Shown: positions 1 through 64,000 of the stretch, piece by piece
Layout: each line of letters starts with the position of its first letter
Position numbering within the stretch: position 1 is the first letter of the stretch
IMG/VR virus record: IMGVR_UViG_3300030104_004354
Origin: an uncultured virus (IMG/VR IMGVR_UViG_3300030104_004354)
Taxonomy: Duplodnaviria; Heunggongvirae; Uroviricota; Caudoviricetes
Strand: one strand, 5' to 3'
DNA: 64,000 nt
Program-made: the position numbers and the translations under genes
The notes under the pieces: generated by a model
Databases searched by the model: none
The model's input: the letters and a program-made list of their open reading frames with translations, nothing else
Told to the model about the DNA's origin: nothing

Positions 1-34
1 TTAGGCTATTGGTTTGCAATTGAGTGCTAACAAG

Positions 35-457
35 TTATTGGTAAAGCTTGGATTCCTGCCGACTGTTAGCGGAAAGCTGGACAAGCATATCTTTCTTCAT
101 CTCCAAGGTGCTACAGATACCCTTAGTATATCCATAGCTTTCCTTGAGACGACGAACTTCATTGTTTAGTTCTCCAGTCAATTCAAGCGACTGAACATAA
201 TCTTCAGCAGCGACAGCAGTCAGCTTGACGCCTTCGCTCCTCTTTGAGGTTCGCGCAGATGCCTTGTAGTTCTCCAAAGCATCTTCAGCGTTGTCCAAGA
301 GTCTCTTAACCTTGATCATGATACCATAATAATAGCCGTAAAGGGCTGAAATTTCACGAAGTTGGTTAGCCACCTCATGAGGATCACGGGCCACTTGTCC
401 TACGTTTTTGATGGCGGTCTCGTAGGCCTCTTGCGTAATGTTTTCGGGATCAAGCAT
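35..457 (-). CDS. uvsY: UvsY-like recombination mediator protein
   Basis: About 140 aa, all-helical, with a C-terminal LEMKKDMLVQLSANSRQE pattern like phage UvsY. Lies in the replication module. ATG at 457 overlaps the upstream stop (alternative TTG at 469). Confidence 0.6.
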   Translation of the reverse strand: MLDPENITQEAYETAIKNVGQVARDPHEVANQLREISALYGYYYGIMIKVKRLLDNAEDALENYKASARTSKRSEGVKLTAVAAEDYVQSLELTGELNNEVRRLKESYGYTKGICSTLEMKKDMLVQLSANSRQESKLYQ

Positions 458-851
458 AGATTGTTGCAAATAGTTTGGGGTTTAAATTCTGAATTAACAT
501 AGTTTGCTTTGTGAGTGCTACCACAAGTTGCTCATTAGACATAAACATCCTCTGCTGGTCAAAGTTTTTCTCATCTAATCCTACACTTTCTAGCATACAG
601 TGGTAGATTTCATGAATTATAGTCTCTCTAGCATCGAAATCCGAAAGACTCATTTCTAATTTTATTGCACGCTCATCCCAACAACAGAGCCCATCAACTT
701 TTTGATCGTCTTGATGAAGATCTGAGTGCAATTCAAAAGTAAAGGTGGCCCACCCTAATTCTACAGTGCCTATCTCCTTATCCACAAATTTATTGTAGAT
801 GTGCTTTTTCTCTTTAATGAATGGGAAGTCACTCGGCGTGCTGTTCTTCAT
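450..851 (-). CDS. Zinc metallopeptidase-like protein (ImmA/IrrE-type HExxH)
   Basis: DGLC...IKL...ETIIHEIYH motif and a downstream NEQLV glutamate ligand. Confidence 0.7.
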   Translation of the reverse strand: MKNSTPSDFPFIKEKKHIYNKFVDKEIGTVELGWATFTFELHSDLHQDDQKVDGLCCWDERAIKLEMSLSDFDARETIIHEIYHCMLESVGLDEKNFDQQRMFMSNEQLVVALTKQTMLIQNLNPKLFATIYA

Positions 852-2139
852 GTGATGGCTCTCTCATCTGAAGGGTCGTGTAGTCGATCCCAATATTAAT
901 TAGGTAGTGCTGCTTCGAGTCGCGAGCCTTAATAACAAAGACTCGCATTTGACCCTCATCATACTCTTCTTGCGTCTGATTTAAAGAGATAACCCAGTCT
1001 GCTGGACGAATTTTTCCATACGAATCACCAAGCTCTGCATCTGTGATAATGTTGACACGACGAGCCTGACGATTGGTCTGAGAAGCTGTCCAAACCAAGC
1101 AATTATGCTCCACCGCAAGACCTCGAAGCTCCTCTGCGATCCGCTGTTGAGCCTGATACTCAGAGTCAATAATACGGTTTGGACGAAGAAGTTCCAGGTA
1201 ATCTACAATGATCAGGTCTGGTACAAAGTCTTTGTGAAGTCGTAACTGCACAAGCAGGGCTCGTAACTGATTCACATTAGAAGCACCTGTTGGGAACTCC
1301 TTGATGATCAGCCTGCCATTGGTTTTGGTCTGAACTTCCTTAAGACGGTCCTTAAGCTTCAACTGAGCGTGAGGCTTCTTAAGATCAGCGTTACGAATCT
1401 CTGTGAGCACAGAGTCGAATCGTCCTGCGATCTTATCTTGGCTCATCTCCAACGAGAGATACAAAACGTTCTTACCTTCGTAGATGGCATGAGCGCCCTG
1501 ATTGACAAGATACAATGACTTGCCAACACCTGGAGGCGCTACAACAATTGCAAGCTCCTTAGCTGCCAAGCCACCTTCAAGATGCCTATCATGGGTGTTG
1601 AATACCGTAGAAATTTTTCGCTCGTTATTATCCTGGTAGGATCTGTATAGGCGAGCGTTAACCTCTTCGAAGTAGTCCTGACCAACGTCTACGTTACGGT
1701 TTATGAGTAACGCATTTTTTACAAGCTCTTCAACTTCAGCGATATCACCCTCTTCGTTGAGAATGACCATCGCCTTACGAACAGCGCCATCCATTGCTTT
1801 CTGACGAGCAAACTCCTCTACGGTGTCGAGCAAGAACTCGCGGTCGCCAAGACACGACTTGTCAATAGTGTTAATCTCTGCAATAGTATTCTCGTAATCA
1901 ATGCCTGCATCAGCCGCGCCCGAAACACTAGCATTAATGTAGTCTGGCAGAACTGAATCTGAGGGCAGCTTACGATACTTATCGTAATAGTTTCTTACAC
2001 CTAGAAAGACATTCTTATAAGCGGGGAAGTCGAAGTAGTCCGACTTCAGAAGTGGCACGATCTCAGAAAAGAACTCGATGTCCTTCTTGAGTAGATACAG
2101 ACAACCCCGCTTGGTGTTGTCGCTAATATGGTAGGGCAT
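829..2139 (-). CDS. gp41: Replicative DNA helicase (DnaB / T4 gp41 family)
   Basis: Walker A APPGVGKS, YLSLEMS, IIVDYLELL, WTASQTNR, LGDSYGK and KAR motifs. Confidence 0.95.
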   Translation of the reverse strand: MPYHISDNTKRGCLYLLKKDIEFFSEIVPLLKSDYFDFPAYKNVFLGVRNYYDKYRKLPSDSVLPDYINASVSGAADAGIDYENTIAEINTIDKSCLGDREFLLDTVEEFARQKAMDGAVRKAMVILNEEGDIAEVEELVKNALLINRNVDVGQDYFEEVNARLYRSYQDNNERKISTVFNTHDRHLEGGLAAKELAIVVAPPGVGKSLYLVNQGAHAIYEGKNVLYLSLEMSQDKIAGRFDSVLTEIRNADLKKPHAQLKLKDRLKEVQTKTNGRLIIKEFPTGASNVNQLRALLVQLRLHKDFVPDLIIVDYLELLRPNRIIDSEYQAQQRIAEELRGLAVEHNCLVWTASQTNRQARRVNIITDAELGDSYGKIRPADWVISLNQTQEEYDEGQMRVFVIKARDSKQHYLINIGIDYTTLQMREPSHEEQHAE

Positions 2140-2142
2140 GCA

Positions 2143-2151
2143 GTATGATAG
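2143..2151 (-). promoter_or_regulatory. CTATCATAC -10-like element, 5 nt between hexamer and helicase ATG (leaderless promoter candidate)
   Basis: Matches the recurring CTATNATAG motif. No Shine-Dalgarno between the element and the ATG. Confidence 0.55.
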
Positions 2152-2160
2152 GTTGGTGGG

Positions 2161-2718
2161 TTACTTTTTAAAATTTTGTTTTCCAAGAGTTCCGTCCTTG
2201 GTCAGAGAACGGTTCATGTCTTTTAGGTTTTGAGCCTGCTGCTGTGCATCACCTTTGGTTCTCCGCTTAACAACTCCTTCTTTTTCAAGAACCTTGAAGT
2301 TGGGAACAACCTTTTTGTAGTGCTGATCTCCTGATTTAACTCTTTTCTTTGTGGCTTCCATGGACTCAGTATAGAATTTCTCTGCTTGCTTTTTATCCAT
2401 ACCGTAGTGATTGTATCTTTGTCTTTCCTTTAGAGCATGATAAGAGTTTTTACCGTGCTTGATGGTTGGAGCGTCTCCTACTATACGGTCGCCCTCACCA
2501 CCACAATAGCATTCTACCACATCAGGTGGCATTTTACCATACTTAACTTCCTTGTAAACTTCATAATCTCTAGGATCATCCCAATCAGGAAGAGCATCAA
2601 TCTCCTCCTGATTGAGACTGCTAACTAAAACTTGCTCAGTAAATATACCGTTTACCAAAGGAATGTGACGCAGTTCTTCCTTATCACATTCCTTGCAGTA
2701 ATAGTTGTAGTAGGGCAT
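2161..2718 (-). CDS. FmdB-like zinc-ribbon protein
   Basis: Starts MPYYNYYCKEC, with a second CYCGG pair after a long insertion. ATG at 2718 overlaps the RNR stop. Confidence 0.65.
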   Translation of the reverse strand: MPYYNYYCKECDKEELRHIPLVNGIFTEQVLVSSLNQEEIDALPDWDDPRDYEVYKEVKYGKMPPDVVECYCGGEGDRIVGDAPTIKHGKNSYHALKERQRYNHYGMDKKQAEKFYTESMEATKKRVKSGDQHYKKVVPNFKVLEKEGVVKRRTKGDAQQQAQNLKDMNRSLTKDGTLGKQNFKK

Positions 2719-4622
2719 CAGGCTCCGCACTCCCCACCAATCTTACAGGCTTCAACCGCCATTTCAGTCTCAGCTTGTTCAGCAGCAATAAGCTCCTTAG
2801 CCTTGGCGATGTTCTCATCGGTCGGAGACAGAGCTTCTAGAGGCTCCATACCCTTTGAACCCGCTCGGTACACTGTCATACCCTTAAGGTATGGAGCATA
2901 CTTGAGAGCCATCTTGGACACCACTTCATGACTCGCATCGTTAGGTAAGTTAATGGTCTTACTAATCGCGTTATCAACATACTTTTGGATACAAGCTTGA
3001 ACTGCCATGTGCTGTTCAGCAGTAATATCGTAAGCACCTACAATGTGACGACCATTACTACCCTTCATCAACTCCTCCTTAAACAAAGGATCAAGAACCA
3101 GAGTGGACTTCCAAGTATTACCTTCACGATAACGACGATTATACATTGGAGCAAAGATCGGCTCAATACCCGTCGAGGCACCATGTACCATTGAAATCGT
3201 GCCCGTAGGAGCAGCCGTAAGCATTACAGCGTTTCGAATACCATGCTCCTTAATGAGCATTCGAATGCGTGCAGGGAGAGTCTTAGCGAACTCTTCGTTC
3301 AGGTACTTGCGAGCATTGAACTCAGGGAAAGAACCACGCTCACGAGCAATGTAAACTGAAGCGAGGTAAGACTCGTTACGAATCGTAGTGTAGAGTCGAT
3401 CAATAAACTCAATGCACTTATCTGTGCCATACTTAATGCCAAGCTTGATAAGCATGTGGTGCAGACCCATTGTGCCCAACCCGATACGACGCGAACGATC
3501 ACCCGCAATCTTGCATTCCTCAATAGGATAGTGATTTGCGGTCAACGTGTTATCAAGGAATCGAATGCCAGTGCGAATAGTTCTAGCAAGTCGGTTCCAG
3601 TCCAAGTCGCTACCGTCCTCGTTTACCATGTTGGAAAGGTTGACGTGGCCCAAGCAGCAGTTAGCATACGAGTCCAACGGAATCTCACCACAAGGGTTGG
3701 TGGCATTCATTCGAAGGAAGTAAGACATGTTGGTGTATCGGTTCGTCAGCGATAGGTTGAAGATACCCGGCTCACCAGACTTGACCGCATTTTCCCACAA
3801 GCGATTCCACAAATCAATAGCCTTGAACTGAACTTCCTGAACGTCCTCAAATTGATCGTCCCAACCACGAAGATGATGCTGCTTTGCACGGCCTAGAGCA
3901 TCTTCCTCAGACAATCCAACAATGTTGATTACTTCACTGTGTCCGTCGCTTGAAATTCTGTTTGCCGAGTAGACCTTGTAGTCTCTGTTGCCAAACTTAA
4001 ACTGCCAGTTTTCGTTATTTTCACACGCTTCAATAAACTTATCGGTGATTGCAACCGAGATATTGAAGTTAGTTAGCTGAGAAAGATCCAGCTTAATATG
4101 CAAAAAGTCCAGTAGATCAGGGTGATCCACATTAAGTTCCGCCATAAGTGCGGTCCTTCTGTTTTTACCTGCCTTAACATGATTTCCTACCTCATTAATC
4201 ATTTGCATCACTGACACAGAGCCAGGAGCAGAGTTTTTCACATTTCCTATATCATCACCCTTAGGGCGAATCTTTGAAAAGTTGAAGCCAATACCACCAC
4301 CTCCACAAGAGATGCGATACATATCTTGAATGGTTTTACCAATGGATTCAACACTATCTTCAGGCTCAATAGCATAGCAATTGAGAAGATTTTGCTGGCT
4401 ACGACCGGCACCATAAATAATTCGACCGCCAGGAACGAGATCGCCTGTGCTCAGAGCATCGTAAAACTTCTTCTCGTACTTTTCAATCTCTTCTTCACTT
4501 TCGACAGCGGCAATGTGCTTCGCCATCACCTTACATCTCTCAGAGTATTTCGTTTCGCCAGGGTAAGCGTAACGCTGCATAAAAATATCTTGTCCCAAAC
4601 TATCCAATTGCTTAATTGCCAT
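2718..4622 (-). CDS. nrdJ: Ribonucleotide reductase, class II (adenosylcobalamin-dependent) type
   Basis: PGGRI, LLNCY, GGGIG, TNPCGEIPL, NCCLG, APTGTIS, AISKTINLP and a C-terminal Cys pair. No ATP cone, and no NrdB in the window. Confidence 0.85.
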   Translation of the reverse strand: MAIKQLDSLGQDIFMQRYAYPGETKYSERCKVMAKHIAAVESEEEIEKYEKKFYDALSTGDLVPGGRIIYGAGRSQQNLLNCYAIEPEDSVESIGKTIQDMYRISCGGGGIGFNFSKIRPKGDDIGNVKNSAPGSVSVMQMINEVGNHVKAGKNRRTALMAELNVDHPDLLDFLHIKLDLSQLTNFNISVAITDKFIEACENNENWQFKFGNRDYKVYSANRISSDGHSEVINIVGLSEEDALGRAKQHHLRGWDDQFEDVQEVQFKAIDLWNRLWENAVKSGEPGIFNLSLTNRYTNMSYFLRMNATNPCGEIPLDSYANCCLGHVNLSNMVNEDGSDLDWNRLARTIRTGIRFLDNTLTANHYPIEECKIAGDRSRRIGLGTMGLHHMLIKLGIKYGTDKCIEFIDRLYTTIRNESYLASVYIARERGSFPEFNARKYLNEEFAKTLPARIRMLIKEHGIRNAVMLTAAPTGTISMVHGASTGIEPIFAPMYNRRYREGNTWKSTLVLDPLFKEELMKGSNGRHIVGAYDITAEQHMAVQACIQKYVDNAISKTINLPNDASHEVVSKMALKYAPYLKGMTVYRAGSKGMEPLEALSPTDENIAKAKELIAAEQAETEMAVEACKIGGECGA

Positions 4623-6213
4623 GATTGACCTTACTTATACCTTTGTGTTTTCTAACTGTAATCGCATTCGTGTCTCCCAGAAGTTCCTGTAAATAATTAT
4701 TATGTGTAATCACTAAAACCTTCTTCTCAGGATTCTGGGATTCTAAAGTGCGAAGAAGATTATTAACAGCCAAGATACCAGGATTGTCGATATTATCACA
4801 AACCTCATCGAAGAACAAGAGGTTGCAATCAGTTCTCGAAATCTTAGAGCTAAGATCTTGAAGTGCTAACATGATAGCCAAGTTAACCTTTCTTTTCTCA
4901 CCTCCAGATAAAGAAATATACTTGGTCTCTACATTGTTGTTACGAATGGTTTCTGACAACTCGTCATTGAACTCCAAAGAGAACTGTCCACCAGTCAGGA
5001 TTGAAGCATACTCGTTAGATCTTAAGTTGAAGTAATCCAAAATGTTCCTAATGATGTAACGAATAAGTCCCTTTTCTGAAAAAGCAATTTCCCAGAACTT
5101 CATAACCTCAAGTAAAGAATCAAGCTCCAGCCTCTTGGCTTCGTATTCCTCTAACTGTGCTGATACTTGGGATAGTCTATGTATGCTACTTTGAGCATTC
5201 TCAATCTGTTTATTTTTCTTATTGTATTTAGCCCACTCAGATGAAGAGATCTTTGGCTTTGATGTCTCATTGATGTCTCTGAGATCCTTAATTAGGATCT
5301 CTTCCTCTTTGATCCGGTGAGCAAGCTCATCTGCGTCCCCACCAAGGCTGATAATATCTTGCTTGGTTTGAGACTTGGTGTATTTGCTTTTGCAGACATG
5401 ACACTCTTTCTCTTCTTCGTAAACTCCTTCCTTAATTGAATCATTAATTCTACGAAGACGATCACGTTCTTTCTTTATTGCTCTCTGATACTCTCGAATG
5501 TGCTTCTCATTCTCTGTGATCCTTGCTTCAGCTTTTAGAATTTTTTCCAAGCTAGGTAGCTTAACCAACTTATACTTCTCATCAGGAACTTCAGCCTGCA
5601 ACTTATCTTTCTCGTTGATAAGGTTAGCTAGCAGGGTTCCAATCACTTTCAACTCACCTTGATATGAAGACTTCAATTGCTTAACAGAGGCACGCTTTGA
5701 GAAGATGTCATCAAGATTGAAACAGTTCTTTATAATCTTACGCTTATCCTCTGGAGTCGAATCGAGAAAAGTAAACGTGGAGTGCTGACCAAATACTACA
5801 GATGCTAAGAAAGACTTGTAATCACTCTCAAGTAGTTCTTCCAACGCATCTTGAGTCTGAGATGCGTTAGCCTTGTTTATTAAGGTTCCGTTAACTTCCA
5901 CGTCTAAACCAGTGGGCCTCTTAGACCTTGTAATTATGATGGTCCCAATGCCTTTCTTCTTGATTTCAACGCATACAGAGCAATCCTTGCCAGCCTGAGA
6001 GTTTACTAGAGCCGCTTCAGTAGACTTGCGAATCGTGGTGCCGTAGAGACCCCAGGTGACGGCCTCAAACAGAACACTCTTGCCAGCGCCATTAGATCCT
6101 CCACTATCTTTATTTCGACCTAGAATCCTGGTGATGCCGTCGAAGTCGGAAAAGTTTAGTTCTAAATGTTTGAATGAGTAAAAGTTCTTAGCCGTGATCT
6201 TCTTGATCTGCAT
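4612..6213 (-). CDS. gp46: SbcC/Rad50-like ATPase (T4 gp46 family)
   Basis: GSNGAGKS Walker A, coiled coil with CHVC zinc hook, LSGGE signature, LFFDE Walker B, ITH. Confidence 0.93.
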   Translation of the reverse strand: MQIKKITAKNFYSFKHLELNFSDFDGITRILGRNKDSGGSNGAGKSVLFEAVTWGLYGTTIRKSTEAALVNSQAGKDCSVCVEIKKKGIGTIIITRSKRPTGLDVEVNGTLINKANASQTQDALEELLESDYKSFLASVVFGQHSTFTFLDSTPEDKRKIIKNCFNLDDIFSKRASVKQLKSSYQGELKVIGTLLANLINEKDKLQAEVPDEKYKLVKLPSLEKILKAEARITENEKHIREYQRAIKKERDRLRRINDSIKEGVYEEEKECHVCKSKYTKSQTKQDIISLGGDADELAHRIKEEEILIKDLRDINETSKPKISSSEWAKYNKKNKQIENAQSSIHRLSQVSAQLEEYEAKRLELDSLLEVMKFWEIAFSEKGLIRYIIRNILDYFNLRSNEYASILTGGQFSLEFNDELSETIRNNNVETKYISLSGGEKRKVNLAIMLALQDLSSKISRTDCNLLFFDEVCDNIDNPGILAVNNLLRTLESQNPEKKVLVITHNNYLQELLGDTNAITVRKHKGISKVNHGN

Positions 6214-7240
6214 AATCTTTGATAAGGTTTAAGCCTGCCTCTAGTCTATCCTTGGGTATCGTTGAGCATTGCTCCTCGATGTACTTACCGATAATGTCTG
6301 CATCAATTACAGTCAAAGGCACATTAGGATCATAGCCCGATAATCTCTCGTTTAGAGTATCATCATAGACGGGCTGAAACTTCAGATCGACATGAGCCAC
6401 TTTAAATTTATTAGCAATGTCGGCTCGAAGAAGAGAAGGTGGTTCATCTGCGAACTTATCAATAGTGACTCGCAAAAGGGTGAAGTAGTTCGGATCCGAG
6501 ATTTCATCCTTCATCGCCTCAAGAGCATCGTAAGGAGCCTCATAAAATCGTGGTCCAAACTCTACTTTAAATTTATTAAGTGGACCCCAGCCGTTAGAAG
6601 TTTCTTCCAACACAGCTACATAGTGTTCGTTATCAGCTTCACCAAAGTTGGTAGACCAAGGAGTTCCCAAAATGGTTACATGCTCGTCTTCGAGATATCT
6701 GTGAATGTGGCCTAATACGGTGCGACAACCAAAGTCTTTTAGTTTAAGATCAGAATCAAAGCCACGGATGCCAAGATGGGCAGGACAATAGCTAAAATGC
6801 CCAAAAGCGACATAATTATCATCAGGTCCTCTATGTAAGTGCTCCTTAATTGTTTCTTCGTTTTCATAGTGAGGTATTAGTAAAAATTTAAGATCAGTAT
6901 CAGTTAAAGTTTGCTGGACAAGCCGCACTTTCGACCCTGGGTAGCAAAGTGTTTCCAGCGCAGTCAACCCGTCATCATTTCTATTTTGAGAATCATGGTT
7001 TCCTCTGAGCACATACATAAATTTCAAACCTGGAGTTAAAGCCAGCTTCTGAAACATTCGATGAACAGCAATTATAACCTCTGGTGATGGCTTTCTATGG
7101 TGATAGATATCACCTAAAAATACAACGTGAGTAGGTTTGTGATCATTAACAAGCCTGATCGTAGATTCTATTTGGCTTTGGAGATAGCCTTCACATTTGG
7201 TGTCGTAGTGAGTGTCCCCAATAATGAGACACTTCTTCAT
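6188..7240 (-). CDS. gp47: SbcD/Mre11-like nuclease (T4 gp47 family)
   Basis: Metallophosphoesterase motifs GDTH, LGDIYH, RGNHD, GHF, LGHIH. ATG at 7240 overlaps the thyX stop. Confidence 0.92.
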   Translation of the reverse strand: MKKCLIIGDTHYDTKCEGYLQSQIESTIRLVNDHKPTHVVFLGDIYHHRKPSPEVIIAVHRMFQKLALTPGLKFMYVLRGNHDSQNRNDDGLTALETLCYPGSKVRLVQQTLTDTDLKFLLIPHYENEETIKEHLHRGPDDNYVAFGHFSYCPAHLGIRGFDSDLKLKDFGCRTVLGHIHRYLEDEHVTILGTPWSTNFGEADNEHYVAVLEETSNGWGPLNKFKVEFGPRFYEAPYDALEAMKDEISDPNYFTLLRVTIDKFADEPPSLLRADIANKFKVAHVDLKFQPVYDDTLNERLSGYDPNVPLTVIDADIIGKYIEEQCSTIPKDRLEAGLNLIKDYADQEDHG

Positions 7241-8025
7241 AGACTCTCCTTCGTAATCCCAAGCTCGCATAAGTCATCTCTCATTAATTCATAGATACCC
7301 TCAGCCAGCATCCGAATCTCATACTGAGCGTCTGGTTTGAGGCGCTGATGCAAGAACCAAATGATACTTTGCAAGCTAAGAGTCCAGTATGCTTTAGTAT
7401 ACATACACTGGGGTAGAATGCCTCTAGCCTGCTCTTTTGCCACACCATTTTTTACCATACGATTATACGTATACAAAGCATTTGTGCATAGCTGTTGCAT
7501 GTATTCAATAACCTCACCAGGATACATGTAACCCATAGTGTTCGAGTCCATGGGGTTTTCATACTCACCAGAGGATTGTTTGTTACCGTGAGGAGGATTG
7601 GATCTTAATTTTTCAGGAATGTAATAATCTTCCGAAGTCTGAGTATATCGACCACTAACCTCATTCCAAGAGCAACCCTTGTCTATATCGTACAAGTGAT
7701 CAAACTCCTCAATAAATATCTCCCTTCCGTCAGCCTCTACTGACCTAAACCCAGAACCAACCTGATATTTCATCAACTGCCGTGCCACAAAAATAGGCAG
7801 TTTCACTTGAAATGTATAGTAGGAGTGACGGAAGGGAGAAGTGTGCTCGTGCGTCCAAAGAAACTTAGTTAGTCTTCTATCTTTTTCGTCAAAGTCGCTC
7901 TTCTCATTGTCGTAAGAGCATCGTGCAGCATTGACGGTCTTCAAGGATGAGTTGGCGACCATGCGATCCACAAGGGCTACATTACTTTTCCCATCTTTAA
8001 GGAAGTCTATAATTTTATTGTTCAT
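7237..8025 (-). CDS. thyX: Flavin-dependent thymidylate synthase ThyX
   Basis: VNAARCSY, EHTSPF, PIFVARQL, SWNEVSGRY, EQARGILP, HQRLKPDAQYEIR. Start chosen at MNNKII (8025). Confidence 0.9.
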   Translation of the reverse strand: MNNKIIDFLKDGKSNVALVDRMVANSSLKTVNAARCSYDNEKSDFDEKDRRLTKFLWTHEHTSPFRHSYYTFQVKLPIFVARQLMKYQVGSGFRSVEADGREIFIEEFDHLYDIDKGCSWNEVSGRYTQTSEDYYIPEKLRSNPPHGNKQSSGEYENPMDSNTMGYMYPGEVIEYMQQLCTNALYTYNRMVKNGVAKEQARGILPQCMYTKAYWTLSLQSIIWFLHQRLKPDAQYEIRMLAEGIYELMRDDLCELGITKESL

Positions 8026-8041
8026 GAAGTTGGTTCTTCGG

Positions 8042-8048
8042 GTAAATA
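8042..8048 (+). promoter_or_regulatory. T4-type late promoter candidate GTAAATA
   Basis: Precedes an AGGAG Shine-Dalgarno and the 8069 ORF. The same motif precedes structural genes. Confidence 0.5.
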
Positions 8049-8056
8049 GTGTAGGA

Positions 8057-8065
8057 GTATTATAG
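8057..8065. promoter_or_regulatory. GTATTATAG/CTATAATAC bidirectional -10-like element between divergent thyX and the 8069 ORF
   Basis: Recurring near-palindromic motif with a perfect TATAAT on the minus strand. Confidence 0.55.
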
Positions 8066-8068
8066 CTC

Positions 8069-8470
8069 ATGTTAGATAGTTTTAGAGATACAATAGTTAA
8101 ATCTTTGACAGAGAAAGGGAAAATGCCTAAGAATTTCTCGGTCAAAAGTGGTGATAAATCTGCAAAGGGCGGTCTTACTGCAAAGGGCGTTAAACGCTAC
8201 AGAGCAGCGAATCCTGGATCTAAACTTAAAACTGCTGTAACCACTAAACCCTCTAAGCTCAAAAAGGGTAGTAAGGCTGCCAGTCGTCGTAAATCCTTCT
8301 GCGCTCGCATGAGCGGTATGAAGAAACGTCTAACCTCTGCTAAGACTGCGAGAGATCCTGACAGTCGTATCAACAAAGCTTTACGTAAATGGAATTGCTC
8401 CACCGATGTTAACCCTAATGCTCTGCATCAAATAGCTGAAAAAGTGCTGGAGAGATTTTTAAATGACTAA
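8069..8470 (+). CDS. Basic phage protein (GGLTAKG...RRKSFCARM...SRINKALRKWNC module, DUF6321-like), probable head-internal protein
   Basis: Conserved Lys/Arg-rich module recalled from T4-like marine phages, preceded by an LTE motif. Confidence 0.65.
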   Translation: MLDSFRDTIVKSLTEKGKMPKNFSVKSGDKSAKGGLTAKGVKRYRAANPGSKLKTAVTTKPSKLKKGSKAASRRKSFCARMSGMKKRLTSAKTARDPDSRINKALRKWNCSTDVNPNALHQIAEKVLERFLND

Positions 8471-9203
8471 AAAGAATCCATACGCCATTTGCACTGTCTC
8501 AGTTGGTCGTGACGACAAAAGAAAATACAATAGATGCGTGAAAAGTGTTAAGAAACAGGATAAAATGAGTGAAGGATTACCTGAGGCTGTGCCAACAGCC
8601 ATGCTACGTAAATCAAAAAACAAGAAAAAGAAAATGAAAGAGTCTCTCAAAAACGCTCGTTTAGAATTAGCTGAAAAATGCTGGGATGGTTGGACTCAAA
8701 AGGGATTAAAGAAGAAGGGTGATAGAATGGTCCCTAACTGTGTCAAAGAAGGTGACGATCCAAGAATGAAAACCACCCCTTCATCTATTCAGCAGGCAGG
8801 CGGTGATCCTGACGCATACAAGAGGGAAAAGGCTAAGAAAGACCCAAAGCCCGTAAGCAAGAAAGCAAGTCCTGCTCGCAGAGACACACTAGGCAGAAGT
8901 GGAGGCAAGTTCCGTAGAGAAAGGATTCAACCCGCCAAGGGTGCAGAGGGTCCAAGTGCTCCTACTCGTCAAGTCCCGGCGAAGAGTGATGTAAAGGGCG
9001 GTAAGGAAAACTTTAAAAAGGGCACCACTGAAAAGCCAATGTCTAGAAGAGATGTAAACAAAATGGGTGTTAGAGGGCAGGAATCTAAAATAGCTGCCAA
9101 GAAAAGAGCCATGGGTAAGAAGATTGGAGCGGCTAATATCCAACTGATGAAGGATATGGGTGCTCTTAAGTTTGACAAGCAAGGTAAGAGGATTAGAAAG
9201 TAG
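8463..9203 (+). CDS. Lys-rich modular phage protein (NPYAIC and KCWDG...VPNCVK modules)
   Basis: Overlaps the upstream stop. Short conserved phage modules are separated by x-x-E motifs. Confidence 0.6.
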   Translation: MTKKNPYAICTVSVGRDDKRKYNRCVKSVKKQDKMSEGLPEAVPTAMLRKSKNKKKKMKESLKNARLELAEKCWDGWTQKGLKKKGDRMVPNCVKEGDDPRMKTTPSSIQQAGGDPDAYKREKAKKDPKPVSKKASPARRDTLGRSGGKFRRERIQPAKGAEGPSAPTRQVPAKSDVKGGKENFKKGTTEKPMSRRDVNKMGVRGQESKIAAKKRAMGKKIGAANIQLMKDMGALKFDKQGKRIRK

Positions 9204-9221
9204 TAATACCTATATAAGGGT

Positions 9222-10715
9222 ATGCTACTTTCGATGCTATTAGCTCTCGCCCCACAAGGACCTGTTGGTGTAAATTTAGAAACAGTCACAGACTGGCACC
9301 GTCAAACTCCCTTTGTAGACGCCTTTAAAAGTTCTCGCGAGTGGGTGAGCCATCAAGCTAGCCCCTTCTCATGGGGTGGTGGGCCTGCGATCAACACAGA
9401 CGATCTTGGATGGCCTCAGAGCCTTGAGCCTAATCAGTGGATTGAATCTATCATCTTTTCTGATGGATCTCCTAATTACCCCGACGGTATTTATAACATT
9501 CGTTACGATGGTGTCGGAACTCTGAAGCCCTTAGCAGGCGGCAACGGATCTGTTACAATTGTAGAGCAGAATCCAGGTCACATTAAAATTAATTTACAGG
9601 TTCCGAGCGATGGGTATTTTACTCTTAGGATTACAGACATCGTGCAGCCCATTGAAAACATTCGAGTATATCTTCCTGGGTATGACAACTCCAACAGGAT
9701 CTTTCACCCTGATTTTATGAAGAGCTTAGAGCCTTTCGATACCATCAGGTTTATGAACTGGGGTAGGACAAACGATAATCCTGTGATTCACTGGTATGAT
9801 GCCACTAACTTTTTTAATTATACTCAGGCTACGTCGGAAGGAGTTCACCCTCTCTACATGATCGACCTTTGCAATAAAACAAAGAAGCACATGTGGATCT
9901 GTGTGCCTCACATGGCTAACGACTTATATGTTCAGTATCTTGCACTTCTGTGTCGCATAGCCTTAGATCCATCACTTACAATTTATTTGGAATACAGCAA
10001 CGAAGTTTGGAATGGCATCTTTGATCAGTGTCAGCATGCTCAAAACGAGGGAACAGCGTTAGGACTACACCCTCAACCTTGGCATGCCGGGTGGCGTTAT
10101 TACTCTCAAAGATCAGTTGAAGTGTTTAACTTATTCTCTAACATATACAGTCCCTTAAATCAAAGAAGACTTGTTCGCACCTTGGCAGGTCAGAGTGTTA
10201 ATCCTTGGATTAATAGACAAATCATGGACTGGCAGAACGCCTACGAAAATGCAGATGCTTTTGCAGTGGCTCCTTACTTTGGTGGAGCATTAGGTAACCC
10301 TAGTAATTATCCGCAGGCTTCTACGTTCTCTGTCTCTCACATTCTATCGCTGTGCCAGTTAGACCTTGATGACAACCACAATGTGTACACTAGACAAAAT
10401 AGAATTGATACCACACAAAGAGGCTTACAGCTATTAGCTTACGAAGGTGGTCAACACTTAGTGGGAGTAGGATCCGCACAAAACAATCAGGCTCTTACAA
10501 ACTTATTTGTGCAAGCTAACAGAGACGCGGGTATGCGTCAGTTATACTACAATGATTTAGATCGTTGGTTTGGCGAGGGCGGAGATCTGTTTATGCTTTA
10601 CAGAGCAACAGGTAATTATGGTAGGTATGGATCATTTGGATTGTTTGAGTGGCAAACACAACCTAGAGCCACAGCACCTAAATGGATGGGTGTGATGGAC
10701 TATCTTGGTCGTTAG
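9222..10715 (+). CDS. Putative secreted glycoside hydrolase / carbohydrate-active TIM-barrel protein (clan GH-A-like)
   Basis: Hydrophobic N-terminus, IRFMNW, WICVPH, YLEYSNEVWN (candidate acid/base) and LAYEGGQH (candidate nucleophile). Confidence 0.65.
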   Translation: MLLSMLLALAPQGPVGVNLETVTDWHRQTPFVDAFKSSREWVSHQASPFSWGGGPAINTDDLGWPQSLEPNQWIESIIFSDGSPNYPDGIYNIRYDGVGTLKPLAGGNGSVTIVEQNPGHIKINLQVPSDGYFTLRITDIVQPIENIRVYLPGYDNSNRIFHPDFMKSLEPFDTIRFMNWGRTNDNPVIHWYDATNFFNYTQATSEGVHPLYMIDLCNKTKKHMWICVPHMANDLYVQYLALLCRIALDPSLTIYLEYSNEVWNGIFDQCQHAQNEGTALGLHPQPWHAGWRYYSQRSVEVFNLFSNIYSPLNQRRLVRTLAGQSVNPWINRQIMDWQNAYENADAFAVAPYFGGALGNPSNYPQASTFSVSHILSLCQLDLDDNHNVYTRQNRIDTTQRGLQLLAYEGGQHLVGVGSAQNNQALTNLFVQANRDAGMRQLYYNDLDRWFGEGGDLFMLYRATGNYGRYGSFGLFEWQTQPRATAPKWMGVMDYLGR

Positions 10716-11776
10716 AGTTTATATTCCACACCATTACCAAAACTAGAACCGACTTCGACATCCACACCTAGGGGAACTTTCAAATGGATGTTGAAATTGT
10801 CTTTCAGGTAATGATAATTCTCAAGCTCGTCACTAACAATCTCAACGACCTTTCTAGTTTCTCCCTTGGGAGCTATGAGTTCAATTGAGTCGTGAACAGT
10901 GGCTACAACCTTAGCCTTCATACCTTTGAGCTTTTCAATCACACCAAGCATACCACACAGTAGAATGTCACTAGCGGCGGATTGGATTGTAAAGTTTAGA
11001 CCTTGTCGGAACGCTTCCCTACGCACACCCTTGAAAGGTGATCGAACATTAGGTAGGTGACGATAGCGACCAAAGATGGTCTTAGCGTATCCAAACTGTT
11101 TAATGTATTCATCAATAGTATTCATGTAGCGGCCCACACCTGGGAAAGCAGCTAGCCAACTATTGATGATCTCCTCAGCGCGGTCCTCAGGAATGTTACG
11201 CTTTGAGGCAAGAGTATATGCAGTCCCACCATACACTGTTAAGAAGCTAACTTCCTTTGCGATCTGTCGTTCAAGTTTGCTCACGTCCTGGGGATCCTTG
11301 TTGAACGTCAATCCCGCAGAGTAGCTGTGCAGGTCAACGCCAGACTTGAAAGCATGAATCATATTTTCCTCATTAGCGACGTGAGCAAGAACTCGTAGCT
11401 CCATAGCTTTCATGTCAATCGTGATAAAGTCGTGACCCTCTGGAGCTACCACGTAATCACGAATGTTTACATCTAGCGATTCACGGGGCAAAGTGTGAAA
11501 GGACACACCAATCTTATCAGTCTTCTTCCTACCGACATTCGCACCGGAGTTGGAGATTCGACCAGTAACAGTGCCGTCGATATTATATTTCACATACATT
11601 CTACTGTTGCCAGTATTCTGTAGTGCAGTACGAGCACCTTCAATATACACAGAGTGTAGCTTGGTCAGTTTCTTATACTCTGAAAAGCGATCGAAGAACT
11701 TCTTAGCAGCCTTCAACTGGTCGTCAGACATGTTATTCAGGATCGCCTTGGCGATGCTCACTTCTTCGTTATTCAA
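10712..11776 (-). CDS. polA: DNA polymerase family A, palm/fingers subunit (part 3 of split PolA)
   Basis: GTVTGRIS, motif A IDMKAMELRVLAH, motif B RQIAKEVSFLTVYG, NFTIQSAASD, motif C VHDS. Confidence 0.93.
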   Translation of the reverse strand: MNNEEVSIAKAILNNMSDDQLKAAKKFFDRFSEYKKLTKLHSVYIEGARTALQNTGNSRMYVKYNIDGTVTGRISNSGANVGRKKTDKIGVSFHTLPRESLDVNIRDYVVAPEGHDFITIDMKAMELRVLAHVANEENMIHAFKSGVDLHSYSAGLTFNKDPQDVSKLERQIAKEVSFLTVYGGTAYTLASKRNIPEDRAEEIINSWLAAFPGVGRYMNTIDEYIKQFGYAKTIFGRYRHLPNVRSPFKGVRREAFRQGLNFTIQSAASDILLCGMLGVIEKLKGMKAKVVATVHDSIELIAPKGETRKVVEIVSDELENYHYLKDNFNIHLKVPLGVDVEVGSSFGNGVEYKL

Positions 11777-12293
11777 CCTTCAAGCCTCTTGCTGTGAACT
11801 CTTCTTCGACCATGGCCTTCACCTTGGTTAACGTTTCTTCGTTGGTAGAAGGAGCACCCTTCTTAGTGAACTCGAAAGGATACAATCCAAGACCAAAGTC
11901 GTCAACCTGAATCCATTCGCCTTCATCATTCTTCTCGAATGAGTAAATAATCTTTACAAGTTGATTAGTGGAATTCAGATTGGCATCCTCCTCCAAACCA
12001 GCAGCTTCCCGCAAGGCGATGTCTGCCAGTTTAAGTTTGTCTTGAAGTTGCTGGTCTAATTCGTTCAGCTTATCCTCATCAATCAGCAAACCCTCAAACT
12101 CCATGTCACGGAAGGCAACTGTCAAGGGTGCGATCAACTTTTCATACAGGTGCTCCAGCTTCTTCTGACGAACCTCTTCGAGTAGTTTCACATACACCTT
12201 TGCGGTGGCGTAGGTATCCTTTGCGTTACCCTCAACGCATTGAATTAGTGAGATGTTTTTCCAATCAAACTTCTTACCTTCAACTGTGAGCAT
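11769..12293 (-). CDS. polA: DNA polymerase family A, ExoIII/thumb subunit (part 2 of split PolA)
   Basis: NAKDTYAT (ExoIII-like), MEFEGLLID, NLNSTNQL, TKKGAPSTNEETL. Confidence 0.88.
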   Translation of the reverse strand: MLTVEGKKFDWKNISLIQCVEGNAKDTYATAKVYVKLLEEVRQKKLEHLYEKLIAPLTVAFRDMEFEGLLIDEDKLNELDQQLQDKLKLADIALREAAGLEEDANLNSTNQLVKIIYSFEKNDEGEWIQVDDFGLGLYPFEFTKKGAPSTNEETLTKVKAMVEEEFTARGLKVE

Positions 12294-13327
12294 TAGAACT
12301 TTTCTTCTGGGAAGTAGTAGTAAACAAGATCAGCCAGCGACTTCGGAACATCCTCTTTGTATAGGTGCTGAAGTAGTTTAGTATCGTACACATTATATAC
12401 TTCCTCAACCCCATATCGTTTAAGGAACTTAAGATCGAAGCCTGCGTTCTGCAAGATCTTTCTATTGTTTTTGTTTGCCATCGCCGCGCAGATAAATTTC
12501 ATAAATGCGCCTTTAACTTTATACCCTAGCTTTGCCTCCTTGTGATCAATAGGCAACACTAAAGTTTTACCAAGCTCACCCGTATCTCTGTCAACAAGTG
12601 TCATCGATACAGTGTGAATTGTGTCATCCAGGAAATTCAATCCCGTGGTCTCAATATCAACAGCCAGATCCAGATGAGTATCAGTAAACTCACCTCTAAC
12701 CTCATCTAGCTCCCCGATGCTCATAGCTAAGATGTGATCTACCTGAGCGTCTGTGGCCTTACCTAAAAGCTCATTATTAAGAGCGTTCTCCAGGTCGGTT
12801 CTGAAGAGATAAGCGTTCTTGGGCTCTGCTACGACCTGGAACGGGTGAATAATAGGCACAACCTGAAACTTTGTACCAGACTCAGTAACTAGAGTATCAA
12901 CCTTGCCACGAATCTTACTTTCCTCTCTAGCTTTACCATAAAGTAGAGTCGTCGCAACTTTGCCACAAGCGAACACAAGTCTGGGTCTGTAGTGATCCAC
13001 AGTATCATGAAGGTGTGTCTTACATGATTTCTTAATACCAGTGCTTAAGTTTTCAGAAGTTATGTTAGGACATTTGACCGCAGTTGTGTAGCCAACCTCC
13101 CATTCTTGTGAGAATCTGGCTAACTCTCTCTGGATAATGTTATATTCCTGAGGTCTAAAAGCGGTGAACTCACCCTCAAACATCTTAGCCGAATCTGAGA
13201 TGAACAGTATGTCTACAGGAGACTGCTTATACTCATAATCTAGAATTGTATGAGTTGGCAGATTCATCCTCAGCGCGGGACAACTCTGACACTTGGAGTT
13301 GATACCCTGAAAACTTAGTTGCGGCAT
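12293..13327 (-). CDS. polA: Uracil-DNA glycosylase (family 4)-like domain fused to 3'-5' exonuclease (part 1 of split PolA)
   Basis: CQSCP, AVKCP, SCKTHL and IIHPF (UDG4-like). ExoI VDIETTGL, ExoII QNAGFDLKFL, YDTKL. Confidence 0.85.
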   Translation of the reverse strand: MPQLSFQGINSKCQSCPALRMNLPTHTILDYEYKQSPVDILFISDSAKMFEGEFTAFRPQEYNIIQRELARFSQEWEVGYTTAVKCPNITSENLSTGIKKSCKTHLHDTVDHYRPRLVFACGKVATTLLYGKAREESKIRGKVDTLVTESGTKFQVVPIIHPFQVVAEPKNAYLFRTDLENALNNELLGKATDAQVDHILAMSIGELDEVRGEFTDTHLDLAVDIETTGLNFLDDTIHTVSMTLVDRDTGELGKTLVLPIDHKEAKLGYKVKGAFMKFICAAMANKNNRKILQNAGFDLKFLKRYGVEEVYNVYDTKLLQHLYKEDVPKSLADLVYYYFPEEKF

Positions 13328-13331
13328 GGGA

Positions 13332-13340
13332 CTATGATAG
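13332..13340. promoter_or_regulatory. CTATGATAG palindrome: bidirectional -10 element in a 17-bp spacer between polA part 1 and the late sigma gene
   Basis: Exactly 6 nt separate the hexamer from the start codon on both strands. Confidence 0.7.
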
Positions 13341-13344
13341 GGTA

Positions 13345-13698
13345 GTGAGTTATTATATCGACAATAAAAAGTTTGAGAGATTGATTCAAGAATTCAAACT
13401 TGGCAACAGAGAAGTTGAAAACGAACTCTTTGAAATGTTCGACACCTTGATTAGCCGACTCATGTTATCTTTTAAGTTCAATGTTGATTATGAGGAGGCA
13501 AAGCAAGAATGCTTCTTACTTATACTAAAAGTTCTTAAGAACTTCAATAGAGAATCTGGTCAAGCGTTCAATTACTTTACTACAGTAATTTTAAATAATC
13601 TACGCTTATTGTACTCTAAAAATAAGAAGTACAATGAAAAGCTTGAATCCTATCGGAACCACAGAATGGGCATTCCGAAGAATCCAAGCTCGATCTAG
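13345..13698 (+). CDS. gp55: Late-transcription sigma factor (T4 gp55-like)
   Basis: YYIDNKKF...EAKQECFLLILKVLKNFNRESGQAFNYFTTVILN matches the gp55 pattern (YVNNKEF...NFDPEKSxNPFAYFTQI). Confidence 0.8.
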   Translation: MSYYIDNKKFERLIQEFKLGNREVENELFEMFDTLISRLMLSFKFNVDYEEAKQECFLLILKVLKNFNRESGQAFNYFTTVILNNLRLLYSKNKKYNEKLESYRNHRMGIPKNPSSI

Positions 13699-14066
13699 AC
13701 ACCGATCTCAGCGCCCACGGATCCGTTATAGGATACCACGCGGGGGAATGACTTGTGGATCACAACCAGCATAGGTAGCTGGTCATATCTTGAAAGACAT
13801 GATGTAGAGATAGTTTCCCTATGAGATTTGATTGAAGTCTTAATAACTTCAAGGGCGTTAGGCACATTAAAGATATCTACAACATGAAGTTCAGTGCTAC
13901 CATCAACTGGTAAGTTATCGTTAAAATACCTACACACCTTGTCCCAAGTATTTGTTATCAAATAATAAGAGTTTTGCTTACCCTCAACATTTGATTTAAC
14001 GATAGACTCTAAGTGCTTAGAGTTGTAGATCTTGTGAGTTTTAAAACTATTCTTCTGTTTGCTCAT
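13695..14066 (-). CDS. Hypothetical protein, possible degenerate thioredoxin fold
   Basis: YYLITNTWDKVC resembles F-x-x-x-W-C-x-x-C, and QLPMLVV resembles the cis-Pro strand. Confidence 0.45.
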   Translation of the reverse strand: MSKQKNSFKTHKIYNSKHLESIVKSNVEGKQNSYYLITNTWDKVCRYFNDNLPVDGSTELHVVDIFNVPNALEVIKTSIKSHRETISTSCLSRYDQLPMLVVIHKSFPRVVSYNGSVGAEIGV

Positions 14067-14340
14067 TTTCTTGAGTATCTTCCTTGGAATCTTCTTCAGC
14101 CTGAGCCGCCTTATGTGCTTGAACCATAGCCGTAATTTGCTCGGTCATTGCATTGCAACCAGCAAAGAAGATCTGCTTGTAAAAGTTTTCATCTTCTAGT
14201 TCTGGCGGCTTCAACTTGCAAAAGTTCTTGAAGCCTTCGGCCTCTTCTTTGGAAAATTTAATCTGAATCTTCATACGTCCTCTACTGCGTTCAACTAATT
14301 TAAACTTCGTATCCTCTAACGATAGTGATACTTTATTCAT
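14047..14340 (-). CDS. Hypothetical protein
   Basis: Start placed at MNKVSL (14340), 6 nt after TATAAT. The longer ORF-track start overlaps the divergent gene. Confidence 0.65.
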   Translation of the reverse strand: MNKVSLSLEDTKFKLVERSRGRMKIQIKFSKEEAEGFKNFCKLKPPELEDENFYKQIFFAGCNAMTEQITAMVQAHKAAQAEEDSKEDTQENEQTEE

Positions 14341-14344
14341 ACAG

Positions 14345-14353
14345 CTATTATAG
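14345..14353. promoter_or_regulatory. CTATTATAG palindrome: bidirectional -10 element between divergent genes
   Basis: TATAAT lies 6 nt before ATG 14340 (minus). On the plus strand it is followed by AGAGG and ATG 14369. Confidence 0.65.
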
Positions 14354-14368
14354 TCTAGAGGTTTTGAA

Positions 14369-14890
14369 ATGAAAGATGATTTTGATGTGTCGCCATTAAG
14401 AAAAAAGAAAAAAGTAAACTCAAGAGCTAAGGGTAATAGATTTGAGAATAAAATTGCTAAGACGCTCAACGATAGATTCGACACAAAAGAATTCTGTCGC
14501 ACGCCAGGGTCTGGGGCTTTTGCGACAACTCACAAATTGCCTGAATACTTAAAAGTATATGGAGACTTAATTACGCCAGAAAAGTTCAAGTTCATTATTG
14601 AATGTAAGAAAGGATATGATAATGAACAAGTAAGTGATTTATTAAATCCTAAATCAACAATTTCAAAAATGATAGCTCAAGCTCATCGAGATTCTAAAAA
14701 ATCTTCGAGAAAGTTTTTACTATTTATCGGTCAGAATCGTAAGGAACCCATGGCTATAACCAATGAGTTGGATCTCCCAGTAAAGGGTCCAAGCTTTGCA
14801 GGTTCATCTGGGGATGTTCAGGTTGCGATGTTTAGACTTTGTGATTTAGTCTGTATTGATGATTCTTACTTTTTCTTTGATGATGCCTAA
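14369..14890 (+). CDS. Holliday junction resolvase-like PD-(D/E)XK nuclease
   Basis: NSRAKGNRFE, RTPGSGA, GDL, IECKKG. Confidence 0.8.
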   Translation: MKDDFDVSPLRKKKKVNSRAKGNRFENKIAKTLNDRFDTKEFCRTPGSGAFATTHKLPEYLKVYGDLITPEKFKFIIECKKGYDNEQVSDLLNPKSTISKMIAQAHRDSKKSSRKFLLFIGQNRKEPMAITNELDLPVKGPSFAGSSGDVQVAMFRLCDLVCIDDSYFFFDDA

Positions 14891-17077
14891 TGCTTCTTGA
14901 AGAGTATTAAGTGCTGTCCAGATAGTGCTAGAATCTTCTCGTGAAGGTTTGCCACCCAGGAATCTTTTCTGTTTACCTTCTCTAGTCATAGCATTAGATT
15001 TACGAGATTGCAAATTACCCTTTACTCTTTTTAAAGTTATGGATGAATTTCGATTGTCTGACCTTTTAAACGATAAACCTGTGTTTGTAATTTCAAGAGA
15101 GAAAGCACCAGTCTCATTTTTAATTGATTTAGCTATCTCTTGATAAGCTTTATTTTGAGTGGTAATATAAGATACCCCTTCATTAAGCATATTTGTCTGT
15201 AGGACAGTGTCATTGCTCCGAGAAGCACCAGCAGCATAATTCATAGCTAAAGCATAAGCTTGAGTGGCTTTAGGATTATCTGCTTGATTTGATTGTAGGT
15301 TACTCATTAAGGCAGGCATGAGCAATGCATCTTTTATTTCATTTTCTATTTTCTTTTTATCTGAAGGTTTAGCATTATTGTAAGCTTTTACTTTACTTTT
15401 TAGTTTCTTTGCAAGTTCGTTTCTCTGAACCTCATCAAAGCTAGAATTCTTTTGAATGTTTTTTAAATAGCTATCAACGACAGTATTCAAAGCCTGAACT
15501 TCAACTTTCTTACCGTCAACCATTGTAGATATCTTATTAGAAAGTGAATCTACCTGCTTCCTAATCTCCATCTGCTGCCTGTTAATCTCATTAAACTCAC
15601 TACTAATTTCTTTGAGTTTGACAGCCTCAGAGAATCTCTTCCAAACAGGATTACGAGATCTTCCCGACATAAACTCAGCGGTGTTCTTATCCGAAAAACT
15701 GCCCATTACTGTCTCAGCAGATTTTGCAATGTAGTTTTTGTAGCTAATTTCACCGATATAAATCTCTTGTCCAGGCGTAAGATACTTTGCCTCTACTAAC
15801 TCCTTGTAGTAATCCTCTTTACCTAGACTCTTAAAAAGCTCTTCAGCGTTAACAGGTTTAACTTTTTTTGTGTCTAAGGCTTTTTCAGCATCATTCTTAT
15901 CATACCAAATTTCAACTGAGTCTTGTTTTCTACCTTTTCCGACAACTTCACCACTACGCACGGACAAGTTGGGTACTCTATCTATATTTGATACCGAAGC
16001 CACATGAAAAGCTGCTTTAATATTCTCGCCCTTATCTCCCAACAGATCCACTATCTTATCAAACTCAGCTTGGCTCTCTAAGGGGATGGCTGAATCTCTA
16101 GCCATCTTTAACCATGCTTCCCTATTTTCGTTCAAAGACCTAATGCCCTTTTCGATTTTAAGAGCTACATCCTTAATCATACTCAGAGCCTTTTTAGATT
16201 CGCTCTCAGAAAGCGAGTCTTTGTTTTTAAGATATGTCCTAGCTAGTGCAAACAAGTCTGGCGGATACTCCAGAACATTTCCACGAATGTTGCTCTCACT
16301 TCCTATATTGTCTGCGGCTTCCTGAATAACGTTGATTACCTCGGGATCTTCACAACCTTCTATCATCCTGCTTAATACCTTAGCTTGAGACTTACTAAAG
16401 ACAGTGCCATTACTACCCTCGCCAAAGTCAGTATAAACTACAACATCACCCTTATCAGTCTTTTTGAATCTGCCACAAAAATCATCTGATCCTTTATCAT
16501 TTATGACGTTGGCAAGTTGAGTAGCTCGCTCTATATCAGACTGCCTAGGTTCAATTCTATAAAATTCTCCATCCTTAACAACCACTGGGTAATCAGCAAT
16601 TAAAGATTTTACAAGCCTCCTTGCATCACCTCTATCAGATACTCTAGCTGCCTCATCGTATAGCTCCTTAAACGGTGCTGCGGCAGCAGGATCACTCACA
16701 TCAATACCTAATTCCGAAAGCTCCGAATCCAACTTTTCATCAATTATAGGTTGAACTTCTTGAGACGCATCTGCATCAAATAGTTTGTAGAAACCTTGCA
16801 AACCATCAGATGTATCTAAGTTAAACTGACCTGGGCCACCAACCACACGACCATCTCCCCCTAATTTACCACCTTTAGTAACTCCTTTGGCCGTGATAAA
16901 TACACCTACAGGCTCTCCGGTGGGAGTCTGTCCTGTTACGGGAGATCCAAACGTGAAGCGACTGGGGTCACTTTTCGCTTGAGATATTAAAGAGTCGGCC
17001 TCGCCCGTTTGCTCTAGTATTAGAAGGCTCTTATTATGAACCCTGCTAAAACTTTTTAATAAATCTCTCTTATCCAT
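14846..17077 (-). CDS. Large hypothetical protein, possible head-packaged protein with PD-(D/E)XK-like motifs
   Basis: 743-aa ORF with an N-terminal LLILE motif and RGNVLE...RKQD...GEISYK. Confidence 0.55.
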   Translation of the reverse strand: MDKRDLLKSFSRVHNKSLLILEQTGEADSLISQAKSDPSRFTFGSPVTGQTPTGEPVGVFITAKGVTKGGKLGGDGRVVGGPGQFNLDTSDGLQGFYKLFDADASQEVQPIIDEKLDSELSELGIDVSDPAAAAPFKELYDEAARVSDRGDARRLVKSLIADYPVVVKDGEFYRIEPRQSDIERATQLANVINDKGSDDFCGRFKKTDKGDVVVYTDFGEGSNGTVFSKSQAKVLSRMIEGCEDPEVINVIQEAADNIGSESNIRGNVLEYPPDLFALARTYLKNKDSLSESESKKALSMIKDVALKIEKGIRSLNENREAWLKMARDSAIPLESQAEFDKIVDLLGDKGENIKAAFHVASVSNIDRVPNLSVRSGEVVGKGRKQDSVEIWYDKNDAEKALDTKKVKPVNAEELFKSLGKEDYYKELVEAKYLTPGQEIYIGEISYKNYIAKSAETVMGSFSDKNTAEFMSGRSRNPVWKRFSEAVKLKEISSEFNEINRQQMEIRKQVDSLSNKISTMVDGKKVEVQALNTVVDSYLKNIQKNSSFDEVQRNELAKKLKSKVKAYNNAKPSDKKKIENEIKDALLMPALMSNLQSNQADNPKATQAYALAMNYAAGASRSNDTVLQTNMLNEGVSYITTQNKAYQEIAKSIKNETGAFSLEITNTGLSFKRSDNRNSSITLKRVKGNLQSRKSNAMTREGKQKRFLGGKPSREDSSTIWTALNTLQEALGIIKEKVRIINTD

Positions 17078-17080
17078 AAC

Positions 17081-17089
17081 TTATAATAG
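17081..17089 (-). promoter_or_regulatory. CTATTATAA -10-like element, 5 nt between hexamer and ATG 17077
   Basis: Variant of the CTATNATAG motif at the same spacing. Confidence 0.5.
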
Positions 17090-17094
17090 ACAAA

Positions 17095-17125
17095 TAGCCC
17101 TCTCTCTTATTTAGAGAGAAGGCTA
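17095..17125 (-). terminator. Hairpin downstream of the tail tube gene (probable intrinsic terminator)
   Basis: 12-bp stem TAGCCTTCTCTC/GAGAGAGGGCTA with one G-U pair, followed by TTTGTCT. Confidence 0.65.
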
Positions 17126-17145
17126 CCCGAATTAGATCTAAGAGG

Positions 17146-17733
17146 TTAGTTGATCTTGTCGTAATCCAAGAAGTCGAAGCGGAATGTCACTTCAACTGTG
17201 GAGAAGTCGTTCGTTGCGTAGTTCTTCTCAGAGTATCTAACACCTGTGACATACACACCATACATCTCAATGAAGGCGTGAGGCTCATTAGTGTTATCAA
17301 GCTCAAGAACAGTCATCTTCGCAGCCTTAAACGATTTATTACCAGGACCACCGGGAGCAGACAGTTTTGTCATATCACCTGTAATAGGATCGTAAATCGT
17401 CTTGAACCAATTCCAGAGAGCGGGCGTGGTGTTTGTTAGAAGTTGATTGTCGAATGTGATAGTGACTGCATCTGGTGTGAACTTACCAGGGTAGTACATC
17501 TTATCGTTAAGACGATCAACAACAATGTCATCGACAGCGCCACCGATAGGACTCACTTGCTTGGCGGCAGCGGTGAGAATTTGTTGAGTTTGAGCAAACT
17601 CAGCAGGAAGTCCAAAGAACTTCACTTCGAATTGATATGACCTAACAGCATCAAGCTTTGTTGAAAGCTTAGGAAGGCTCTTCCCAGGCTCAAAGTTCGC
17701 TCTGTAGTCATTCTTTAAAAAGCTATCTACCAT
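17146..17733 (-). CDS. gp19: Tail tube protein (T4 gp19-like)
   Basis: YQFEV, MYYPGKFTPDAVTITFD, LWNW and VEVTFRFD. Directly follows the sheath gene. Confidence 0.88.
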   Translation of the reverse strand: MVDSFLKNDYRANFEPGKSLPKLSTKLDAVRSYQFEVKFFGLPAEFAQTQQILTAAAKQVSPIGGAVDDIVVDRLNDKMYYPGKFTPDAVTITFDNQLLTNTTPALWNWFKTIYDPITGDMTKLSAPGGPGNKSFKAAKMTVLELDNTNEPHAFIEMYGVYVTGVRYSEKNYATNDFSTVEVTFRFDFLDYDKIN

Positions 17734-17738
17734 GATTA

Positions 17739-17745
17739 TATTTAG
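17739..17745 (-). promoter_or_regulatory. Late promoter candidate CTAAATA upstream of tail tube
   Basis: Resembles T4 TATAAATA and recurs before structural genes. Confidence 0.5.
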
Positions 17746-19721
17746 TTAATGGTTGCCGATTGGCTTGTGAGGTTGACCTCGAAGACGATTGTTTCAGCAG
17801 CCTTCGTAGGCTTAATCGTAACCGAGCACCAAAGCTCATTTCTGTCAACTCTCGCAGGAGTATTCGTTGTGGAGTCACACTTAACTGAACCCTCAGTTAT
17901 CGCCCTTCTAGCCAGGAGATCATCCAAGAATGGGTTGATTGCATCCTCAACTAACTCCCAAGTAAACTGATCGTTAGGCTCAAACTGGAAAGGCTTGCCA
18001 AGTTCAAGGAGAACCTTCCTCAGGTAGATCATGAGTCTACGGACATTAACCCTATCCAAGGCAGTAGGCGTTCTCTGAGTAGTTTTCTGACCGAAGATTG
18101 TTATCCCAGTATTAGGGTCATTTGAAATTGGGTTGACCGAGTTAGAATAGAGTGCGTCCCTATCCCCTTGATTAAGTTTGACCTCTGTTTCTGTAGGCTT
18201 CGTAAGACGACCTCGATTGAAACCAGCAGGAGCAAACCATGGCTCAGAAACTGCATCGGTAAAGACGCATTGTCTTGCGGCAAAGATAGTGGGGTCATAG
18301 TATTCTTCAGCACCAGCGAATGAGTTGAAGACCTGCACCCAGGGCCAGTAAACGGCTGCGTAAGAAGAGTTAAGAGCCGAATCTCGGACATCGCTAGATT
18401 GACCGTTGATCCATTGAACGGCATCTTGAACTTCAGCTAAACCGAAAGGAGGTGCAACCAGAGCTAAGAAGTTTTTGGAGGACTCAGCAAGAGTTACGAA
18501 CGCATTTTGAACAGTATCGTCAGTGATACCAGGAATCAACCCGATAGAGACATTTAAAGCGTCATCATCTAAAGCATAGATTCCCGTTTTGGCGGCTGGC
18601 GTTCCAACCAGATCGGAGGCCGTTGTCGCACCACTATCACCACCAGCTAACGGATAAGTCCCCTCAACAAGCTTAAGGAATCGAGGAGTACCTTCAGGAG
18701 CGTTGGTGAAACCATTCAGGCCGATGGCTGCCGCTGTCGTGCCAAACAAGTTTGGAGCATCGTAAGCATTTTCGCCAGTATCTTCAATTTCAACAAAGAT
18801 GTACTCAGACTCATTGTTATCTTCATCAACATTTAACAAGAATTCAATAGACTGTGCGCTAGACGGGCTTAACTCTATTCTATTAAAGGACTCTACTTGA
18901 GAGCCATCATTGTTAATAACAACTTGATCCCTGACAGACAGGTTGTTAATCTCAACGGAAACACCTCTAGTCGAGCCGTCTCTCATGGCACTGAGATTGT
19001 ATCCTGCGCCTGGGTAAATCGAGTAAACATTCGCGTTCACGGCAGAGGCAGTGAGGCCACTGACTGTCACACTGGGACCAACAGGGCTAGTGACAGCGGC
19101 TCCAAAAGCTCCTAAAGATGAGAAACCTAAAGCAGTATCGTTCGAGCTAAGAGTCATTGTCGCACCCGAACCTGCATACTTAGAAGCTAAGAAAACATTG
19201 GAGCCCTCAACAAAGGCATACACATCTTGATCACCCAAAACGTTGGGATTAAAAGCCGCTTCAAAAATCTTGGCTCTAGTGTTATTAGTAACTGAGCTAA
19301 CTAAACTCGCGCTTCCAGTCTCAGTTGTCACACCGGCATTGTCTGTAATTGTGTAGGTTATTGTTGATGGGTTAATACTAGGAGTGTAACCACTTACCTG
19401 GACTGCGGGAGGGGTTCCTAGCGGGACAGTGGCGGAAGCATAAGCGGCAACAGCGGTTGGAGCAATACCTCTAACAAAGTAGAGTTGATTGGTGGCTTCT
19501 AATATCTCTAAAGCACCTTCAATTGCTTGACCTTGAAGCGTGGTATCAGGCTTACCAAACTTTCTGATTAAGTTTTCTTGACTAGTAATTAAAGTTGGCT
19601 TGTTGATCGGGCCTTTATTAGCGAAACCCACTATACCTACAACACTTGAATCAATATTAGGAGTAAATATCGAAATATCGTTTTCAAGAACTACTACGGA
19701 TGGACTGGTTGGAATTGCCAT
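17742..19721 (-). CDS. gp18: Tail sheath protein (T4 gp18-like)
   Basis: SPSVVVLEND, GFANKGP, YAAVYWPW, PWFAPAGFNRG, FGQKT, DRVNVRRL, FEPND. Confidence 0.95.
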   Translation of the reverse strand: MAIPTSPSVVVLENDISIFTPNIDSSVVGIVGFANKGPINKPTLITSQENLIRKFGKPDTTLQGQAIEGALEILEATNQLYFVRGIAPTAVAAYASATVPLGTPPAVQVSGYTPSINPSTITYTITDNAGVTTETGSASLVSSVTNNTRAKIFEAAFNPNVLGDQDVYAFVEGSNVFLASKYAGSGATMTLSSNDTALGFSSLGAFGAAVTSPVGPSVTVSGLTASAVNANVYSIYPGAGYNLSAMRDGSTRGVSVEINNLSVRDQVVINNDGSQVESFNRIELSPSSAQSIEFLLNVDEDNNESEYIFVEIEDTGENAYDAPNLFGTTAAAIGLNGFTNAPEGTPRFLKLVEGTYPLAGGDSGATTASDLVGTPAAKTGIYALDDDALNVSIGLIPGITDDTVQNAFVTLAESSKNFLALVAPPFGLAEVQDAVQWINGQSSDVRDSALNSSYAAVYWPWVQVFNSFAGAEEYYDPTIFAARQCVFTDAVSEPWFAPAGFNRGRLTKPTETEVKLNQGDRDALYSNSVNPISNDPNTGITIFGQKTTQRTPTALDRVNVRRLMIYLRKVLLELGKPFQFEPNDQFTWELVEDAINPFLDDLLARRAITEGSVKCDSTTNTPARVDRNELWCSVTIKPTKAAETIVFEVNLTSQSATIN

Positions 19722-19723
19722 GG

Positions 19724-19963
19724 TTAATTATCTTTACGGGTTTTTCTTTTAGAAGTATGGACAACAGGCACGACCGAAACAGGGTCGGGCACAATTCTAA
19801 TCTTGACCATCCTGCGATGAACCAAGTTCTCTGCGACACTACTCTTCCATTTTTCAGGAACTTCTATCTGTTGTTTAGGAGCCAAGAAAAAAGTCTTTAC
19901 GCCGTCAGGTGCTCCAAAAGGAATACTGAAACCTTGCATACTTGTGTTTTTGACAATTTTCAT
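19724..19963 (-). CDS. Small hypothetical virion-module protein
   Basis: 79-aa ORF with an AGGAG Shine-Dalgarno, co-oriented and immediately upstream of the sheath gene. Confidence 0.7.
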   Translation of the reverse strand: MKIVKNTSMQGFSIPFGAPDGVKTFFLAPKQQIEVPEKWKSSVAENLVHRRMVKIRIVPDPVSVVPVVHTSKRKTRKDN

Positions 19964-19979
19964 ATAAAAGCTCCTACTA

Positions 19980-19986
19980 TATTTAC
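19980..19986 (-). promoter_or_regulatory. Late promoter candidate GTAAATA
   Basis: Intergenic, upstream of the sheath operon. Confidence 0.55.
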
Positions 19987-20013
19987 TATTTTTAAAATGG
20001 AAAGTTGATTAAT

Positions 20014-20514
20014 TTACTGCCCTTGCAATGATAAGTTGGTAATAGTAAGGGTGTTACCTGCTGCTATATCAGTGTCAGTTCCGATATCCCACCAAGCATA
20101 AATTTCTTTGTTATCAGCATAAGTAAAAGCTGAGTTTACAGCACCTGCCTCAACTAATGCTACGTATCTAGCATTACTGAATGCCCCAGAAAATTGAAAA
20201 GCGTTGTTTGCAGTTTGTAAAACAGCCCTTGCTGCACTAGCACTTAGCTGTGAGGCACTTGAGACATCAAAGTTAGCTTGATCTCCCGTGCCATCTCTTA
20301 GAACCACAAGCCCTGAGGTTCCTCCGAGATTACCGGAGGGTAATGAAGATACCACTGTTCCACTAAGAGCGGCTTGCCCAGTTGAGCTAGTATCAGCAGT
20401 GAGGGCGGAGGTTGCTGTATTATTTAATAGAACAACTCTAAAAGTAGCATCTACCGCACCTGAGCAGAAGAACTCTTCAAACATTCTTTGCTTACCTAAA
20501 TTTGTCCAAACCAT
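20014..20514 (-). CDS. Virion structural protein (beta-rich)
   Basis: WTNLGK start and a DIAAGNTLTIT C-terminus typical of small phage structural proteins. GGAG Shine-Dalgarno. Confidence 0.6.
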   Translation of the reverse strand: MVWTNLGKQRMFEEFFCSGAVDATFRVVLLNNTATSALTADTSSTGQAALSGTVVSSLPSGNLGGTSGLVVLRDGTGDQANFDVSSASQLSASAARAVLQTANNAFQFSGAFSNARYVALVEAGAVNSAFTYADNKEIYAWWDIGTDTDIAAGNTLTITNLSLQGQ

Positions 20515-20532
20515 AATATAAAGCTCCAGTAA

Positions 20533-20539
20533 TATTTAG
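20533..20539 (-). promoter_or_regulatory. Late promoter candidate CTAAATA
   Basis: Intergenic, upstream of the 20514 start. Confidence 0.55.
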
Positions 20540-20571
20540 CTTTAACTGTATTCAAAACTAACCTTAAAACA

Positions 20572-20973
20572 TTAGGCATCAAAGTCAGAAGAAGTTGACA
20601 TGCCAGAAGGTAATCCTAAATTAATACCCACATCCTGTGTTGCAATTCTTGAAAGAGTTAGATTCACTCTCCCTGCTGTCATTCCTCTATCTAGCCCAAC
20701 ATCGTTACCAGGGATTTCACCGTCTAACCCAGGATTAATAGTGGCAATGTATTGATTGGATAGCACAGTGATTATGGGTGAGACAGACAAGTTCGTATTC
20801 ACAGCAGGGGGCGCTGATTCAAAATCTTTGTCTTGTGTAATTTGAGTAGCCTCAGCCGCACGAGCAGCAGCGTTTCTCGCCTCATCATTTACAGCATCTA
20901 CACCTCGCGTTAAACTTCTAGTGATATTAGGACGACCACGTTCAACTATTGTGACGTTAAAGGTAATGGGCAT
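20572..20973 (-). CDS. Hypothetical protein
   Basis: TAATG-coupled to the upstream gene in the neck operon. Confidence 0.6.
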   Translation of the reverse strand: MPITFNVTIVERGRPNITRSLTRGVDAVNDEARNAAARAAEATQITQDKDFESAPPAVNTNLSVSPIITVLSNQYIATINPGLDGEIPGNDVGLDRGMTAGRVNLTLSRIATQDVGINLGLPSGMSTSSDFDA

Positions 20974-21626
20974 TATGCGTGGAACTCCTTAATCTCACCT
21001 GTATTAGTAAAGAAGAACTTAGGACTAGGAATGTATGTCTCCAAAGTAACGTTAATAGACTTTTGAATAATTCTGTCTCCTGTGTCTGCTGCTGTAATGC
21101 TGCCTATGTCTTGCTCGCTATTGATAAAGGCTTTATTATGGACAGAAAATTGTGTTTCAATATTAAGATCAGGACTAAACAATGAAAAAATACTAGATCT
21201 AATCATGTCCATATCTGCTTTAAACTTGCACCATATGTTAATGTCGTAGCTAATGTTGACAGGTCTTGGAGGCAAGCTTAAGATTCTTGTCGCTCTTAGT
21301 TTTTTAGTATCAAAATGAGTTTCACTAACGATGTTTTGGTATCTCATCCTTTCTGGGTCGCTTTGAGTCCCAGCCTCTACAATAGTAATCATCGGTAGGA
21401 TGAGTGTGTTGTCTGCTTTTAATCGACCTGCAATCCTCTCAGGATTACCATGAGAGCATTTAACCTTGATTCGATTGCTGTTACCGTCGATGTAGTATAT
21501 GTTGCCAAACACATGCAACATACTACGTAAGCTTTCTTTATAAACATTATCAATGACAGGCAATAGTTTGGTGGTTGTAAGGTCTACTATTCTGTTTCTA
21601 ATAGTCAATGCATCTTTATCAGGCAC
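20973..21626 (-). CDS. gp15: Tail terminator / sheath stabiliser (T4 gp15-like)
   Basis: ILPMITI, PRPVNISYDINIW, DMDMI. Follows gp13 and gp14. Confidence 0.7.
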   Translation of the reverse strand: MPDKDALTIRNRIVDLTTTKLLPVIDNVYKESLRSMLHVFGNIYYIDGNSNRIKVKCSHGNPERIAGRLKADNTLILPMITIVEAGTQSDPERMRYQNIVSETHFDTKKLRATRILSLPPRPVNISYDINIWCKFKADMDMIRSSIFSLFSPDLNIETQFSVHNKAFINSEQDIGSITAADTGDRIIQKSINVTLETYIPSPKFFFTNTGEIKEFHA

Positions 21627-22171
21627 TAGAATCTACCTCCTACTTGATCAGGACGATCAAAGAAGTCTTGATTATGGATATCTTGAGTGTCTCTGAGAAG
21701 TTTAGCATGAACCATTAAATGATAAACTCCATATGCTTCAAAGCTATCCTCTTGAACTTCGAATACTTCAAACTTCATTTCTTGAAACTCAGGTTGAAGC
21801 ACATCGCCAATTGCAATGGAGCGACCCATCAAGTTTTCAGTGTATGATTTGTTGAATACAAACACTTGATCTATCTGCATCTCAACACCAAACTGAGAAA
21901 GATTCTCTTCTATAGGGCGAGGGTCATAGTGTGCCCATAAAGTTACAGGCTCCTGTGCAATTGTTTTCTGCCTTGATTCCTGGTACACATCATCGATGTC
22001 TTCAGATGGAACATACTCAAATACTTTAACACGCGACCCTGACAACTTAATGTTCTCATAGTCCACCATATTAAATAGATTTTTGTCGTTCTTCTTTTTG
22101 AATAACGACAGTCTTGTATCTCTCTCCTCAGGAAAATTAGTAGGAGGTGTGTTTACCTTAAATCTAGACAT
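21626..22171 (-). CDS. gp14: Neck / head-closure protein (T4 gp14-like)
   Basis: ENIKLSG, DDVYQES, LSQFG, GDVL and FEVFEV patterns, plus gene order. Confidence 0.75.
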   Translation of the reverse strand: MSRFKVNTPPTNFPEERDTRLSLFKKKNDKNLFNMVDYENIKLSGSRVKVFEYVPSEDIDDVYQESRQKTIAQEPVTLWAHYDPRPIEENLSQFGVEMQIDQVFVFNKSYTENLMGRSIAIGDVLQPEFQEMKFEVFEVQEDSFEAYGVYHLMVHAKLLRDTQDIHNQDFFDRPDQVGGRF

Positions 22172-23043
22172 TAGAAGATATCAAATAATGCAGGAGGTTC
22201 AATCTCGCTAGTAAGCTCCTCTACCAACATCTCTTTTTCTCTCTGAGATTCAGCAATTAATTCAGCGCCATTAAGTCTAGTGCCTCCACCAGGACCTGGA
22301 AGAGTCGCATACTTGCCTCTAATCCCACCTAGGATTTCTTTGGCTAAAGCCAAAGTATATCTCTGTAGCCAACTCTTATAGGCATGGTGAAGTGTCTCAG
22401 GATCAAAGGCTCTGAATTCTAAAAGAACGTCTTCGTCATTCTCCTCAGGCTTAGGGAATATGTGAAGGAACTTGTTATTAACAAGCTGCCATGTAGACAT
22501 TTGACCTAAAACATTCTTAACTTGCTTTAGGTATTGCTGCATAAGCAAATACTGACTAACATTATAGTTATTAAATAAGCCAGTATTCGTAAAGAACATG
22601 ATAGCAAAATCAAACTCAAGCGAGCCAGGATTCGCGCCAAACTTGAAGAAATCTCTTCGATACCAGCAGTCATTTAAATTGTCAGCAATTTCTTGAGGAA
22701 GCTCATATACGTTGACACCAGCTTCAGTTTTGAATACCGCATATTGAGTCATCCAATCAGGAGCGTGGTACTCTAACTTAGAAATGGCCTCGTCAATGCA
22801 GATTTGAATTTGAAAGTCATCAAGCTCAACATCAATTACAGGATGACCAAGCTTTGCTAAAACATAATCCTTAATAGTTCTGTTAAACGTTTTAAATTCG
22901 TTTACGTCTTTTGAATCCTTGTTGTTAAGATCAGTGTCTTTCGGACTTTTATAATCCTTAAGTCTATCGCCGCCATATTTTCCATATGAAGAGCCATAAG
23001 ATCTAACAATTGGTATTCCGACTTTGTCTCCGTACTCAGGCAT
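22171..23043 (-). CDS. gp13: Neck / head-tail adaptor protein (T4 gp13-like)
   Basis: KDYVLAKLGHPVIDVELDDFQI, WLQRYTLALAKEILGGIRGKY, PGPGG...LNG. Confidence 0.88.
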   Translation of the reverse strand: MPEYGDKVGIPIVRSYGSSYGKYGGDRLKDYKSPKDTDLNNKDSKDVNEFKTFNRTIKDYVLAKLGHPVIDVELDDFQIQICIDEAISKLEYHAPDWMTQYAVFKTEAGVNVYELPQEIADNLNDCWYRRDFFKFGANPGSLEFDFAIMFFTNTGLFNNYNVSQYLLMQQYLKQVKNVLGQMSTWQLVNNKFLHIFPKPEENDEDVLLEFRAFDPETLHHAYKSWLQRYTLALAKEILGGIRGKYATLPGPGGGTRLNGAELIAESQREKEMLVEELTSEIEPPALFDIF

Positions 23044-23051
23044 ATCAAATA

Positions 23052-23058
23052 TATTTAC
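23052..23058 (-). promoter_or_regulatory. Late promoter candidate GTAAATA upstream of the neck operon
   Basis: Located between the capsid terminator and the gp13 start. Confidence 0.55.
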
Positions 23059-23068
23059 CCTAGAAATG

Positions 23069-23100
23069 AAAAAAGGACTCAGTTTAAAACTGAGCCCTTT
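23069..23100 (-). terminator. Rho-independent terminator of the major capsid gene
   Basis: GGGCTCAGTT-TTA-AACTGAGTCC followed by TTTTTT. Confidence 0.85.
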
Positions 23101-23125
23101 CTTCCGTTGTCACTACTCGTTGCTA

Positions 23126-24781
23126 TTAGCTCTTGATCGAGTAGGCTCCTTCGAAGGCGTTGCCATCAGCCTGCGTGTTCCTGAAGATTTCCGGCGACAG
23201 GAAGTCAGAGCCAGCACCAATGATGCGGATCACGCGGTAGAATCGCGAAGCGGGTTGGACCGCGACCTTGCCGTAACGAGTCAGGATGCCCTTTCTCGGT
23301 TGGAAGGTCTCAGGATCCACAACCGTATCCAGCGGTTGGACCGGGATGTACGGGCAGTAGAAGTAGCCAGCGTCCATCGCGTTCGCGCCCTTGTAGGCAA
23401 CGATGATTTCGTCCTCAGGGAACATCGGATCGACAATCAGGTCGTACTTGCCAGCGAACTTACCAACATATTGAACTTGACCAGCAGCCATGTTCGTCGG
23501 GCCATCAACAGCCGGGAGGCCACCCTCAAGCTTCGCAGCCGACTCAAGCATCGATGCGATGACCGGGGAGGTGATCAGGACGTTACCAGGACCACGGAGA
23601 GTAGTCTTGTAGATGTCCGTGCTGGCACGGTTGATCAGAGCCAGAACGTTCGAGAAGACATGGCCAAGCGTTTGCGGAGCAAAGCCAGCAGTGTTGTCCG
23701 AGAATCTCTTGAGATCCATGACAAAGATGTTCGAGTATCTACGGTTGATACCATCACCAACTGTGCCAGTCGAAACATCAGCTTCCTCAGCCGTCAGAGA
23801 CGAGTTGAAATCGTACTCGTAAGCACCCGCGACGAACGTACCACCAGCGACAGCGCCAGTGGATGTACCACCGATGCCGGGGAAGTTGTCCGCATTGCCT
23901 TGGTACAGCGACTCAAGGTACCAGCCACCGAAACCACCACCAAGGGCAGCAGGGCCGTAAGCAATCATGCGAATGTCTTCGATGAGTTCACGATCGATTT
24001 CCAGGTTCATTTCCTTCGACAGGAGATCCGTAAGCTCGGCTTCCATGTCCAGGTTGTGGTACGCCTTGAGGTCTTGAGCAGCTTCCAGGGTCCAGAGGGC
24101 TCTCATCTTACGCTCACGCGCTTGCACGGTCTGCTTTTGAATGTGCAGGTTGACTTCAGGAATCTCTTGGTTGCTCAGTCTTTCAGCCGCCGAGACCGAG
24201 TAGCCAAGGATCGATTCCTCATTCGGGAACGATGCCAGCTTACCACCCATTGTGGTCGAAGGCGATCCGTTTTGATGGTTGACTACGTTCGACACATCGA
24301 AACCACCAGTACCAGTCACGTTATCGAGAAGCAACGGCTCAACGCCAGCGACACCAGGAACACCAAAGGTGCCTAATTGACCAGGAGCACTAACAGAACC
24401 AACCGGGGTCTGCGTAAGGTTGCGCGGCGTGATGTTGAACTTCGAGTACATCACTTGCTCGGTCGTGTTAAGAGCACGAGAGTTACCCATGTAGAAGATC
24501 TGCGAAACCGGGCCGTCCATGGCTTGGGTTGCGCCAATCTTGTTGAACACCAACTCAGGGTAAGTGCGACGGATGAGCGGGAAGGCGAACTTTTGGAAAG
24601 TGCCAATCTTACCTGTAGTCGTAGCCGCAGGGCTTAATGCTTCGTTCATACTCGACTTCGTAAATTCTTTGGCTTGGTTTTCAAAGAGACGAGCGGTCTG
24701 GTACGCGATGTGATCATCCCCGATACCTTCAAGGAGTGGTTCCCAACGCTTCAGTAAATCGTTTCTATCTAATGCGGTCAT
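23126..24781 (-). CDS. gp23: Major capsid protein (T4 gp23-like)
   Basis: KRWEPLLEG, FPLIRR, QAMDGPVSQIF, RKMRALWTLEAAQDLKAYH, EIDRELI, AGYFYCPYIP, FQPRKGILTRYG. Confidence 0.97.
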   Translation of the reverse strand: MTALDRNDLLKRWEPLLEGIGDDHIAYQTARLFENQAKEFTKSSMNEALSPAATTTGKIGTFQKFAFPLIRRTYPELVFNKIGATQAMDGPVSQIFYMGNSRALNTTEQVMYSKFNITPRNLTQTPVGSVSAPGQLGTFGVPGVAGVEPLLLDNVTGTGGFDVSNVVNHQNGSPSTTMGGKLASFPNEESILGYSVSAAERLSNQEIPEVNLHIQKQTVQARERKMRALWTLEAAQDLKAYHNLDMEAELTDLLSKEMNLEIDRELIEDIRMIAYGPAALGGGFGGWYLESLYQGNADNFPGIGGTSTGAVAGGTFVAGAYEYDFNSSLTAEEADVSTGTVGDGINRRYSNIFVMDLKRFSDNTAGFAPQTLGHVFSNVLALINRASTDIYKTTLRGPGNVLITSPVIASMLESAAKLEGGLPAVDGPTNMAAGQVQYVGKFAGKYDLIVDPMFPEDEIIVAYKGANAMDAGYFYCPYIPVQPLDTVVDPETFQPRKGILTRYGKVAVQPASRFYRVIRIIGAGSDFLSPEIFRNTQADGNAFEGAYSIKS

Positions 24782-24783
24782 AA

Positions 24784-25437
24784 TTAACCTCTATAACTGT
24801 TGAGTTTTTCTAACACGCCTTGATTGATCCACTCGTTATCGTGGTTAGCGTGGTTTTCATTTAACTTTTCATCAGCTTCCTTCACTTTGAAGTTATCCTC
24901 ACTGACGACCAGTGCCGTTTCCGAGAGTTTCCTCTCAGCGTCGGTTGATTCTTGCAGACTTTCCATTTGACCTTGGATTGTTTGCAGAGCCTCTTCCAAC
25001 TTTTGATTTTTATCATTTGTAACCTTGGACTGACGCTTAAGGTTAACATTCTCCTTGAGGAGCTTATCAACCTGACGGAGCAGAGCTTGATTCTTTTCTT
25101 CTTGCTGCTCACCAAGGGATGCGAGAACTTCCATACCATTCAGTTCGTCCTGGTGGGTGTTCTCTAATGCAAACATCGAACGGACAGTTTCGAACATTTG
25201 CGCGTTACGGAACGTCTCATTTTCAAGCTCAAGCTCTTTAATGGCTTGCTCTTTTAGTTTTTCGATGTTACCACGAATAAAAGATTGGACCTTCGTGGAC
25301 AGGTCACTAACTTGCTCTTCGACGCGCTGTTCAATAATAACAGCGACAAGCTCAGATACCTTTTCCAGGGTGCTTTCATCCAAGCCCTCTGGGAGATACT
25401 CAGCAACCGAATCTAAAATATCTTTTTGTTGCGACAT
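24784..25437 (-). CDS. gp22: Prohead core scaffold protein (T4 gp22-like)
   Basis: Acidic coiled-coil protein immediately upstream of the major capsid gene. Confidence 0.7.
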   Translation of the reverse strand: MSQQKDILDSVAEYLPEGLDESTLEKVSELVAVIIEQRVEEQVSDLSTKVQSFIRGNIEKLKEQAIKELELENETFRNAQMFETVRSMFALENTHQDELNGMEVLASLGEQQEEKNQALLRQVDKLLKENVNLKRQSKVTNDKNQKLEEALQTIQGQMESLQESTDAERKLSETALVVSEDNFKVKEADEKLNENHANHDNEWINQGVLEKLNSYRG

Positions 25438-25447
25438 GTTAAACCTC

Positions 25448-25488
25448 TATGTAGGTATGTAGGGTATTTGTATTATTTTAATACAAAT
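25448..25488 (-). promoter_or_regulatory. AT-rich inverted repeat followed by tandem CTACATA motifs upstream of scaffold and capsid genes
   Basis: ATTTGTATTA-TTT-TAATACAAAT at 25466-25488. CTACATA at 25462-25456 and 25454-25448. Confidence 0.45.
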
Positions 25489-26045
25489 TATTTCTTCTTT
25501 CCCTTTTTACCACCAGGGGTTACCTTGCCACTGCAAACAGCGGAAGCATACATGTTAGCATAGGCTGAGGGGTAAACATCAAACTTACGCTTCGCTGCTG
25601 CTTTACCTTTGGGGCATAACTTCCCTTCAATTATTTGACCAAGCCTTTCAAAGGCTTCTCTTTTCTTAGCTCTCTTTTTAAATGTGGATACCATAGTTGG
25701 CTTACCTCCTGGATTACCTGCCGCTCTCTTACGCTTAACAGCAGATCTTCTCTGACCTTTACTCATACTTGCAGCCTTTGCAGCAGGCACGCATTTGGGA
25801 TAACCTTTACGTTTTTCTCCTTTAGAACGACCACACGGCTTAAAACCGCCACCTTTCTTAGGAGCACCGATATCAACCCAGCGTTGTTGAACCCATTTAC
25901 GTAAGTCTTCGTAGATGAGAGACTCATTGGCTTCGCTTTTTTTATTCAATAACGCTCTAAGCCTTTTAGCTTGACTGGCATGGAGTTCGACAGCCTTGTC
26001 CAACTCCTTTGCAATCTTGTCTAAAACTTTAGATTTGTCGGTCAT
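25488..26045 (-). CDS. Basic modular phage protein (LRKW...WVDI...PKCVP and YPSAYAN modules, DUF5872-like)
   Basis: Recognisable conserved phage modules, located in the head operon. Confidence 0.65.
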   Translation of the reverse strand: MTDKSKVLDKIAKELDKAVELHASQAKRLRALLNKKSEANESLIYEDLRKWVQQRWVDIGAPKKGGGFKPCGRSKGEKRKGYPKCVPAAKAASMSKGQRRSAVKRKRAAGNPGGKPTMVSTFKKRAKKREAFERLGQIIEGKLCPKGKAAAKRKFDVYPSAYANMYASAVCSGKVTPGGKKGKKK

Positions 26046-26527
26046 TTCTTAGACACCTTGGGCTTCTCATCATCATGACCATTACCATTACCATTGGCAT
26101 CGGATGCATCAGCAGCACCCTCAGACACGATGGATCGTAAATTTTGCATTAAAGCTGTTGCAACCAAAGTTAACAATGCTGAAGCAACTGATACTTGATC
26201 ACTTGGTAATGCACCAAATCCAAGCATTGCAATAAAGCCACCAATTAATAAAACAAGAAGAGCAGGTGTTGTGAGCGCGATGTTAGTGCGAGCTTTCTCA
26301 CTAGCACTCTGAGACAGTTTAAGCTTAGTTAATTCAAGCTGGATCTGATCTCTTTTGATTGCACGTTCGGCAGCCTTTTCTTCTCTCTCGCGAGCGACGA
26401 CAGCTTTGTATTTTTCACGGGCGGCTCTAGCCTCCTCGCGTTTCATTTTCAATGCTGCTTTTTCGTCTTTCACAATAAATGTCTGCTTTGCGTTGTTGTA
26501 ATCGTCGTAGTCTTCATGTTTTGACAT
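26042..26527 (-). CDS. Membrane protein (coiled coil plus two transmembrane helices), holin-like candidate
   Basis: Hydrophobic segments ALLVLLIGGFIAMLGFGAL and VSVASALLTLVATALM. Confidence 0.6.
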   Translation of the reverse strand: MSKHEDYDDYNNAKQTFIVKDEKAALKMKREEARAAREKYKAVVAREREEKAAERAIKRDQIQLELTKLKLSQSASEKARTNIALTTPALLVLLIGGFIAMLGFGALPSDQVSVASALLTLVATALMQNLRSIVSEGAADASDANGNGNGHDDEKPKVSKK

Positions 26528-26543
26528 GGTTCATTCCTTGGGT

Positions 26544-27776
26544 TTATTGATTGTTTGGTTTTTTAGGCTTTACGGGCGCCCTTATTCCGGTTGCTCTAGC
26601 GCGGGCTCTAGCTGCCGCTGCTTCACCGCTTCTGCCATATTCCTTGGCCTTAAGGTAAGATTTTGCCACTCTACTAAAGTCACCTTTAAGAGCATCATAA
26701 GCTTTTGAGCGTGCTGTGTCTGGTGTAGCAAGACTTGGCCTCTGCGCCCCGGCTCGTGTATCCATGGCTTGTCTTCTACGCTTATTCATTCTTTTTACAT
26801 CACCTTCATCATAGCGATCTCCCCAACAAATACGCTTCAGACCCTCAACAACGGCAGCTTTAACGTCACGCTTAGGAGGCTTGGGCATTTCTGTTTGCTG
26901 ACCTTTAGCTTTCGCTTTTGCCTTAGCTTTCTTAAAAGCCTCAGGGTCATCTTTAATGCTACCCTCTTCCATGGACTTTTTCTTTTTACCTTTCTTAATG
27001 ACACCACGGCCCATAAGAATATCTTTCATTGTGACCTTACCGTCACCGCTTAAATCGGGGAACGATTTTTCGTCCATGCTATCGTCATCTTTCTTTTCAC
27101 CTCTAAGCATCTCGAAGTCTTCGGAATCGATCTTATTGTTTTTGTTCTTATCGAGCTTCTTCTGCTTGCCCTTCAAAGCTTCGCTGATCTTGCTCTCAAG
27201 CATTGTAAGCAGGACTCGATCCTTCTTGTGCTTGGTAACAATCTCTTGAGCACGCTGACTATTTTCACGAATTGATTCAGTAAGCTCAGGGAATGCACCT
27301 CTTGTGGACGGGTCCGACACAAGGTCAAACGTGATAAGCTTAAAGTCTTCGTTGACAATCTTGCCTTTGATGCCTTCCGTGACGCTGCCAACACCACGGC
27401 TGGAAATACCAATTTTCACACCATCATTAATGAGAGCTTCAACAATTTTACCGTTAGGAGTTGAGAGGATTTCGCACTCACCTATGACCGAACCATCTTT
27501 ATCAACGTTTAATCCGGTAATCAGGTGAGAGGCTTGCGAAAGGTGAATAGCATCATTAGCTGGGTGATCAAGAGCCCCAACTAAAGAGCGGTCACCAATC
27601 TTTTCTTGAATAGCTTTAACTTGGCTCTCCAAGATCTTCCTAGGATAGATCCTACCATTGTTGTTCTGTTCGTCGCATTGTTGAAATTTGCCACGCAAAC
27701 GAAGGCGAGTGTTACCCTCTGTACCTTCATTAATAACTTCCACCTTTTCTAAAACATTGCACTCAACGAGTAACAT
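26544..27776 (-). CDS. gp21: Prohead core protease (T4 gp21-like) with long basic C-terminal extension
   Basis: NNNGRIYP, GALDHP, ASHLI, TPNGKI, GISSRGVGS, DLVSDPS. Confidence 0.93.
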   Translation of the reverse strand: MLLVECNVLEKVEVINEGTEGNTRLRLRGKFQQCDEQNNNGRIYPRKILESQVKAIQEKIGDRSLVGALDHPANDAIHLSQASHLITGLNVDKDGSVIGECEILSTPNGKIVEALINDGVKIGISSRGVGSVTEGIKGKIVNEDFKLITFDLVSDPSTRGAFPELTESIRENSQRAQEIVTKHKKDRVLLTMLESKISEALKGKQKKLDKNKNNKIDSEDFEMLRGEKKDDDSMDEKSFPDLSGDGKVTMKDILMGRGVIKKGKKKKSMEEGSIKDDPEAFKKAKAKAKAKGQQTEMPKPPKRDVKAAVVEGLKRICWGDRYDEGDVKRMNKRRRQAMDTRAGAQRPSLATPDTARSKAYDALKGDFSRVAKSYLKAKEYGRSGEAAAARARARATGIRAPVKPKKPNNQ

Positions 27777-27784
27777 AATAAATC

Positions 27785-28183
27785 CTATTTCTGTTTACGT
27801 GACCAGTATTTCTTGCTTTTGAATTTACCGGAACTTTGCTTACCATGCCGAACTAAAGTTCGAACAGCATATTTTTTAACGTCTGCAAATTTGGAGGGAA
27901 TGCTGCCGGGAGAAAAACCTTTAGCAACACGACCTCCAACTTCTTGCTCATCGTCCTTACCCCATTTTCTTTTTGTTATAACGTAAAGACGATCTGAATT
28001 TTTAGTTGAAAAGATTTGACCGACGTATCCGTTTTTTAAAGCTGTCGTAATTGAGTCATAAACTTTAACACGAGACTTGGAGGCCCTAGTTTTAGTGCCT
28101 CCTTTTTTCATCTTGGATCTGCCTTCAGCAGAGCCTTGAGCTTTAGTTGCTCTTGTTTCTTTTATTACGTTTACGAGATCCAT
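27785..28183 (-). CDS. Basic hypothetical protein (head module)
   Basis: Lys/Arg-rich co-oriented ORF with an N-terminal VIKE motif. Confidence 0.65.
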   Translation of the reverse strand: MDLVNVIKETRATKAQGSAEGRSKMKKGGTKTRASKSRVKVYDSITTALKNGYVGQIFSTKNSDRLYVITKRKWGKDDEQEVGGRVAKGFSPGSIPSKFADVKKYAVRTLVRHGKQSSGKFKSKKYWSRKQK

Positions 28184-28550
28184 TTTTCTTTACAGGAGCC
28201 ATGTTAACGCCAATCATGCCAGTGGTAGTCATTTCCTCCATAACATCCCTAGCCTCTTTCAACAACTGCTTGAGACTTTCAACAAGAGTCTCAAGTCTTT
28301 CTTTGAGGATAGTAGCCTCGGTTATAGGCTCAAACTCAGGCATCATTTCCTGCTTCTTATCAGGATCTGAAGACTCGTTCAATGCGTTGCTAAATCCAAC
28401 TACTTGATTAACAAAAGTGTCTGGAACAACAACAGCCTTAAGACCATCATCAACTATTGGATCGGACTGAACTACCACCTCCTTCACGGGAGTTGGATCA
28501 GCTAGAATACCTTCAGATAAGGTTAAAAGATCTTTAGTGCTTGCACTCAT
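28143..28550 (-). CDS. Hypothetical head-module protein
   Basis: Co-oriented ORF with LSE, LNE, ITE and MEE motifs. Confidence 0.6.
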   Translation of the reverse strand: MSASTKDLLTLSEGILADPTPVKEVVVQSDPIVDDGLKAVVVPDTFVNQVVGFSNALNESSDPDKKQEMMPEFEPITEATILKERLETLVESLKQLLKEARDVMEEMTTTGMIGVNMAPVKKNGSRKRNKRNKSN

Positions 28551-28559
28551 CTTTTAGCC

Positions 28560-28928
28560 TCACTTGTCGTCTTCTTTATCTTTTTTGTCCTCTTCCTCGG
28601 TCTTCTTTTCATCCTTCATCATTTTCTTTTTCTTGTCGGCCATTTCATCCTCATCCTCGTCCTCCTCTTCAGCCTCTTCAAGGAACTCACCGTCCTGCTC
28701 AAGGGCTTCATTGATTGTGCCAAGGATAAAATCGACGCACTCTTGCATCGCTTGCTCCGAGATCGGCTCATCTAATTCCGACTCACAAAGCGGGCAGACA
28801 TGGCCTTCCTCGCAAGCTTCTTCGACCACCTCAACCTCTTGAGCCTCATTGATCTCATTGGACTCGACAAGCTGGTTTGCGGCAAGGATCTTGCCGACAT
28901 AATCATCATCAACATTAATGTAACGCAT
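28560..28928 (-). CDS. Acidic CxxC protein, probable prohead core component
   Basis: Very Glu-rich with CPLC. AGGAG Shine-Dalgarno and CTAGATA upstream (28957-28951). Confidence 0.6.
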   Translation of the reverse strand: MRYINVDDDYVGKILAANQLVESNEINEAQEVEVVEEACEEGHVCPLCESELDEPISEQAMQECVDFILGTINEALEQDGEFLEEAEEEDEDEDEMADKKKKMMKDEKKTEEEDKKDKEDDK

Positions 28929-28982
28929 AATAAACTCCTGTACGTATATGTATCTAGTTTTAAGATTATAAAAGTAATAAAA

Positions 28983-31829
28983 TTATATCTTAACTGTGGT
29001 AACTCCTCTTCTGTCTTCAACAGACACAATGGTTTTGGAATCGGATGCAATCAACCTAGAAGTTGTCTCGAAGCCCGATTCAATATTTTGTAAGGTTATG
29101 CCTCCTCTGAATCCGTTAGCTATTTTCAATAGCAGTTCCTCATCAGTATCGTAGAACATCTCGCCAACTTTGGTGATTGGCATTCTACTAAAAACATCAA
29201 ACCAAGTGAATGTATTAGAATTATACGTACCTGAGAGGTAATCAATGACCTCCGATAGCATATAAGCTGTGCCTCGCGGAGTGATTGCAGGGGCTCCAGT
29301 CAAAGAGGTATACTCTCCATTATTGTAAAAAGTATCAGTAAAGCTGGACTCGTTATATTTATATCCAATATTTTGAGTGTTAGACTCTTCCCCAATGCCT
29401 ATCCGATCAACGCCATCCTCTAAATTTAAACTAAAACTTTCAAGTGTAGTGGTCTGATTAGTGTCGATACTAGCATCAGTGACTGGTATTACGGACAGCG
29501 ATCTCACATGAATATCCCCAGTAATATCAAGAGTTGAACCTCCATTGAAAGGATTGAACTTACCGCCAGCAACTGGCGTTACTATAAACCCGAAAGGAAT
29601 ATTTTTAACAAACCTAGAGCCAATGGATGGGAATCCTTTCTTTTCAAATCCAGCCAAATTGAAATCTTTCAAAGAAGCGTTAAGCGAAGATGTGTCTAAT
29701 ATGTATCGATATATAGGATCTCGGTAATCGACACATAGCATGGGTATGCTTAACGCATGGTTGTTAACATAAGTAGCTATGTCAGAGCTATCAGTCACTC
29801 TGGCGTATGTCCCGCTATAGCTTTCAATTAAAGGATTGTCAGTATAATCTCCGTTTACCGAAGTCACATTTAATGCAAAGAATAAAGGATCTGTGCTAGA
29901 GGGGCCTGAATCACCTGAAACAAACTCATGCTGATTTGATAATGAAGATGCCGTAATAGTAAGGGATGAGTCCACATCAAGTAACTCTAGCACTTTCATC
30001 CTTGTCGATGCAGGGGCATAGTAAGAATCTTCAATCAAGTTGTCTGTGAATACAGGAACATCATCACCATCAATGTCTTCTCCACTAATATAGTAACCTC
30101 CACCATCCCCTATGTTGAGCTTAGTGGTAGATCCAAAGATAGGAGATGTTACTTGTGATACAGGCGTTAATCTGTCCACATCAAAGCCATCATTCTCAAT
30201 AACTATATCATTAGATGTCTCATTAAGAAGTTCAACATCTAGCTCCATATCCACATCTTCGTTAAGAGGTCTGACTCTGTTTATTTGAAAATTTCTCCAA
30301 GTAGATCTTTTATTAGTCTGATATGTGTTTAAGCTATTGGTTAAAAATTTAATAGCTAGCCTATCAGAAAGTTCTCCGTCTACAGGTTTCTCCAGAACAT
30401 CGAATTTACTTTCTAGCTGTGCTTGAGCAGAATTTATATAATAATCAGGATCAAATTCGTCTATCGTTCCTTCAAGAATATGTTTCCTAACAACATTTAG
30501 TAAAGTGCTTACTCCGATTGGTTGACCGCCTGGATACCTGAGATACTGAAAAGAGTTTGCTAAAAGAGGGTTCAAACTTATTAAAAGTTTATCGTCAGAC
30601 AAGTTTTGAAGGGTAACCTCATTCCAAGGCATATTAGAATTACCATTGCTTAATATCTCTGATACTTCCTCTGCTACTTCTGTGTTAAATACTTTAAGAT
30701 TACTGCTATTGGAGACCAAGTTTACGCCTAGATTAGGTTCAATCCTAAAGAAGTTTAAATCAGGATCGAATAATACGGGCTTAGAGATACGAGCTTGAAT
30801 GTCTCTAAAATCCTCATTCTCAACTATTTCGTTTGCGGTTATGATGTTACCATTAACAGCTTGTTGGTTAGTGGTTATTTGAGCAGCTTGATTATTCGCA
30901 TTTATGCTTAAAGATGGTGATTGAGGTTCAATTGCCTGCGGAACCCCAGGAACAACCGTATTTGGTTCGTTGGCGACTGAAAAAGGAACAATTACAATCG
31001 GATCTCCAAAGGGCGTGGTAGGCTCAGAAGGCACAGGGGTCTGTGTATTGATTATCTCCGGCGGACATTGAAGATTAGTAAATGTAGGAGATTGACAATT
31101 AGCTTCACACAAGGCTAAACTAGAGAAAGTGCAAGTTGGATCAGGCTCTACAGAACCATTGGGATTCACAATATTTGGACTACAAGCACGACACTCGGTG
31201 AAAACTGTGGTAATAGTAGCCTCGTTTAGAGACAGTCCTTCTTCTCCAGGACAAACACCTAGAGCCACAACCTCACATCTGAAAAACTGATTTCCTCCAG
31301 TTATCGGACCTCTTGAAGCCGGAGTAAGACCTGGGAATCTACCGGGCGGCGCAGGCGTAGTTGGGCGTGAAAATGTAGTTGGAGGAGGGACAACATCTCC
31401 TGGTTCACGAATTCTTTCCTGAGGGTTTAAACAATTAGGCTTGCAATCATCTATGCTTACAAATATACATCCTCGATCTCCAGGCGATGGGTTGTTCTCA
31501 TCACCGATACGAAGACCTGTTCTGGGATCCGTTATGGTATTCTTCAAACCATCACAAGGCATACACTGCCGATAAGGAAGATTAGTAAATCTAAACCCTG
31601 GGTCAGGATCAGGCGCTCCCTGACCAGGACTAATCTCAACGCACTTTACCGCTGGTGGCGGAGGTGGGGAAGTTGGAGGTAAGAATGGAGGCACCGGGAT
31701 CTGTGACGGCTTCGGCACAATAATCGGAGGTGTGACTGTTGGCTCCTGACCACCTCCCCCAGTACCTTGAGTTCCTGGGAAATTCCCTCTGCCACAAGGG
31801 AATACAGTTGGGTCATTAGATACAGGCAT
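28983..31829 (-). CDS. Large virion-associated protein with Pro-rich and Cys-rich N-terminus
   Basis: 948-aa ORF at the end of the tail operon, with poly-Pro tracts and repeated Cys modules. Confidence 0.65.
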   Translation of the reverse strand: MPVSNDPTVFPCGRGNFPGTQGTGGGGQEPTVTPPIIVPKPSQIPVPPFLPPTSPPPPPAVKCVEISPGQGAPDPDPGFRFTNLPYRQCMPCDGLKNTITDPRTGLRIGDENNPSPGDRGCIFVSIDDCKPNCLNPQERIREPGDVVPPPTTFSRPTTPAPPGRFPGLTPASRGPITGGNQFFRCEVVALGVCPGEEGLSLNEATITTVFTECRACSPNIVNPNGSVEPDPTCTFSSLALCEANCQSPTFTNLQCPPEIINTQTPVPSEPTTPFGDPIVIVPFSVANEPNTVVPGVPQAIEPQSPSLSINANNQAAQITTNQQAVNGNIITANEIVENEDFRDIQARISKPVLFDPDLNFFRIEPNLGVNLVSNSSNLKVFNTEVAEEVSEILSNGNSNMPWNEVTLQNLSDDKLLISLNPLLANSFQYLRYPGGQPIGVSTLLNVVRKHILEGTIDEFDPDYYINSAQAQLESKFDVLEKPVDGELSDRLAIKFLTNSLNTYQTNKRSTWRNFQINRVRPLNEDVDMELDVELLNETSNDIVIENDGFDVDRLTPVSQVTSPIFGSTTKLNIGDGGGYYISGEDIDGDDVPVFTDNLIEDSYYAPASTRMKVLELLDVDSSLTITASSLSNQHEFVSGDSGPSSTDPLFFALNVTSVNGDYTDNPLIESYSGTYARVTDSSDIATYVNNHALSIPMLCVDYRDPIYRYILDTSSLNASLKDFNLAGFEKKGFPSIGSRFVKNIPFGFIVTPVAGGKFNPFNGGSTLDITGDIHVRSLSVIPVTDASIDTNQTTTLESFSLNLEDGVDRIGIGEESNTQNIGYKYNESSFTDTFYNNGEYTSLTGAPAITPRGTAYMLSEVIDYLSGTYNSNTFTWFDVFSRMPITKVGEMFYDTDEELLLKIANGFRGGITLQNIESGFETTSRLIASDSKTIVSVEDRRGVTTVKI

Positions 31830-31837
31830 GACTTATA

Positions 31838-34555
31838 TCAAGAGCAAGTAATAGTTGGGTTATTAGTCCTCATCTTAGCGCCGTTTCCTCCTAATGATTC
31901 CGTTAAGAAATCGCCAGCGATTCCAACAACTTCAAACTTAACGGAAGGGTAGAGTAAGGGAATAAGCGGATTAAAGAATGCAGGAGTAGTGACATTATTT
32001 CCGGGTGCTAATCCCGGCTTAATCACTTGCTGACTGAAGAAATCTTCTCTCTGACTTGCATTTCCGTAATTTACCGAGAAGCCAAAAGGTGCATTAATGT
32101 TGCTTCTTGAGAATGGAGATCCTCCTAGTAGGAAAGGCTGAACTTGAGCAAATCCTGCAAATCGCTCAGGGTCATTTCTATTGTTCCAAGGGAATATATC
32201 TCCCGTGGTTTTACCAAGGTGATTGGTTCCTGCCCAAGCAACACAGATGTTGAAGTAATCTTTGAATTTCTCAACCCAAATTTGACAAGAATTTCTGTTA
32301 TTAGTTATACCCTGTCCTTGATTTTCACCACTATTAGGAGGGCTGGTTGGATCGCACAGTGGAGTGCAATTTAAAAAACTGACATTCACGTTGTAATCTT
32401 GAACCCAGGGTGTATTAGTGAGATCCAATTTAATGGTCTTCCTAACAAAGTTAATTTGAACATTTCTTCGATTGATAGAAGCAAGGGCCTCACCAACTAT
32501 AGGCGGTGTTTGATTGCCAAGGATAGCTCCAGGAAGACCAGCAATACCATTAAACGTGTAAACCGCATTGTTGGTTGGACCCCAGTTGAACATTGCGAAT
32601 CTGTCAAATCCACGCTCATTTCTAATTTCTTGAACGGTGCTGGTTTGTCCATTATTGCGATTTTCAATCCACGGAGGCATGTACTTTTGATCTCCATCAG
32701 GACCCGCAGGTTCTACCAATAAACCAGCGCCCATATTAATGTGGTCACAAACATTATTCCCAGTAAAGTTGCCCTTACCATACCACTCAGCCTTATCCCA
32801 ATTAGGCAAGTAAGGAATAGATCCAGCCTTGTAACCAAACTCAGACTCAACTATATCTACAATTTGATTAAACTGAGCGTTTCTTAGACCACCAGCTATG
32901 TTAGACTTGGAGAGCTTCATCAAGGCTCCCTCAGGACCCCAGAAGCCTCCTAGGACTTGACCAGCAGCGATTGGTCTTGCTCCTGAATTCCCTGGGCCTG
33001 CAATCTGACCAACCGCAACATTTGTTTGAGCGAGAGCACCTTCAATCGCACCTACACGATCATTGATATCACCATAAACTTCCTTTCTAACTTTCTCCAA
33101 GTGAGCCTCAGTAACAACTGGGTTAGCTATTGAAACTTGCGGTGTGGCGGCAGCAATGCCAGCGCGCTCATTGTAAGCTAACTCAGTGGTTCTAAAGAAC
33201 GGACGAATATCAATAATATCATCATTATTAATGATATCCGCAATAGGCCCAGTATCGCTTTGAACTCTAACGTAAGCCACAGGTAATATAGATTGACCAA
33301 TTAGTTGAAGTGAGTTAGTTTCTAACTGCTCCGAGAGTGCAGGAGCTAAGTTCATCAAATCATCTGGTGAAGGGAATGAACCCCTAACTACGCCAGCGGA
33401 AGTTGTGAATCCGTTGTTGCTACTGTTCTCATCACCAGGGTGAGCCAGCATAATGGGCGTTCCATCCAAAGTTTGAAGACTAACACGATCATCTGCATTA
33501 TTATTATTGGAGGCTGTTTGCCTAGATACACCTATACCGGCCCCTTTTAGAATACCAAGAGCAGGAGCGGTGAGTGTGGTTGGATTGCCATTTGCGTCGA
33601 ACTTAGGTATTGTAGTGGATTCTTCATCAACTGCCTTTGAATAGATAAACAGCAAATCAATTCTTTGATTAGCATTTAAAGCCTCTCTATTACCGTTAGC
33701 ATCGATGTAGAAGAAATCATCAAGATCAAAATCTGGAACGGTGATTTCTAACTCCTCAGGCACATCTACGATGGAAGTTCTAATTGCTCCGCGCCATCTT
33801 TTAATAAACTCAGATTCAAGCCTACCTTGTTGACCTGCCTGTGGTTCCTCACCCGCCTCGAATACATTTTTGATAAGCACTAAGTCTCGGGTGGTATCTG
33901 GAGTGCTATGCTTCAGCAACGCACCTACGAAATTTGGATATAGAGACCTATCATCAGGAGAAAAGTCAGCATCAAATTGACCATACCCTGGAGTGGTTGT
34001 ACCTGAGACATCAAAGCCCTTAGCCAAGTGAAAGCCATCCTCATCCCAGAAAGGGAAGACAAACGTTCTCTCAGCAAGGCCGTTCATGTTCAAGGCGTCA
34101 CCTAGAAGACCATTTTGAAATTGATTAAGAGCAGCAGCAGCCGCGCCCCCAATATTTGTTTCAACTCTGTAAGTATTTAAATCAGATAATGTCCCGTCAC
34201 TGTTTCTAGTGTTGCTAAAACCAGCAACTTGCTGAACTACCTGTAAAGGAGTTAAGCTGTAGGCATTATTGATCCTGGATGTATACTTACCTGGGTTTAC
34301 CCTAACTTTGCGATCATTACCATTAGCAAAGGGTTTTAACTCAGAAAAGCCTGATCTATCAATTGAAATCTCGGCTTTGTTGTTTGCACGAGTAATTAAA
34401 CCATCAACCTGATCCTTAAGAAAGTTTTGTGACTCTTCAAGCTGTTTAACTGGGATGTTATCAATCTCAAAGTAGTAGGGATCATTAGCCTTAAAATGTC
34501 TAACCGGACTAATAAACGTGTGAGGTGTATCGTAATATCTGATTTCGTTAGGCAT
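31838..34555 (-). CDS. Tail fibre / baseplate-associated structural protein
   Basis: 905 aa. N-terminal FKANDPYYFEIDNIPVKQLEE resembles the N-terminus of the neighbouring 34555 protein. IIDIRPF motif. Confidence 0.6.
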   Translation of the reverse strand: MPNEIRYYDTPHTFISPVRHFKANDPYYFEIDNIPVKQLEESQNFLKDQVDGLITRANNKAEISIDRSGFSELKPFANGNDRKVRVNPGKYTSRINNAYSLTPLQVVQQVAGFSNTRNSDGTLSDLNTYRVETNIGGAAAAALNQFQNGLLGDALNMNGLAERTFVFPFWDEDGFHLAKGFDVSGTTTPGYGQFDADFSPDDRSLYPNFVGALLKHSTPDTTRDLVLIKNVFEAGEEPQAGQQGRLESEFIKRWRGAIRTSIVDVPEELEITVPDFDLDDFFYIDANGNREALNANQRIDLLFIYSKAVDEESTTIPKFDANGNPTTLTAPALGILKGAGIGVSRQTASNNNNADDRVSLQTLDGTPIMLAHPGDENSSNNGFTTSAGVVRGSFPSPDDLMNLAPALSEQLETNSLQLIGQSILPVAYVRVQSDTGPIADIINNDDIIDIRPFFRTTELAYNERAGIAAATPQVSIANPVVTEAHLEKVRKEVYGDINDRVGAIEGALAQTNVAVGQIAGPGNSGARPIAAGQVLGGFWGPEGALMKLSKSNIAGGLRNAQFNQIVDIVESEFGYKAGSIPYLPNWDKAEWYGKGNFTGNNVCDHINMGAGLLVEPAGPDGDQKYMPPWIENRNNGQTSTVQEIRNERGFDRFAMFNWGPTNNAVYTFNGIAGLPGAILGNQTPPIVGEALASINRRNVQINFVRKTIKLDLTNTPWVQDYNVNVSFLNCTPLCDPTSPPNSGENQGQGITNNRNSCQIWVEKFKDYFNICVAWAGTNHLGKTTGDIFPWNNRNDPERFAGFAQVQPFLLGGSPFSRSNINAPFGFSVNYGNASQREDFFSQQVIKPGLAPGNNVTTPAFFNPLIPLLYPSVKFEVVGIAGDFLTESLGGNGAKMRTNNPTITCS

Positions 34556-37500
34556 TAGTTATCCTTCTTAAGATCAAAGTTATTTATAGAAGCAAGGCCA
34601 GTACTGTAAGAATATGAATTGAAGGAATCCCCTCCAAACGCGCTAGTACTATAATAGCCTTCCACAACCTTACCAAGTCCTGACTTGCCAACCATATTGT
34701 GTTTAGCATTTGCGAAAGTGTTTAACGCTGAATCATCCAACATAGCTTTAATACTATCTGAGCCTGCCATCATGGCTGAAGCGTAGTAGAAGCCAGAAGG
34801 TTGAATAATATTATTCTCATCTCTCTTAAGGATTGAGGTGTATTGTGCGGAAGCTATAAAATCATCGCTAGATGAAGCAACCAGATTACCAGAAAAGTTG
34901 TAACCCTGAGCAAAAACTTGTCGAGCAAGGCCCTCAAGTCTAATATCCTCACTTACAACCATAAAATTGGTAACAGGGTCTACAGAGAAGTAAAGTCTAA
35001 AAGCTCCAAAGTTTTCAATCGAGGATGATCCGAAAGGATTTTCATTACTCTTACCGTAGTAGTCTAAGACGGAAAGGCTTGATGTATCGGGAGTGCCCGA
35101 AAAGGCTCCGGATGCTGCCGCATCACCAGTGGCATTATTCCAAACACCTGAAGGCCCATGGTAGCCTGAATCCTTAGGGTGATGTCCGCTTACAGATAAG
35201 TAAGATGCTTTTAATAATGAGTTATCAGCTATGTTCCAAATAAATAGTCTGGTGCAGTTATTTCCAGGTAACGGAGCAGTGCCCTCAAGATCATAAATCT
35301 GTCCTGAGGTGTTGTGCCATGTGGCTGGGAAGTGAACATTGTTAGCTTCAACAACGCTGTTACCAACCGCCCTAACACACATACCTCCAGTGGATATGCC
35401 ATCAATATTATTCGTTTGATTGTGTATTAAATAATAAGGGCTAGGTGCTCCAGCAGCATTAGTTTCAAAAACGTATTTGTTGTCGGCAGTGGTTGGATTA
35501 AAAACAACATCGCCATGGTCAATGAAAGCATTAGGGTAGAATTGAACATACCCAGCACTGGCAAAAGTTTGATAATCTGAATTAGCAAAATCATATGCGG
35601 CTCCAATTGAGTTTCCATATGTGCCATTAGGGTAATTAACTTGGTAATCTCCAACATTCTCCATAAGAATGTTTGAATTTCTATTAGCCACTAAGCAAGA
35701 TCTAGTCGAGTGCAATTCAACCATCGTATGGTTGACTGGATTTGAGAGATCGAAAGAGGATACTAAGAGAGTTCCGTTGTTAGATTGATGAGGGGTAATT
35801 TCAATGGTAGAGTTGTCTTCTGCTAAAACATCAACGCCAAACCTACCAAATGTAGTTGGTCCTTGGATTTTAATGGTAGAACCATTATTTGCATACTTAC
35901 CTGCAACATTAATACTATCATCCCTAGTTTTAGGGCCTAAGAAAATATTAGCATACTGACCCGATCCCCTAACTGTCAGAGTAGAATTGTCCTCCACATG
36001 TGACAGTAAACCATATTGAGCATTAAGAGTCTTACTAGCCCCAGGAACTCTTACCATATGAGCGTGAACAAGGTCTGCGTCAGAGCCACCTTTTAAATGC
36101 ACAGAGGGTAGTAATTCTCCCGTTGTTTGTTCTCTACCAAAGCAACCGCTGGTGTAAAACATGGTAAAGATATCAGGCATTGAGCTTACAAAATAAGGTT
36201 TGATTGTGCTATTGTCACAAACAACGTCTTGACCGTTCAAAATACATCCCACTTGCGATTCTAAAGTAGTTAGAACTGCATCTTTGTCTGAATGTGTTGC
36301 CTTCGCATACAAATCCTTATTGTAAACTAATTCAGAATTTTTAAGATTCAACGCTGTAGATTGATTAAATCTTGAGTTTAACGAATCGGAGTAGATCTTT
36401 GAACCATTGGAATCGAGCCCGATGTAATTGCCGTCAAGATAAAGTCTACCGCTATAATCTAAAGTGCTATTTTTAAGTCTAACGCCAGCCTCTGTGTTCA
36501 ACTCTGAGAACATGCGAGAGGAATCATTTTCTTGAGATCCTCCAAATGTTGGAGAATCACCATTTAGCTCGGTCTTACCTCCATGAACTCGTGAATTAAT
36601 TGCGTCTATACCAATATCATTTCTAGACAAGCAATATAAAGCTTCCATAGACGGAGCAATTATATTTCCGGCGCTTGTATCGTAGCTGCCATAAACTCCA
36701 GAATCTATCGCAGCGGAGGACTGTACAATATCTCTAGCGTAAGTAGATTTAAGATTTAAAGTTGAGTTAACGGCGCGAATACCAGCGCCATACCCACTTA
36801 GGCTTTGATAAGAGTCTCTTTTTTCAGTAAAGGGAATACCTGCCCTACTAGAGGAAATATTAGAATAGTTTCTGTAACCAACAAATCCTCTAAGTAGATT
36901 TACTTCCGAGTTATCAATATGAAGACCCGCTTCGTTACATCTAGAAACGGAACATCTCTCAAGATTAACGGTGGAATTTTTAATTTCAATACCACGGCCT
37001 ATTAAGTTTTCACCGTCAACGTTAAAGTTCCTGATAAACACAGGGCCGTTACAATCATTTACCTTAATAAAGTCTAACTTGTTAAAGTATGCAAAAGCAG
37101 CAGCAGCGGTTTTATTCGCAGCAGTTCCGTTTGGTTGCTCAGTACCATCGCCCCATTTAATTTCGCTTCCAGTTATTTCATTAAGAGTGCTTACATCAAA
37201 TGTTGCATCTGAAGAGGCTTTATCGAAAGGTACAAATTTGAAGTCTTCAACCTCAGACACCGAACCCAAAGTAATATCCCAAGGATCAGTGGTGCTGCTT
37301 AGAGAAGCTGTCAATCTATTTAATTGGGTTGGAACAACTTTCTTGGAGAAAACGTATGGGTTAAATTGACTAAATCGGTCATCTTGCCATTTTTTAGCGC
37401 CGGAAGCCACAAAAGCATTGGTGCTGAATAGCTTTGCCTGCTGCATATCAAAGGCCAGCCCTGGGCCAGATGCTCCCGTGCCTGCTTGCTGTACATCTCG

Positions 37501-38007
37501 ACGTATCGGTACTATCGCGCTTGCAAGTTTATAATCGCTAAATGCAGAATCATACTGTTGACCCGCTAAAGCAATCCCTGAAAGATTCATGGCAGGAGCA
37601 AAAGAACTAAGCCTATTTATAATTTCAATGGCACCATTGGGTCCAAAAGCTTTGTTAGATAAATTCAAACCTCCTAAATCGCCAAAACTAGCAACTTCCA
37701 CTAAGATTGGGTAGTTAATAACCTCGGGTAGAGCATCAATACATGCACTAAGTGTGGTAAAGTGAGTGGGACTACAGGAGGAAGTTGCGTCAGCAGAGAC
37801 AATAAAAGATAAGCCTGTAAGTGCTGAGGTTGGATGTCCAAACTTTTCCCAAAGAAGAGTTGTGCGTTCGTCTAAATCATGTAAGGGCAGGTTATCTTGT
37901 TCAAAATTATAAAATGAGCTAGCGTCATACTTAGTAACCTTATCAGTCCAGCAAACTAAAAGGCTGTCAGATCCACCTGCCACATATACGTCACTTGGGT
38001 TTAACAT
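34555..38007 (-). CDS. Tail spike / fibre with right-handed beta-helix (pectin lyase-like) repeats
   Basis: TLSACIDALP, then repeated GIEIKNSTVNL / GLHIDNSEVNL / GIRAVNSTLNL / GVRLKNSTLDY rungs. Start placed at MLNPSD. Confidence 0.7.
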   Translation of the reverse strand: MLNPSDVYVAGGSDSLLVCWTDKVTKYDASSFYNFEQDNLPLHDLDERTTLLWEKFGHPTSALTGLSFIVSADATSSCSPTHFTTLSACIDALPEVINYPILVEVASFGDLGGLNLSNKAFGPNGAIEIINRLSSFAPAMNLSGIALAGQQYDSAFSDYKLASAIVPIRRDVQQAGTGASGPGLAFDMQQAKLFSTNAFVASGAKKWQDDRFSQFNPYVFSKKVVPTQLNRLTASLSSTTDPWDITLGSVSEVEDFKFVPFDKASSDATFDVSTLNEITGSEIKWGDGTEQPNGTAANKTAAAAFAYFNKLDFIKVNDCNGPVFIRNFNVDGENLIGRGIEIKNSTVNLERCSVSRCNEAGLHIDNSEVNLLRGFVGYRNYSNISSSRAGIPFTEKRDSYQSLSGYGAGIRAVNSTLNLKSTYARDIVQSSAAIDSGVYGSYDTSAGNIIAPSMEALYCLSRNDIGIDAINSRVHGGKTELNGDSPTFGGSQENDSSRMFSELNTEAGVRLKNSTLDYSGRLYLDGNYIGLDSNGSKIYSDSLNSRFNQSTALNLKNSELVYNKDLYAKATHSDKDAVLTTLESQVGCILNGQDVVCDNSTIKPYFVSSMPDIFTMFYTSGCFGREQTTGELLPSVHLKGGSDADLVHAHMVRVPGASKTLNAQYGLLSHVEDNSTLTVRGSGQYANIFLGPKTRDDSINVAGKYANNGSTIKIQGPTTFGRFGVDVLAEDNSTIEITPHQSNNGTLLVSSFDLSNPVNHTMVELHSTRSCLVANRNSNILMENVGDYQVNYPNGTYGNSIGAAYDFANSDYQTFASAGYVQFYPNAFIDHGDVVFNPTTADNKYVFETNAAGAPSPYYLIHNQTNNIDGISTGGMCVRAVGNSVVEANNVHFPATWHNTSGQIYDLEGTAPLPGNNCTRLFIWNIADNSLLKASYLSVSGHHPKDSGYHGPSGVWNNATGDAAASGAFSGTPDTSSLSVLDYYGKSNENPFGSSSIENFGAFRLYFSVDPVTNFMVVSEDIRLEGLARQVFAQGYNFSGNLVASSSDDFIASAQYTSILKRDENNIIQPSGFYYASAMMAGSDSIKAMLDDSALNTFANAKHNMVGKSGLGKVVEGYYSTSAFGGDSFNSYSYSTGLASINNFDLKKDN

Positions 38008-38008
38008 G

Positions 38009-38623
38009 TTATCCGAATGATATTGTCCATCTAAACACCAGAGCAAAATCTGATGTTTTTCTAATATTACTAAAGTATCTATACGCCGCTAAGATAGAGG
38101 TTTCAGTTGCGCTAGCTTTCGGGTTTTTAATAAATATACCAATCTCGTTTAAGTTAGCATCTTCACCATCACGAGATAGATTATTACAAGAATCTTCATC
38201 TACAAAAATTGTAAATCGAACAGTTCTATCATCTACCCTGGTAACTTTACTAAAAGGTATTTTTGCAAAGAATTCAGGAGTTGTACCAGCTATGTTGTTA
38301 GCCCACCTGAATCCAGAAACAACAGTTAGGTTACTATCCCCTGCTCCTGTGTATTCCGCCACAGAGGTTAAACCCCCAGACACGTTATTCGTGCTGCTTA
38401 CTTGAAGGTCGGGATTACCACTAACACCTAATTTAAATCTGTCGATCTGGTAATCAGTAATTGTTTCTGATCCAACTTTACCGTAAAGATGCGATAAAGC
38501 CCAACCAAAACCAGAGACGATAACGTTATCCTCATCATACACAAGCTCTTCCTGACCTTCATAGACCTTGTGAATCGTTAGGTGGCCTTTTATTCCCATC
38601 TGATTTGTTAGTGACTTAATCAT
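38009..38623 (-). CDS. Baseplate / tail-fibre attachment structural protein
   Basis: KGHL...NVIV, LNEIGIF, LAAYRYFSNIRKTSDFALVFRWTISF pattern. Confidence 0.7.
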   Translation of the reverse strand: MIKSLTNQMGIKGHLTIHKVYEGQEELVYDEDNVIVSGFGWALSHLYGKVGSETITDYQIDRFKLGVSGNPDLQVSSTNNVSGGLTSVAEYTGAGDSNLTVVSGFRWANNIAGTTPEFFAKIPFSKVTRVDDRTVRFTIFVDEDSCNNLSRDGEDANLNEIGIFIKNPKASATETSILAAYRYFSNIRKTSDFALVFRWTISFG

Positions 38624-39633
38624 TTAAAATCCAAATTTAGATTAATTATTACAGAATTGGTAGCAAGAAGTGTTCCGAAACCACTGAGGCCCGCAGCATC
38701 TCTGTGAAAAATCGGATTATCTAAAATCGTAGCCTTTGCCACCAATTTATACTTTCTGTTATTATTTAGACAATTCCAATTGTAGGGAGGTGTTAATCCC
38801 TCTGCTAGAATTGATTTTAAATCTAAACAGTAAATTCCTATGTGTTTTACGCTTCCAAATGCCACCAGGGACATAGCATCTCCCCTGTTTAATCGGGTCC
38901 TTATCTTTAGTTTACCCACTGAGGGGGTAAATCCAACTGAAGAAAATACGATTGCGCCAGCAGTAAAGTTAGTATTAACCACATCCGTCACTGACTGAGG
39001 GTTTACCGTTAAGAATCCATTTCTGTCCATTAATCCCGAAAGGTTGTAGTCACTACTAAGTGTTCCAGTAAATATTAAATCTTTATCTTTATCATAAAAA
39101 TGATAGTCATTTCCTCCAGAGGGTGGAAAGCCTCCTACCTTATTCCATACAGCACTAAGCTGACCATCCACAGCGGGATTAGCGTAATGTCCAAGATCAG
39201 GAAGAGCACTAGTGAAGGAGCCTGAGGCCGTGCTTGTGGTTAGATTATTAGATAATGTAGACCCTCGCTCTAATCTCCTATCCAATGGAGATGGATCATT
39301 TGGAACAGAATTATATGTTGAAGAGAATAATAGATAAGTTCCCGAAGGTATGTATGATGAAGCTCCGTTTGTTGCATCAGAGGCATAGTTAATTACTGTT
39401 AAAATCCCAGAATCAAAAGAACTAGCCCCCGATGCAACAACTCCGTCCACATACTGAATCGAAGATATGGCGTGCGAGTGTTGAACAAACCCCTCAGCAT
39501 CTTTACCAAATGTCAAAGCCTGAAATGTGTAATTTGAGGTATCCAGAATTGAACTAGCAGACGGCAAATCAGAAAATGCAGGATTAACCGTCAGTATGTC
39601 AGTAAGAATTTCTCCGAAGCCTTGAACAAACAT
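38620..39633 (-). CDS. Tail structural protein
   Basis: Coupled ORF in the tail operon. HIGIYCLD...LVAK resembles the downstream gene. Confidence 0.55.
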   Translation of the reverse strand: MFVQGFGEILTDILTVNPAFSDLPSASSILDTSNYTFQALTFGKDAEGFVQHSHAISSIQYVDGVVASGASSFDSGILTVINYASDATNGASSYIPSGTYLLFSSTYNSVPNDPSPLDRRLERGSTLSNNLTTSTASGSFTSALPDLGHYANPAVDGQLSAVWNKVGGFPPSGGNDYHFYDKDKDLIFTGTLSSDYNLSGLMDRNGFLTVNPQSVTDVVNTNFTAGAIVFSSVGFTPSVGKLKIRTRLNRGDAMSLVAFGSVKHIGIYCLDLKSILAEGLTPPYNWNCLNNNRKYKLVAKATILDNPIFHRDAAGLSGFGTLLATNSVIINLNLDFK

Positions 39634-42600
39634 TAGATAGGTATTGTGACTGTAGTGTTGATAACTCCTGTAGGGTTTAGGACAGTTATCAGTTCATTAG
39701 GTAATCTGTAATCTATCTTTGAACCACCCTCAGATTCCATTATAGCCGCAGTTTTAGACTTGTCTCTGCTGGCATATGCCGTAGCAGCGTTCTTGCCTGT
39801 GATATTGTTAAAGTGTTTAAATATGTCAAATAGGTCCTGCTTGGAAAGAGCAAGCCTGTATTCTAAGCACTCCTTGTTGAGTTCTTTAAGCTTGCAAAGA
39901 GTATTGCTTAGAGTACCACCTGCAAAAACTTGTGAGAGTTTATCTAGGGTGAGATCCTGAACTTTTAAACTATCAACAAGCATGAACTGATCAGGCTGTC
40001 CTCCTGGGATTATAAACACTTCAATAACATAATTTTGATTTAACCTGTGCAATTGCCCGTACTCTTTACGGTATTCATTTGGAAGTCTAATATCTCTGTT
40101 TCTAGTGTTGAATGTAATTTCTAAATCTTCAAAGTCGGTAGGAGAGATACCAAAGATGGGGGAGGTTCTAACCGATGAAACTTGGCTTAAAGAAGCAAAG
40201 TTGGAAATGCTTGTGGTTGTGAATGACGAGGGATCATTAGATCTTAGAGGCACATTCTTAGTGTGTGCGTAAACCTTCAACATATCACTTCTAGAAATTA
40301 ATTGATTATGCTGAACCCAGTTCCCATTTGGTGAGAAACTCCACATCTTACCATCCTCTGGTTTGGTATGAATCCATACCCCGATGCCTCTTCCTCCAAA
40401 AGTAGTTCCTGAGTCTGTGCTAATTAAACTGTTTAAGTTAAGTTTGAAATCATGATCTGGTGACAAGAAATTGTTGGCAACTGGATAATCAGAACCTGCT
40501 GAATATTTAGAGATATCAAATCTTAACCTAGTGGACGCTCTATCACCCGCTCGCATAGTGATAAATGTATTATCAAAGAGGAATGGATCCTCGTAAGAAA
40601 TTCTTTGAGATCCTGGAACTCTTATGACAGAGAAGGATGCACCGTCTTCTATGCCTGAAGTTAGAACCATCTCCACAGCATCTAGAACACCTGACGATAC
40701 TCTCTCAAAGGTGCCCAGGTACATGTCAGAATCACCAGTCGCAGCAAAAGATCCAGTGCCCGTAAATGCATCATTTAAAACATTTATTTGTTGTGTTGCA
40801 GAAAGAGATGTAGATATTGGTGTTTTTACGGTTCCTAAATTTTCAAAGTCGTGATTGTAAAGAAGAGGACCGAAGGTGTGAGAGAAAATATTTGCTCCAT
40901 CTCTATTTTGAACATCAGGACTCAACCTATGCCACTTAAAGTTTTCTTGATAGGACTTGTATAATCTATGAAGATCTCTACCAAATTCAAAATTGTAGTA
41001 ATCACTTACTGACGCGGGGAAAGTATACCCATCCGCATTTGCATTGGTGCCGCTTGTGACTAAAGATCTTGTATCTCCATTAAGAAGTGCCCTAACTCGT
41101 TCTATTTCATTGATAAGAGCATTACGTTCGAATTGAGTTGCAACTAAAGATAAAGCTAGCAATAAGTCATCCAAATAACTATTTAAAGCAGAGGCGCTGG
41201 CTTCAATATCCTGTAAAGCTTTAAAGGTTTTTTTACCTTCCCCAATTCTATGCATGACAGCGTAGATGGCAGGAAGCTGACCTCTATCCGTTGTCCTGTC
41301 CTTATTCTGTTGCATGCTCCCTGCCTTACCCCTTATGTTCTGAGTGTTGCTTACATCATATTCAAAATAAGTGTTTGCAGAATTAAGGTTTTCACATTGA
41401 GCCCAAATAGGAGGCAAATTGATAACGCTGCTAACTGGGTTGTAAGTTAGTGAACTTGGGATTAAGCCTAACGGAACACCACTTAAGTCAGAAGACATGT
41501 CGAAAGATACAGGCATGTTGAAACCAGTTCTGTCGCTGTAACCATTGAACGGCATGATCTTCTCATAAGATCTTCTTCTAGAAGATTTCCTAGGAACACC
41601 GCCTATACTAGGGACGTTGATAAGTTCAGGAGATACTAGAGTTTGAGTAGCAGCCTTACCGATTGCTGCTCCATCAGTATTAATACCTCTTTTGTAAGTA
41701 TTTAAAAATATACCAGATGCGAATCTATTACTTCCAGCCCCGACATCAATCTCTTCGCTATCTAGGTAGATGTGGGGTAAACAACTAGCCTCAAACCCTA
41801 AAACGTCTGGGGCAGCAGATATCTCAAGAGATATTAGTGGTATGGCATGAGCAGGTGCAAACTTATTTACGACATCAGCAACGAATTGTAAAGCATCACC
41901 GCTATCTGCGGTGTCTACATTTTTCTTATTGAAATCAAATTCTGAAGAATCTAAGACTAATTTGAAGTGAGATGACTTACCAGACCATAAGGAAGCATAA
42001 TCAAAGTTCTTACTACTTATGTTTCTAATCAGGTTATCTAAATTTGGAGGTGCGTTGTAACCCGAGGTAAATATCAACCAAGTTCCAGTTTTAGGTTGAC
42101 TTTCTTCAAGGACATCTATCACAACGTCCAAAGCATTTGTTGTTATATAAGAACTCACATCTAAAGCAAATTCTGGTCTAACACCGAACGCCACCAGTCG
42201 TTCTGCTATAAAGCCCACCATCGCAGCGTCCAGTTCCGTGTTAACATAATATGGATATTCTTCAAAAGGAGGTATTGAATAATCTCTTCCTCTATATTTG
42301 AAGGTTCCATCGAATTCAGTAAGCCAAGAGTTTATTGGGAAATTGTCTGGGAACTGACGAATAACCTCCAAAAGAATTCTGTCAACGGATAATCTAATAT
42401 TATCATCCATGCTAGATGATGAATATTTTTCAACATTCATGTTAGCCGCCAAATCAGGAGTCCAGGTGCTAAAGTCTTTGTAAAAGTTTGATTCAGTGGC
42501 TAAAGAATAGTAAATAAGAAAAGGAACATAGGATTCCCAAAGCTCAGATATCCTACCTTCAATTGGAAAGCTGTTTTTAGGGAATATTGTATTTACCGTG

Positions 42601-43664
42601 CTCTGAATAGCTTTCTTGGTTCCTACTGCTTTGTAAATTGAAACTGCGTTTCTAAGCTGTAATCTCCACCTCTCAGGGTTGTTGCCAAAAAGATCCCAGC
42701 CAATAAGCTGCGAAACTAAAGGCAGATACTCATCAGGGCAATCATCAATATCGTATAAAGTTGATATCTGCTCCGTATCATTATTAATATCGAAAGCGAA
42801 GAATGATAAAGCTCTTATTAGTCTAGCAAAAGGGCCATCTTCAATCTTAATGGCAGATTTTAAAGTGTTTTCTATGTATGTTTCAAACTTATCTCTAACT
42901 CTAAAGTCCGAAGAATCTGAAAAAAGTTCTGAGTATATGACATCATTCCAGGTTTTAAGTTTGTCTAATTGTTGAGTTCCGCTGAGATCAGATCTAAATC
43001 CTGCATCAAAAATCTCAGATGGGTAATATGCCGAAGATGCATTACGCCAAACATACTCTGAAAGACCATTGATCCCATCTTTAGTCCTGAATGGCTTCCC
43101 TTCATAAATGCCACTCACCAACAAGTCTTTAACGTATGAAGATGGATCAAAAGAAGGTCCTGATGTATTAAGAAAATACATCCAAGATAAATTTGAAATC
43201 AAATAATTATGAATAGAAGATGAGTCTCCTATCGTAGAAAATATTGATTCGTCAGGTTTATTAAGGTTTATTGCTGGCAGTAGTGTACTCTCTACGTAAC
43301 TCGAAAAATCTCCTTGTGTTTTAAAATCTTTTAATTTAGTATTAAAAAAAGATAATACATTGTCCTCAAAATTTTGAGTGGTAATATTTGTTAGATTATT
43401 TTGTTTTACAAAATAAGGTGCAATACCATTGAGTGTGTTAATACCACTAAAGACAGAATTTTCAACTGCACTCACATTTAATACTGAAGAGAAGTTATCA
43501 GCAATATCAATATGGCTATTAATTATTGTATCAACAAGATCATCAGATTTAGGAGTTCCCGAAACATCATCATCATATAGGTATTCCGGTAGAATAAACT
43601 TTATGGCCTCAGAATAATTTCTTTGAAAGAATTTCTGATTTCTTAAGTAAGTTTTACCTGACAT
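39633..43664 (-). CDS. Baseplate wedge protein (P2 gpI / T4 gp7-like) with long extensions
   Basis: DIDDCPDEYLPLVSQLIGW...WRLQLRNAVSIYKAVGTKKAI and KFAPAHA. Follows gp6. Confidence 0.75.
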   Translation of the reverse strand: MSGKTYLRNQKFFQRNYSEAIKFILPEYLYDDDVSGTPKSDDLVDTIINSHIDIADNFSSVLNVSAVENSVFSGINTLNGIAPYFVKQNNLTNITTQNFEDNVLSFFNTKLKDFKTQGDFSSYVESTLLPAINLNKPDESIFSTIGDSSSIHNYLISNLSWMYFLNTSGPSFDPSSYVKDLLVSGIYEGKPFRTKDGINGLSEYVWRNASSAYYPSEIFDAGFRSDLSGTQQLDKLKTWNDVIYSELFSDSSDFRVRDKFETYIENTLKSAIKIEDGPFARLIRALSFFAFDINNDTEQISTLYDIDDCPDEYLPLVSQLIGWDLFGNNPERWRLQLRNAVSIYKAVGTKKAIQSTVNTIFPKNSFPIEGRISELWESYVPFLIYYSLATESNFYKDFSTWTPDLAANMNVEKYSSSSMDDNIRLSVDRILLEVIRQFPDNFPINSWLTEFDGTFKYRGRDYSIPPFEEYPYYVNTELDAAMVGFIAERLVAFGVRPEFALDVSSYITTNALDVVIDVLEESQPKTGTWLIFTSGYNAPPNLDNLIRNISSKNFDYASLWSGKSSHFKLVLDSSEFDFNKKNVDTADSGDALQFVADVVNKFAPAHAIPLISLEISAAPDVLGFEASCLPHIYLDSEEIDVGAGSNRFASGIFLNTYKRGINTDGAAIGKAATQTLVSPELINVPSIGGVPRKSSRRRSYEKIMPFNGYSDRTGFNMPVSFDMSSDLSGVPLGLIPSSLTYNPVSSVINLPPIWAQCENLNSANTYFEYDVSNTQNIRGKAGSMQQNKDRTTDRGQLPAIYAVMHRIGEGKKTFKALQDIEASASALNSYLDDLLLALSLVATQFERNALINEIERVRALLNGDTRSLVTSGTNANADGYTFPASVSDYYNFEFGRDLHRLYKSYQENFKWHRLSPDVQNRDGANIFSHTFGPLLYNHDFENLGTVKTPISTSLSATQQINVLNDAFTGTGSFAATGDSDMYLGTFERVSSGVLDAVEMVLTSGIEDGASFSVIRVPGSQRISYEDPFLFDNTFITMRAGDRASTRLRFDISKYSAGSDYPVANNFLSPDHDFKLNLNSLISTDSGTTFGGRGIGVWIHTKPEDGKMWSFSPNGNWVQHNQLISRSDMLKVYAHTKNVPLRSNDPSSFTTTSISNFASLSQVSSVRTSPIFGISPTDFEDLEITFNTRNRDIRLPNEYRKEYGQLHRLNQNYVIEVFIIPGGQPDQFMLVDSLKVQDLTLDKLSQVFAGGTLSNTLCKLKELNKECLEYRLALSKQDLFDIFKHFNNITGKNAATAYASRDKSKTAAIMESEGGSKIDYRLPNELITVLNPTGVINTTVTIPI

Positions 43665-45271
43665 TAGATGTACTCTACCTTAATAGCTAAGTTATTTAAC
43701 TGAATGATTTCATTGAAGCCAACTCTGATTGGAGACTTCACATTGGTAACTTCAGCGAACCTGATGTTTGTTTCATTCTTCAGGAGAACTCTAATTAGAT
43801 CCTGAGGAACAAAAGATTCACCAAAGTCGGTGTTATTAAAGTTCATATAATCTAAAATAGAAGCCTTAGCTGACTGAATAATTATGCTTTCATTTCTTCT
43901 AAATTTCTCTTCAACATTTAAAGTGATATCGATATCAAAAGTTCTTATTAGCCCATCAACAACAACAACCTCGTCAGTTATCATTTTCTTAGGCTGGATG
44001 GCCTCTAAAAGCTGACGCTTATATTCCTGAGTTGCTCTTCTTAACTGTGTGTCTGAGGCTCTTTCTAAGACAAACAAATCAATAATATTTGCAGAGGAAA
44101 AAGCTCTTCGAACAGTTGCGGTGGCTTTACCAGTTGAACCATAGTTTGAAGCAAAAGCATTAGCAAAAGCCTTAAAGTCTGGCAGAGTTACTAATCTGTC
44201 CTGTGTTCTAAATAATAAAGGAGCGTACCTCTTAGCCTGAGCTACTGACTCAGCATCTCTGCCACCCGTAGCAAGACTAGTGTTTTCAACCGTTAGAGTG
44301 ACAGTCTCGCTGTCAGTGCTGGAGAAAGAAGTGCCCTCTATTTGAGCGTTTATCACTCCTTCTGCTAAGTTACCCCGAGTGCCCCCACCCACACGATAAG
44401 TAATGACATACCTATCTCCTAAGGCAGGAGATCTTCCGATACTGTCATCTCCAAAAAGAACGGATGCTTTGAAGATTTCATCAGTGGTAATTTGAAAAAC
44501 TTTATCAGTCGCACCTGATGCAAAGTAAATGTTCTCTTCTTCATTGTAAATACCCTCAGTCTCAGACTTACCTGTGATATAAACTTGAGCACTCTTTTCG
44601 ACATAAGGAAATCTAGATAAATTTACAGCTTTTATCTGAGAAGGAGAAGTAAAGGTTCCAGCCTCAACAACCAAGGCTCCCTCAAGAAGAACGGCATTAG
44701 TAACTGAAACAACTCCGCTGTCAGTTGCAGTTACACCAAACTCCAAATCCTCTGAAGGATCAGTGAGGTCTACAGTTCCGTTGTTATTTACCTTATAGAG
44801 GGTGTATGATATTGGGGCACCATCTTCGGGTGAATTAATTGTAATCGCTCTGTTAGATGCCGAGACCGTTAGAGATGACGGGCTATCGACTGTATTAGTT
44901 TGGTAGGTTAAAGATGCATTTGCGGCGGCGGAAATTGGGCCTTTCATGCGTACCCCAATTAGTTCTAAAAGTCTTTTAACACTATCTCGACTACGTGCAG
45001 TGCCTATGTAATTTTCATTTGCTAAAAAGTCAGACTTGTTGGACTGAATGTGACCCACTGCGGCCATCATCTCAATAAGTAAAACACCAAAGTCTGAACT
45101 TTCAAAGTTGTTATAGTCTAATGGAAATGTGGCTTTTACGTAATTAACTAAGTTTTGACGTAGTGTTTCAAAGTCTGAAGCACTAAAGTCAATAAGCTTT
45201 TCTTTATCATCAAGATCAGACGGTAATAATTTTAAAAAGTCTGATTCAACTGTTCCTGAGAAAACAACCAT
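43664..45271 (-). CDS. gp6: Baseplate wedge subunit (T4 gp6 / baseplate J-like)
   Basis: DFSASDFETLRQNL, ENYIGTA, FGDDSIGRSP, YRVGGG, GGRDAES, QDRLVTLPDF. Confidence 0.9.
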   Translation of the reverse strand: MVVFSGTVESDFLKLLPSDLDDKEKLIDFSASDFETLRQNLVNYVKATFPLDYNNFESSDFGVLLIEMMAAVGHIQSNKSDFLANENYIGTARSRDSVKRLLELIGVRMKGPISAAANASLTYQTNTVDSPSSLTVSASNRAITINSPEDGAPISYTLYKVNNNGTVDLTDPSEDLEFGVTATDSGVVSVTNAVLLEGALVVEAGTFTSPSQIKAVNLSRFPYVEKSAQVYITGKSETEGIYNEEENIYFASGATDKVFQITTDEIFKASVLFGDDSIGRSPALGDRYVITYRVGGGTRGNLAEGVINAQIEGTSFSSTDSETVTLTVENTSLATGGRDAESVAQAKRYAPLLFRTQDRLVTLPDFKAFANAFASNYGSTGKATATVRRAFSSANIIDLFVLERASDTQLRRATQEYKRQLLEAIQPKKMITDEVVVVDGLIRTFDIDITLNVEEKFRRNESIIIQSAKASILDYMNFNNTDFGESFVPQDLIRVLLKNETNIRFAEVTNVKSPIRVGFNEIIQLNNLAIKVEYI

Positions 45272-45714
45272 TAGATTCTAACTCCAATATTAAAAGCTGT
45301 CGCAATAGCGTCCCTAACCGAACAGAATAAATTAACCTTCAATTGACCACCTCGTGTTTCAAACACTTGAAGTTTCCCTACCGCAACAGTTCTAAGATAT
45401 CTACGTATCGCGGTAATAACCTCCTCTTTTATCAGAGAAAACAAACCCTCATCCAAAGGCTCCATGAGGAATTTTCTAAGATTACAGCCAAAATCAGGCC
45501 TCATAAATCTCTCACCTCGATGAGTTCTAATTAAAGATGAAAGATTAGATTTAATTAGTTCAAGATTTGATGATTTGCTAAAATAACCATTCTTCGGATT
45601 AAGAGAAATAGGATACTCAAGGCCCTGTAGTCTAGGATCTTCAAGAGATATAGGTCTCTTAATTGTACGAGGAGATACACTTCCGTAGGTCGTTACACTA
45701 GTTGAGATTGGCAT
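45271..45714 (-). CDS. gp25: Baseplate wedge / sheath initiator (T4 gp25-like)
   Basis: LIRTHRGERFMRPDFGCNL...EP. Confidence 0.9.
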   Translation of the reverse strand: MPISTSVTTYGSVSPRTIKRPISLEDPRLQGLEYPISLNPKNGYFSKSSNLELIKSNLSSLIRTHRGERFMRPDFGCNLRKFLMEPLDEGLFSLIKEEVITAIRRYLRTVAVGKLQVFETRGGQLKVNLFCSVRDAIATAFNIGVRI

Positions 45715-45715
45715 T

Positions 45716-48334
45716 TTAACTTAGATCTATGTTCTTAAAGAATTTTTGAGTTGCGTTATAATTATTTAGGACTTCACCATCTTTAAGTGGTTTTGAATAA
45801 AATCTTGTACATCCTAAATAACCTCGCAAACCACTAATTTTACCGTTATACTCACCGCCCATAAAATTACCTTCAGGATTACCATCGGTATATCCACCGC
45901 CTAAAATCCAAGGAGTGAAGAAAGTATCAAGAGACGGTCCTGCTTTGGATTCTTCTGTAGAGTTTGCATCCACACTTGATGCATCGTATCTGAAGGAGTT
46001 GTTCTGGAACACTGAGGGTGCTTTAAACACCTCTTCAGGTTTGCTGGTGCCAAAGACAGTTTGATAACTAGATGTTGAGATGTTTACGCCATCGAGATAA
46101 ACTTTAACTAAATCCTCAGTTGGATCTACTGTAAGAGAAAGGTGACAAAATTCACTTTGACAGCTAGATAATGATTTACCATTTATGGTTTGGAAAACGG
46201 GAACTTTCATGCCTCGCCAGCCAGTCCTGTTACAATTAGTTTCTCTATCTGCAATGAATCCTGCACTTGACGAGTCATAGGATTGCGTGGGAGCCAGAAC
46301 CAATTGAAGGCTAGATGTGGCATTGTCATTCGAGGCGTTACTTGGAATTTTATTTTCAGTAAATCTTCTATCTCGTGTAAACCCGTATACTATACCCTTT
46401 GTGGTTCCTGTGCCCGTATCCCTGTCCAAATTGTTAATATCCGCTTGAGGATTCTTGGACTCACTTAAACCAGTGTTTTCATTAGCAAGAATTAGTCTGT
46501 ATAGAGCAGATGTTGAAGAATTGCCAACCTGATACCCGTCTGAAATACTACTCAAACTAGGTGCATGAATCCACGTTTCAAATGACGCTCCTTTTTTATT
46601 GTAGAAGAGGTCTTGAAGCTCTATTACTTCAGGTAACTTTACGTAACTACCTGTGGCAGATATAATAGCGTTGTTACTTGTGCTTAGTTTGCATATACCC
46701 TCAAGGTTAGCAATACCTAAACCTTTATTAAATATTTGAGGCGCAAAACCAACTAATTGACCGTTATGAGAATTGCCAAACTCACTGCTGTTATGAAGTT
46801 TAAAATCAATTCCCGAGGTTTCACTTGTTTCAGCGGTTAGGTAATTGTATAATGAAATAAGACTGTCTTCAACTATCCTAGTATTTACCTGAAGGCTAGG
46901 GGCCGATGAGGCCGGTGCATCATCAACAATTTCACCCTTAGCTACATTCGCCAACAGAATGTGATCTAGGAACACCGTGTCATTTGTTTCTATTTTCTCA
47001 GTAAACTTAATCTCAAGCGGCAGAACTACACCAGTAACATCCGCTTGATCGAGAACGATGCTTCTTTGATTTTCAATATCAACTAAGAAATTAGAACCCG
47101 CTAGATATGAAAAATCATTAACAGGAACTTTCCCAGGCATAAATAACGGTCCCTTCCCTAAAAAGGCAGGCACTTTTACCGCTAACTCAATTTGCTTCTT
47201 TCTCTTGTTTATCTTTTGTTGGTACTGAGCAGTTTCAGAAAACAGGACTTGTCGCGTGTTGTCAATAACAGCTATAGAAGAACCAGCGGTGATTAACTCC
47301 TGTAACTCAGCAGAAACATCAAATACCTTTCTGTCTTTCTGTCCTTCGAGACTTAACAAAAGCTCATCTTGATTATAAAATTTTGTTAAAGACTGCGAAT
47401 CATCAATTATATCTGGATCTAATATGGTGTCGAAATAATATCTAAGATCCTTGGATGTAGTTGGTATGCCTCTGCCTCCAATGCTAGGATCAAATTCAAG
47501 TCTCCATAATTCTCCGTTAGGAAACCCTCCTTTATTAAATCTTAAATCTTCATCTCTTTCAGAAAGTTCAAGTAAAGCAGGTTCAATGCCGCTAACTTGA
47601 GAATCATAGTATAAACCATCAACCGAAAGAACAAACTTACCAGACCTTGATTTAGGCGGTCCCGCCTCAAGTCTAAACACAGATTCAACAGGGGACTCTG
47701 TCTCTCCAGGTTCAAGAGAAGGATCTAGAGTTCTATTAAGTATGATATTATCAATTACCGCTATTTGATTATCTGCTCGATTTACAAAGTTCTGAGCTTG
47801 CTCTTGTTGCTGTAGAGCAACTCCAAACCTAGCATTAACAATTCTAGCAAGACCGGCAGGCTCTAAGTTTGCCAGTTCTTCTCGACGCTGGGATGCTTCC
47901 CCATTTTTAAAGTCTAAGAACTCCTTGAATTTCTCCATGCAATTCTTAGCGGCTTCGAAACGTCTCCCTAGTTCATCGGCAGCCGCTGCTGCGGCCTGAG
48001 CGAATCCAATAAATGTCCCTAGGGCACCTGTAATACCGCCCAAAACATCTAATCCAAACCTAGACGAATCGGAGAAAAAACCAAAAAAGCCGTCTCGGTC
48101 TGGGAAAAGTGATATCCCTAAAGCATCTCTGATTTCTGAGTTTATTCTCTTTACAACAGCGTCACCTATGGCTCGACCCTTAGCTAAAGCATCACGATAT
48201 GCCAAGAGAATAGGAGTAGGTATTAAACCAAGAACATCGGAAGCTAATCCCAGCATGCAGCTAGGTACACCAAATTGTGCAGCTAGGTTGGAGGCACTAC
48301 CGCCGGACGATAGAAAAGTTTTTAAATCAAACAT
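45716..48334 (-). CDS. Virion protein with C-terminal LamG / concanavalin A-like domain
   Basis: SFETWIH, HLSLTVD...KVYLDG, GYLGCTRFYSKPL...EVLNNY. Confidence 0.7.
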   Translation of the reverse strand: MFDLKTFLSSGGSASNLAAQFGVPSCMLGLASDVLGLIPTPILLAYRDALAKGRAIGDAVVKRINSEIRDALGISLFPDRDGFFGFFSDSSRFGLDVLGGITGALGTFIGFAQAAAAAADELGRRFEAAKNCMEKFKEFLDFKNGEASQRREELANLEPAGLARIVNARFGVALQQQEQAQNFVNRADNQIAVIDNIILNRTLDPSLEPGETESPVESVFRLEAGPPKSRSGKFVLSVDGLYYDSQVSGIEPALLELSERDEDLRFNKGGFPNGELWRLEFDPSIGGRGIPTTSKDLRYYFDTILDPDIIDDSQSLTKFYNQDELLLSLEGQKDRKVFDVSAELQELITAGSSIAVIDNTRQVLFSETAQYQQKINKRKKQIELAVKVPAFLGKGPLFMPGKVPVNDFSYLAGSNFLVDIENQRSIVLDQADVTGVVLPLEIKFTEKIETNDTVFLDHILLANVAKGEIVDDAPASSAPSLQVNTRIVEDSLISLYNYLTAETSETSGIDFKLHNSSEFGNSHNGQLVGFAPQIFNKGLGIANLEGICKLSTSNNAIISATGSYVKLPEVIELQDLFYNKKGASFETWIHAPSLSSISDGYQVGNSSTSALYRLILANENTGLSESKNPQADINNLDRDTGTGTTKGIVYGFTRDRRFTENKIPSNASNDNATSSLQLVLAPTQSYDSSSAGFIADRETNCNRTGWRGMKVPVFQTINGKSLSSCQSEFCHLSLTVDPTEDLVKVYLDGVNISTSSYQTVFGTSKPEEVFKAPSVFQNNSFRYDASSVDANSTEESKAGPSLDTFFTPWILGGGYTDGNPEGNFMGGEYNGKISGLRGYLGCTRFYSKPLKDGEVLNNYNATQKFFKNIDLS

Positions 48335-49458
48335 TAGACCGGAGCACCTCCAAAGCCTATCCCAAGCGGATCACTGTAATCATTCGGAGTCAATGTAACA
48401 CCAGGAGGTGGGGTTCCAGCATTGCCTGGGACAGGTTTAGCTCTGTCATCTTTAGAGGGACTCGTAGGTAAGAAGGTTACCGGCACTCCATTTAAACTTA
48501 CTGTGGATCCATTTGCATTTACAGCGCCATTAGAGCCAATCTGGACACCAGTTCCTCCAAATATATTAACTCCCTGAGCGGCGTTTAAATTTATATTTGC
48601 GGCGCTCTCAAACTGTATGTTGTTAGCTGAAGATATCTTAACTGTGCCTAGACTGTCCACTTGAATCGTAGCTCCTTGAGTAATTATATTTACATTACTC
48701 GACTCTCCTAACGCTGCTAAATCAATATTTCTTTCAGAACTCTTTAATCTAATGTTACCAGACCATTTACCTCCAACACCTTCGATCCCAAAAGCGCCAG
48801 TTGAATTGTTTAATATATTGATGTCTCCACCGTCTTCAATTTTCATTGTTATGTCTGAAGAGGTGCATTTATATTTCTGACTAGACTCTGTCGTCAATGC
48901 AAAAGATTGAGCGGCGTGAAAATCATCGCCGTTGGTTCCCGCTAATACAATCGAGTCTCCTTGAGGATTTCTAACTTGAAAACCCAGTGGGCCTATATTA
49001 ATTTCGTCGCCGCTCTCAGCCTTTAATGTAACATTGTTACTTATGCTACCTTCTTGGTAATCCCTATGCACAAGCAGCCCAGCGCCTACTTGATTTGTGA
49101 AAGCTATAGTGGCTGGTTTAGAATCCTCATTATAGAGATTGGCTTTCGAATCGTTGCTTCGGAGAGGTACGTAATCTGGATTTGGCGTTTCATCCGCTTT
49201 GAATGTTTTGCTGGTTACGATTGTTGAAATGTAATAAAACTTTTTCTCCCCAGGAGTTGAATTTTCATTCCAAAAAACTAAAATTTGATCCTCATCCTCA
49301 GGAATTGCAACCATACCTCCGCCATTTACTCTAAAAAATGGCGAGGTATAAGTTACTAATTGTTCCTGATTATCAAATAAATCAGTGAACTTAACTCTTA
49401 ATACGCCCTCTCGCATGAAGTCGATATTAGATTTAACTGTTCCTACTAGTGCTTTCAT
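48334..49458 (-). CDS. Baseplate central spike (gp5/VgrG/gpV-like)
   Basis: N-terminal OB fold (GVLRV...GMVAIPE...ILVFW) followed by beta-repeats. Confidence 0.7.
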   Translation of the reverse strand: MKALVGTVKSNIDFMREGVLRVKFTDLFDNQEQLVTYTSPFFRVNGGGMVAIPEDEDQILVFWNENSTPGEKKFYYISTIVTSKTFKADETPNPDYVPLRSNDSKANLYNEDSKPATIAFTNQVGAGLLVHRDYQEGSISNNVTLKAESGDEINIGPLGFQVRNPQGDSIVLAGTNGDDFHAAQSFALTTESSQKYKCTSSDITMKIEDGGDINILNNSTGAFGIEGVGGKWSGNIRLKSSERNIDLAALGESSNVNIITQGATIQVDSLGTVKISSANNIQFESAANINLNAAQGVNIFGGTGVQIGSNGAVNANGSTVSLNGVPVTFLPTSPSKDDRAKPVPGNAGTPPPGVTLTPNDYSDPLGIGFGGAPV

Positions 49459-52247
49459 TAGTTATCTCTCTTAAACGCCTCTCCCGCAAAGCTACCCTCA
49501 TAATCAAAGTAACCGCCTTCAATACCTTCAAAATAAGGATCACCATACTCATCTAATGGTGGTCCAATTTCTTTCGGTCCCGGAGTCTCTCCTTTAAAGG
49601 TATCAGTTACGTTTACTTTAACTTTTCCAGGTTTTTGAGCATCCAAATCTACCTTCAACTGAATGTCATCTTCTGCAATACCTAGAAGAGTAGCAAAGTT
49701 TATATTCATATCACTGCCGGGAACGCCAATCTCAGGATTGTATAGTTCAAACTCTGAGTAAGCCTCAGAAGAGTTTATAACGTGCTTGTAACTAAGAATA
49801 TTATAGTTGTTTGAGAATACAGCAGGTTCTGGTAATTTATCCCTTTCTCTATCTATTTTTGATCCAACAATCCTATTAGGGGCTCCAACTAAAAGACAAT
49901 CTCTATTAAGATAATCAATTGAATTAAAGAAGGGCAAAGTTTTTACAGTGGCTCGGGCGACATAAGAGTTAACTTTTCTAAGAATGTCTGCATCATATTT
50001 CATATTTTCCCCAGGCCTATTTTTTATTTTAAGATCTGCGAATCTTTTACCCTTAAGTCTGAAAAGTATAAGATCTAGAACATCCTTACCGTTGGCACGA
50101 AGAGTGGATTCTCCTCTTTGTTTTAAATATTTAATAGATTCTCTGTCTTTTTTTATGACTTCTAGAATGGCAACCGGACTGTCTGTTCCCGCCTTTTCAG
50201 CCTTTTCAGCTAAATAATCAATAATGTCTATTTTAAGTGAATTATCTAATATATCCTGATTTCCTTTCAGTCCTTGATCCAACAAAGCGTAAACTGATTC
50301 GTTAGCGATACTAAGTAGTTCTGCCTTGTAAGGACTATTATCAAAGCTTATATCTGTTACATTTGAATTTTTAAGATTATGCATAAATATAAGAGATTCT
50401 CCTGTTACAAGACTCTCAAATCCTTTGTAAGGTCCAAAGTCCACTGCCTCATTAAACGAAGATGTTCTCACTTTTCGTGGATGATATACTCTGGTTGCTT
50501 CTTTCCTGTAAGCCTCCCATCTAGATTTTAAGGACTTTGGAGATTTAGAATAGCTAAGAGCCGAACCTAGATCTGGCATTATTAGTTTACTGTATAGTAA
50601 TTGACGGACTAAGGAACGTTCACCAATAACAATAACTGGGGCTGTCTCATCCGCGATTAATCCATGTTTTTTTAAGAGAGTGGAAACCTTTATGTCGTTT
50701 TCTTCAAATATTATGGGATCAAAAGCTTTTTGTGTTTTTGTTTTTAACTTTCTGAAAAACGTGTAAAAAGGCCTCAATGGTTCCAAAATGTTGTTATCTA
50801 TATTGTCGATCACATATTCAACATAGAAACCCATGTTCACTTTACTACCATCAAAAGGTGAACCCAACTTGGCAGCGTTCATCCGGGCATCATGATTTGC
50901 GGGACTTGCTTTTTGAGATATTCTTTTAGTTAATTCTTCATTGAAGAAATTTTGTTCAGAAACTTGCTTTTTAGCTACAATGTCGATAGCTTCAAGTATC
51001 TGGTTCTTCCGTTTAATTAATTGATCTAGTTCAGTATCTATCTTATTAACCTCTTCATCTAAAAACTGTGATGCTCCTAAATTTGATCCAGGGCTAATAG
51101 CACCACTTATGATACCTTGTTCAATTTTTTTACGATCGGCACCTAGTTTAAGAATTTGATTGTCTATCTGTTTTATTCTAGGATCATTTTTCTTTAATAC
51201 TTCCTTAGTTTCTTTAAGAGCCTCATCGCTAGCTATTTTTATTCTTTTGTTTATCTCAGTGTCTAGATCCTCTTGTTCTTCCTCAATAATCTCCTTAAAA
51301 GGGTAAGCGGCATACATTCCATACTCTCCAAGAATTTCTTGATAGCGATTCATAAAATTTGCTTGAGGTAAAATGGAAAAAGATTCAAAGGCCTCACCCT
51401 TATCTAAATCTTGAGAGAATAAGACAAGTATATTTTGTTCAGGAATAGTAGTATACTTTTTAGAGAGGTAACGACGTATCAGTCTTCTCACAGCAAAATT
51501 AAACTTGTCACCATCATCATTAAGAGGTGCAAGTCTTTTACCCCCAAATTCAGGAGTCGAACCTGGACTCTTACTTCCAGGTAATCCTTCTAATTTAAAA
51601 GTAAGAGAAGAGTCTGCTTCAATAGTGGTAGTAGTAGCTTTAATTGTATCAAATACTGATCTACCTTGAGATAAATCCTCATCTATGAATTGAATATTAG
51701 AAAAAACTTTCAAGGAGTCTAAAGCGGGAGTGAAAAGCATTTCCAACTCTCTGACTCCGTCAGAGTTTATTCTAAGATTTACATCAATTAAATCGATGAC
51801 AAATGGCCCAGCCCACTCACTAACATCATCACCAATTCCATAAGCTAAATAGAATCTAGGTCTAATCTTTCTTACTATGTCTAAGGTCTCATCATCTAAT
51901 TTGCTAAGATTTCTTATTCTCTTCTTAAACCTACTAATAACAAGCTCCTCCTGAGCGTTTGTAGATATTAGAAAATTCTCAAGTACACGAGAGGTTTCTA
52001 ACATTCTAATTGTTATAAACCTTTTGCTGCTGGCTGGGAATTCATTTACCAGACTTATAAACCCATCATCGTTAAAAGGTGATACCACGAGAGTATCTGC
52101 CCTCTCTTCAGAATTTAAATCTGAGTATATTGATTTAAGCCTACGTCTATTAACTTGAGCACCCGTTATAGACTCTTGAAAAAAGAGTTTCTTAGCAACC
52201 TTGTGAGATTTGGTTAAAACCACATTGTAGGTAAAAGATTTGGACAT
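49458..52247 (-). CDS. Large baseplate hub-like protein
   Basis: 929 aa between gp53-like and spike genes. C-terminal YNILSYKHVI...YSEFEL resembles hub proteins. Confidence 0.5.
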   Translation of the reverse strand: MSKSFTYNVVLTKSHKVAKKLFFQESITGAQVNRRRLKSIYSDLNSEERADTLVVSPFNDDGFISLVNEFPASSKRFITIRMLETSRVLENFLISTNAQEELVISRFKKRIRNLSKLDDETLDIVRKIRPRFYLAYGIGDDVSEWAGPFVIDLIDVNLRINSDGVRELEMLFTPALDSLKVFSNIQFIDEDLSQGRSVFDTIKATTTTIEADSSLTFKLEGLPGSKSPGSTPEFGGKRLAPLNDDGDKFNFAVRRLIRRYLSKKYTTIPEQNILVLFSQDLDKGEAFESFSILPQANFMNRYQEILGEYGMYAAYPFKEIIEEEQEDLDTEINKRIKIASDEALKETKEVLKKNDPRIKQIDNQILKLGADRKKIEQGIISGAISPGSNLGASQFLDEEVNKIDTELDQLIKRKNQILEAIDIVAKKQVSEQNFFNEELTKRISQKASPANHDARMNAAKLGSPFDGSKVNMGFYVEYVIDNIDNNILEPLRPFYTFFRKLKTKTQKAFDPIIFEENDIKVSTLLKKHGLIADETAPVIVIGERSLVRQLLYSKLIMPDLGSALSYSKSPKSLKSRWEAYRKEATRVYHPRKVRTSSFNEAVDFGPYKGFESLVTGESLIFMHNLKNSNVTDISFDNSPYKAELLSIANESVYALLDQGLKGNQDILDNSLKIDIIDYLAEKAEKAGTDSPVAILEVIKKDRESIKYLKQRGESTLRANGKDVLDLILFRLKGKRFADLKIKNRPGENMKYDADILRKVNSYVARATVKTLPFFNSIDYLNRDCLLVGAPNRIVGSKIDRERDKLPEPAVFSNNYNILSYKHVINSSEAYSEFELYNPEIGVPGSDMNINFATLLGIAEDDIQLKVDLDAQKPGKVKVNVTDTFKGETPGPKEIGPPLDEYGDPYFEGIEGGYFDYEGSFAGEAFKRDN

Positions 52248-52248
52248 A

Positions 52249-52536
52249 TTACTTCAGTATTCTAATTCTATCGCCAACATTTAACTGCTGAAAAGGATCT
52301 GATATATTATTAGTCCAACAAACTAACCAATCAAGTTGAGGAGTGTCGTAAAATAAATCAGAAATTCTGTCTGCTCTGTGCTCAAATCCAGGAGGAATCG
52401 TCCCAACTCGATATGCACTTTCATCTAAAGACTTAATAAAATCTCTGAATTCTTTAGAGTTTAAGCTAGTGACAACTTTTTTATTCCTATGCTTACCCTC
52501 TTGATATCCTATCTTTAAATGATTATTATAGATCAT
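52249..52536 (-). CDS. Baseplate wedge LysM-like protein (T4 gp53 / P2 gpX-like)
   Basis: RADRISDLFY...WLVCWTNNISDPF...GDRIRI. Confidence 0.8.
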   Translation of the reverse strand: MIYNNHLKIGYQEGKHRNKKVVTSLNSKEFRDFIKSLDESAYRVGTIPPGFEHRADRISDLFYDTPQLDWLVCWTNNISDPFQQLNVGDRIRILK

Positions 52537-53612
52537 CGCGTAAGTTCACCTCCACTTATTAAGCCATTCTGAGGATCAAGATCATTGTTTCCTATGATAG
52601 ATTCCCAGCCAGTTAAGTTATCTCCGTTTTCAAGCTGAGTGGCTTGGTATCTTCCAAAGTTACCAGTTCTTGATTCAACTAAGGATAATGTGATTTCAAT
52701 TTTTCTAGGAGTGAGAGTTTGAACGTCATACCCAGCCTCATCTAAGATTCTAATACTGTAATTATCCACCAAGCATGGAATGTTATTATACATAGGCCCA
52801 TGAGTTAGTCTTAGTATGGGAGGACCATATAACGTATTAGAGGCATTATTTAGAATAGATCCTCGTATAAGGTTTACCCAGCAGTAAATTAAATCAATCG
52901 TATCATTCAGATCTTTAAAACCTTGAGACGCAGTTTCAATATCCAATGAGTCTAAAATTGGAGCAAGGAAACTCTCACTCTCTTCAACTTCTAACTGAGC
53001 CCCAGTAAGTTCACCTATTAATTTCCTGTAGTAATCTCTATGAGTAGAAGCGTATGCTCTACCTTTACCATTTATTTTTTGATCAGAGTTGCCTAGGAAG
53101 TCATCAGGAGCATTCATAATGTCCCGTTCTTCAAGAGTAAAAGTGTCTTTAGATAAGTCGGGCTCTAAAGCAAAAGTTCCATCCTCTAAGCGGCGGCCTT
53201 CTTCCGTAAGTTTTGCCTCATCACGTAGATTGAAAAGCTCTCTAGCATCTTCTCTCTCAGTAAAGAAAAGCTTGAATTGTCTTTTGAACTTATCAGTGAT
53301 GCCTTCAGTCATATTCATTTCAATGACATGTAGGAGGCTTATGTTAAACGTTAAATTTAATCTTCTAGCCTTAGCACCTGCATAAGAGAACAACTCGCCT
53401 GCTCTGCCTACCAAACTATAATTATTCAAGTTGGCGTTTCCACGCTCTGTTATTTGAGGGTTTTCCAGAATCGGAATGAAAGTTCTAATGACTCTATTAT
53501 TAGTTTGAGGAAACTCTAAAGCTATGTGAGATCTTTCGTGTAGAAGTCTATTCTTCTTATTGAGTTTGCCATCAAACCCCTTAGATAAATCTTTTAAAAA
53601 TTTAACCACCAT
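52533..53612 (-). CDS. Tail tube initiator / baseplate-tube cap protein
   Basis: YSLVGRAGELFSY...RRLNLTF and GPPILRLTHG...PCLV...TPRKIEITLSLVE. Follows the tape measure gene. Confidence 0.65.
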   Translation of the reverse strand: MVVKFLKDLSKGFDGKLNKKNRLLHERSHIALEFPQTNNRVIRTFIPILENPQITERGNANLNNYSLVGRAGELFSYAGAKARRLNLTFNISLLHVIEMNMTEGITDKFKRQFKLFFTEREDARELFNLRDEAKLTEEGRRLEDGTFALEPDLSKDTFTLEERDIMNAPDDFLGNSDQKINGKGRAYASTHRDYYRKLIGELTGAQLEVEESESFLAPILDSLDIETASQGFKDLNDTIDLIYCWVNLIRGSILNNASNTLYGPPILRLTHGPMYNNIPCLVDNYSIRILDEAGYDVQTLTPRKIEITLSLVESRTGNFGRYQATQLENGDNLTGWESIIGNNDLDPQNGLISGGELTR

Positions 53613-55328
53613 TTATTTAGGCTTACCTCCAGCCGTTGTTCTAGGGCCTTCTGAATTCTCAGCTATTCTCTTAGAATATGCGGCGATGTCTCTCATGTAG
53701 GAATTACCATCCTCATTCATTCCTTCGAATCCTGACCTGCTTCTAACATAGGAAACTAAGAAGTTTATCCTGTCAATATCCATGGAAGCCTGCTGATAGC
53801 TTTCTTGACGACGCTTTTCCTCTGCGATCTCAGCCTGTCTTTTTTCTGCTTCGGCAGACTTGGAGGTATTTTCTTTTATATCCATGAAGAGACCTATAGC
53901 AGCACCTCCCACTGCGCCAGCCACAGTTCCTACCCCTGGAATGGGAATCATACTTCCTATACCAGCGCCCATCCCTGCATAATTAAGAGTATTACTAATA
54001 TTATCAGCACCAGGAACCGTCGCCCCTATGAGTGATGCAGCGCCTAGACCTATACCAACTCCCCCTATCCCTCGAAGGGCTGTGCCTCTAAAGCCGCCTC
54101 TTGCAGCAAAAGTATTTTTTATCCCTTGGAGAGAGTATTTACCTGGACGTTGAAGAGGGCCTATAAAGTCTGGGCCAAGGCGACCGGGTTGTCTTGCGCG
54201 GCCCATGGGTAAGACCGAAGCACCACCGCCGCCCACTATTGCTCCCTTTGCTAACAATGCTAAAATATTTGTATTAATTGATCCAAGCATTCCGAGAGAG
54301 GCAACCGCCGTGTTATCATAAAAGTTTACGGCTCTCTCACGCATGTTTTCAATGTTGTTAAGCGTTTCGTCTTGTGTCTTTTTAACGTTATCTTGAACCT
54401 TAAAGTCTCTCTGTGAGATCTCGAAAAGATTAGCCAGTTGAGCCACTTGATTCTTGCTGACGCCGAGGAGGTTGGATACGATGTCCAGGCCAAAAGCGCC
54501 TCCACCAACTTGCGTCTGCAATTGATTAACTCTTGCAAGAATAGGAATAACATCCTGAAGGCCCGCAGTTCCTCCAGAGGTAAGTCTGTTACCAAGATTC
54601 GTTGCGCCTAAGATGGCTCGTGCCTGAACAGTCTCAAAACCACCAACTAGAATTCTGTTTAATGTGTTTAAAGCTCCCTGTATGTTAGTGCCGCCCGCTC
54701 GACCAGTTAATTGTGTGGCAACTGTTGCTAAGGACTCAACTGTATTGGATCCAAAGAAGGAAGCGACCTCCATGGATTCTCTAAGAGATTGCATGGTGTT
54801 TATCAACCTATCGTTGCTTACTCCATAATCATTGCTAACCTTTTCATTGACCTGGGCGAGATTATCAATTACCTTTATATTCTCGCCAGTAAAGAGAACC
54901 AAATCTGAGTTTAATCTGGACAGAGCTTGAACGTTTTGCCCTGTGGCGATCATTTCCTGAGTGAGATTCATTAAGCCTTCAGTCTGAAACCTCACACCTT
55001 GTCCAAAGTTGTCTATAATTGCACTCTGAAGTTTCTGATTCGATACCAAACCTCTAGAGAGAATATTAGTATTTTTAGATACTTCACGAGTGAGTTTTTC
55101 ATTAGTAACGCCAACCTTTAAGGCCTCTCTGTTAGTCCGATCCAACCTTTGGATAGAATCTTGAAATCTTGTTAGAGGATTAGCAAATCTCTCAAAACTT
55201 CGACCCACTGTCTTAAGTGACTGAATTAAGTTTCTTTGAAGTCGATTCTGAGATTCCATCAAGGTTATCTGAGTTCTTCTCAGAACATTTGCTTGATCGT
55301 CTTCAGGAGGTAAATTTGTATTGGTCAT
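53613..55328 (-). CDS. Tape measure protein
   Basis: 571 aa, helical, with a C-terminal Gly/Ala-rich hydrophobic region (GAGIGSMIPIPGVGTVAGAVGGAAIG). Canonical position. Confidence 0.75.
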   Translation of the reverse strand: MTNTNLPPEDDQANVLRRTQITLMESQNRLQRNLIQSLKTVGRSFERFANPLTRFQDSIQRLDRTNREALKVGVTNEKLTREVSKNTNILSRGLVSNQKLQSAIIDNFGQGVRFQTEGLMNLTQEMIATGQNVQALSRLNSDLVLFTGENIKVIDNLAQVNEKVSNDYGVSNDRLINTMQSLRESMEVASFFGSNTVESLATVATQLTGRAGGTNIQGALNTLNRILVGGFETVQARAILGATNLGNRLTSGGTAGLQDVIPILARVNQLQTQVGGGAFGLDIVSNLLGVSKNQVAQLANLFEISQRDFKVQDNVKKTQDETLNNIENMRERAVNFYDNTAVASLGMLGSINTNILALLAKGAIVGGGGASVLPMGRARQPGRLGPDFIGPLQRPGKYSLQGIKNTFAARGGFRGTALRGIGGVGIGLGAASLIGATVPGADNISNTLNYAGMGAGIGSMIPIPGVGTVAGAVGGAAIGLFMDIKENTSKSAEAEKRQAEIAEEKRRQESYQQASMDIDRINFLVSYVRSRSGFEGMNEDGNSYMRDIAAYSKRIAENSEGPRTTAGGKPK

Positions 55329-55711
55329 TTGATAGTAACCTTCAGGACATCTCTGATTTTAGAAACATTAAAAGTTCTAAAGTTTTGTTTTCCTAGAAAA
55401 GCACCGATAATCGCTGGGGAATTGTAGTTACAAGCGGACTCATTGTTATATAAGTTATTTACCATTAGAGAAAACATGGTGTCGGATAACGAATCTGCAA
55501 GGACGAGATTTAATAATGTGTTGTCCCTGGAGGAAAGAAATAATCCACTGGATGTTCTTTTTGAGGAAACCACTAAACCATACCTAAGAGAACCTGTATA
55601 AGTTATCTGAACTATATCTCCTGGACGGAGGCCTAAGTAAGAAGTTTCTGATACCTGTACCGAAAGATTTTCTAGCCTGTCTGAGAAAGATTTACTTATA
55701 GTCCTGTTCAT
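55325..55711 (-). CDS. Hypothetical protein (possibly DNA end protector gp2-like)
   Basis: First gene of the tail operon, with LRPGDIVQITY...FRTF. The functional call is weak. Confidence 0.45.
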   Translation of the reverse strand: MNRTISKSFSDRLENLSVQVSETSYLGLRPGDIVQITYTGSLRYGLVVSSKRTSSGLFLSSRDNTLLNLVLADSLSDTMFSLMVNNLYNNESACNYNSPAIIGAFLGKQNFRTFNVSKIRDVLKVTIK

Positions 55712-55735
55712 TGTAATATTTTGTAAAAACTACAA

Positions 55736-55742
55736 TATTTAG
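55736..55742 (-). promoter_or_regulatory. Late promoter candidate CTAAATA heading the tail/baseplate operon
   Basis: Intergenic, about 25 nt upstream of ATG 55711. Confidence 0.55.
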
Positions 55743-55784
55743 TGCTTTTTTCGAGGTCCATGCCTCTATAACTATTTATATAAT

Positions 55785-56075
55785 ATGAATACGTTAGAAG
55801 AGGATTTAGTTGAAACTATTGATTTACTGAACTTTACTTTCTCTAGTGACTTTGTAGATAAGTGGAGTTTTAAATATGGTAAAAGATTACCTAGCCTTTA
55901 TCAGCTTAGATTACTTAAATCATTAGATACTCGAAAGCCTCTTAAGCTCCAAACTGTCTATAAGTTTCTTGTCGTTGATTCAGGGTTTAATGAAGAAGTC
56001 ATAAAATCTTTCCTAGAGGATATTGACTACGAGATCTACTTTCCTATAATTAAAGGAAAGATTAAAGAGCTATGA
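55785..56075 (+). CDS. Hypothetical protein
   Basis: 96-aa ORF divergent from the tail operon. Confidence 0.65.
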   Translation: MNTLEEDLVETIDLLNFTFSSDFVDKWSFKYGKRLPSLYQLRLLKSLDTRKPLKLQTVYKFLVVDSGFNEEVIKSFLEDIDYEIYFPIIKGKIKEL

Positions 56076-56236
56076 CCTACAAGAAAGACCCTATTGTTGA
56101 TGCAATCTACCGCGCCAAGGTGATGGAGAAATATGGCGCTGATCCAGGATCTAACTGGGATGAAGTAAATCCTCTCACTTCGATTGGTTTATTTCTGGTT
56201 GGTATTTGGTTTATTTGGAGCGTATTGTCTTCTTAA
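56072..56236 (+). CDS. Small membrane protein (54 aa), absent from the ORF track
   Basis: ATGA overlap with the upstream stop. Sequence MTYKKDPIVDAIYRAKVMEKYGADPGSNWDEVNPLTSIGLFLVGIWFIWSVLSS has a C-terminal transmembrane helix. Confidence 0.65.
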   Translation: MTYKKDPIVDAIYRAKVMEKYGADPGSNWDEVNPLTSIGLFLVGIWFIWSVLSS

Positions 56237-56999
56237 GCTCTTTCTGTTCGTCGATTCTCTTGCAGACAATTTCATCTGATTGGAATCTAGGACACGCCTC
56301 CTTATACTCACACCAATCGCAGAAGACATTCTCTTGAGCCCAAAACTCATCCTTCTTCTTCTTGCGAATACGCCAGACTTTCTCAGTCTGCTGTTTCTTC
56401 CATCTGTCGATTTGGAAATTACTGAACTTTACGGCGACAAAGTTACCAGTGACAGGATAGTAGTGAGCACAATATATTTTGTTGTAGGGGACATCGTATA
56501 ACTTATGGATTGCCCAGGCATATCCTTTTAGCTGATTATCATCCATGAGGGTCTTTTTCTTTTTCTCCCTCTTGGATGTTTTATAATCAATAACCAAGTA
56601 GCCACCATCTTTCCCCTTAATAACACGGTCAATAACTCCAATAAATTTAATGTCGTGCTTTTCATCCAAAGGAACGTTGACCACCTGTTCGGTAGACATT
56701 GTCTCCCCCAGACCTTGATTCCAAAGAATAAAGTTTTCTAGACAGGACTTCATCCTATCATTATCTCGGAAAGGTACCTTGTATGTTGATCGCTCTTGCT
56801 CGGCAATCTTCAACAAAGACTTTATGTCCCTTTCTTTGTAGCCCAGTTCAAATATCTTGTGAATAAAAGACCCGAAGTTCAAAGCATCCTCATTCTTCGA
56901 GCCGAATCCCGGCAGCTTCAAGATATATTTCAGTCTGTACTTCCACAGGCACTGGTCTATGATGTCACTCTTAGAGGCACTAATACTATTTATGAACAT
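56211..56999 (-). CDS. Cas4/RecB/AddB-like PD-(D/E)XK exonuclease with Fe-S cysteines
   Basis: SASK...QCLWKY, FGSFIH, GVIDRV, IDYKT, QLKGY, CDWCEYKEAC. Confidence 0.88.
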   Translation of the reverse strand: MFINSISASKSDIIDQCLWKYRLKYILKLPGFGSKNEDALNFGSFIHKIFELGYKERDIKSLLKIAEQERSTYKVPFRDNDRMKSCLENFILWNQGLGETMSTEQVVNVPLDEKHDIKFIGVIDRVIKGKDGGYLVIDYKTSKREKKKKTLMDDNQLKGYAWAIHKLYDVPYNKIYCAHYYPVTGNFVAVKFSNFQIDRWKKQQTEKVWRIRKKKKDEFWAQENVFCDWCEYKEACPRFQSDEIVCKRIDEQKELKKTIRSK

Positions 57000-57948
57000 G
57001 GGATCTGATTCTTATATTAGAAAATATTGTCTGGAGAAGTTCCAGTCTAATTATAGACTTTCGAGTGACGATACCGAACTAGTAGTTCCTTCAATATTCA
57101 TAGATAATGACTATAAACGCCACATGTCTATCAATATTGAGACTGGGCTTTGGAGATGCTTTAAGACTGGTGAGGTAGGCAACTTTCTTAAGCTATATGC
57201 CATCCTAGAAAAATGTAGCTACCGTGAGGCTTACGAGAAGTTTGTCTTTGAAGACTTTATGGCAGGCTACAAGGGTCGCCGCCCTATCGAGGAGTTTGAT
57301 CCTAACCAGATTGATTCCGACCTTGATGATGCTGAGAACTTTAAGGTTGTTGAGGATCATCCTTTTGTTGAGTCTCGTGGCGTGGGTCAATTCAAATTCT
57401 ATGTTGCCACTAGCGGTAAATACCGAGGTAGATTAATAATTCCCTTCATCAATCGTAACGGTAAGCTATTCTATTTCCAAGGACGGGCTCTTGGTGATGA
57501 ACAACCCAAATACCTCAACTGTAAAAACCTTAAGAGTTCGCAGGTTCTATACCCCTTTGATTACGGCTCTCAAGAGCCTCTGTACATCACTGAGGGCGTC
57601 TTTGATTGCCTTAGCCTACAGGCGGTTGGGTTAAACGCCACGACCACTCTAAGCTGCTTTACAAGCCGTGAGCAGATGCTTCAACTTAGTCAGTATGCAG
57701 GACCCTTGGTGTGCGCCTTTGATAGTGACGACGCAGGCATCACGGGCCGCAAGAAGTTTATGCAGCTAGCTCACTGGATACGCAGAGACGACCTACACAC
57801 TGTTGTGCCGCCTGAGCCCTTCAAAGACTGGAATGAGATCTTGATTAAGAAAGGGCCAGACTTTCTTAAGAAATCGGCTGAAAAGACTGGCAAACTAGAT
57901 GAGCTTCATTTGACATATCTAGCCTATGAAAAGGGTTGCACTATTTAG
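56998..57948 (+). CDS. gp61: DNA primase (DnaG / T4 gp61-like, TOPRIM)
   Basis: RLIIPF, FQGR, KYLN, YITEGVFDCL, FDSDDAG, KDWNE. Start at 56992 or 56998. Confidence 0.9.
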   Translation: MGSDSYIRKYCLEKFQSNYRLSSDDTELVVPSIFIDNDYKRHMSINIETGLWRCFKTGEVGNFLKLYAILEKCSYREAYEKFVFEDFMAGYKGRRPIEEFDPNQIDSDLDDAENFKVVEDHPFVESRGVGQFKFYVATSGKYRGRLIIPFINRNGKLFYFQGRALGDEQPKYLNCKNLKSSQVLYPFDYGSQEPLYITEGVFDCLSLQAVGLNATTTLSCFTSREQMLQLSQYAGPLVCAFDSDDAGITGRKKFMQLAHWIRRDDLHTVVPPEPFKDWNEILIKKGPDFLKKSAEKTGKLDELHLTYLAYEKGCTI

Positions 57949-58273
57949 GACTTTTATTCATCCTTTGAGTCTTTCTCTTACTGGCCTCTTTACGGCCCGT
58001 AATATATTTGAAGGCCGCTGATAGACTTTTCTTTTTCTCAGGATCCTTGGTTCTTTTCATGGCAACTCTAACCCTTTGATGGATTAGGTTTATTATCTGA
58101 GATTGCCTTTTATGAGGTTTAGATTTAAAAGATCCTTTAGATAGCGTATCCCTAACATCACCCACCGTGCTAAACTTTACACTGACTGTATCGCTAGGAT
58201 TTTCATCAGTGTAAAGTCTTCGACCTGAACCTTCAGGCTTTTTACCAGTTCCCTTTTTAGGATCGTCTGCCAT
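57941..58273 (-). CDS. Conserved basic viral protein (DPKKGTGKKP...RLYTDENP module)
   Basis: Recognisable conserved module of unknown function. Confidence 0.65.
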   Translation of the reverse strand: MADDPKKGTGKKPEGSGRRLYTDENPSDTVSVKFSTVGDVRDTLSKGSFKSKPHKRQSQIINLIHQRVRVAMKRTKDPEKKKSLSAAFKYITGRKEASKRKTQRMNKSPK

Positions 58274-58277
58274 TCAA

Positions 58278-59228
58278 TTACCGTATGATAAATGCCATGT
58301 CATTTGAGACAATGGTTTGATTGAGTGCATTAAACTTAAGCCTTGCGACATAAGTCCCAGTCATAGATCCAAAAGTACCATCCAGAAGTTTAGGATGTGT
58401 TTTTAGAGCTTCTGTGTCTAAGGTGAAGATTACAGTATTTTCAGCCGTGGTATCAACCAGCCCTGAGGTAGCAGAGTAACCTGAGACTTCGACTCTTGCT
58501 TCCAGGTTTCGGTCTTGATTTTTCTTGTATATCTCGATCATCGGGTCAGTTACTAACGACTGCTTGAATAGGTTTACTATGCTTCGATCAATATTGGCAT
58601 TCTCTAAAGTAAACTCGTTAGTAAATTTGAGATCAACCTTAGAGCCCAGGACTACGAAATTGTTTTCAAGTCTAGTAGCCACGCGGAAAAGAAGCGGCTC
58701 TGTAACACCAAAGAACCTGTCTTCGGTTAATGTAAATTCATTAATTATTGTGTCTAGATCTGATCCGGCAACTCGCTTAACCGTCCAAACGTCGATATAA
58801 TCTCCAGTAGAGGAGACAGTATTAGCTATCGTGGTATCTCCCGAGAGATTGAATACACCGCTAGGAATAACGGCTGGCGTATCTAATACACATGCGAATT
58901 TACCCGTCTCCAACTTATAAATACCGGACGCGGCACCAACTACATCAGGGGTGTAATTACTTGCGTCAAAGGCTGAATTGGTGGTTATCGCTGCACTATT
59001 AGAGAAATGCATGAGCACGCTACCCGTAACATCAGACTTAATCTCTCCGTCAGAACTTATAACTGAACTTGGAGACTGATTGTCGGATGCAGCAAAGATC
59101 GATACTCCGCTAATAGAGTGAGGGTCCACATACTGTCCGTCGTTGATAAAATACAATATCAGGGCAGTAGGACCCAAAACAGTGGGTCTCTCGTGTCTTG
59201 TAGTAACTTGATTTCCATTGATTTTCAT
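58278..59228 (-). CDS. Virion structural protein (beta-rich)
   Basis: Co-oriented downstream of the gp26-like gene, with an Ig-like strand composition. Confidence 0.55.
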   Translation of the reverse strand: MKINGNQVTTRHERPTVLGPTALILYFINDGQYVDPHSISGVSIFAASDNQSPSSVISSDGEIKSDVTGSVLMHFSNSAAITTNSAFDASNYTPDVVGAASGIYKLETGKFACVLDTPAVIPSGVFNLSGDTTIANTVSSTGDYIDVWTVKRVAGSDLDTIINEFTLTEDRFFGVTEPLLFRVATRLENNFVVLGSKVDLKFTNEFTLENANIDRSIVNLFKQSLVTDPMIEIYKKNQDRNLEARVEVSGYSATSGLVDTTAENTVIFTLDTEALKTHPKLLDGTFGSMTGTYVARLKFNALNQTIVSNDMAFIIR

Positions 59229-59229
59229 G

Positions 59230-59403
59230 CTAACTCTCCAGCTTCTTTATTTCCTCGCTGTAAAAATTAATGAAGGCTAATCGCTCTTTTTGAGTCATAA
59301 TCTTTACGTCTGAGTATGATAAGCCTACCTTATTTACTAATATATACGCTTGATAAAGAAGATCCTCTGAGGATAAACTGTCAGTTAGCTCACTGAAAAA
59401 AAA
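59230..59403 (-). CDS. Tail/baseplate assembly chaperone C-terminal part (gp51 / gpT-like), probably expressed by -1 frameshift
   Basis: LLYQAYILVNKVGLSYSDVKIMTQKERLAFI pattern. No credible start of its own, and it begins at a T8 slippery run. Confidence 0.65.
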   Translation of the reverse strand, partial: FFFSELTDSLSSEDLLYQAYILVNKVGLSYSDVKIMTQKERLAFINFYSEEIKKLES

Positions 59404-60140
59404 CTGACACCCATCGGGACTGCCATGGTCTCCGTGTAGGCACAATCAGGACACTCGAATATAAATTTAGGATCTATACCATATTCTGATTTGTTTATCT
59501 CCGATATTATTTTTTTAATATCTTGAAGGTGCATTCTTTTTAGAGCTTTTGATATAAATATGGGATCCTTGGTGCCATTTATAGATACAATAAATCTGTA
59601 TATATTTTTATAGGCTTCTTCAGGTTCAGCCATTAGCATTTCCTCGCTGCTTCTTGGAAACCTCACCTCCACCTTGACACCTAGTTTTGGAAGTGTAAAT
59701 TCCCTGGGATCCTCCAGATCTTCAGGAACTTGAGTCATATTGAGGTGCTCAGACAGCACTAGAGAAGTTTTAATATCCGAGCTACATGCAGGACAGGTAA
59801 TGTTAAAGTCATATTCTGCTCCATAGGAAAGCTCTCTAACTTTCATCAACAAAAACATCTTATCCATCGATAGTAGATCATCTACTGATACCCCATCAAT
59901 GGTTTTTTCAAGAAGCTTAGAAACAATATCATTATTTGTGTCTTTAGCGTTTAGAATTTTCTGTTCGTCTAAAAACGTTAAAGGTTTTATCTCAACACCT
60001 TTAAAAGCAGGATAAAACTTACCTCTAGAAGGTAATTCGGTAATCATCAAGGTTTCATCATTCGGGTCTGAGAATAAGGCATCTAACGCTTGTTCTCTGG
60101 GGTCTTTTGAATCACCTATAATTTGTTTGTTTTTGTTCAT
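59385..60140 (-). CDS. gp26: Baseplate hub assembly chaperone (T4 gp26-like)
   Basis: ELPSRGKFY, LTFLDEQKIL, DKMFLLMKVRELSYG, CPAC and CPDC pairs, ending SFF. Confidence 0.8.
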   Translation of the reverse strand: MNKNKQIIGDSKDPREQALDALFSDPNDETLMITELPSRGKFYPAFKGVEIKPLTFLDEQKILNAKDTNNDIVSKLLEKTIDGVSVDDLLSMDKMFLLMKVRELSYGAEYDFNITCPACSSDIKTSLVLSEHLNMTQVPEDLEDPREFTLPKLGVKVEVRFPRSSEEMLMAEPEEAYKNIYRFIVSINGTKDPIFISKALKRMHLQDIKKIISEINKSEYGIDPKFIFECPDCAYTETMAVPMGVSFFSVS

Positions 60141-60161
60141 ATAATACCCTTGTAACAATTA

Positions 60162-60170
60162 CTATTATAG
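60162..60170. promoter_or_regulatory. CTATTATAG palindrome: bidirectional -10 element between gp26 and uvsW
   Basis: 5 nt from hexamer to the uvsW ATG, with TATAAT on the minus strand. Confidence 0.65.
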
Positions 60171-60173
60171 TAT

Positions 60174-61568
60174 ATGAAAATCACCGTAGGCAACTTAACG
60201 TCTACCTTGGAAACGGATAACCCAAAAATCATCTCAGCTTTGAGGGATAAATATTCTTTTTCAGTGCCTGGACACGAATATTCTCAGGCTTACAAAAAGA
60301 GAAGATGGGATGGTAAGAAAAGATACTTTGGAGCCAACGGTAAGTTTAGAACCGGCCTATTGTCCAGAATACAAAAAGACTTAGAAGAAATTGGCGTTAA
60401 AGAAATTGAATGGGAAAACAAAAACGAACCGGAGGAATATTTCATTCCAGAACTTGGTAATTTTCAATATCGAGATTATCAAGAGAGAGCCATTTATAAA
60501 TGTCTTAGAAGAAAAAGAGCAATAATTGATAGTCCAACAGGATCTGGCAAAACCTTAATTATGGCGGGATGTATTGCCGCGCTGCAATGGGGAGATAGTC
60601 CATCCGCAGTTATTCTTTTTAGAGAAAAAGGAATTCTTAACCAAACTTACGAGTTTTTTAAGAAGTGTGGTATTAAGGACCTAGGGTATAACTCAGGAGA
60701 GGGCTATGTTCCTGGTAAGATTATGCTGTCTACCGTTCAAAGTATTGAAAGGATTGTGGACACTCACTTGCATGAGTCAAGTATATTGATGGTTGATGAG
60801 GCACATCAATTTTGCCGAGGTGAGACGACCATAGCAGCCATTGAAAGTTTTCCTAATGCTCGTTATAGGCTTGCATTTACTGCTACTCCCCCTAGAGAGA
60901 ATGCAAAAGACATTAACGCTAGGATGGTCTTAGAGGGATCTTTTGGAGCAGTCTACACTACCAGAACAGCAGAAGACCTTATCAAGGACGGTGCTCTTGC
61001 AAAGCCAATTATCCAGATCGTAGATAATACCAGTATATCACTAGAGGACGCAGTGGAGGATGACTTATCCTATCTTGATATATACGATCAATACGTGGTA
61101 AACTGCGACACTCGTAATGATAAAATTAAAACAATTGTATCAAAAATATATCAATCCAATCCTAACGCTAAGATTTTAATTCTAGTAAAGAACTTGCAGC
61201 ATATTGAAAATTTACAACAAAGAATTGATAATTGCTACACTATCGAGGGTAAGGATGACATTGATAGTAGATACGATATCATCAACAAGTTTGTAAGGGA
61301 CGATAAGGCCTCTACAATCATCGGCACAAACGTTATGCAAACTGGTATTAGTATTGATGAAATTACTCACATGATTAACGCTAGAGGATTATCAGGTGAG
61401 GTTCCCACACTACAGGGATTAGGTAGAGGTATTCGCAAAGCAGAAGGTAAAGACATCATGTATTTTTATGATTTTTACGATCGTGCTCCTTACCTAGAAA
61501 GTCATTCGAAACAGAGAATACAACACTACAAAAGGTTAAAGTTCGAGGTACATAATGTCCGATTCTGA
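60174..61568 (+). CDS. uvsW: SF2 DNA helicase UvsW-like
   Basis: YRDYQ, SPTGSGKT, VDEAH, FTATP, TGISI, QGLGRGIR, YDFYD. Confidence 0.92.
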   Translation: MKITVGNLTSTLETDNPKIISALRDKYSFSVPGHEYSQAYKKRRWDGKKRYFGANGKFRTGLLSRIQKDLEEIGVKEIEWENKNEPEEYFIPELGNFQYRDYQERAIYKCLRRKRAIIDSPTGSGKTLIMAGCIAALQWGDSPSAVILFREKGILNQTYEFFKKCGIKDLGYNSGEGYVPGKIMLSTVQSIERIVDTHLHESSILMVDEAHQFCRGETTIAAIESFPNARYRLAFTATPPRENAKDINARMVLEGSFGAVYTTRTAEDLIKDGALAKPIIQIVDNTSISLEDAVEDDLSYLDIYDQYVVNCDTRNDKIKTIVSKIYQSNPNAKILILVKNLQHIENLQQRIDNCYTIEGKDDIDSRYDIINKFVRDDKASTIIGTNVMQTGISIDEITHMINARGLSGEVPTLQGLGRGIRKAEGKDIMYFYDFYDRAPYLESHSKQRIQHYKRLKFEVHNVRF

Positions 61569-61800
61569 AATTATTACAAAAGAAGCGCAGATCGACACGA
61601 TCAACAAAATTACAAAAGATCAAACCAATTTAATTGATGCATGCGTTGAAATGCTAAACGAGATGAAATCTAATGGCAAGATCAATGAAACCACTGTAAG
61701 GGATCTTACTAGTCTTATCAGACAATTAGATTCTCTAAGAGAGCTATTCTACACACGCTTATTCAATTCTCTTAAGCGTGGTGATATGCTACTGAATTAG
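61555..61800 (+). CDS. Small helical hypothetical protein
   Basis: Overlaps the uvsW end and has a GAGG Shine-Dalgarno. Confidence 0.6.
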   Translation: MSDSEIITKEAQIDTINKITKDQTNLIDACVEMLNEMKSNGKINETTVRDLTSLIRQLDSLRELFYTRLFNSLKRGDMLLN

Positions 61801-63780
61801 GTCCTTACCTCTGTTCCCCGATACCCTAGTAGTAGCCTTAAGCCTATACTGGTGCCAGTCTACAAATATTTCATTGCCATCTGTGGTATTTGATGTGCTA
61901 AAGATATTAGCATTGTTAATAGCCCAGGCCAGACCCAGTCTGTTAAATCTGCTGTCAGGTATCTTATGTCCTGCTGCTAAACTAAACTGAGCCTTGTTAA
62001 CACCATCAACATAGAAATCTACCTCACTCCAGTCCTGGTTACAGCTTACTTGAAGCACGTTAAATTCTTGAGCGGACACCACAACTCCTGTATCGGAGAC
62101 CGTAGAATTGCTGTTGTCGGTTACAACTGCTGACCAAGTGGTATTAGTCTCTCCTCCTCCCGCACCATATTGGAATTCCATGGCATAAGTGGCAGCAGCA
62201 TTGCTAGTACCATTCCTGATTCCAAAGCACATTTTTCCTTCGTTGGAACCGTTTACCCAAAGACCGCTCGGGGCTATTCTACTTGTGAATGATACAGAAC
62301 ATGAACTAACCGCCAGGGCATTGTTAAAAGTTGTTACAAAGCATCTACCAAAAGCGTCCGTTCCTGATCTTATCTCAAATACACCGATGGTTCCCTTGTC
62401 AGGATGCATCACATCATTATCAAAGCATTGACCTGTGCCTGCACCCGTGCCTGCATTTGACTGCCCAAAACCATTTGGACTAGTGCCAGCAGCAAGCCAA
62501 TCTGATTCATGGATGTAACAGGTTGGGTTCATCTGACCTGTTCTAAAAACATTAAGGTTGTCTGCTGATACGTTTGCTATTACGAGGGCTGAGTCAGTAG
62601 AGGCACTGGAAGGGGTAAAATCTATCTCCCCACCACCTAAACCGTCCTCATTGAATAGAAAGTTGGACCCTCCGATATTCAGAGAACTAGCAAAAACTTT
62701 AGAACCAGTTCTTACGAGAATTTGAGGTGTAGTAATATCGTCAAAGTCAACATTATTGAGATTCTGAATGTTAGCATTTGTTCCCAAGAATGTTCTGGAG
62801 TTAGCAGTGGTATCAGCAACCTGCACGGCTGCCGCCGCTGTAAGAGAAAGATTGGCATTAGTGGCTAGGGTTGCGGTTGTAGCGAAGAATGTTGCCGTAG
62901 TATTATATTTTGAATCTGTAAATGCTGTTGTTGCATATGCATTCAGATCCGATTCAACAACAAGATCTTGATCTGCTATGAAGTCTGCAACTGAGGTGGT
63001 AGCCGTATTATTACCCGCATTGTAAAGCAGAAGATCCCCGGCACCAGCGCCAGCCGTGGAAGGCTTTTGAAGGGCAGTGGCTAGCAGCGCACCTGTGGCG
63101 GCTAAAGCATCTTGTGTGGTGACTAATGCTGCACCAGTAGCGGCTAAAGCAGCTTGTGTAGTGATTAATGCTGCACCAGTAGTCGTTAGGTTAGCATTCG
63201 TGGCATAAGCAGCGAGGTCTGAGTTAATTACAATGTCATTTCCAGCAACCTTAGGTTTTTCTGTAAAGGAGACTACCCCGGTAAATACTGCTGGGCCGGT
63301 AACGTTTAACCCTACGGGAAATTGAGGCTCATTAGTGGTAAAAGTGATAGGACCAACTACATTGACCGGCCCAGTTCTCGGAACGAGTTCTCCCGATGTA
63401 GTGCTCACTAGTGCGGTTGTAGCATATACTACCAAGCTGTCTTGAATTTGAGTTTCAACAATTCCGGTAGTTGCCAGACTCAAAGGCGTTGCAGTTGGAC
63501 TAAGTGCCTGAGGAGTATTAAGTGAAGCATAAGTAACTATTTGCCCAAGGTTGCCCGTGGGAACTCCTGTTACTGAGGCTCCACCACCGCCGCCACCTCC
63601 GGTAGTAATAGATGTAACACACCACCTATCACCATCGTAACCCAAAAGTTGACCCTCAGTGGGTGCTGTCGTGCAAACATCACCAACGTCGGATAGATTA
63701 AGAGTAAACTCTTTTAACCCTGTTGAATTACCAGTGGCGTCATCAAATTTCAGGGCAAGTGGTATTTTATTAAAGCCCAT
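61789..63780 (-). CDS. Fibre-like virion protein with C-terminal lectin-like beta domain
   Basis: LSDVGDV...GQLLGYDGDRW fibre repeat, Ala/Thr coiled coil, FYVDG...VDW C-terminus. GGAGG Shine-Dalgarno. Confidence 0.65.
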   Translation of the reverse strand: MGFNKIPLALKFDDATGNSTGLKEFTLNLSDVGDVCTTAPTEGQLLGYDGDRWCVTSITTGGGGGGGASVTGVPTGNLGQIVTYASLNTPQALSPTATPLSLATTGIVETQIQDSLVVYATTALVSTTSGELVPRTGPVNVVGPITFTTNEPQFPVGLNVTGPAVFTGVVSFTEKPKVAGNDIVINSDLAAYATNANLTTTGAALITTQAALAATGAALVTTQDALAATGALLATALQKPSTAGAGAGDLLLYNAGNNTATTSVADFIADQDLVVESDLNAYATTAFTDSKYNTTATFFATTATLATNANLSLTAAAAVQVADTTANSRTFLGTNANIQNLNNVDFDDITTPQILVRTGSKVFASSLNIGGSNFLFNEDGLGGGEIDFTPSSASTDSALVIANVSADNLNVFRTGQMNPTCYIHESDWLAAGTSPNGFGQSNAGTGAGTGQCFDNDVMHPDKGTIGVFEIRSGTDAFGRCFVTTFNNALAVSSCSVSFTSRIAPSGLWVNGSNEGKMCFGIRNGTSNAAATYAMEFQYGAGGGETNTTWSAVVTDNSNSTVSDTGVVVSAQEFNVLQVSCNQDWSEVDFYVDGVNKAQFSLAAGHKIPDSRFNRLGLAWAINNANIFSTSNTTDGNEIFVDWHQYRLKATTRVSGNRGKDLIQ
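63088..63183 (-). repeat. Imperfect 42-bp (14-aa) tandem repeat within the fibre gene
   Basis: TTGAALITTQAALA / ATGAALVTTQDALA / ATGALL. Confidence 0.75.
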
Positions 63781-63791
63781 TCACGCCTCCT

Positions 63792-64000
63792 TTATGTTTT
63801 GTACTGCTCAGGATCTTCCTTCTTATCTTCGTCTGAATCAGGCTTAATATCATCTAAAAGATCTTCTAACTTAGAGAGAAGTGAAGTAAGATCGTCTTGA
63901 TCCATTTTTTCTTCCTCTTCTTCTTCGTCATCCTGATCCTCCTCTTTTGGCATATCTTCAGATGCCTTCTCTTCCTCATCCTTCACTTCAGATTTTACTT
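63792..64000 (-). CDS. C-terminal end of a highly acidic protein (truncated by window edge)
   Basis: The frame is open to position 64000 and is D/E/K-rich. Confidence 0.7.
   Translation of the reverse strand, partial: VKSEVKDEEEKASEDMPKEEDQDDEEEEEEKMDQDDLTSLLSKLEDLLDDIKPDSDEDKKEDPEQYKT

Follow-up and report, generated by a model that had tools for sequence, protein, structure and literature searches.

A family-A DNA polymerase encoded in three genes, with the proofreading fold divided between two of them, in uncultured marine myoviruses

Family-A DNA polymerases (PolA) are the textbook single-chain polymerases. A replicative polymerase encoded as 'genes in pieces' was reportedly described by Petrov, Karam and co-workers in some T4-related Aeromonas phages, where gp43A and gp43B are said to form a non-covalent complex, as is proposed here; that enzyme differs from the present one in belonging to family B, in having two pieces and in a split said to be tied to an inserted mobile element. 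Single-chain PolAs with an N-terminal uracil-DNA glycosylase (UDG)-like domain are described, in excerpts of PMC10201439 and PMC13697223, for SPO1-like, N4-like (cluster 17) and SP15-like (phiLo, YerA41) phages; according to these excerpts, one chain of 800–1300 aa carries the UDG-like domain, the 3'-5' exonuclease and the polymerase in that order, the GEAPG-type UDG motif is kept in the SPO1-like and SP15-like groups, and the UDG catalytic motif is lost in the N4-like enzymes. The structure of the phiLo UDG-PolA has been solved (9qhs). The locus reported here has the same domain order and, like the N4-like enzymes, has lost the UDG motif; it differs from the single-chain UDG-PolAs in being divided and in a glycine that replaces the ExoIII tyrosine throughout the split clade, and its identity to the known ones is only ~21–33%.

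Division of PolA itself is described for T7-like cyanophages (S-SBP1 / S-TIP37 type, 'clade B'), in the excerpts of PMC10201439 and PMC12695635 used here, as a gene fission into adjacent overlapping genes without intein or intron, with frameshifting dismissed by means of relatives and non-covalent reassembly thought likely; all of this is alike in the present case. Those polymerases are in two pieces, cut at the exonuclease/polymerase boundary, so that each active site lies on one chain, whereas here the older of two cuts separates ExoII from ExoIII within the exonuclease fold and the second is at the thumb tip, a UDG-like domain is present, the virus is a myovirus and the pieces are sometimes kilobases apart. 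In the marine OM43 phages MEP401 and MEP402 a family-A polymerase is likewise annotated in two genes (PMC10580990, in part); according to that text they are Zobellviridae-related podoviruses with a small ORF between the halves, for which the authors suspected an intron. They are not of the same lineage, since no GenBank phage record exceeds ~34% identity to the C gene described below. No report of a PolA cut within the exonuclease fold, or of one in three pieces, was found in the literature.

The window analysed was a stretch of 64,000 nucleotides of an uncultured virus (IMG/VR IMGVR_UViG_3300030104_004354). The ORF check gave three genes back to back on the minus strand, A (13327–12293, ATG start, 344 aa), B (12293–11769, ATG start, 174 aa) and C (11776–10712, TTG start, 354 aa), exactly the consecutive colinear ORFs that had been claimed in the original prediction; exonuclease, thumb, and palm with fingers are thus not on one polypeptide, the three ORFs being in different frames. 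PHROG_17 ('DNA polymerase') was matched colinearly at 547–785 (A), 794–920 (B) and 929–1237 (C), and the three products are colinear with the single-chain UDG-PolAs of Bacillus phage JL (gp163, 944 aa) and Agrobacterium phage (JP1_062, 954 aa) and with the environmental one-chain proteins P0219 (835 aa), P0216, P0122, P0159, P0161 and P0119. Both cuts fall in loops of the Klenow structure, at about residue 475 (junction 1) and at 618–624 in the thumb (junction 2). The description of the phage as T4-like holds for its virion module only (capsid protein ~33% identical to T4-like cyanophage capsid proteins; baseplate and sheath matched by PHROGs); its replication genes are DnaB, DnaG and PolA. 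A second polymerase was not found with PF00136 in three related records, including one that is 93% complete.

Gene A (12293..13327, minus strand) encodes a family-4 type UDG-like domain (about residues 40–190) followed by the N-terminal part of a DnaQ-like 3'-5' exonuclease fold. Pfam UDG (PF03167) was matched at residues 64–180 (E 3.6e-7), and the profile of A matched the family-4 UDG of S. tokodaii (4zbx) with E 3.7e-14, a family-4 fold thus standing N-terminal to the exonuclease domain. The catalytic GEAPG-type motif A is not kept (the stretch aligned to 4zbx reads SDSAK); the HP motif retains its His (I-H-P-F), and four Cys (C13, C16, C86, C102) are confined to the clade of this phage. Pfam DNA_pol_A_exo1 was matched at residues 220–339 (E 2.8e-11) over profile positions 22–128 of 173, so that A lacks the final quarter of that profile. 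ExoI D224/E226 (D-I-E-T-T-G-L) and ExoII D298 (F-D-L-K-F-L) are invariant in 30/30 aligned A sequences. The AlphaFold2 model (mean pLDDT 83) has all five strands and is without the last exonuclease helix; Foldseek with this model gave the phiLo UDG-PolA as best match (9qhs_A, E 1.7e-9), with family-4 UDGs and PolA exonuclease domains as the next hits.

Gene B (11769..12293, minus strand) carries the last exonuclease helix with the ExoIII Asp and then the outgoing half of the thumb. The Pfam DNA_pol_A match was weak (profile 2–70, E 0.0013, under the curated cut-off); a profile of 33 B sequences was aligned with Klenow at positions 9–159 = residues 483–617 (E 2.4e-12), which gave D26 = D501 and G22 = Y497. 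ExoIII had been placed in the second ORF: its Asp is indeed present (codon of D26 at 12216..12218, minus strand, from the residue alignment to Klenow), its tyrosine, part of the Y-x3-D motif of DEDDy nucleases (PF01612), is absent, the region reading G-N-A-K-D. Glycine stands at this position in 33/33 B and 9/9 fused BC sequences; the one-chain relatives P0219 and P0216, both looked at, retain Y-N-x-x-D. Invariant in the aligned B sequences are M1, L2, D10, G22, N23 and D26, and the helix that completes the exonuclease, together with D26, is invariant at the N-terminus of the same 33 B and nine BC sequences. The AlphaFold2 model of B (pLDDT 81) opens with a helix (16–43), the one missing from A. 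Stand-alone homologues of B number 71 (97–183 aa, mostly 172–183 aa). Given the invariant Gly for the ExoIII Tyr across the split clade, proofreading could be weakened or altered.

Gene C (10712..11776, minus strand) carries the returning thumb helix, palm and fingers. Pfam DNA_pol_A (PF00476) was matched over profile positions 58–380 of 381 (E 2.2e-71), and the profile of C matched the Bst (Pol I; E 2.7e-77) and Klenow polymerases, covering Klenow 625–917. The motifs were located at D121 (A), R170, K174, F178 and Y182 (B) and H295-D296-S297 (C); D121, R170, K174, H295 and D296 are invariant among 38 sequences, and F178 and Y182 are present. Of the motifs said to be intact, A and B are so, but motif C reads H-D-S and not H-D-E, Ser replacing the second acidic residue.

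Comparison was made with 119 related viral loci, of which 111 hold A and the piece that follows it, the other 8 being incomplete. A was present in 111/111 loci with enough upstream sequence and was fused to the next piece in none of them; 45 are arranged as A|B|C and 66 as A|BC. A single continuous gene in relatives, which the original prediction had named as evidence against itself, was thus found in no close relative (0/111 fused at junction 1), and the break point at junction 1 was conserved in all 111 loci. The three-gene arrangement was found in 38/39 close loci, the remaining one (L012) being cut off upstream. Nine fused B+C proteins (480–563 aa, 36–46% identical to C) begin with MLT like B (eight MLTV/MLTI, one VLTV). 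The nearest one-chain relatives are only ~33–35% identical in C. For A, B and C, dN/dS was 0.008–0.047 at dS 0.5–2.3 (5/7 close relatives with usable dS). The gene structure is conserved, under purifying selection and colinear with the one-chain enzymes. As judged from these sequences, junction 1 is an old cut common to a large clade, and only junction 2 is sub-clade-specific.

Junction 1 (12291..12295, minus strand) is the predicted TAATG overlap (12295–12291), with base 12293 belonging both to the stop of A and to the start of B; it cuts the proofreading domain between ExoII and ExoIII. Among the 111 loci the forms TAATG (45), TAGTG (1; L027), TAAnATG or TAGnATG (6; L033 has TAAtATG), TAAnnATG (1; TAActATG in L035) and a 7-nt overlap (1) were found, and in the other 57 A and B stand apart by 175–3732 bp with unrelated genes between them: glutamine synthetase (27 loci), ThyX (5), saccharopine dehydrogenase (5) and a PD-(D/E)XK nuclease (3), among others. 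Metabolic genes part A from B+C in many relatives, and the 13 families of inserted ORFs that were scanned included no homing endonuclease. Even where A and B stand apart, the C-terminus of A and the opening MLTV of B are kept.

Junction 2 (11769..11776, minus strand) is an 8-nt overlap in which the TTG of C (11776–11774) precedes the TAA stop of B (11771–11769), and it cuts the thumb; both this and the AGAGG ahead of the TTG were as originally read. The Shine-Dalgarno-like AGAGG (11785..11789, minus strand) lies 8 nt upstream of the TTG, was found in 37/38 close three-gene loci (L033 reads AGAGGG there) and also encodes R169-G170 of B, of which R169 is at least 90% conserved within an otherwise variable tail; since a conserved Arg-Gly is encoded by it, its ribosome-binding role cannot be told apart from coding. 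As a start codon TTG is weak; the 45 three-piece loci have TTG (20), GTG (11) or ATG (14) at a constant position. The overlap is 8 nt in 34 of them, the rest having 4, 11 or 14 nt or a 2-nt gap. On the tree, no fewer than two changes are required to account for the thumb-tip cut.

Several readings other than a divided enzyme were weighed. Recoding, with a -1 shift at junction 1 and a +1 shift at junction 2 giving one chain of ~870 aa, had been offered as an alternative from the beginning, and the frames do overlap at both junctions here, the B frame being open over the 36 nt ahead of its ATG. The stop of A is not preceded by an X XXY YYZ heptamer, however, and this stretch varies synonymously in relatives; the frames of A/B/C differ between loci (1/2/3 in L033, 2/1/3 in L035, 3/2/3 in most others); the C frame is stopped 1–3 codons ahead of its start in most of the close loci listed; a valid start codon is always retained at both junctions; and whole genes lie between A and B in 57/111 loci. 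A programmed frameshift was rejected as a candidate, there being neither a conserved slippery site nor a fixed frame relation. With junction geometry and frames so variable, recoding is excluded as an explanation and was given next to no weight. Sequencing or assembly errors that produce the stops, or a polymerase pseudogene in pieces, deserve even less: indels are possible in metagenomic assembly, but the same structure recurs in 38/39 close loci, in 111 loci overall and in many samples, and indels at the junctions, the other observation named in advance as adverse, were absent from the contigs of 4 marine runs (3 studies). Contigs bridged junction 2 in 4/4 of these runs; none of the contig pieces listed bridged junction 1 by at least 31 letters on both sides. 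Against decay stand dN/dS values of 0.01–0.05 at dS 0.5–2.3, the invariant catalytic residues and the related, nearly complete records without another polymerase. Inteins and group I introns are common in phage polymerase genes, those of SPO1-type polymerases being an example, and joining of the pieces by split inteins or trans-splicing introns would fit that habit; spare sequence for them is absent, as A aligns nearly to its last residues, B begins within the fold and the tails at junction 2 are short (~15 and ~25 residues). As claimed for both junctions, no intervening sequence was found: Rfam gave no match at E up to 1 in 10400–13700, and Pfam recognised neither an intein nor a Hint domain in any of the three proteins. 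This reading, too, has a negligible probability. Frameshifting, splicing and assembly error are excluded because A is fused in 0/111 loci and unrelated genes lie between A and B in 57.

The alternative with the most to be said for it, though still improbable, is that the products are separate proteins without a stable single enzyme, B+C being an exonuclease-free polymerase and A a free-standing UDG-like protein or nuclease with its own task, e.g., repair or defence against uracil or modified DNA. It would agree with the distance of up to 3.7 kb between A and B+C in many relatives, with the non-canonical UDG motif and ExoIII Tyr position, and with the differential regulation raised for the exo|pol split in the excerpt of Czernecki et al. 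2023 (PMC10201439). It agrees poorly with an A whose own fold is short of its last helix and its fourth carboxylate, both of which are invariant in B/BC, with the presence of A in all 111 loci with sufficient upstream sequence, with the conservation of the A C-terminus and of the MLTV that opens B even when unlinked, and with the requirement of PolAs for the exonuclease domain for stability stated in the discussion of the same paper (Czernecki et al., PMC10201439).

The comparative data support three coupled genes, without intron or intein, whose proofreading site is completed in trans, and on these sequences the three-gene polymerase is confirmed as real, the arrangement being far beyond chance; it would be a multi-subunit form of an enzyme normally made as one chain. 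The replicative PolA is very probably composed of three polypeptides assembled non-covalently into the equivalent of a UDG-exo-pol chain; we infer this assembly into one enzyme (a heterotrimer), its activity and the translational coupling. A, B and C, head to tail without a terminator-like site between them (none in 10400–13700), are probably co-transcribed. B would be initiated at UAAUG as A terminates, and C at UUG (GUG/AUG in relatives) ahead of the stop of B, behind AGAGG. A would provide the UDG-like domain and the five-stranded DnaQ-like core, on which three of the four metal-binding carboxylates lie; B would complete the exonuclease fold with its MLTV segment and long helix, add the fourth carboxylate (D26) and, after its helix, form the outgoing half of the thumb; C would provide the returning thumb helix, palm, fingers and the entire polymerase active site. 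The exonuclease site would thus be a composite of A+B and the thumb one of B+C, with B as a strap between the proofreading and polymerase modules. The division of the exonuclease fold probably goes back to one gene fission in an ancestor of a large marine phage clade; the thumb-tip cut probably came later, and more than once.

It is unlikely, if worth considering, that the splits are functional rather than neutral scars and make a modular replicase whose parts for proofreading and processivity could be exchanged. As the proofreading site would exist only when A meets B, fidelity or UDG-like activity might be tunable through the supply of A. T7 polymerase binds its processivity factor at the thumb-tip region; if the proposal is true, the free termini at the thumb-tip break would offer a clamp-like or host partner a place to dock, and the enzyme would be the PolA counterpart of multi-subunit replicases.

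The published fission in T7-like cyanophages parts whole domains, whereas here the cut runs inside the proofreading fold, and the exonuclease carboxylates are therefore on two proteins. The split sites are natural and evolution-tested and may serve engineering (split polymerases, conditional proofreading), and the locus is a test case for the assembly of composite active sites. Annotation and polA-based virus surveys are affected, since the pieces are called 'DNA polymerase I' fragments or left nameless. The missing ExoIII Tyr raises a specific, testable question on the proofreading chemistry of the clade; this large and globally distributed group, made up of uncultured marine myoviruses, retains a split polymerase under strong purifying selection.

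The family-A DNA polymerase (PolA) of the window is encoded by three consecutive minus-strand genes: gene A, 13327..12293 (344 aa, ATG start); gene B, 12293..11769 (174 aa, ATG start); gene C, 11776..10712 (354 aa, TTG start). Pfam profiles placed a UDG-superfamily domain in A (residues 64–180, E 3.6e-7), followed by DNA_pol_A_exo1 (residues 220–339, E 2.8e-11; only profile positions 22–128 of 173); B gave a weak DNA_pol_A match (profile 2–70, E 0.0013, below cut-off), and C matched the same profile over positions 58–380 of 381 (E 2.2e-71). PHROG_17 ('DNA polymerase') was matched in order by A (547–785), B (794–920) and C (929–1237), and the domain order that had been claimed for the three ORFs was thus borne out by the ORFs, Pfam and PHROG_17. 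Junction 1, the A/B boundary (12295–12291, minus strand), reads TAATG, base 12293 being common to stop and start; junction 2, the B/C boundary, is an 8-nt overlap of B and C (11776–11769, minus strand), with AGAGG (11789–11785, minus strand) 8 nt ahead of the TTG start of C. Both were found in the window sequence as originally described.

The profile of B (33 sequences) was aligned to Klenow residues 483–617 (numbered as chain index + 323; E 2.4e-12), with B D26 on Klenow D501 and B G22 on Klenow Y497, the ExoIII aspartate and the ExoIII tyrosine, respectively; that of C (38 sequences) was aligned, from profile position 33, to Klenow residues 625–917. These alignments place junction 1 at about Klenow 475, in the loop ahead of the last exonuclease-fold helix, and junction 2 at about Klenow 618–624, where the thumb-tip helices give way to the returning helix. 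Invariant residues: A – D224 and E226 (ExoI), D298 (ExoII), 30/30 sequences; B – M1, L2, D10, G22, N23, D26, 33/33 sequences; C – D121 (motif A), R170 and K174 (motif B), H295-D296-S297 (motif C), 38/38 sequences. The profiles and the Klenow alignment support the original prediction in assigning ExoI/II to A and in having the proofreading domain cut by junction 1 and the thumb by junction 2; its 'intact motifs A/B/C' hold for D121, R170, K174, H295 and D296, with the qualification that motif C reads H-D-S.

The AlphaFold2 model of A (mean pLDDT 83; last 25 residues of lower confidence) comprises an alpha/beta domain resembling UDG and, from the exonuclease core, five strands with helices; its best structural match (Foldseek) was the phage phiLo UDG-PolA 9qhs_A (E 1.7e-9), followed by family-4 UDGs and PolA exonuclease domains. 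That of B (mean pLDDT 81) consists of a 15-residue coil, a long helix 16–43 that carries D26, and further helices; taken alone it gave no Foldseek match at E <= 0.001, the weak top rows all being PolA large fragments. The predicted structures agree with the cut positions obtained from the profiles. The A+B+C complex, predicted from alignments with B as partner, scored 0.90, 0.90 and 0.90 and the control with C replaced 0.76; a kept chain carried the score, and likeness to solved polymerases could do so too, so that these scores speak neither for nor against assembly.

One-chain enzymes are colinear with the three genes: on Bacillus phage JL gp163, A 4–323 falls on 12–343, B 24–97 on 399–470 and C 16–351 on 552–892; A, B and C are likewise colinear on the one-chain Agrobacterium phage JP1_062, and environmental one-chain proteins of 802–912 aa (P0219, P0216, P0122, P0159, P0161, P0119) show the A, B and C profile matches in the same succession. 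Fission cost little sequence, since P0219 has a loop of ~20 residues where the break lies.

Scanning viral contigs with C first yielded 39 loci (72–100% identical), 38 of which hold A, B and C as three matches in different frames; in the remaining one (L012) the upstream part is cut off. C was also searched against 1.84 billion representative proteins: matches at 39–60% identity were mostly proteins of ~350–390 aa aligned from their first residues, nine, of 480–563 aa, aligned to C from residue ~150–190 onward, and those below about 170 bits were mostly ordinary polymerases of 600–1000 aa. The nine are B+C fusions with the N-terminus MLTV or MLTI, as in B, in eight and VLTV in one. A second scan, with an alignment of these nine fusions, gave 80 further loci, hence 119 loci from 118 contigs (L092 and L018 lie on one contig). 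Every stop-to-stop ORF in these 119 loci was scored with A, B and C; 66 loci proved two-piece (A, and B+C fused in one gene), 45 three-piece, 5 B+C only and 3 C only, the last two kinds all lying at truncated ends. A fused to B was found in none of the 119, and the A/B cut is therefore common to the whole clade; a search for longer proteins containing B or A found none (weak evidence), one-chain relatives being recovered instead among the protein matches of C. Conservation of the break points in relatives, proposed originally as a check, was thus found for the A/B cut (fused in 0/111 loci), the B/C cut being present in 45/111.

Junction 1 reads TAATG in 45/111 loci; TAGTG, hence a GTG start, in 1/111 (L027); stop, one base and ATG in 6/111; stop, two bases and ATG in 1/111; a 7-nt overlap was found in 1/111, and A and B are separated by 175–3732 bp in 57/111. 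Even in these separated loci A retains its C-terminus (..E-x-F or ..V-Y) and B its start. At junction 2 of the 45 three-piece loci the start codon of C is TTG (20), GTG (11) or ATG (14); the overlap is 8 nt in 34/45, the remainder having 4, 11 or 14 nt or a 2-nt gap, and a stop closes the C frame 1–3 codons ahead of the C start in most close loci printed. The A/B/C frames are 3/2/3 in most loci, 1/2/3 in L033 and 2/1/3 in L035. Recoding, the original alternative, by which the frames would be joined in translation, is ruled out by these differing frame relations, by the varying junctions and by the other genes that the A–B gaps hold in 57/111 loci. Splicing is ruled out by the same intervening genes and by Rfam, which gave no match in 10400–13700 at E up to 1; the claim that no intron lies at the junctions was in this way confirmed.

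An error of sequence or assembly would appear as indels at 11769–11776 or 12293 that restore one ORF. Contigs from four runs of three studies carried no inserted or missing letters; contigs of all 4 runs span junction 2, and junction 1 lacks a bridge of at least 31 letters on both sides in the listed contig pieces, a gap that counts neither for nor against the split. It stems from runs X1, X5 and X6, whose contig pieces start or stop within 12289–12322, at junction 1; this looks like a strain-variant branch point in assembly graphs rather than an indel. Pairwise dN/dS versus close relatives, given where dS was estimable (dS was saturated for L026 in A, B and C and for L006 in A), was 0.027–0.047 for A, 0.008–0.031 for B and 0.014–0.023 for C. 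Error is ruled out by the conserved split, the contigs without indels and the low dN/dS; the split of the PolA gene is real and conserved.

Cargo genes gather in the space from A to B+C of the two-piece relatives. The 57 A–B gaps hold glutamine synthetase (27 loci), ThyX (5), saccharopine dehydrogenase (5) and PD-(D/E)XK nuclease (3), and further a GT2 glycosyltransferase and a DUF3310 protein (examples of gap genes: L055:2762-3847, L045:1252-1989, L074:2934-4007, L080:3550-4035); glutamine synthetase carried by a marine myovirus may merit separate attention. A homing endonuclease was considered as the cause of the split and rejected: the 13 inserted ORF families scanned include one PD-(D/E)XK nuclease family and no GIY-YIG, HNH or LAGLIDADG. 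A small conserved ORF of 60–70 aa lies directly upstream of the B+C gene and overlaps its start in 15 two-piece loci (L066:3829-4017, L072:3805-4017, L105:3825-4007 and 12 more); it gave no Pfam match, no homologue was found in the window, and it could be an accessory subunit.

A maximum-likelihood tree of the C region was built quickly (IQ-TREE, LG+G4, SH-aLRT) from 88 rows (34 three-piece, 52 two-piece and the outgroups JL and JP1), identical C sequences having been merged (110 to 86); L032, L035, L036, L038, L047, L081 and L088 (truncated, unreadable or N-containing C or B+C gene) and the 3 C-only loci were left out. The three-piece state needs two changes on this tree: one clade of 32 rows contains the window, with L047, L089 and L091 (support 85), and the pair L107 and L116 is nested within a two-piece clade (branches at 98–99). 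The break in both groups maps, by rough alignment, to one thumb-tip region; the thumb tip was thus probably cut on two or more occasions, unless re-fusion reversed an earlier cut.

The split clade departs from canonical enzymes in several places. It reads G-N-A-x-D versus Y-N-x-x-D in the one-chain P0219 and P0216, and the ExoIII tyrosine has been lost. In the UDG-like domain of the window, SDSAK is aligned to GEAPG of family-4 UDG. The cysteines C13, C16, C86 and C102 of A (codons within window 13022–13291), which fit the iron-sulfur pattern of family-4 UDGs, were found only in the three-piece clade of the window, and the two-piece clade has a deletion of the C-x-x-C region; from this the UDG-like domain seems to be degenerating in some members of the family.

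Around the operon, a 497-aa ORF (9222–10715, plus strand), without PHROG or Pfam match, converges on it with a 4-nt overlap with the end of gene C, and a 117-aa ORF (13345–13698, plus strand), without family match, is divergent from gene A at 17 nt from its start, a gap that must carry signals for both. No terminator-like site was found in 10400–13700; 11 promoter-like sites were found (6.5 ± 3.0 expected), a difference that is not meaningful. ORFs at 14047–14502 (minus) and 14369–14890 (plus) overlap by 134 nt on opposite strands; the latter matches a RusA-like resolvase (PHROG), and the former, without match, may be spurious or shorter than listed. Among 12 neighbouring ORFs without family the sole Pfam match was DUF6321. 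A run of very large ORFs (948, 905, 1163, 1343, 872 and 929 aa) surrounds the baseplate genes at 28983–52247 (minus); these ORFs, without PHROG match, presumably encode baseplate or tail fibre proteins of unfamiliar type.

Structural PHROGs of the window: tail sheath, tail tube, baseplate wedge and hub proteins, major head protein, prohead protease; replication and metabolism PHROGs: DnaB-like helicase, DnaG-type primase, ribonucleotide reductase, SbcCD-like nuclease subunits, thymidylate synthase. The head protein is ~33% identical to T4-like cyanophage head proteins over about 72–75% of its length, and with the PHROG set this makes the virion distantly T4-like and the replication set not; the original description as a T4-like phage accordingly holds for the virion, distantly, and fails for the replication set (DnaB-like, DnaG-type, PolA). 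Three related viral records, 91 kb (77% complete), 53 kb (47% complete) and 102 kb (93% complete) long, gave no family-B polymerase. In GenBank phage records blastn gave no DNA match to the window, tblastn identities stayed within about 34% for C and about 29% for A, and no cultured relative was found. The stretch or part of it is present in 20 listed runs of 11 studies (19 marine metagenome, 1 aquatic); four of these runs may have supplied the window's DNA, and no RNA run is among those listed.

Three genes with their own starts, under purifying selection and with the catalytic residues kept, jointly span one UDG-exo-pol enzyme. A, B and C would be co-transcribed, B being translated through termination-reinitiation at UAAUG and C initiated at UUG, GUG or AUG behind AGAGG; in the tail of B, which varies elsewhere, R169, encoded by the AGA of AGAGG, is conserved at 90% or more, as fits a constraint on the RNA at this site. 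In the assembled enzyme B may act as a strap: its first helix would complete the exonuclease fold of A and give the fourth carboxylate, its later helices would pair with the first helix of C to form the thumb, and the polymerase site would lie entirely within C. The original interpretation is essentially right, and a heterotrimeric PolA with an exonuclease site assembled in trans is the probable product of the three genes.

Family-B gp43 is split in some T4-related phages, and the polymerase of the window belongs with split phage polymerases, an established kind. PolA fission in T7-like cyanophages falls at a domain boundary (Czernecki et al. 2023, PMC10201439), in contrast to the cut inside the exonuclease fold in the window clade; the same paper describes one-chain UDG-PolAs, N4-like and SPO1-like; others report an SP15-like UDG-PolA group with solved structures (PMC13697223), use of the polymerase split to mark a clade of T7-like cyanophages (PMC12695635) and a two-gene polymerase with a small ORF inserted in OM43 podoviruses (PMC10580990). 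Among the open-access main texts searched, none described a PolA divided within the exonuclease fold, a PolA encoded in three genes or the present myovirus clade. What is notable is the composite proofreading site that A and B would form, the three-piece form of PolA, the recurrence of the thumb-tip cut and the size of the uncultured marine clade with a split PolA.
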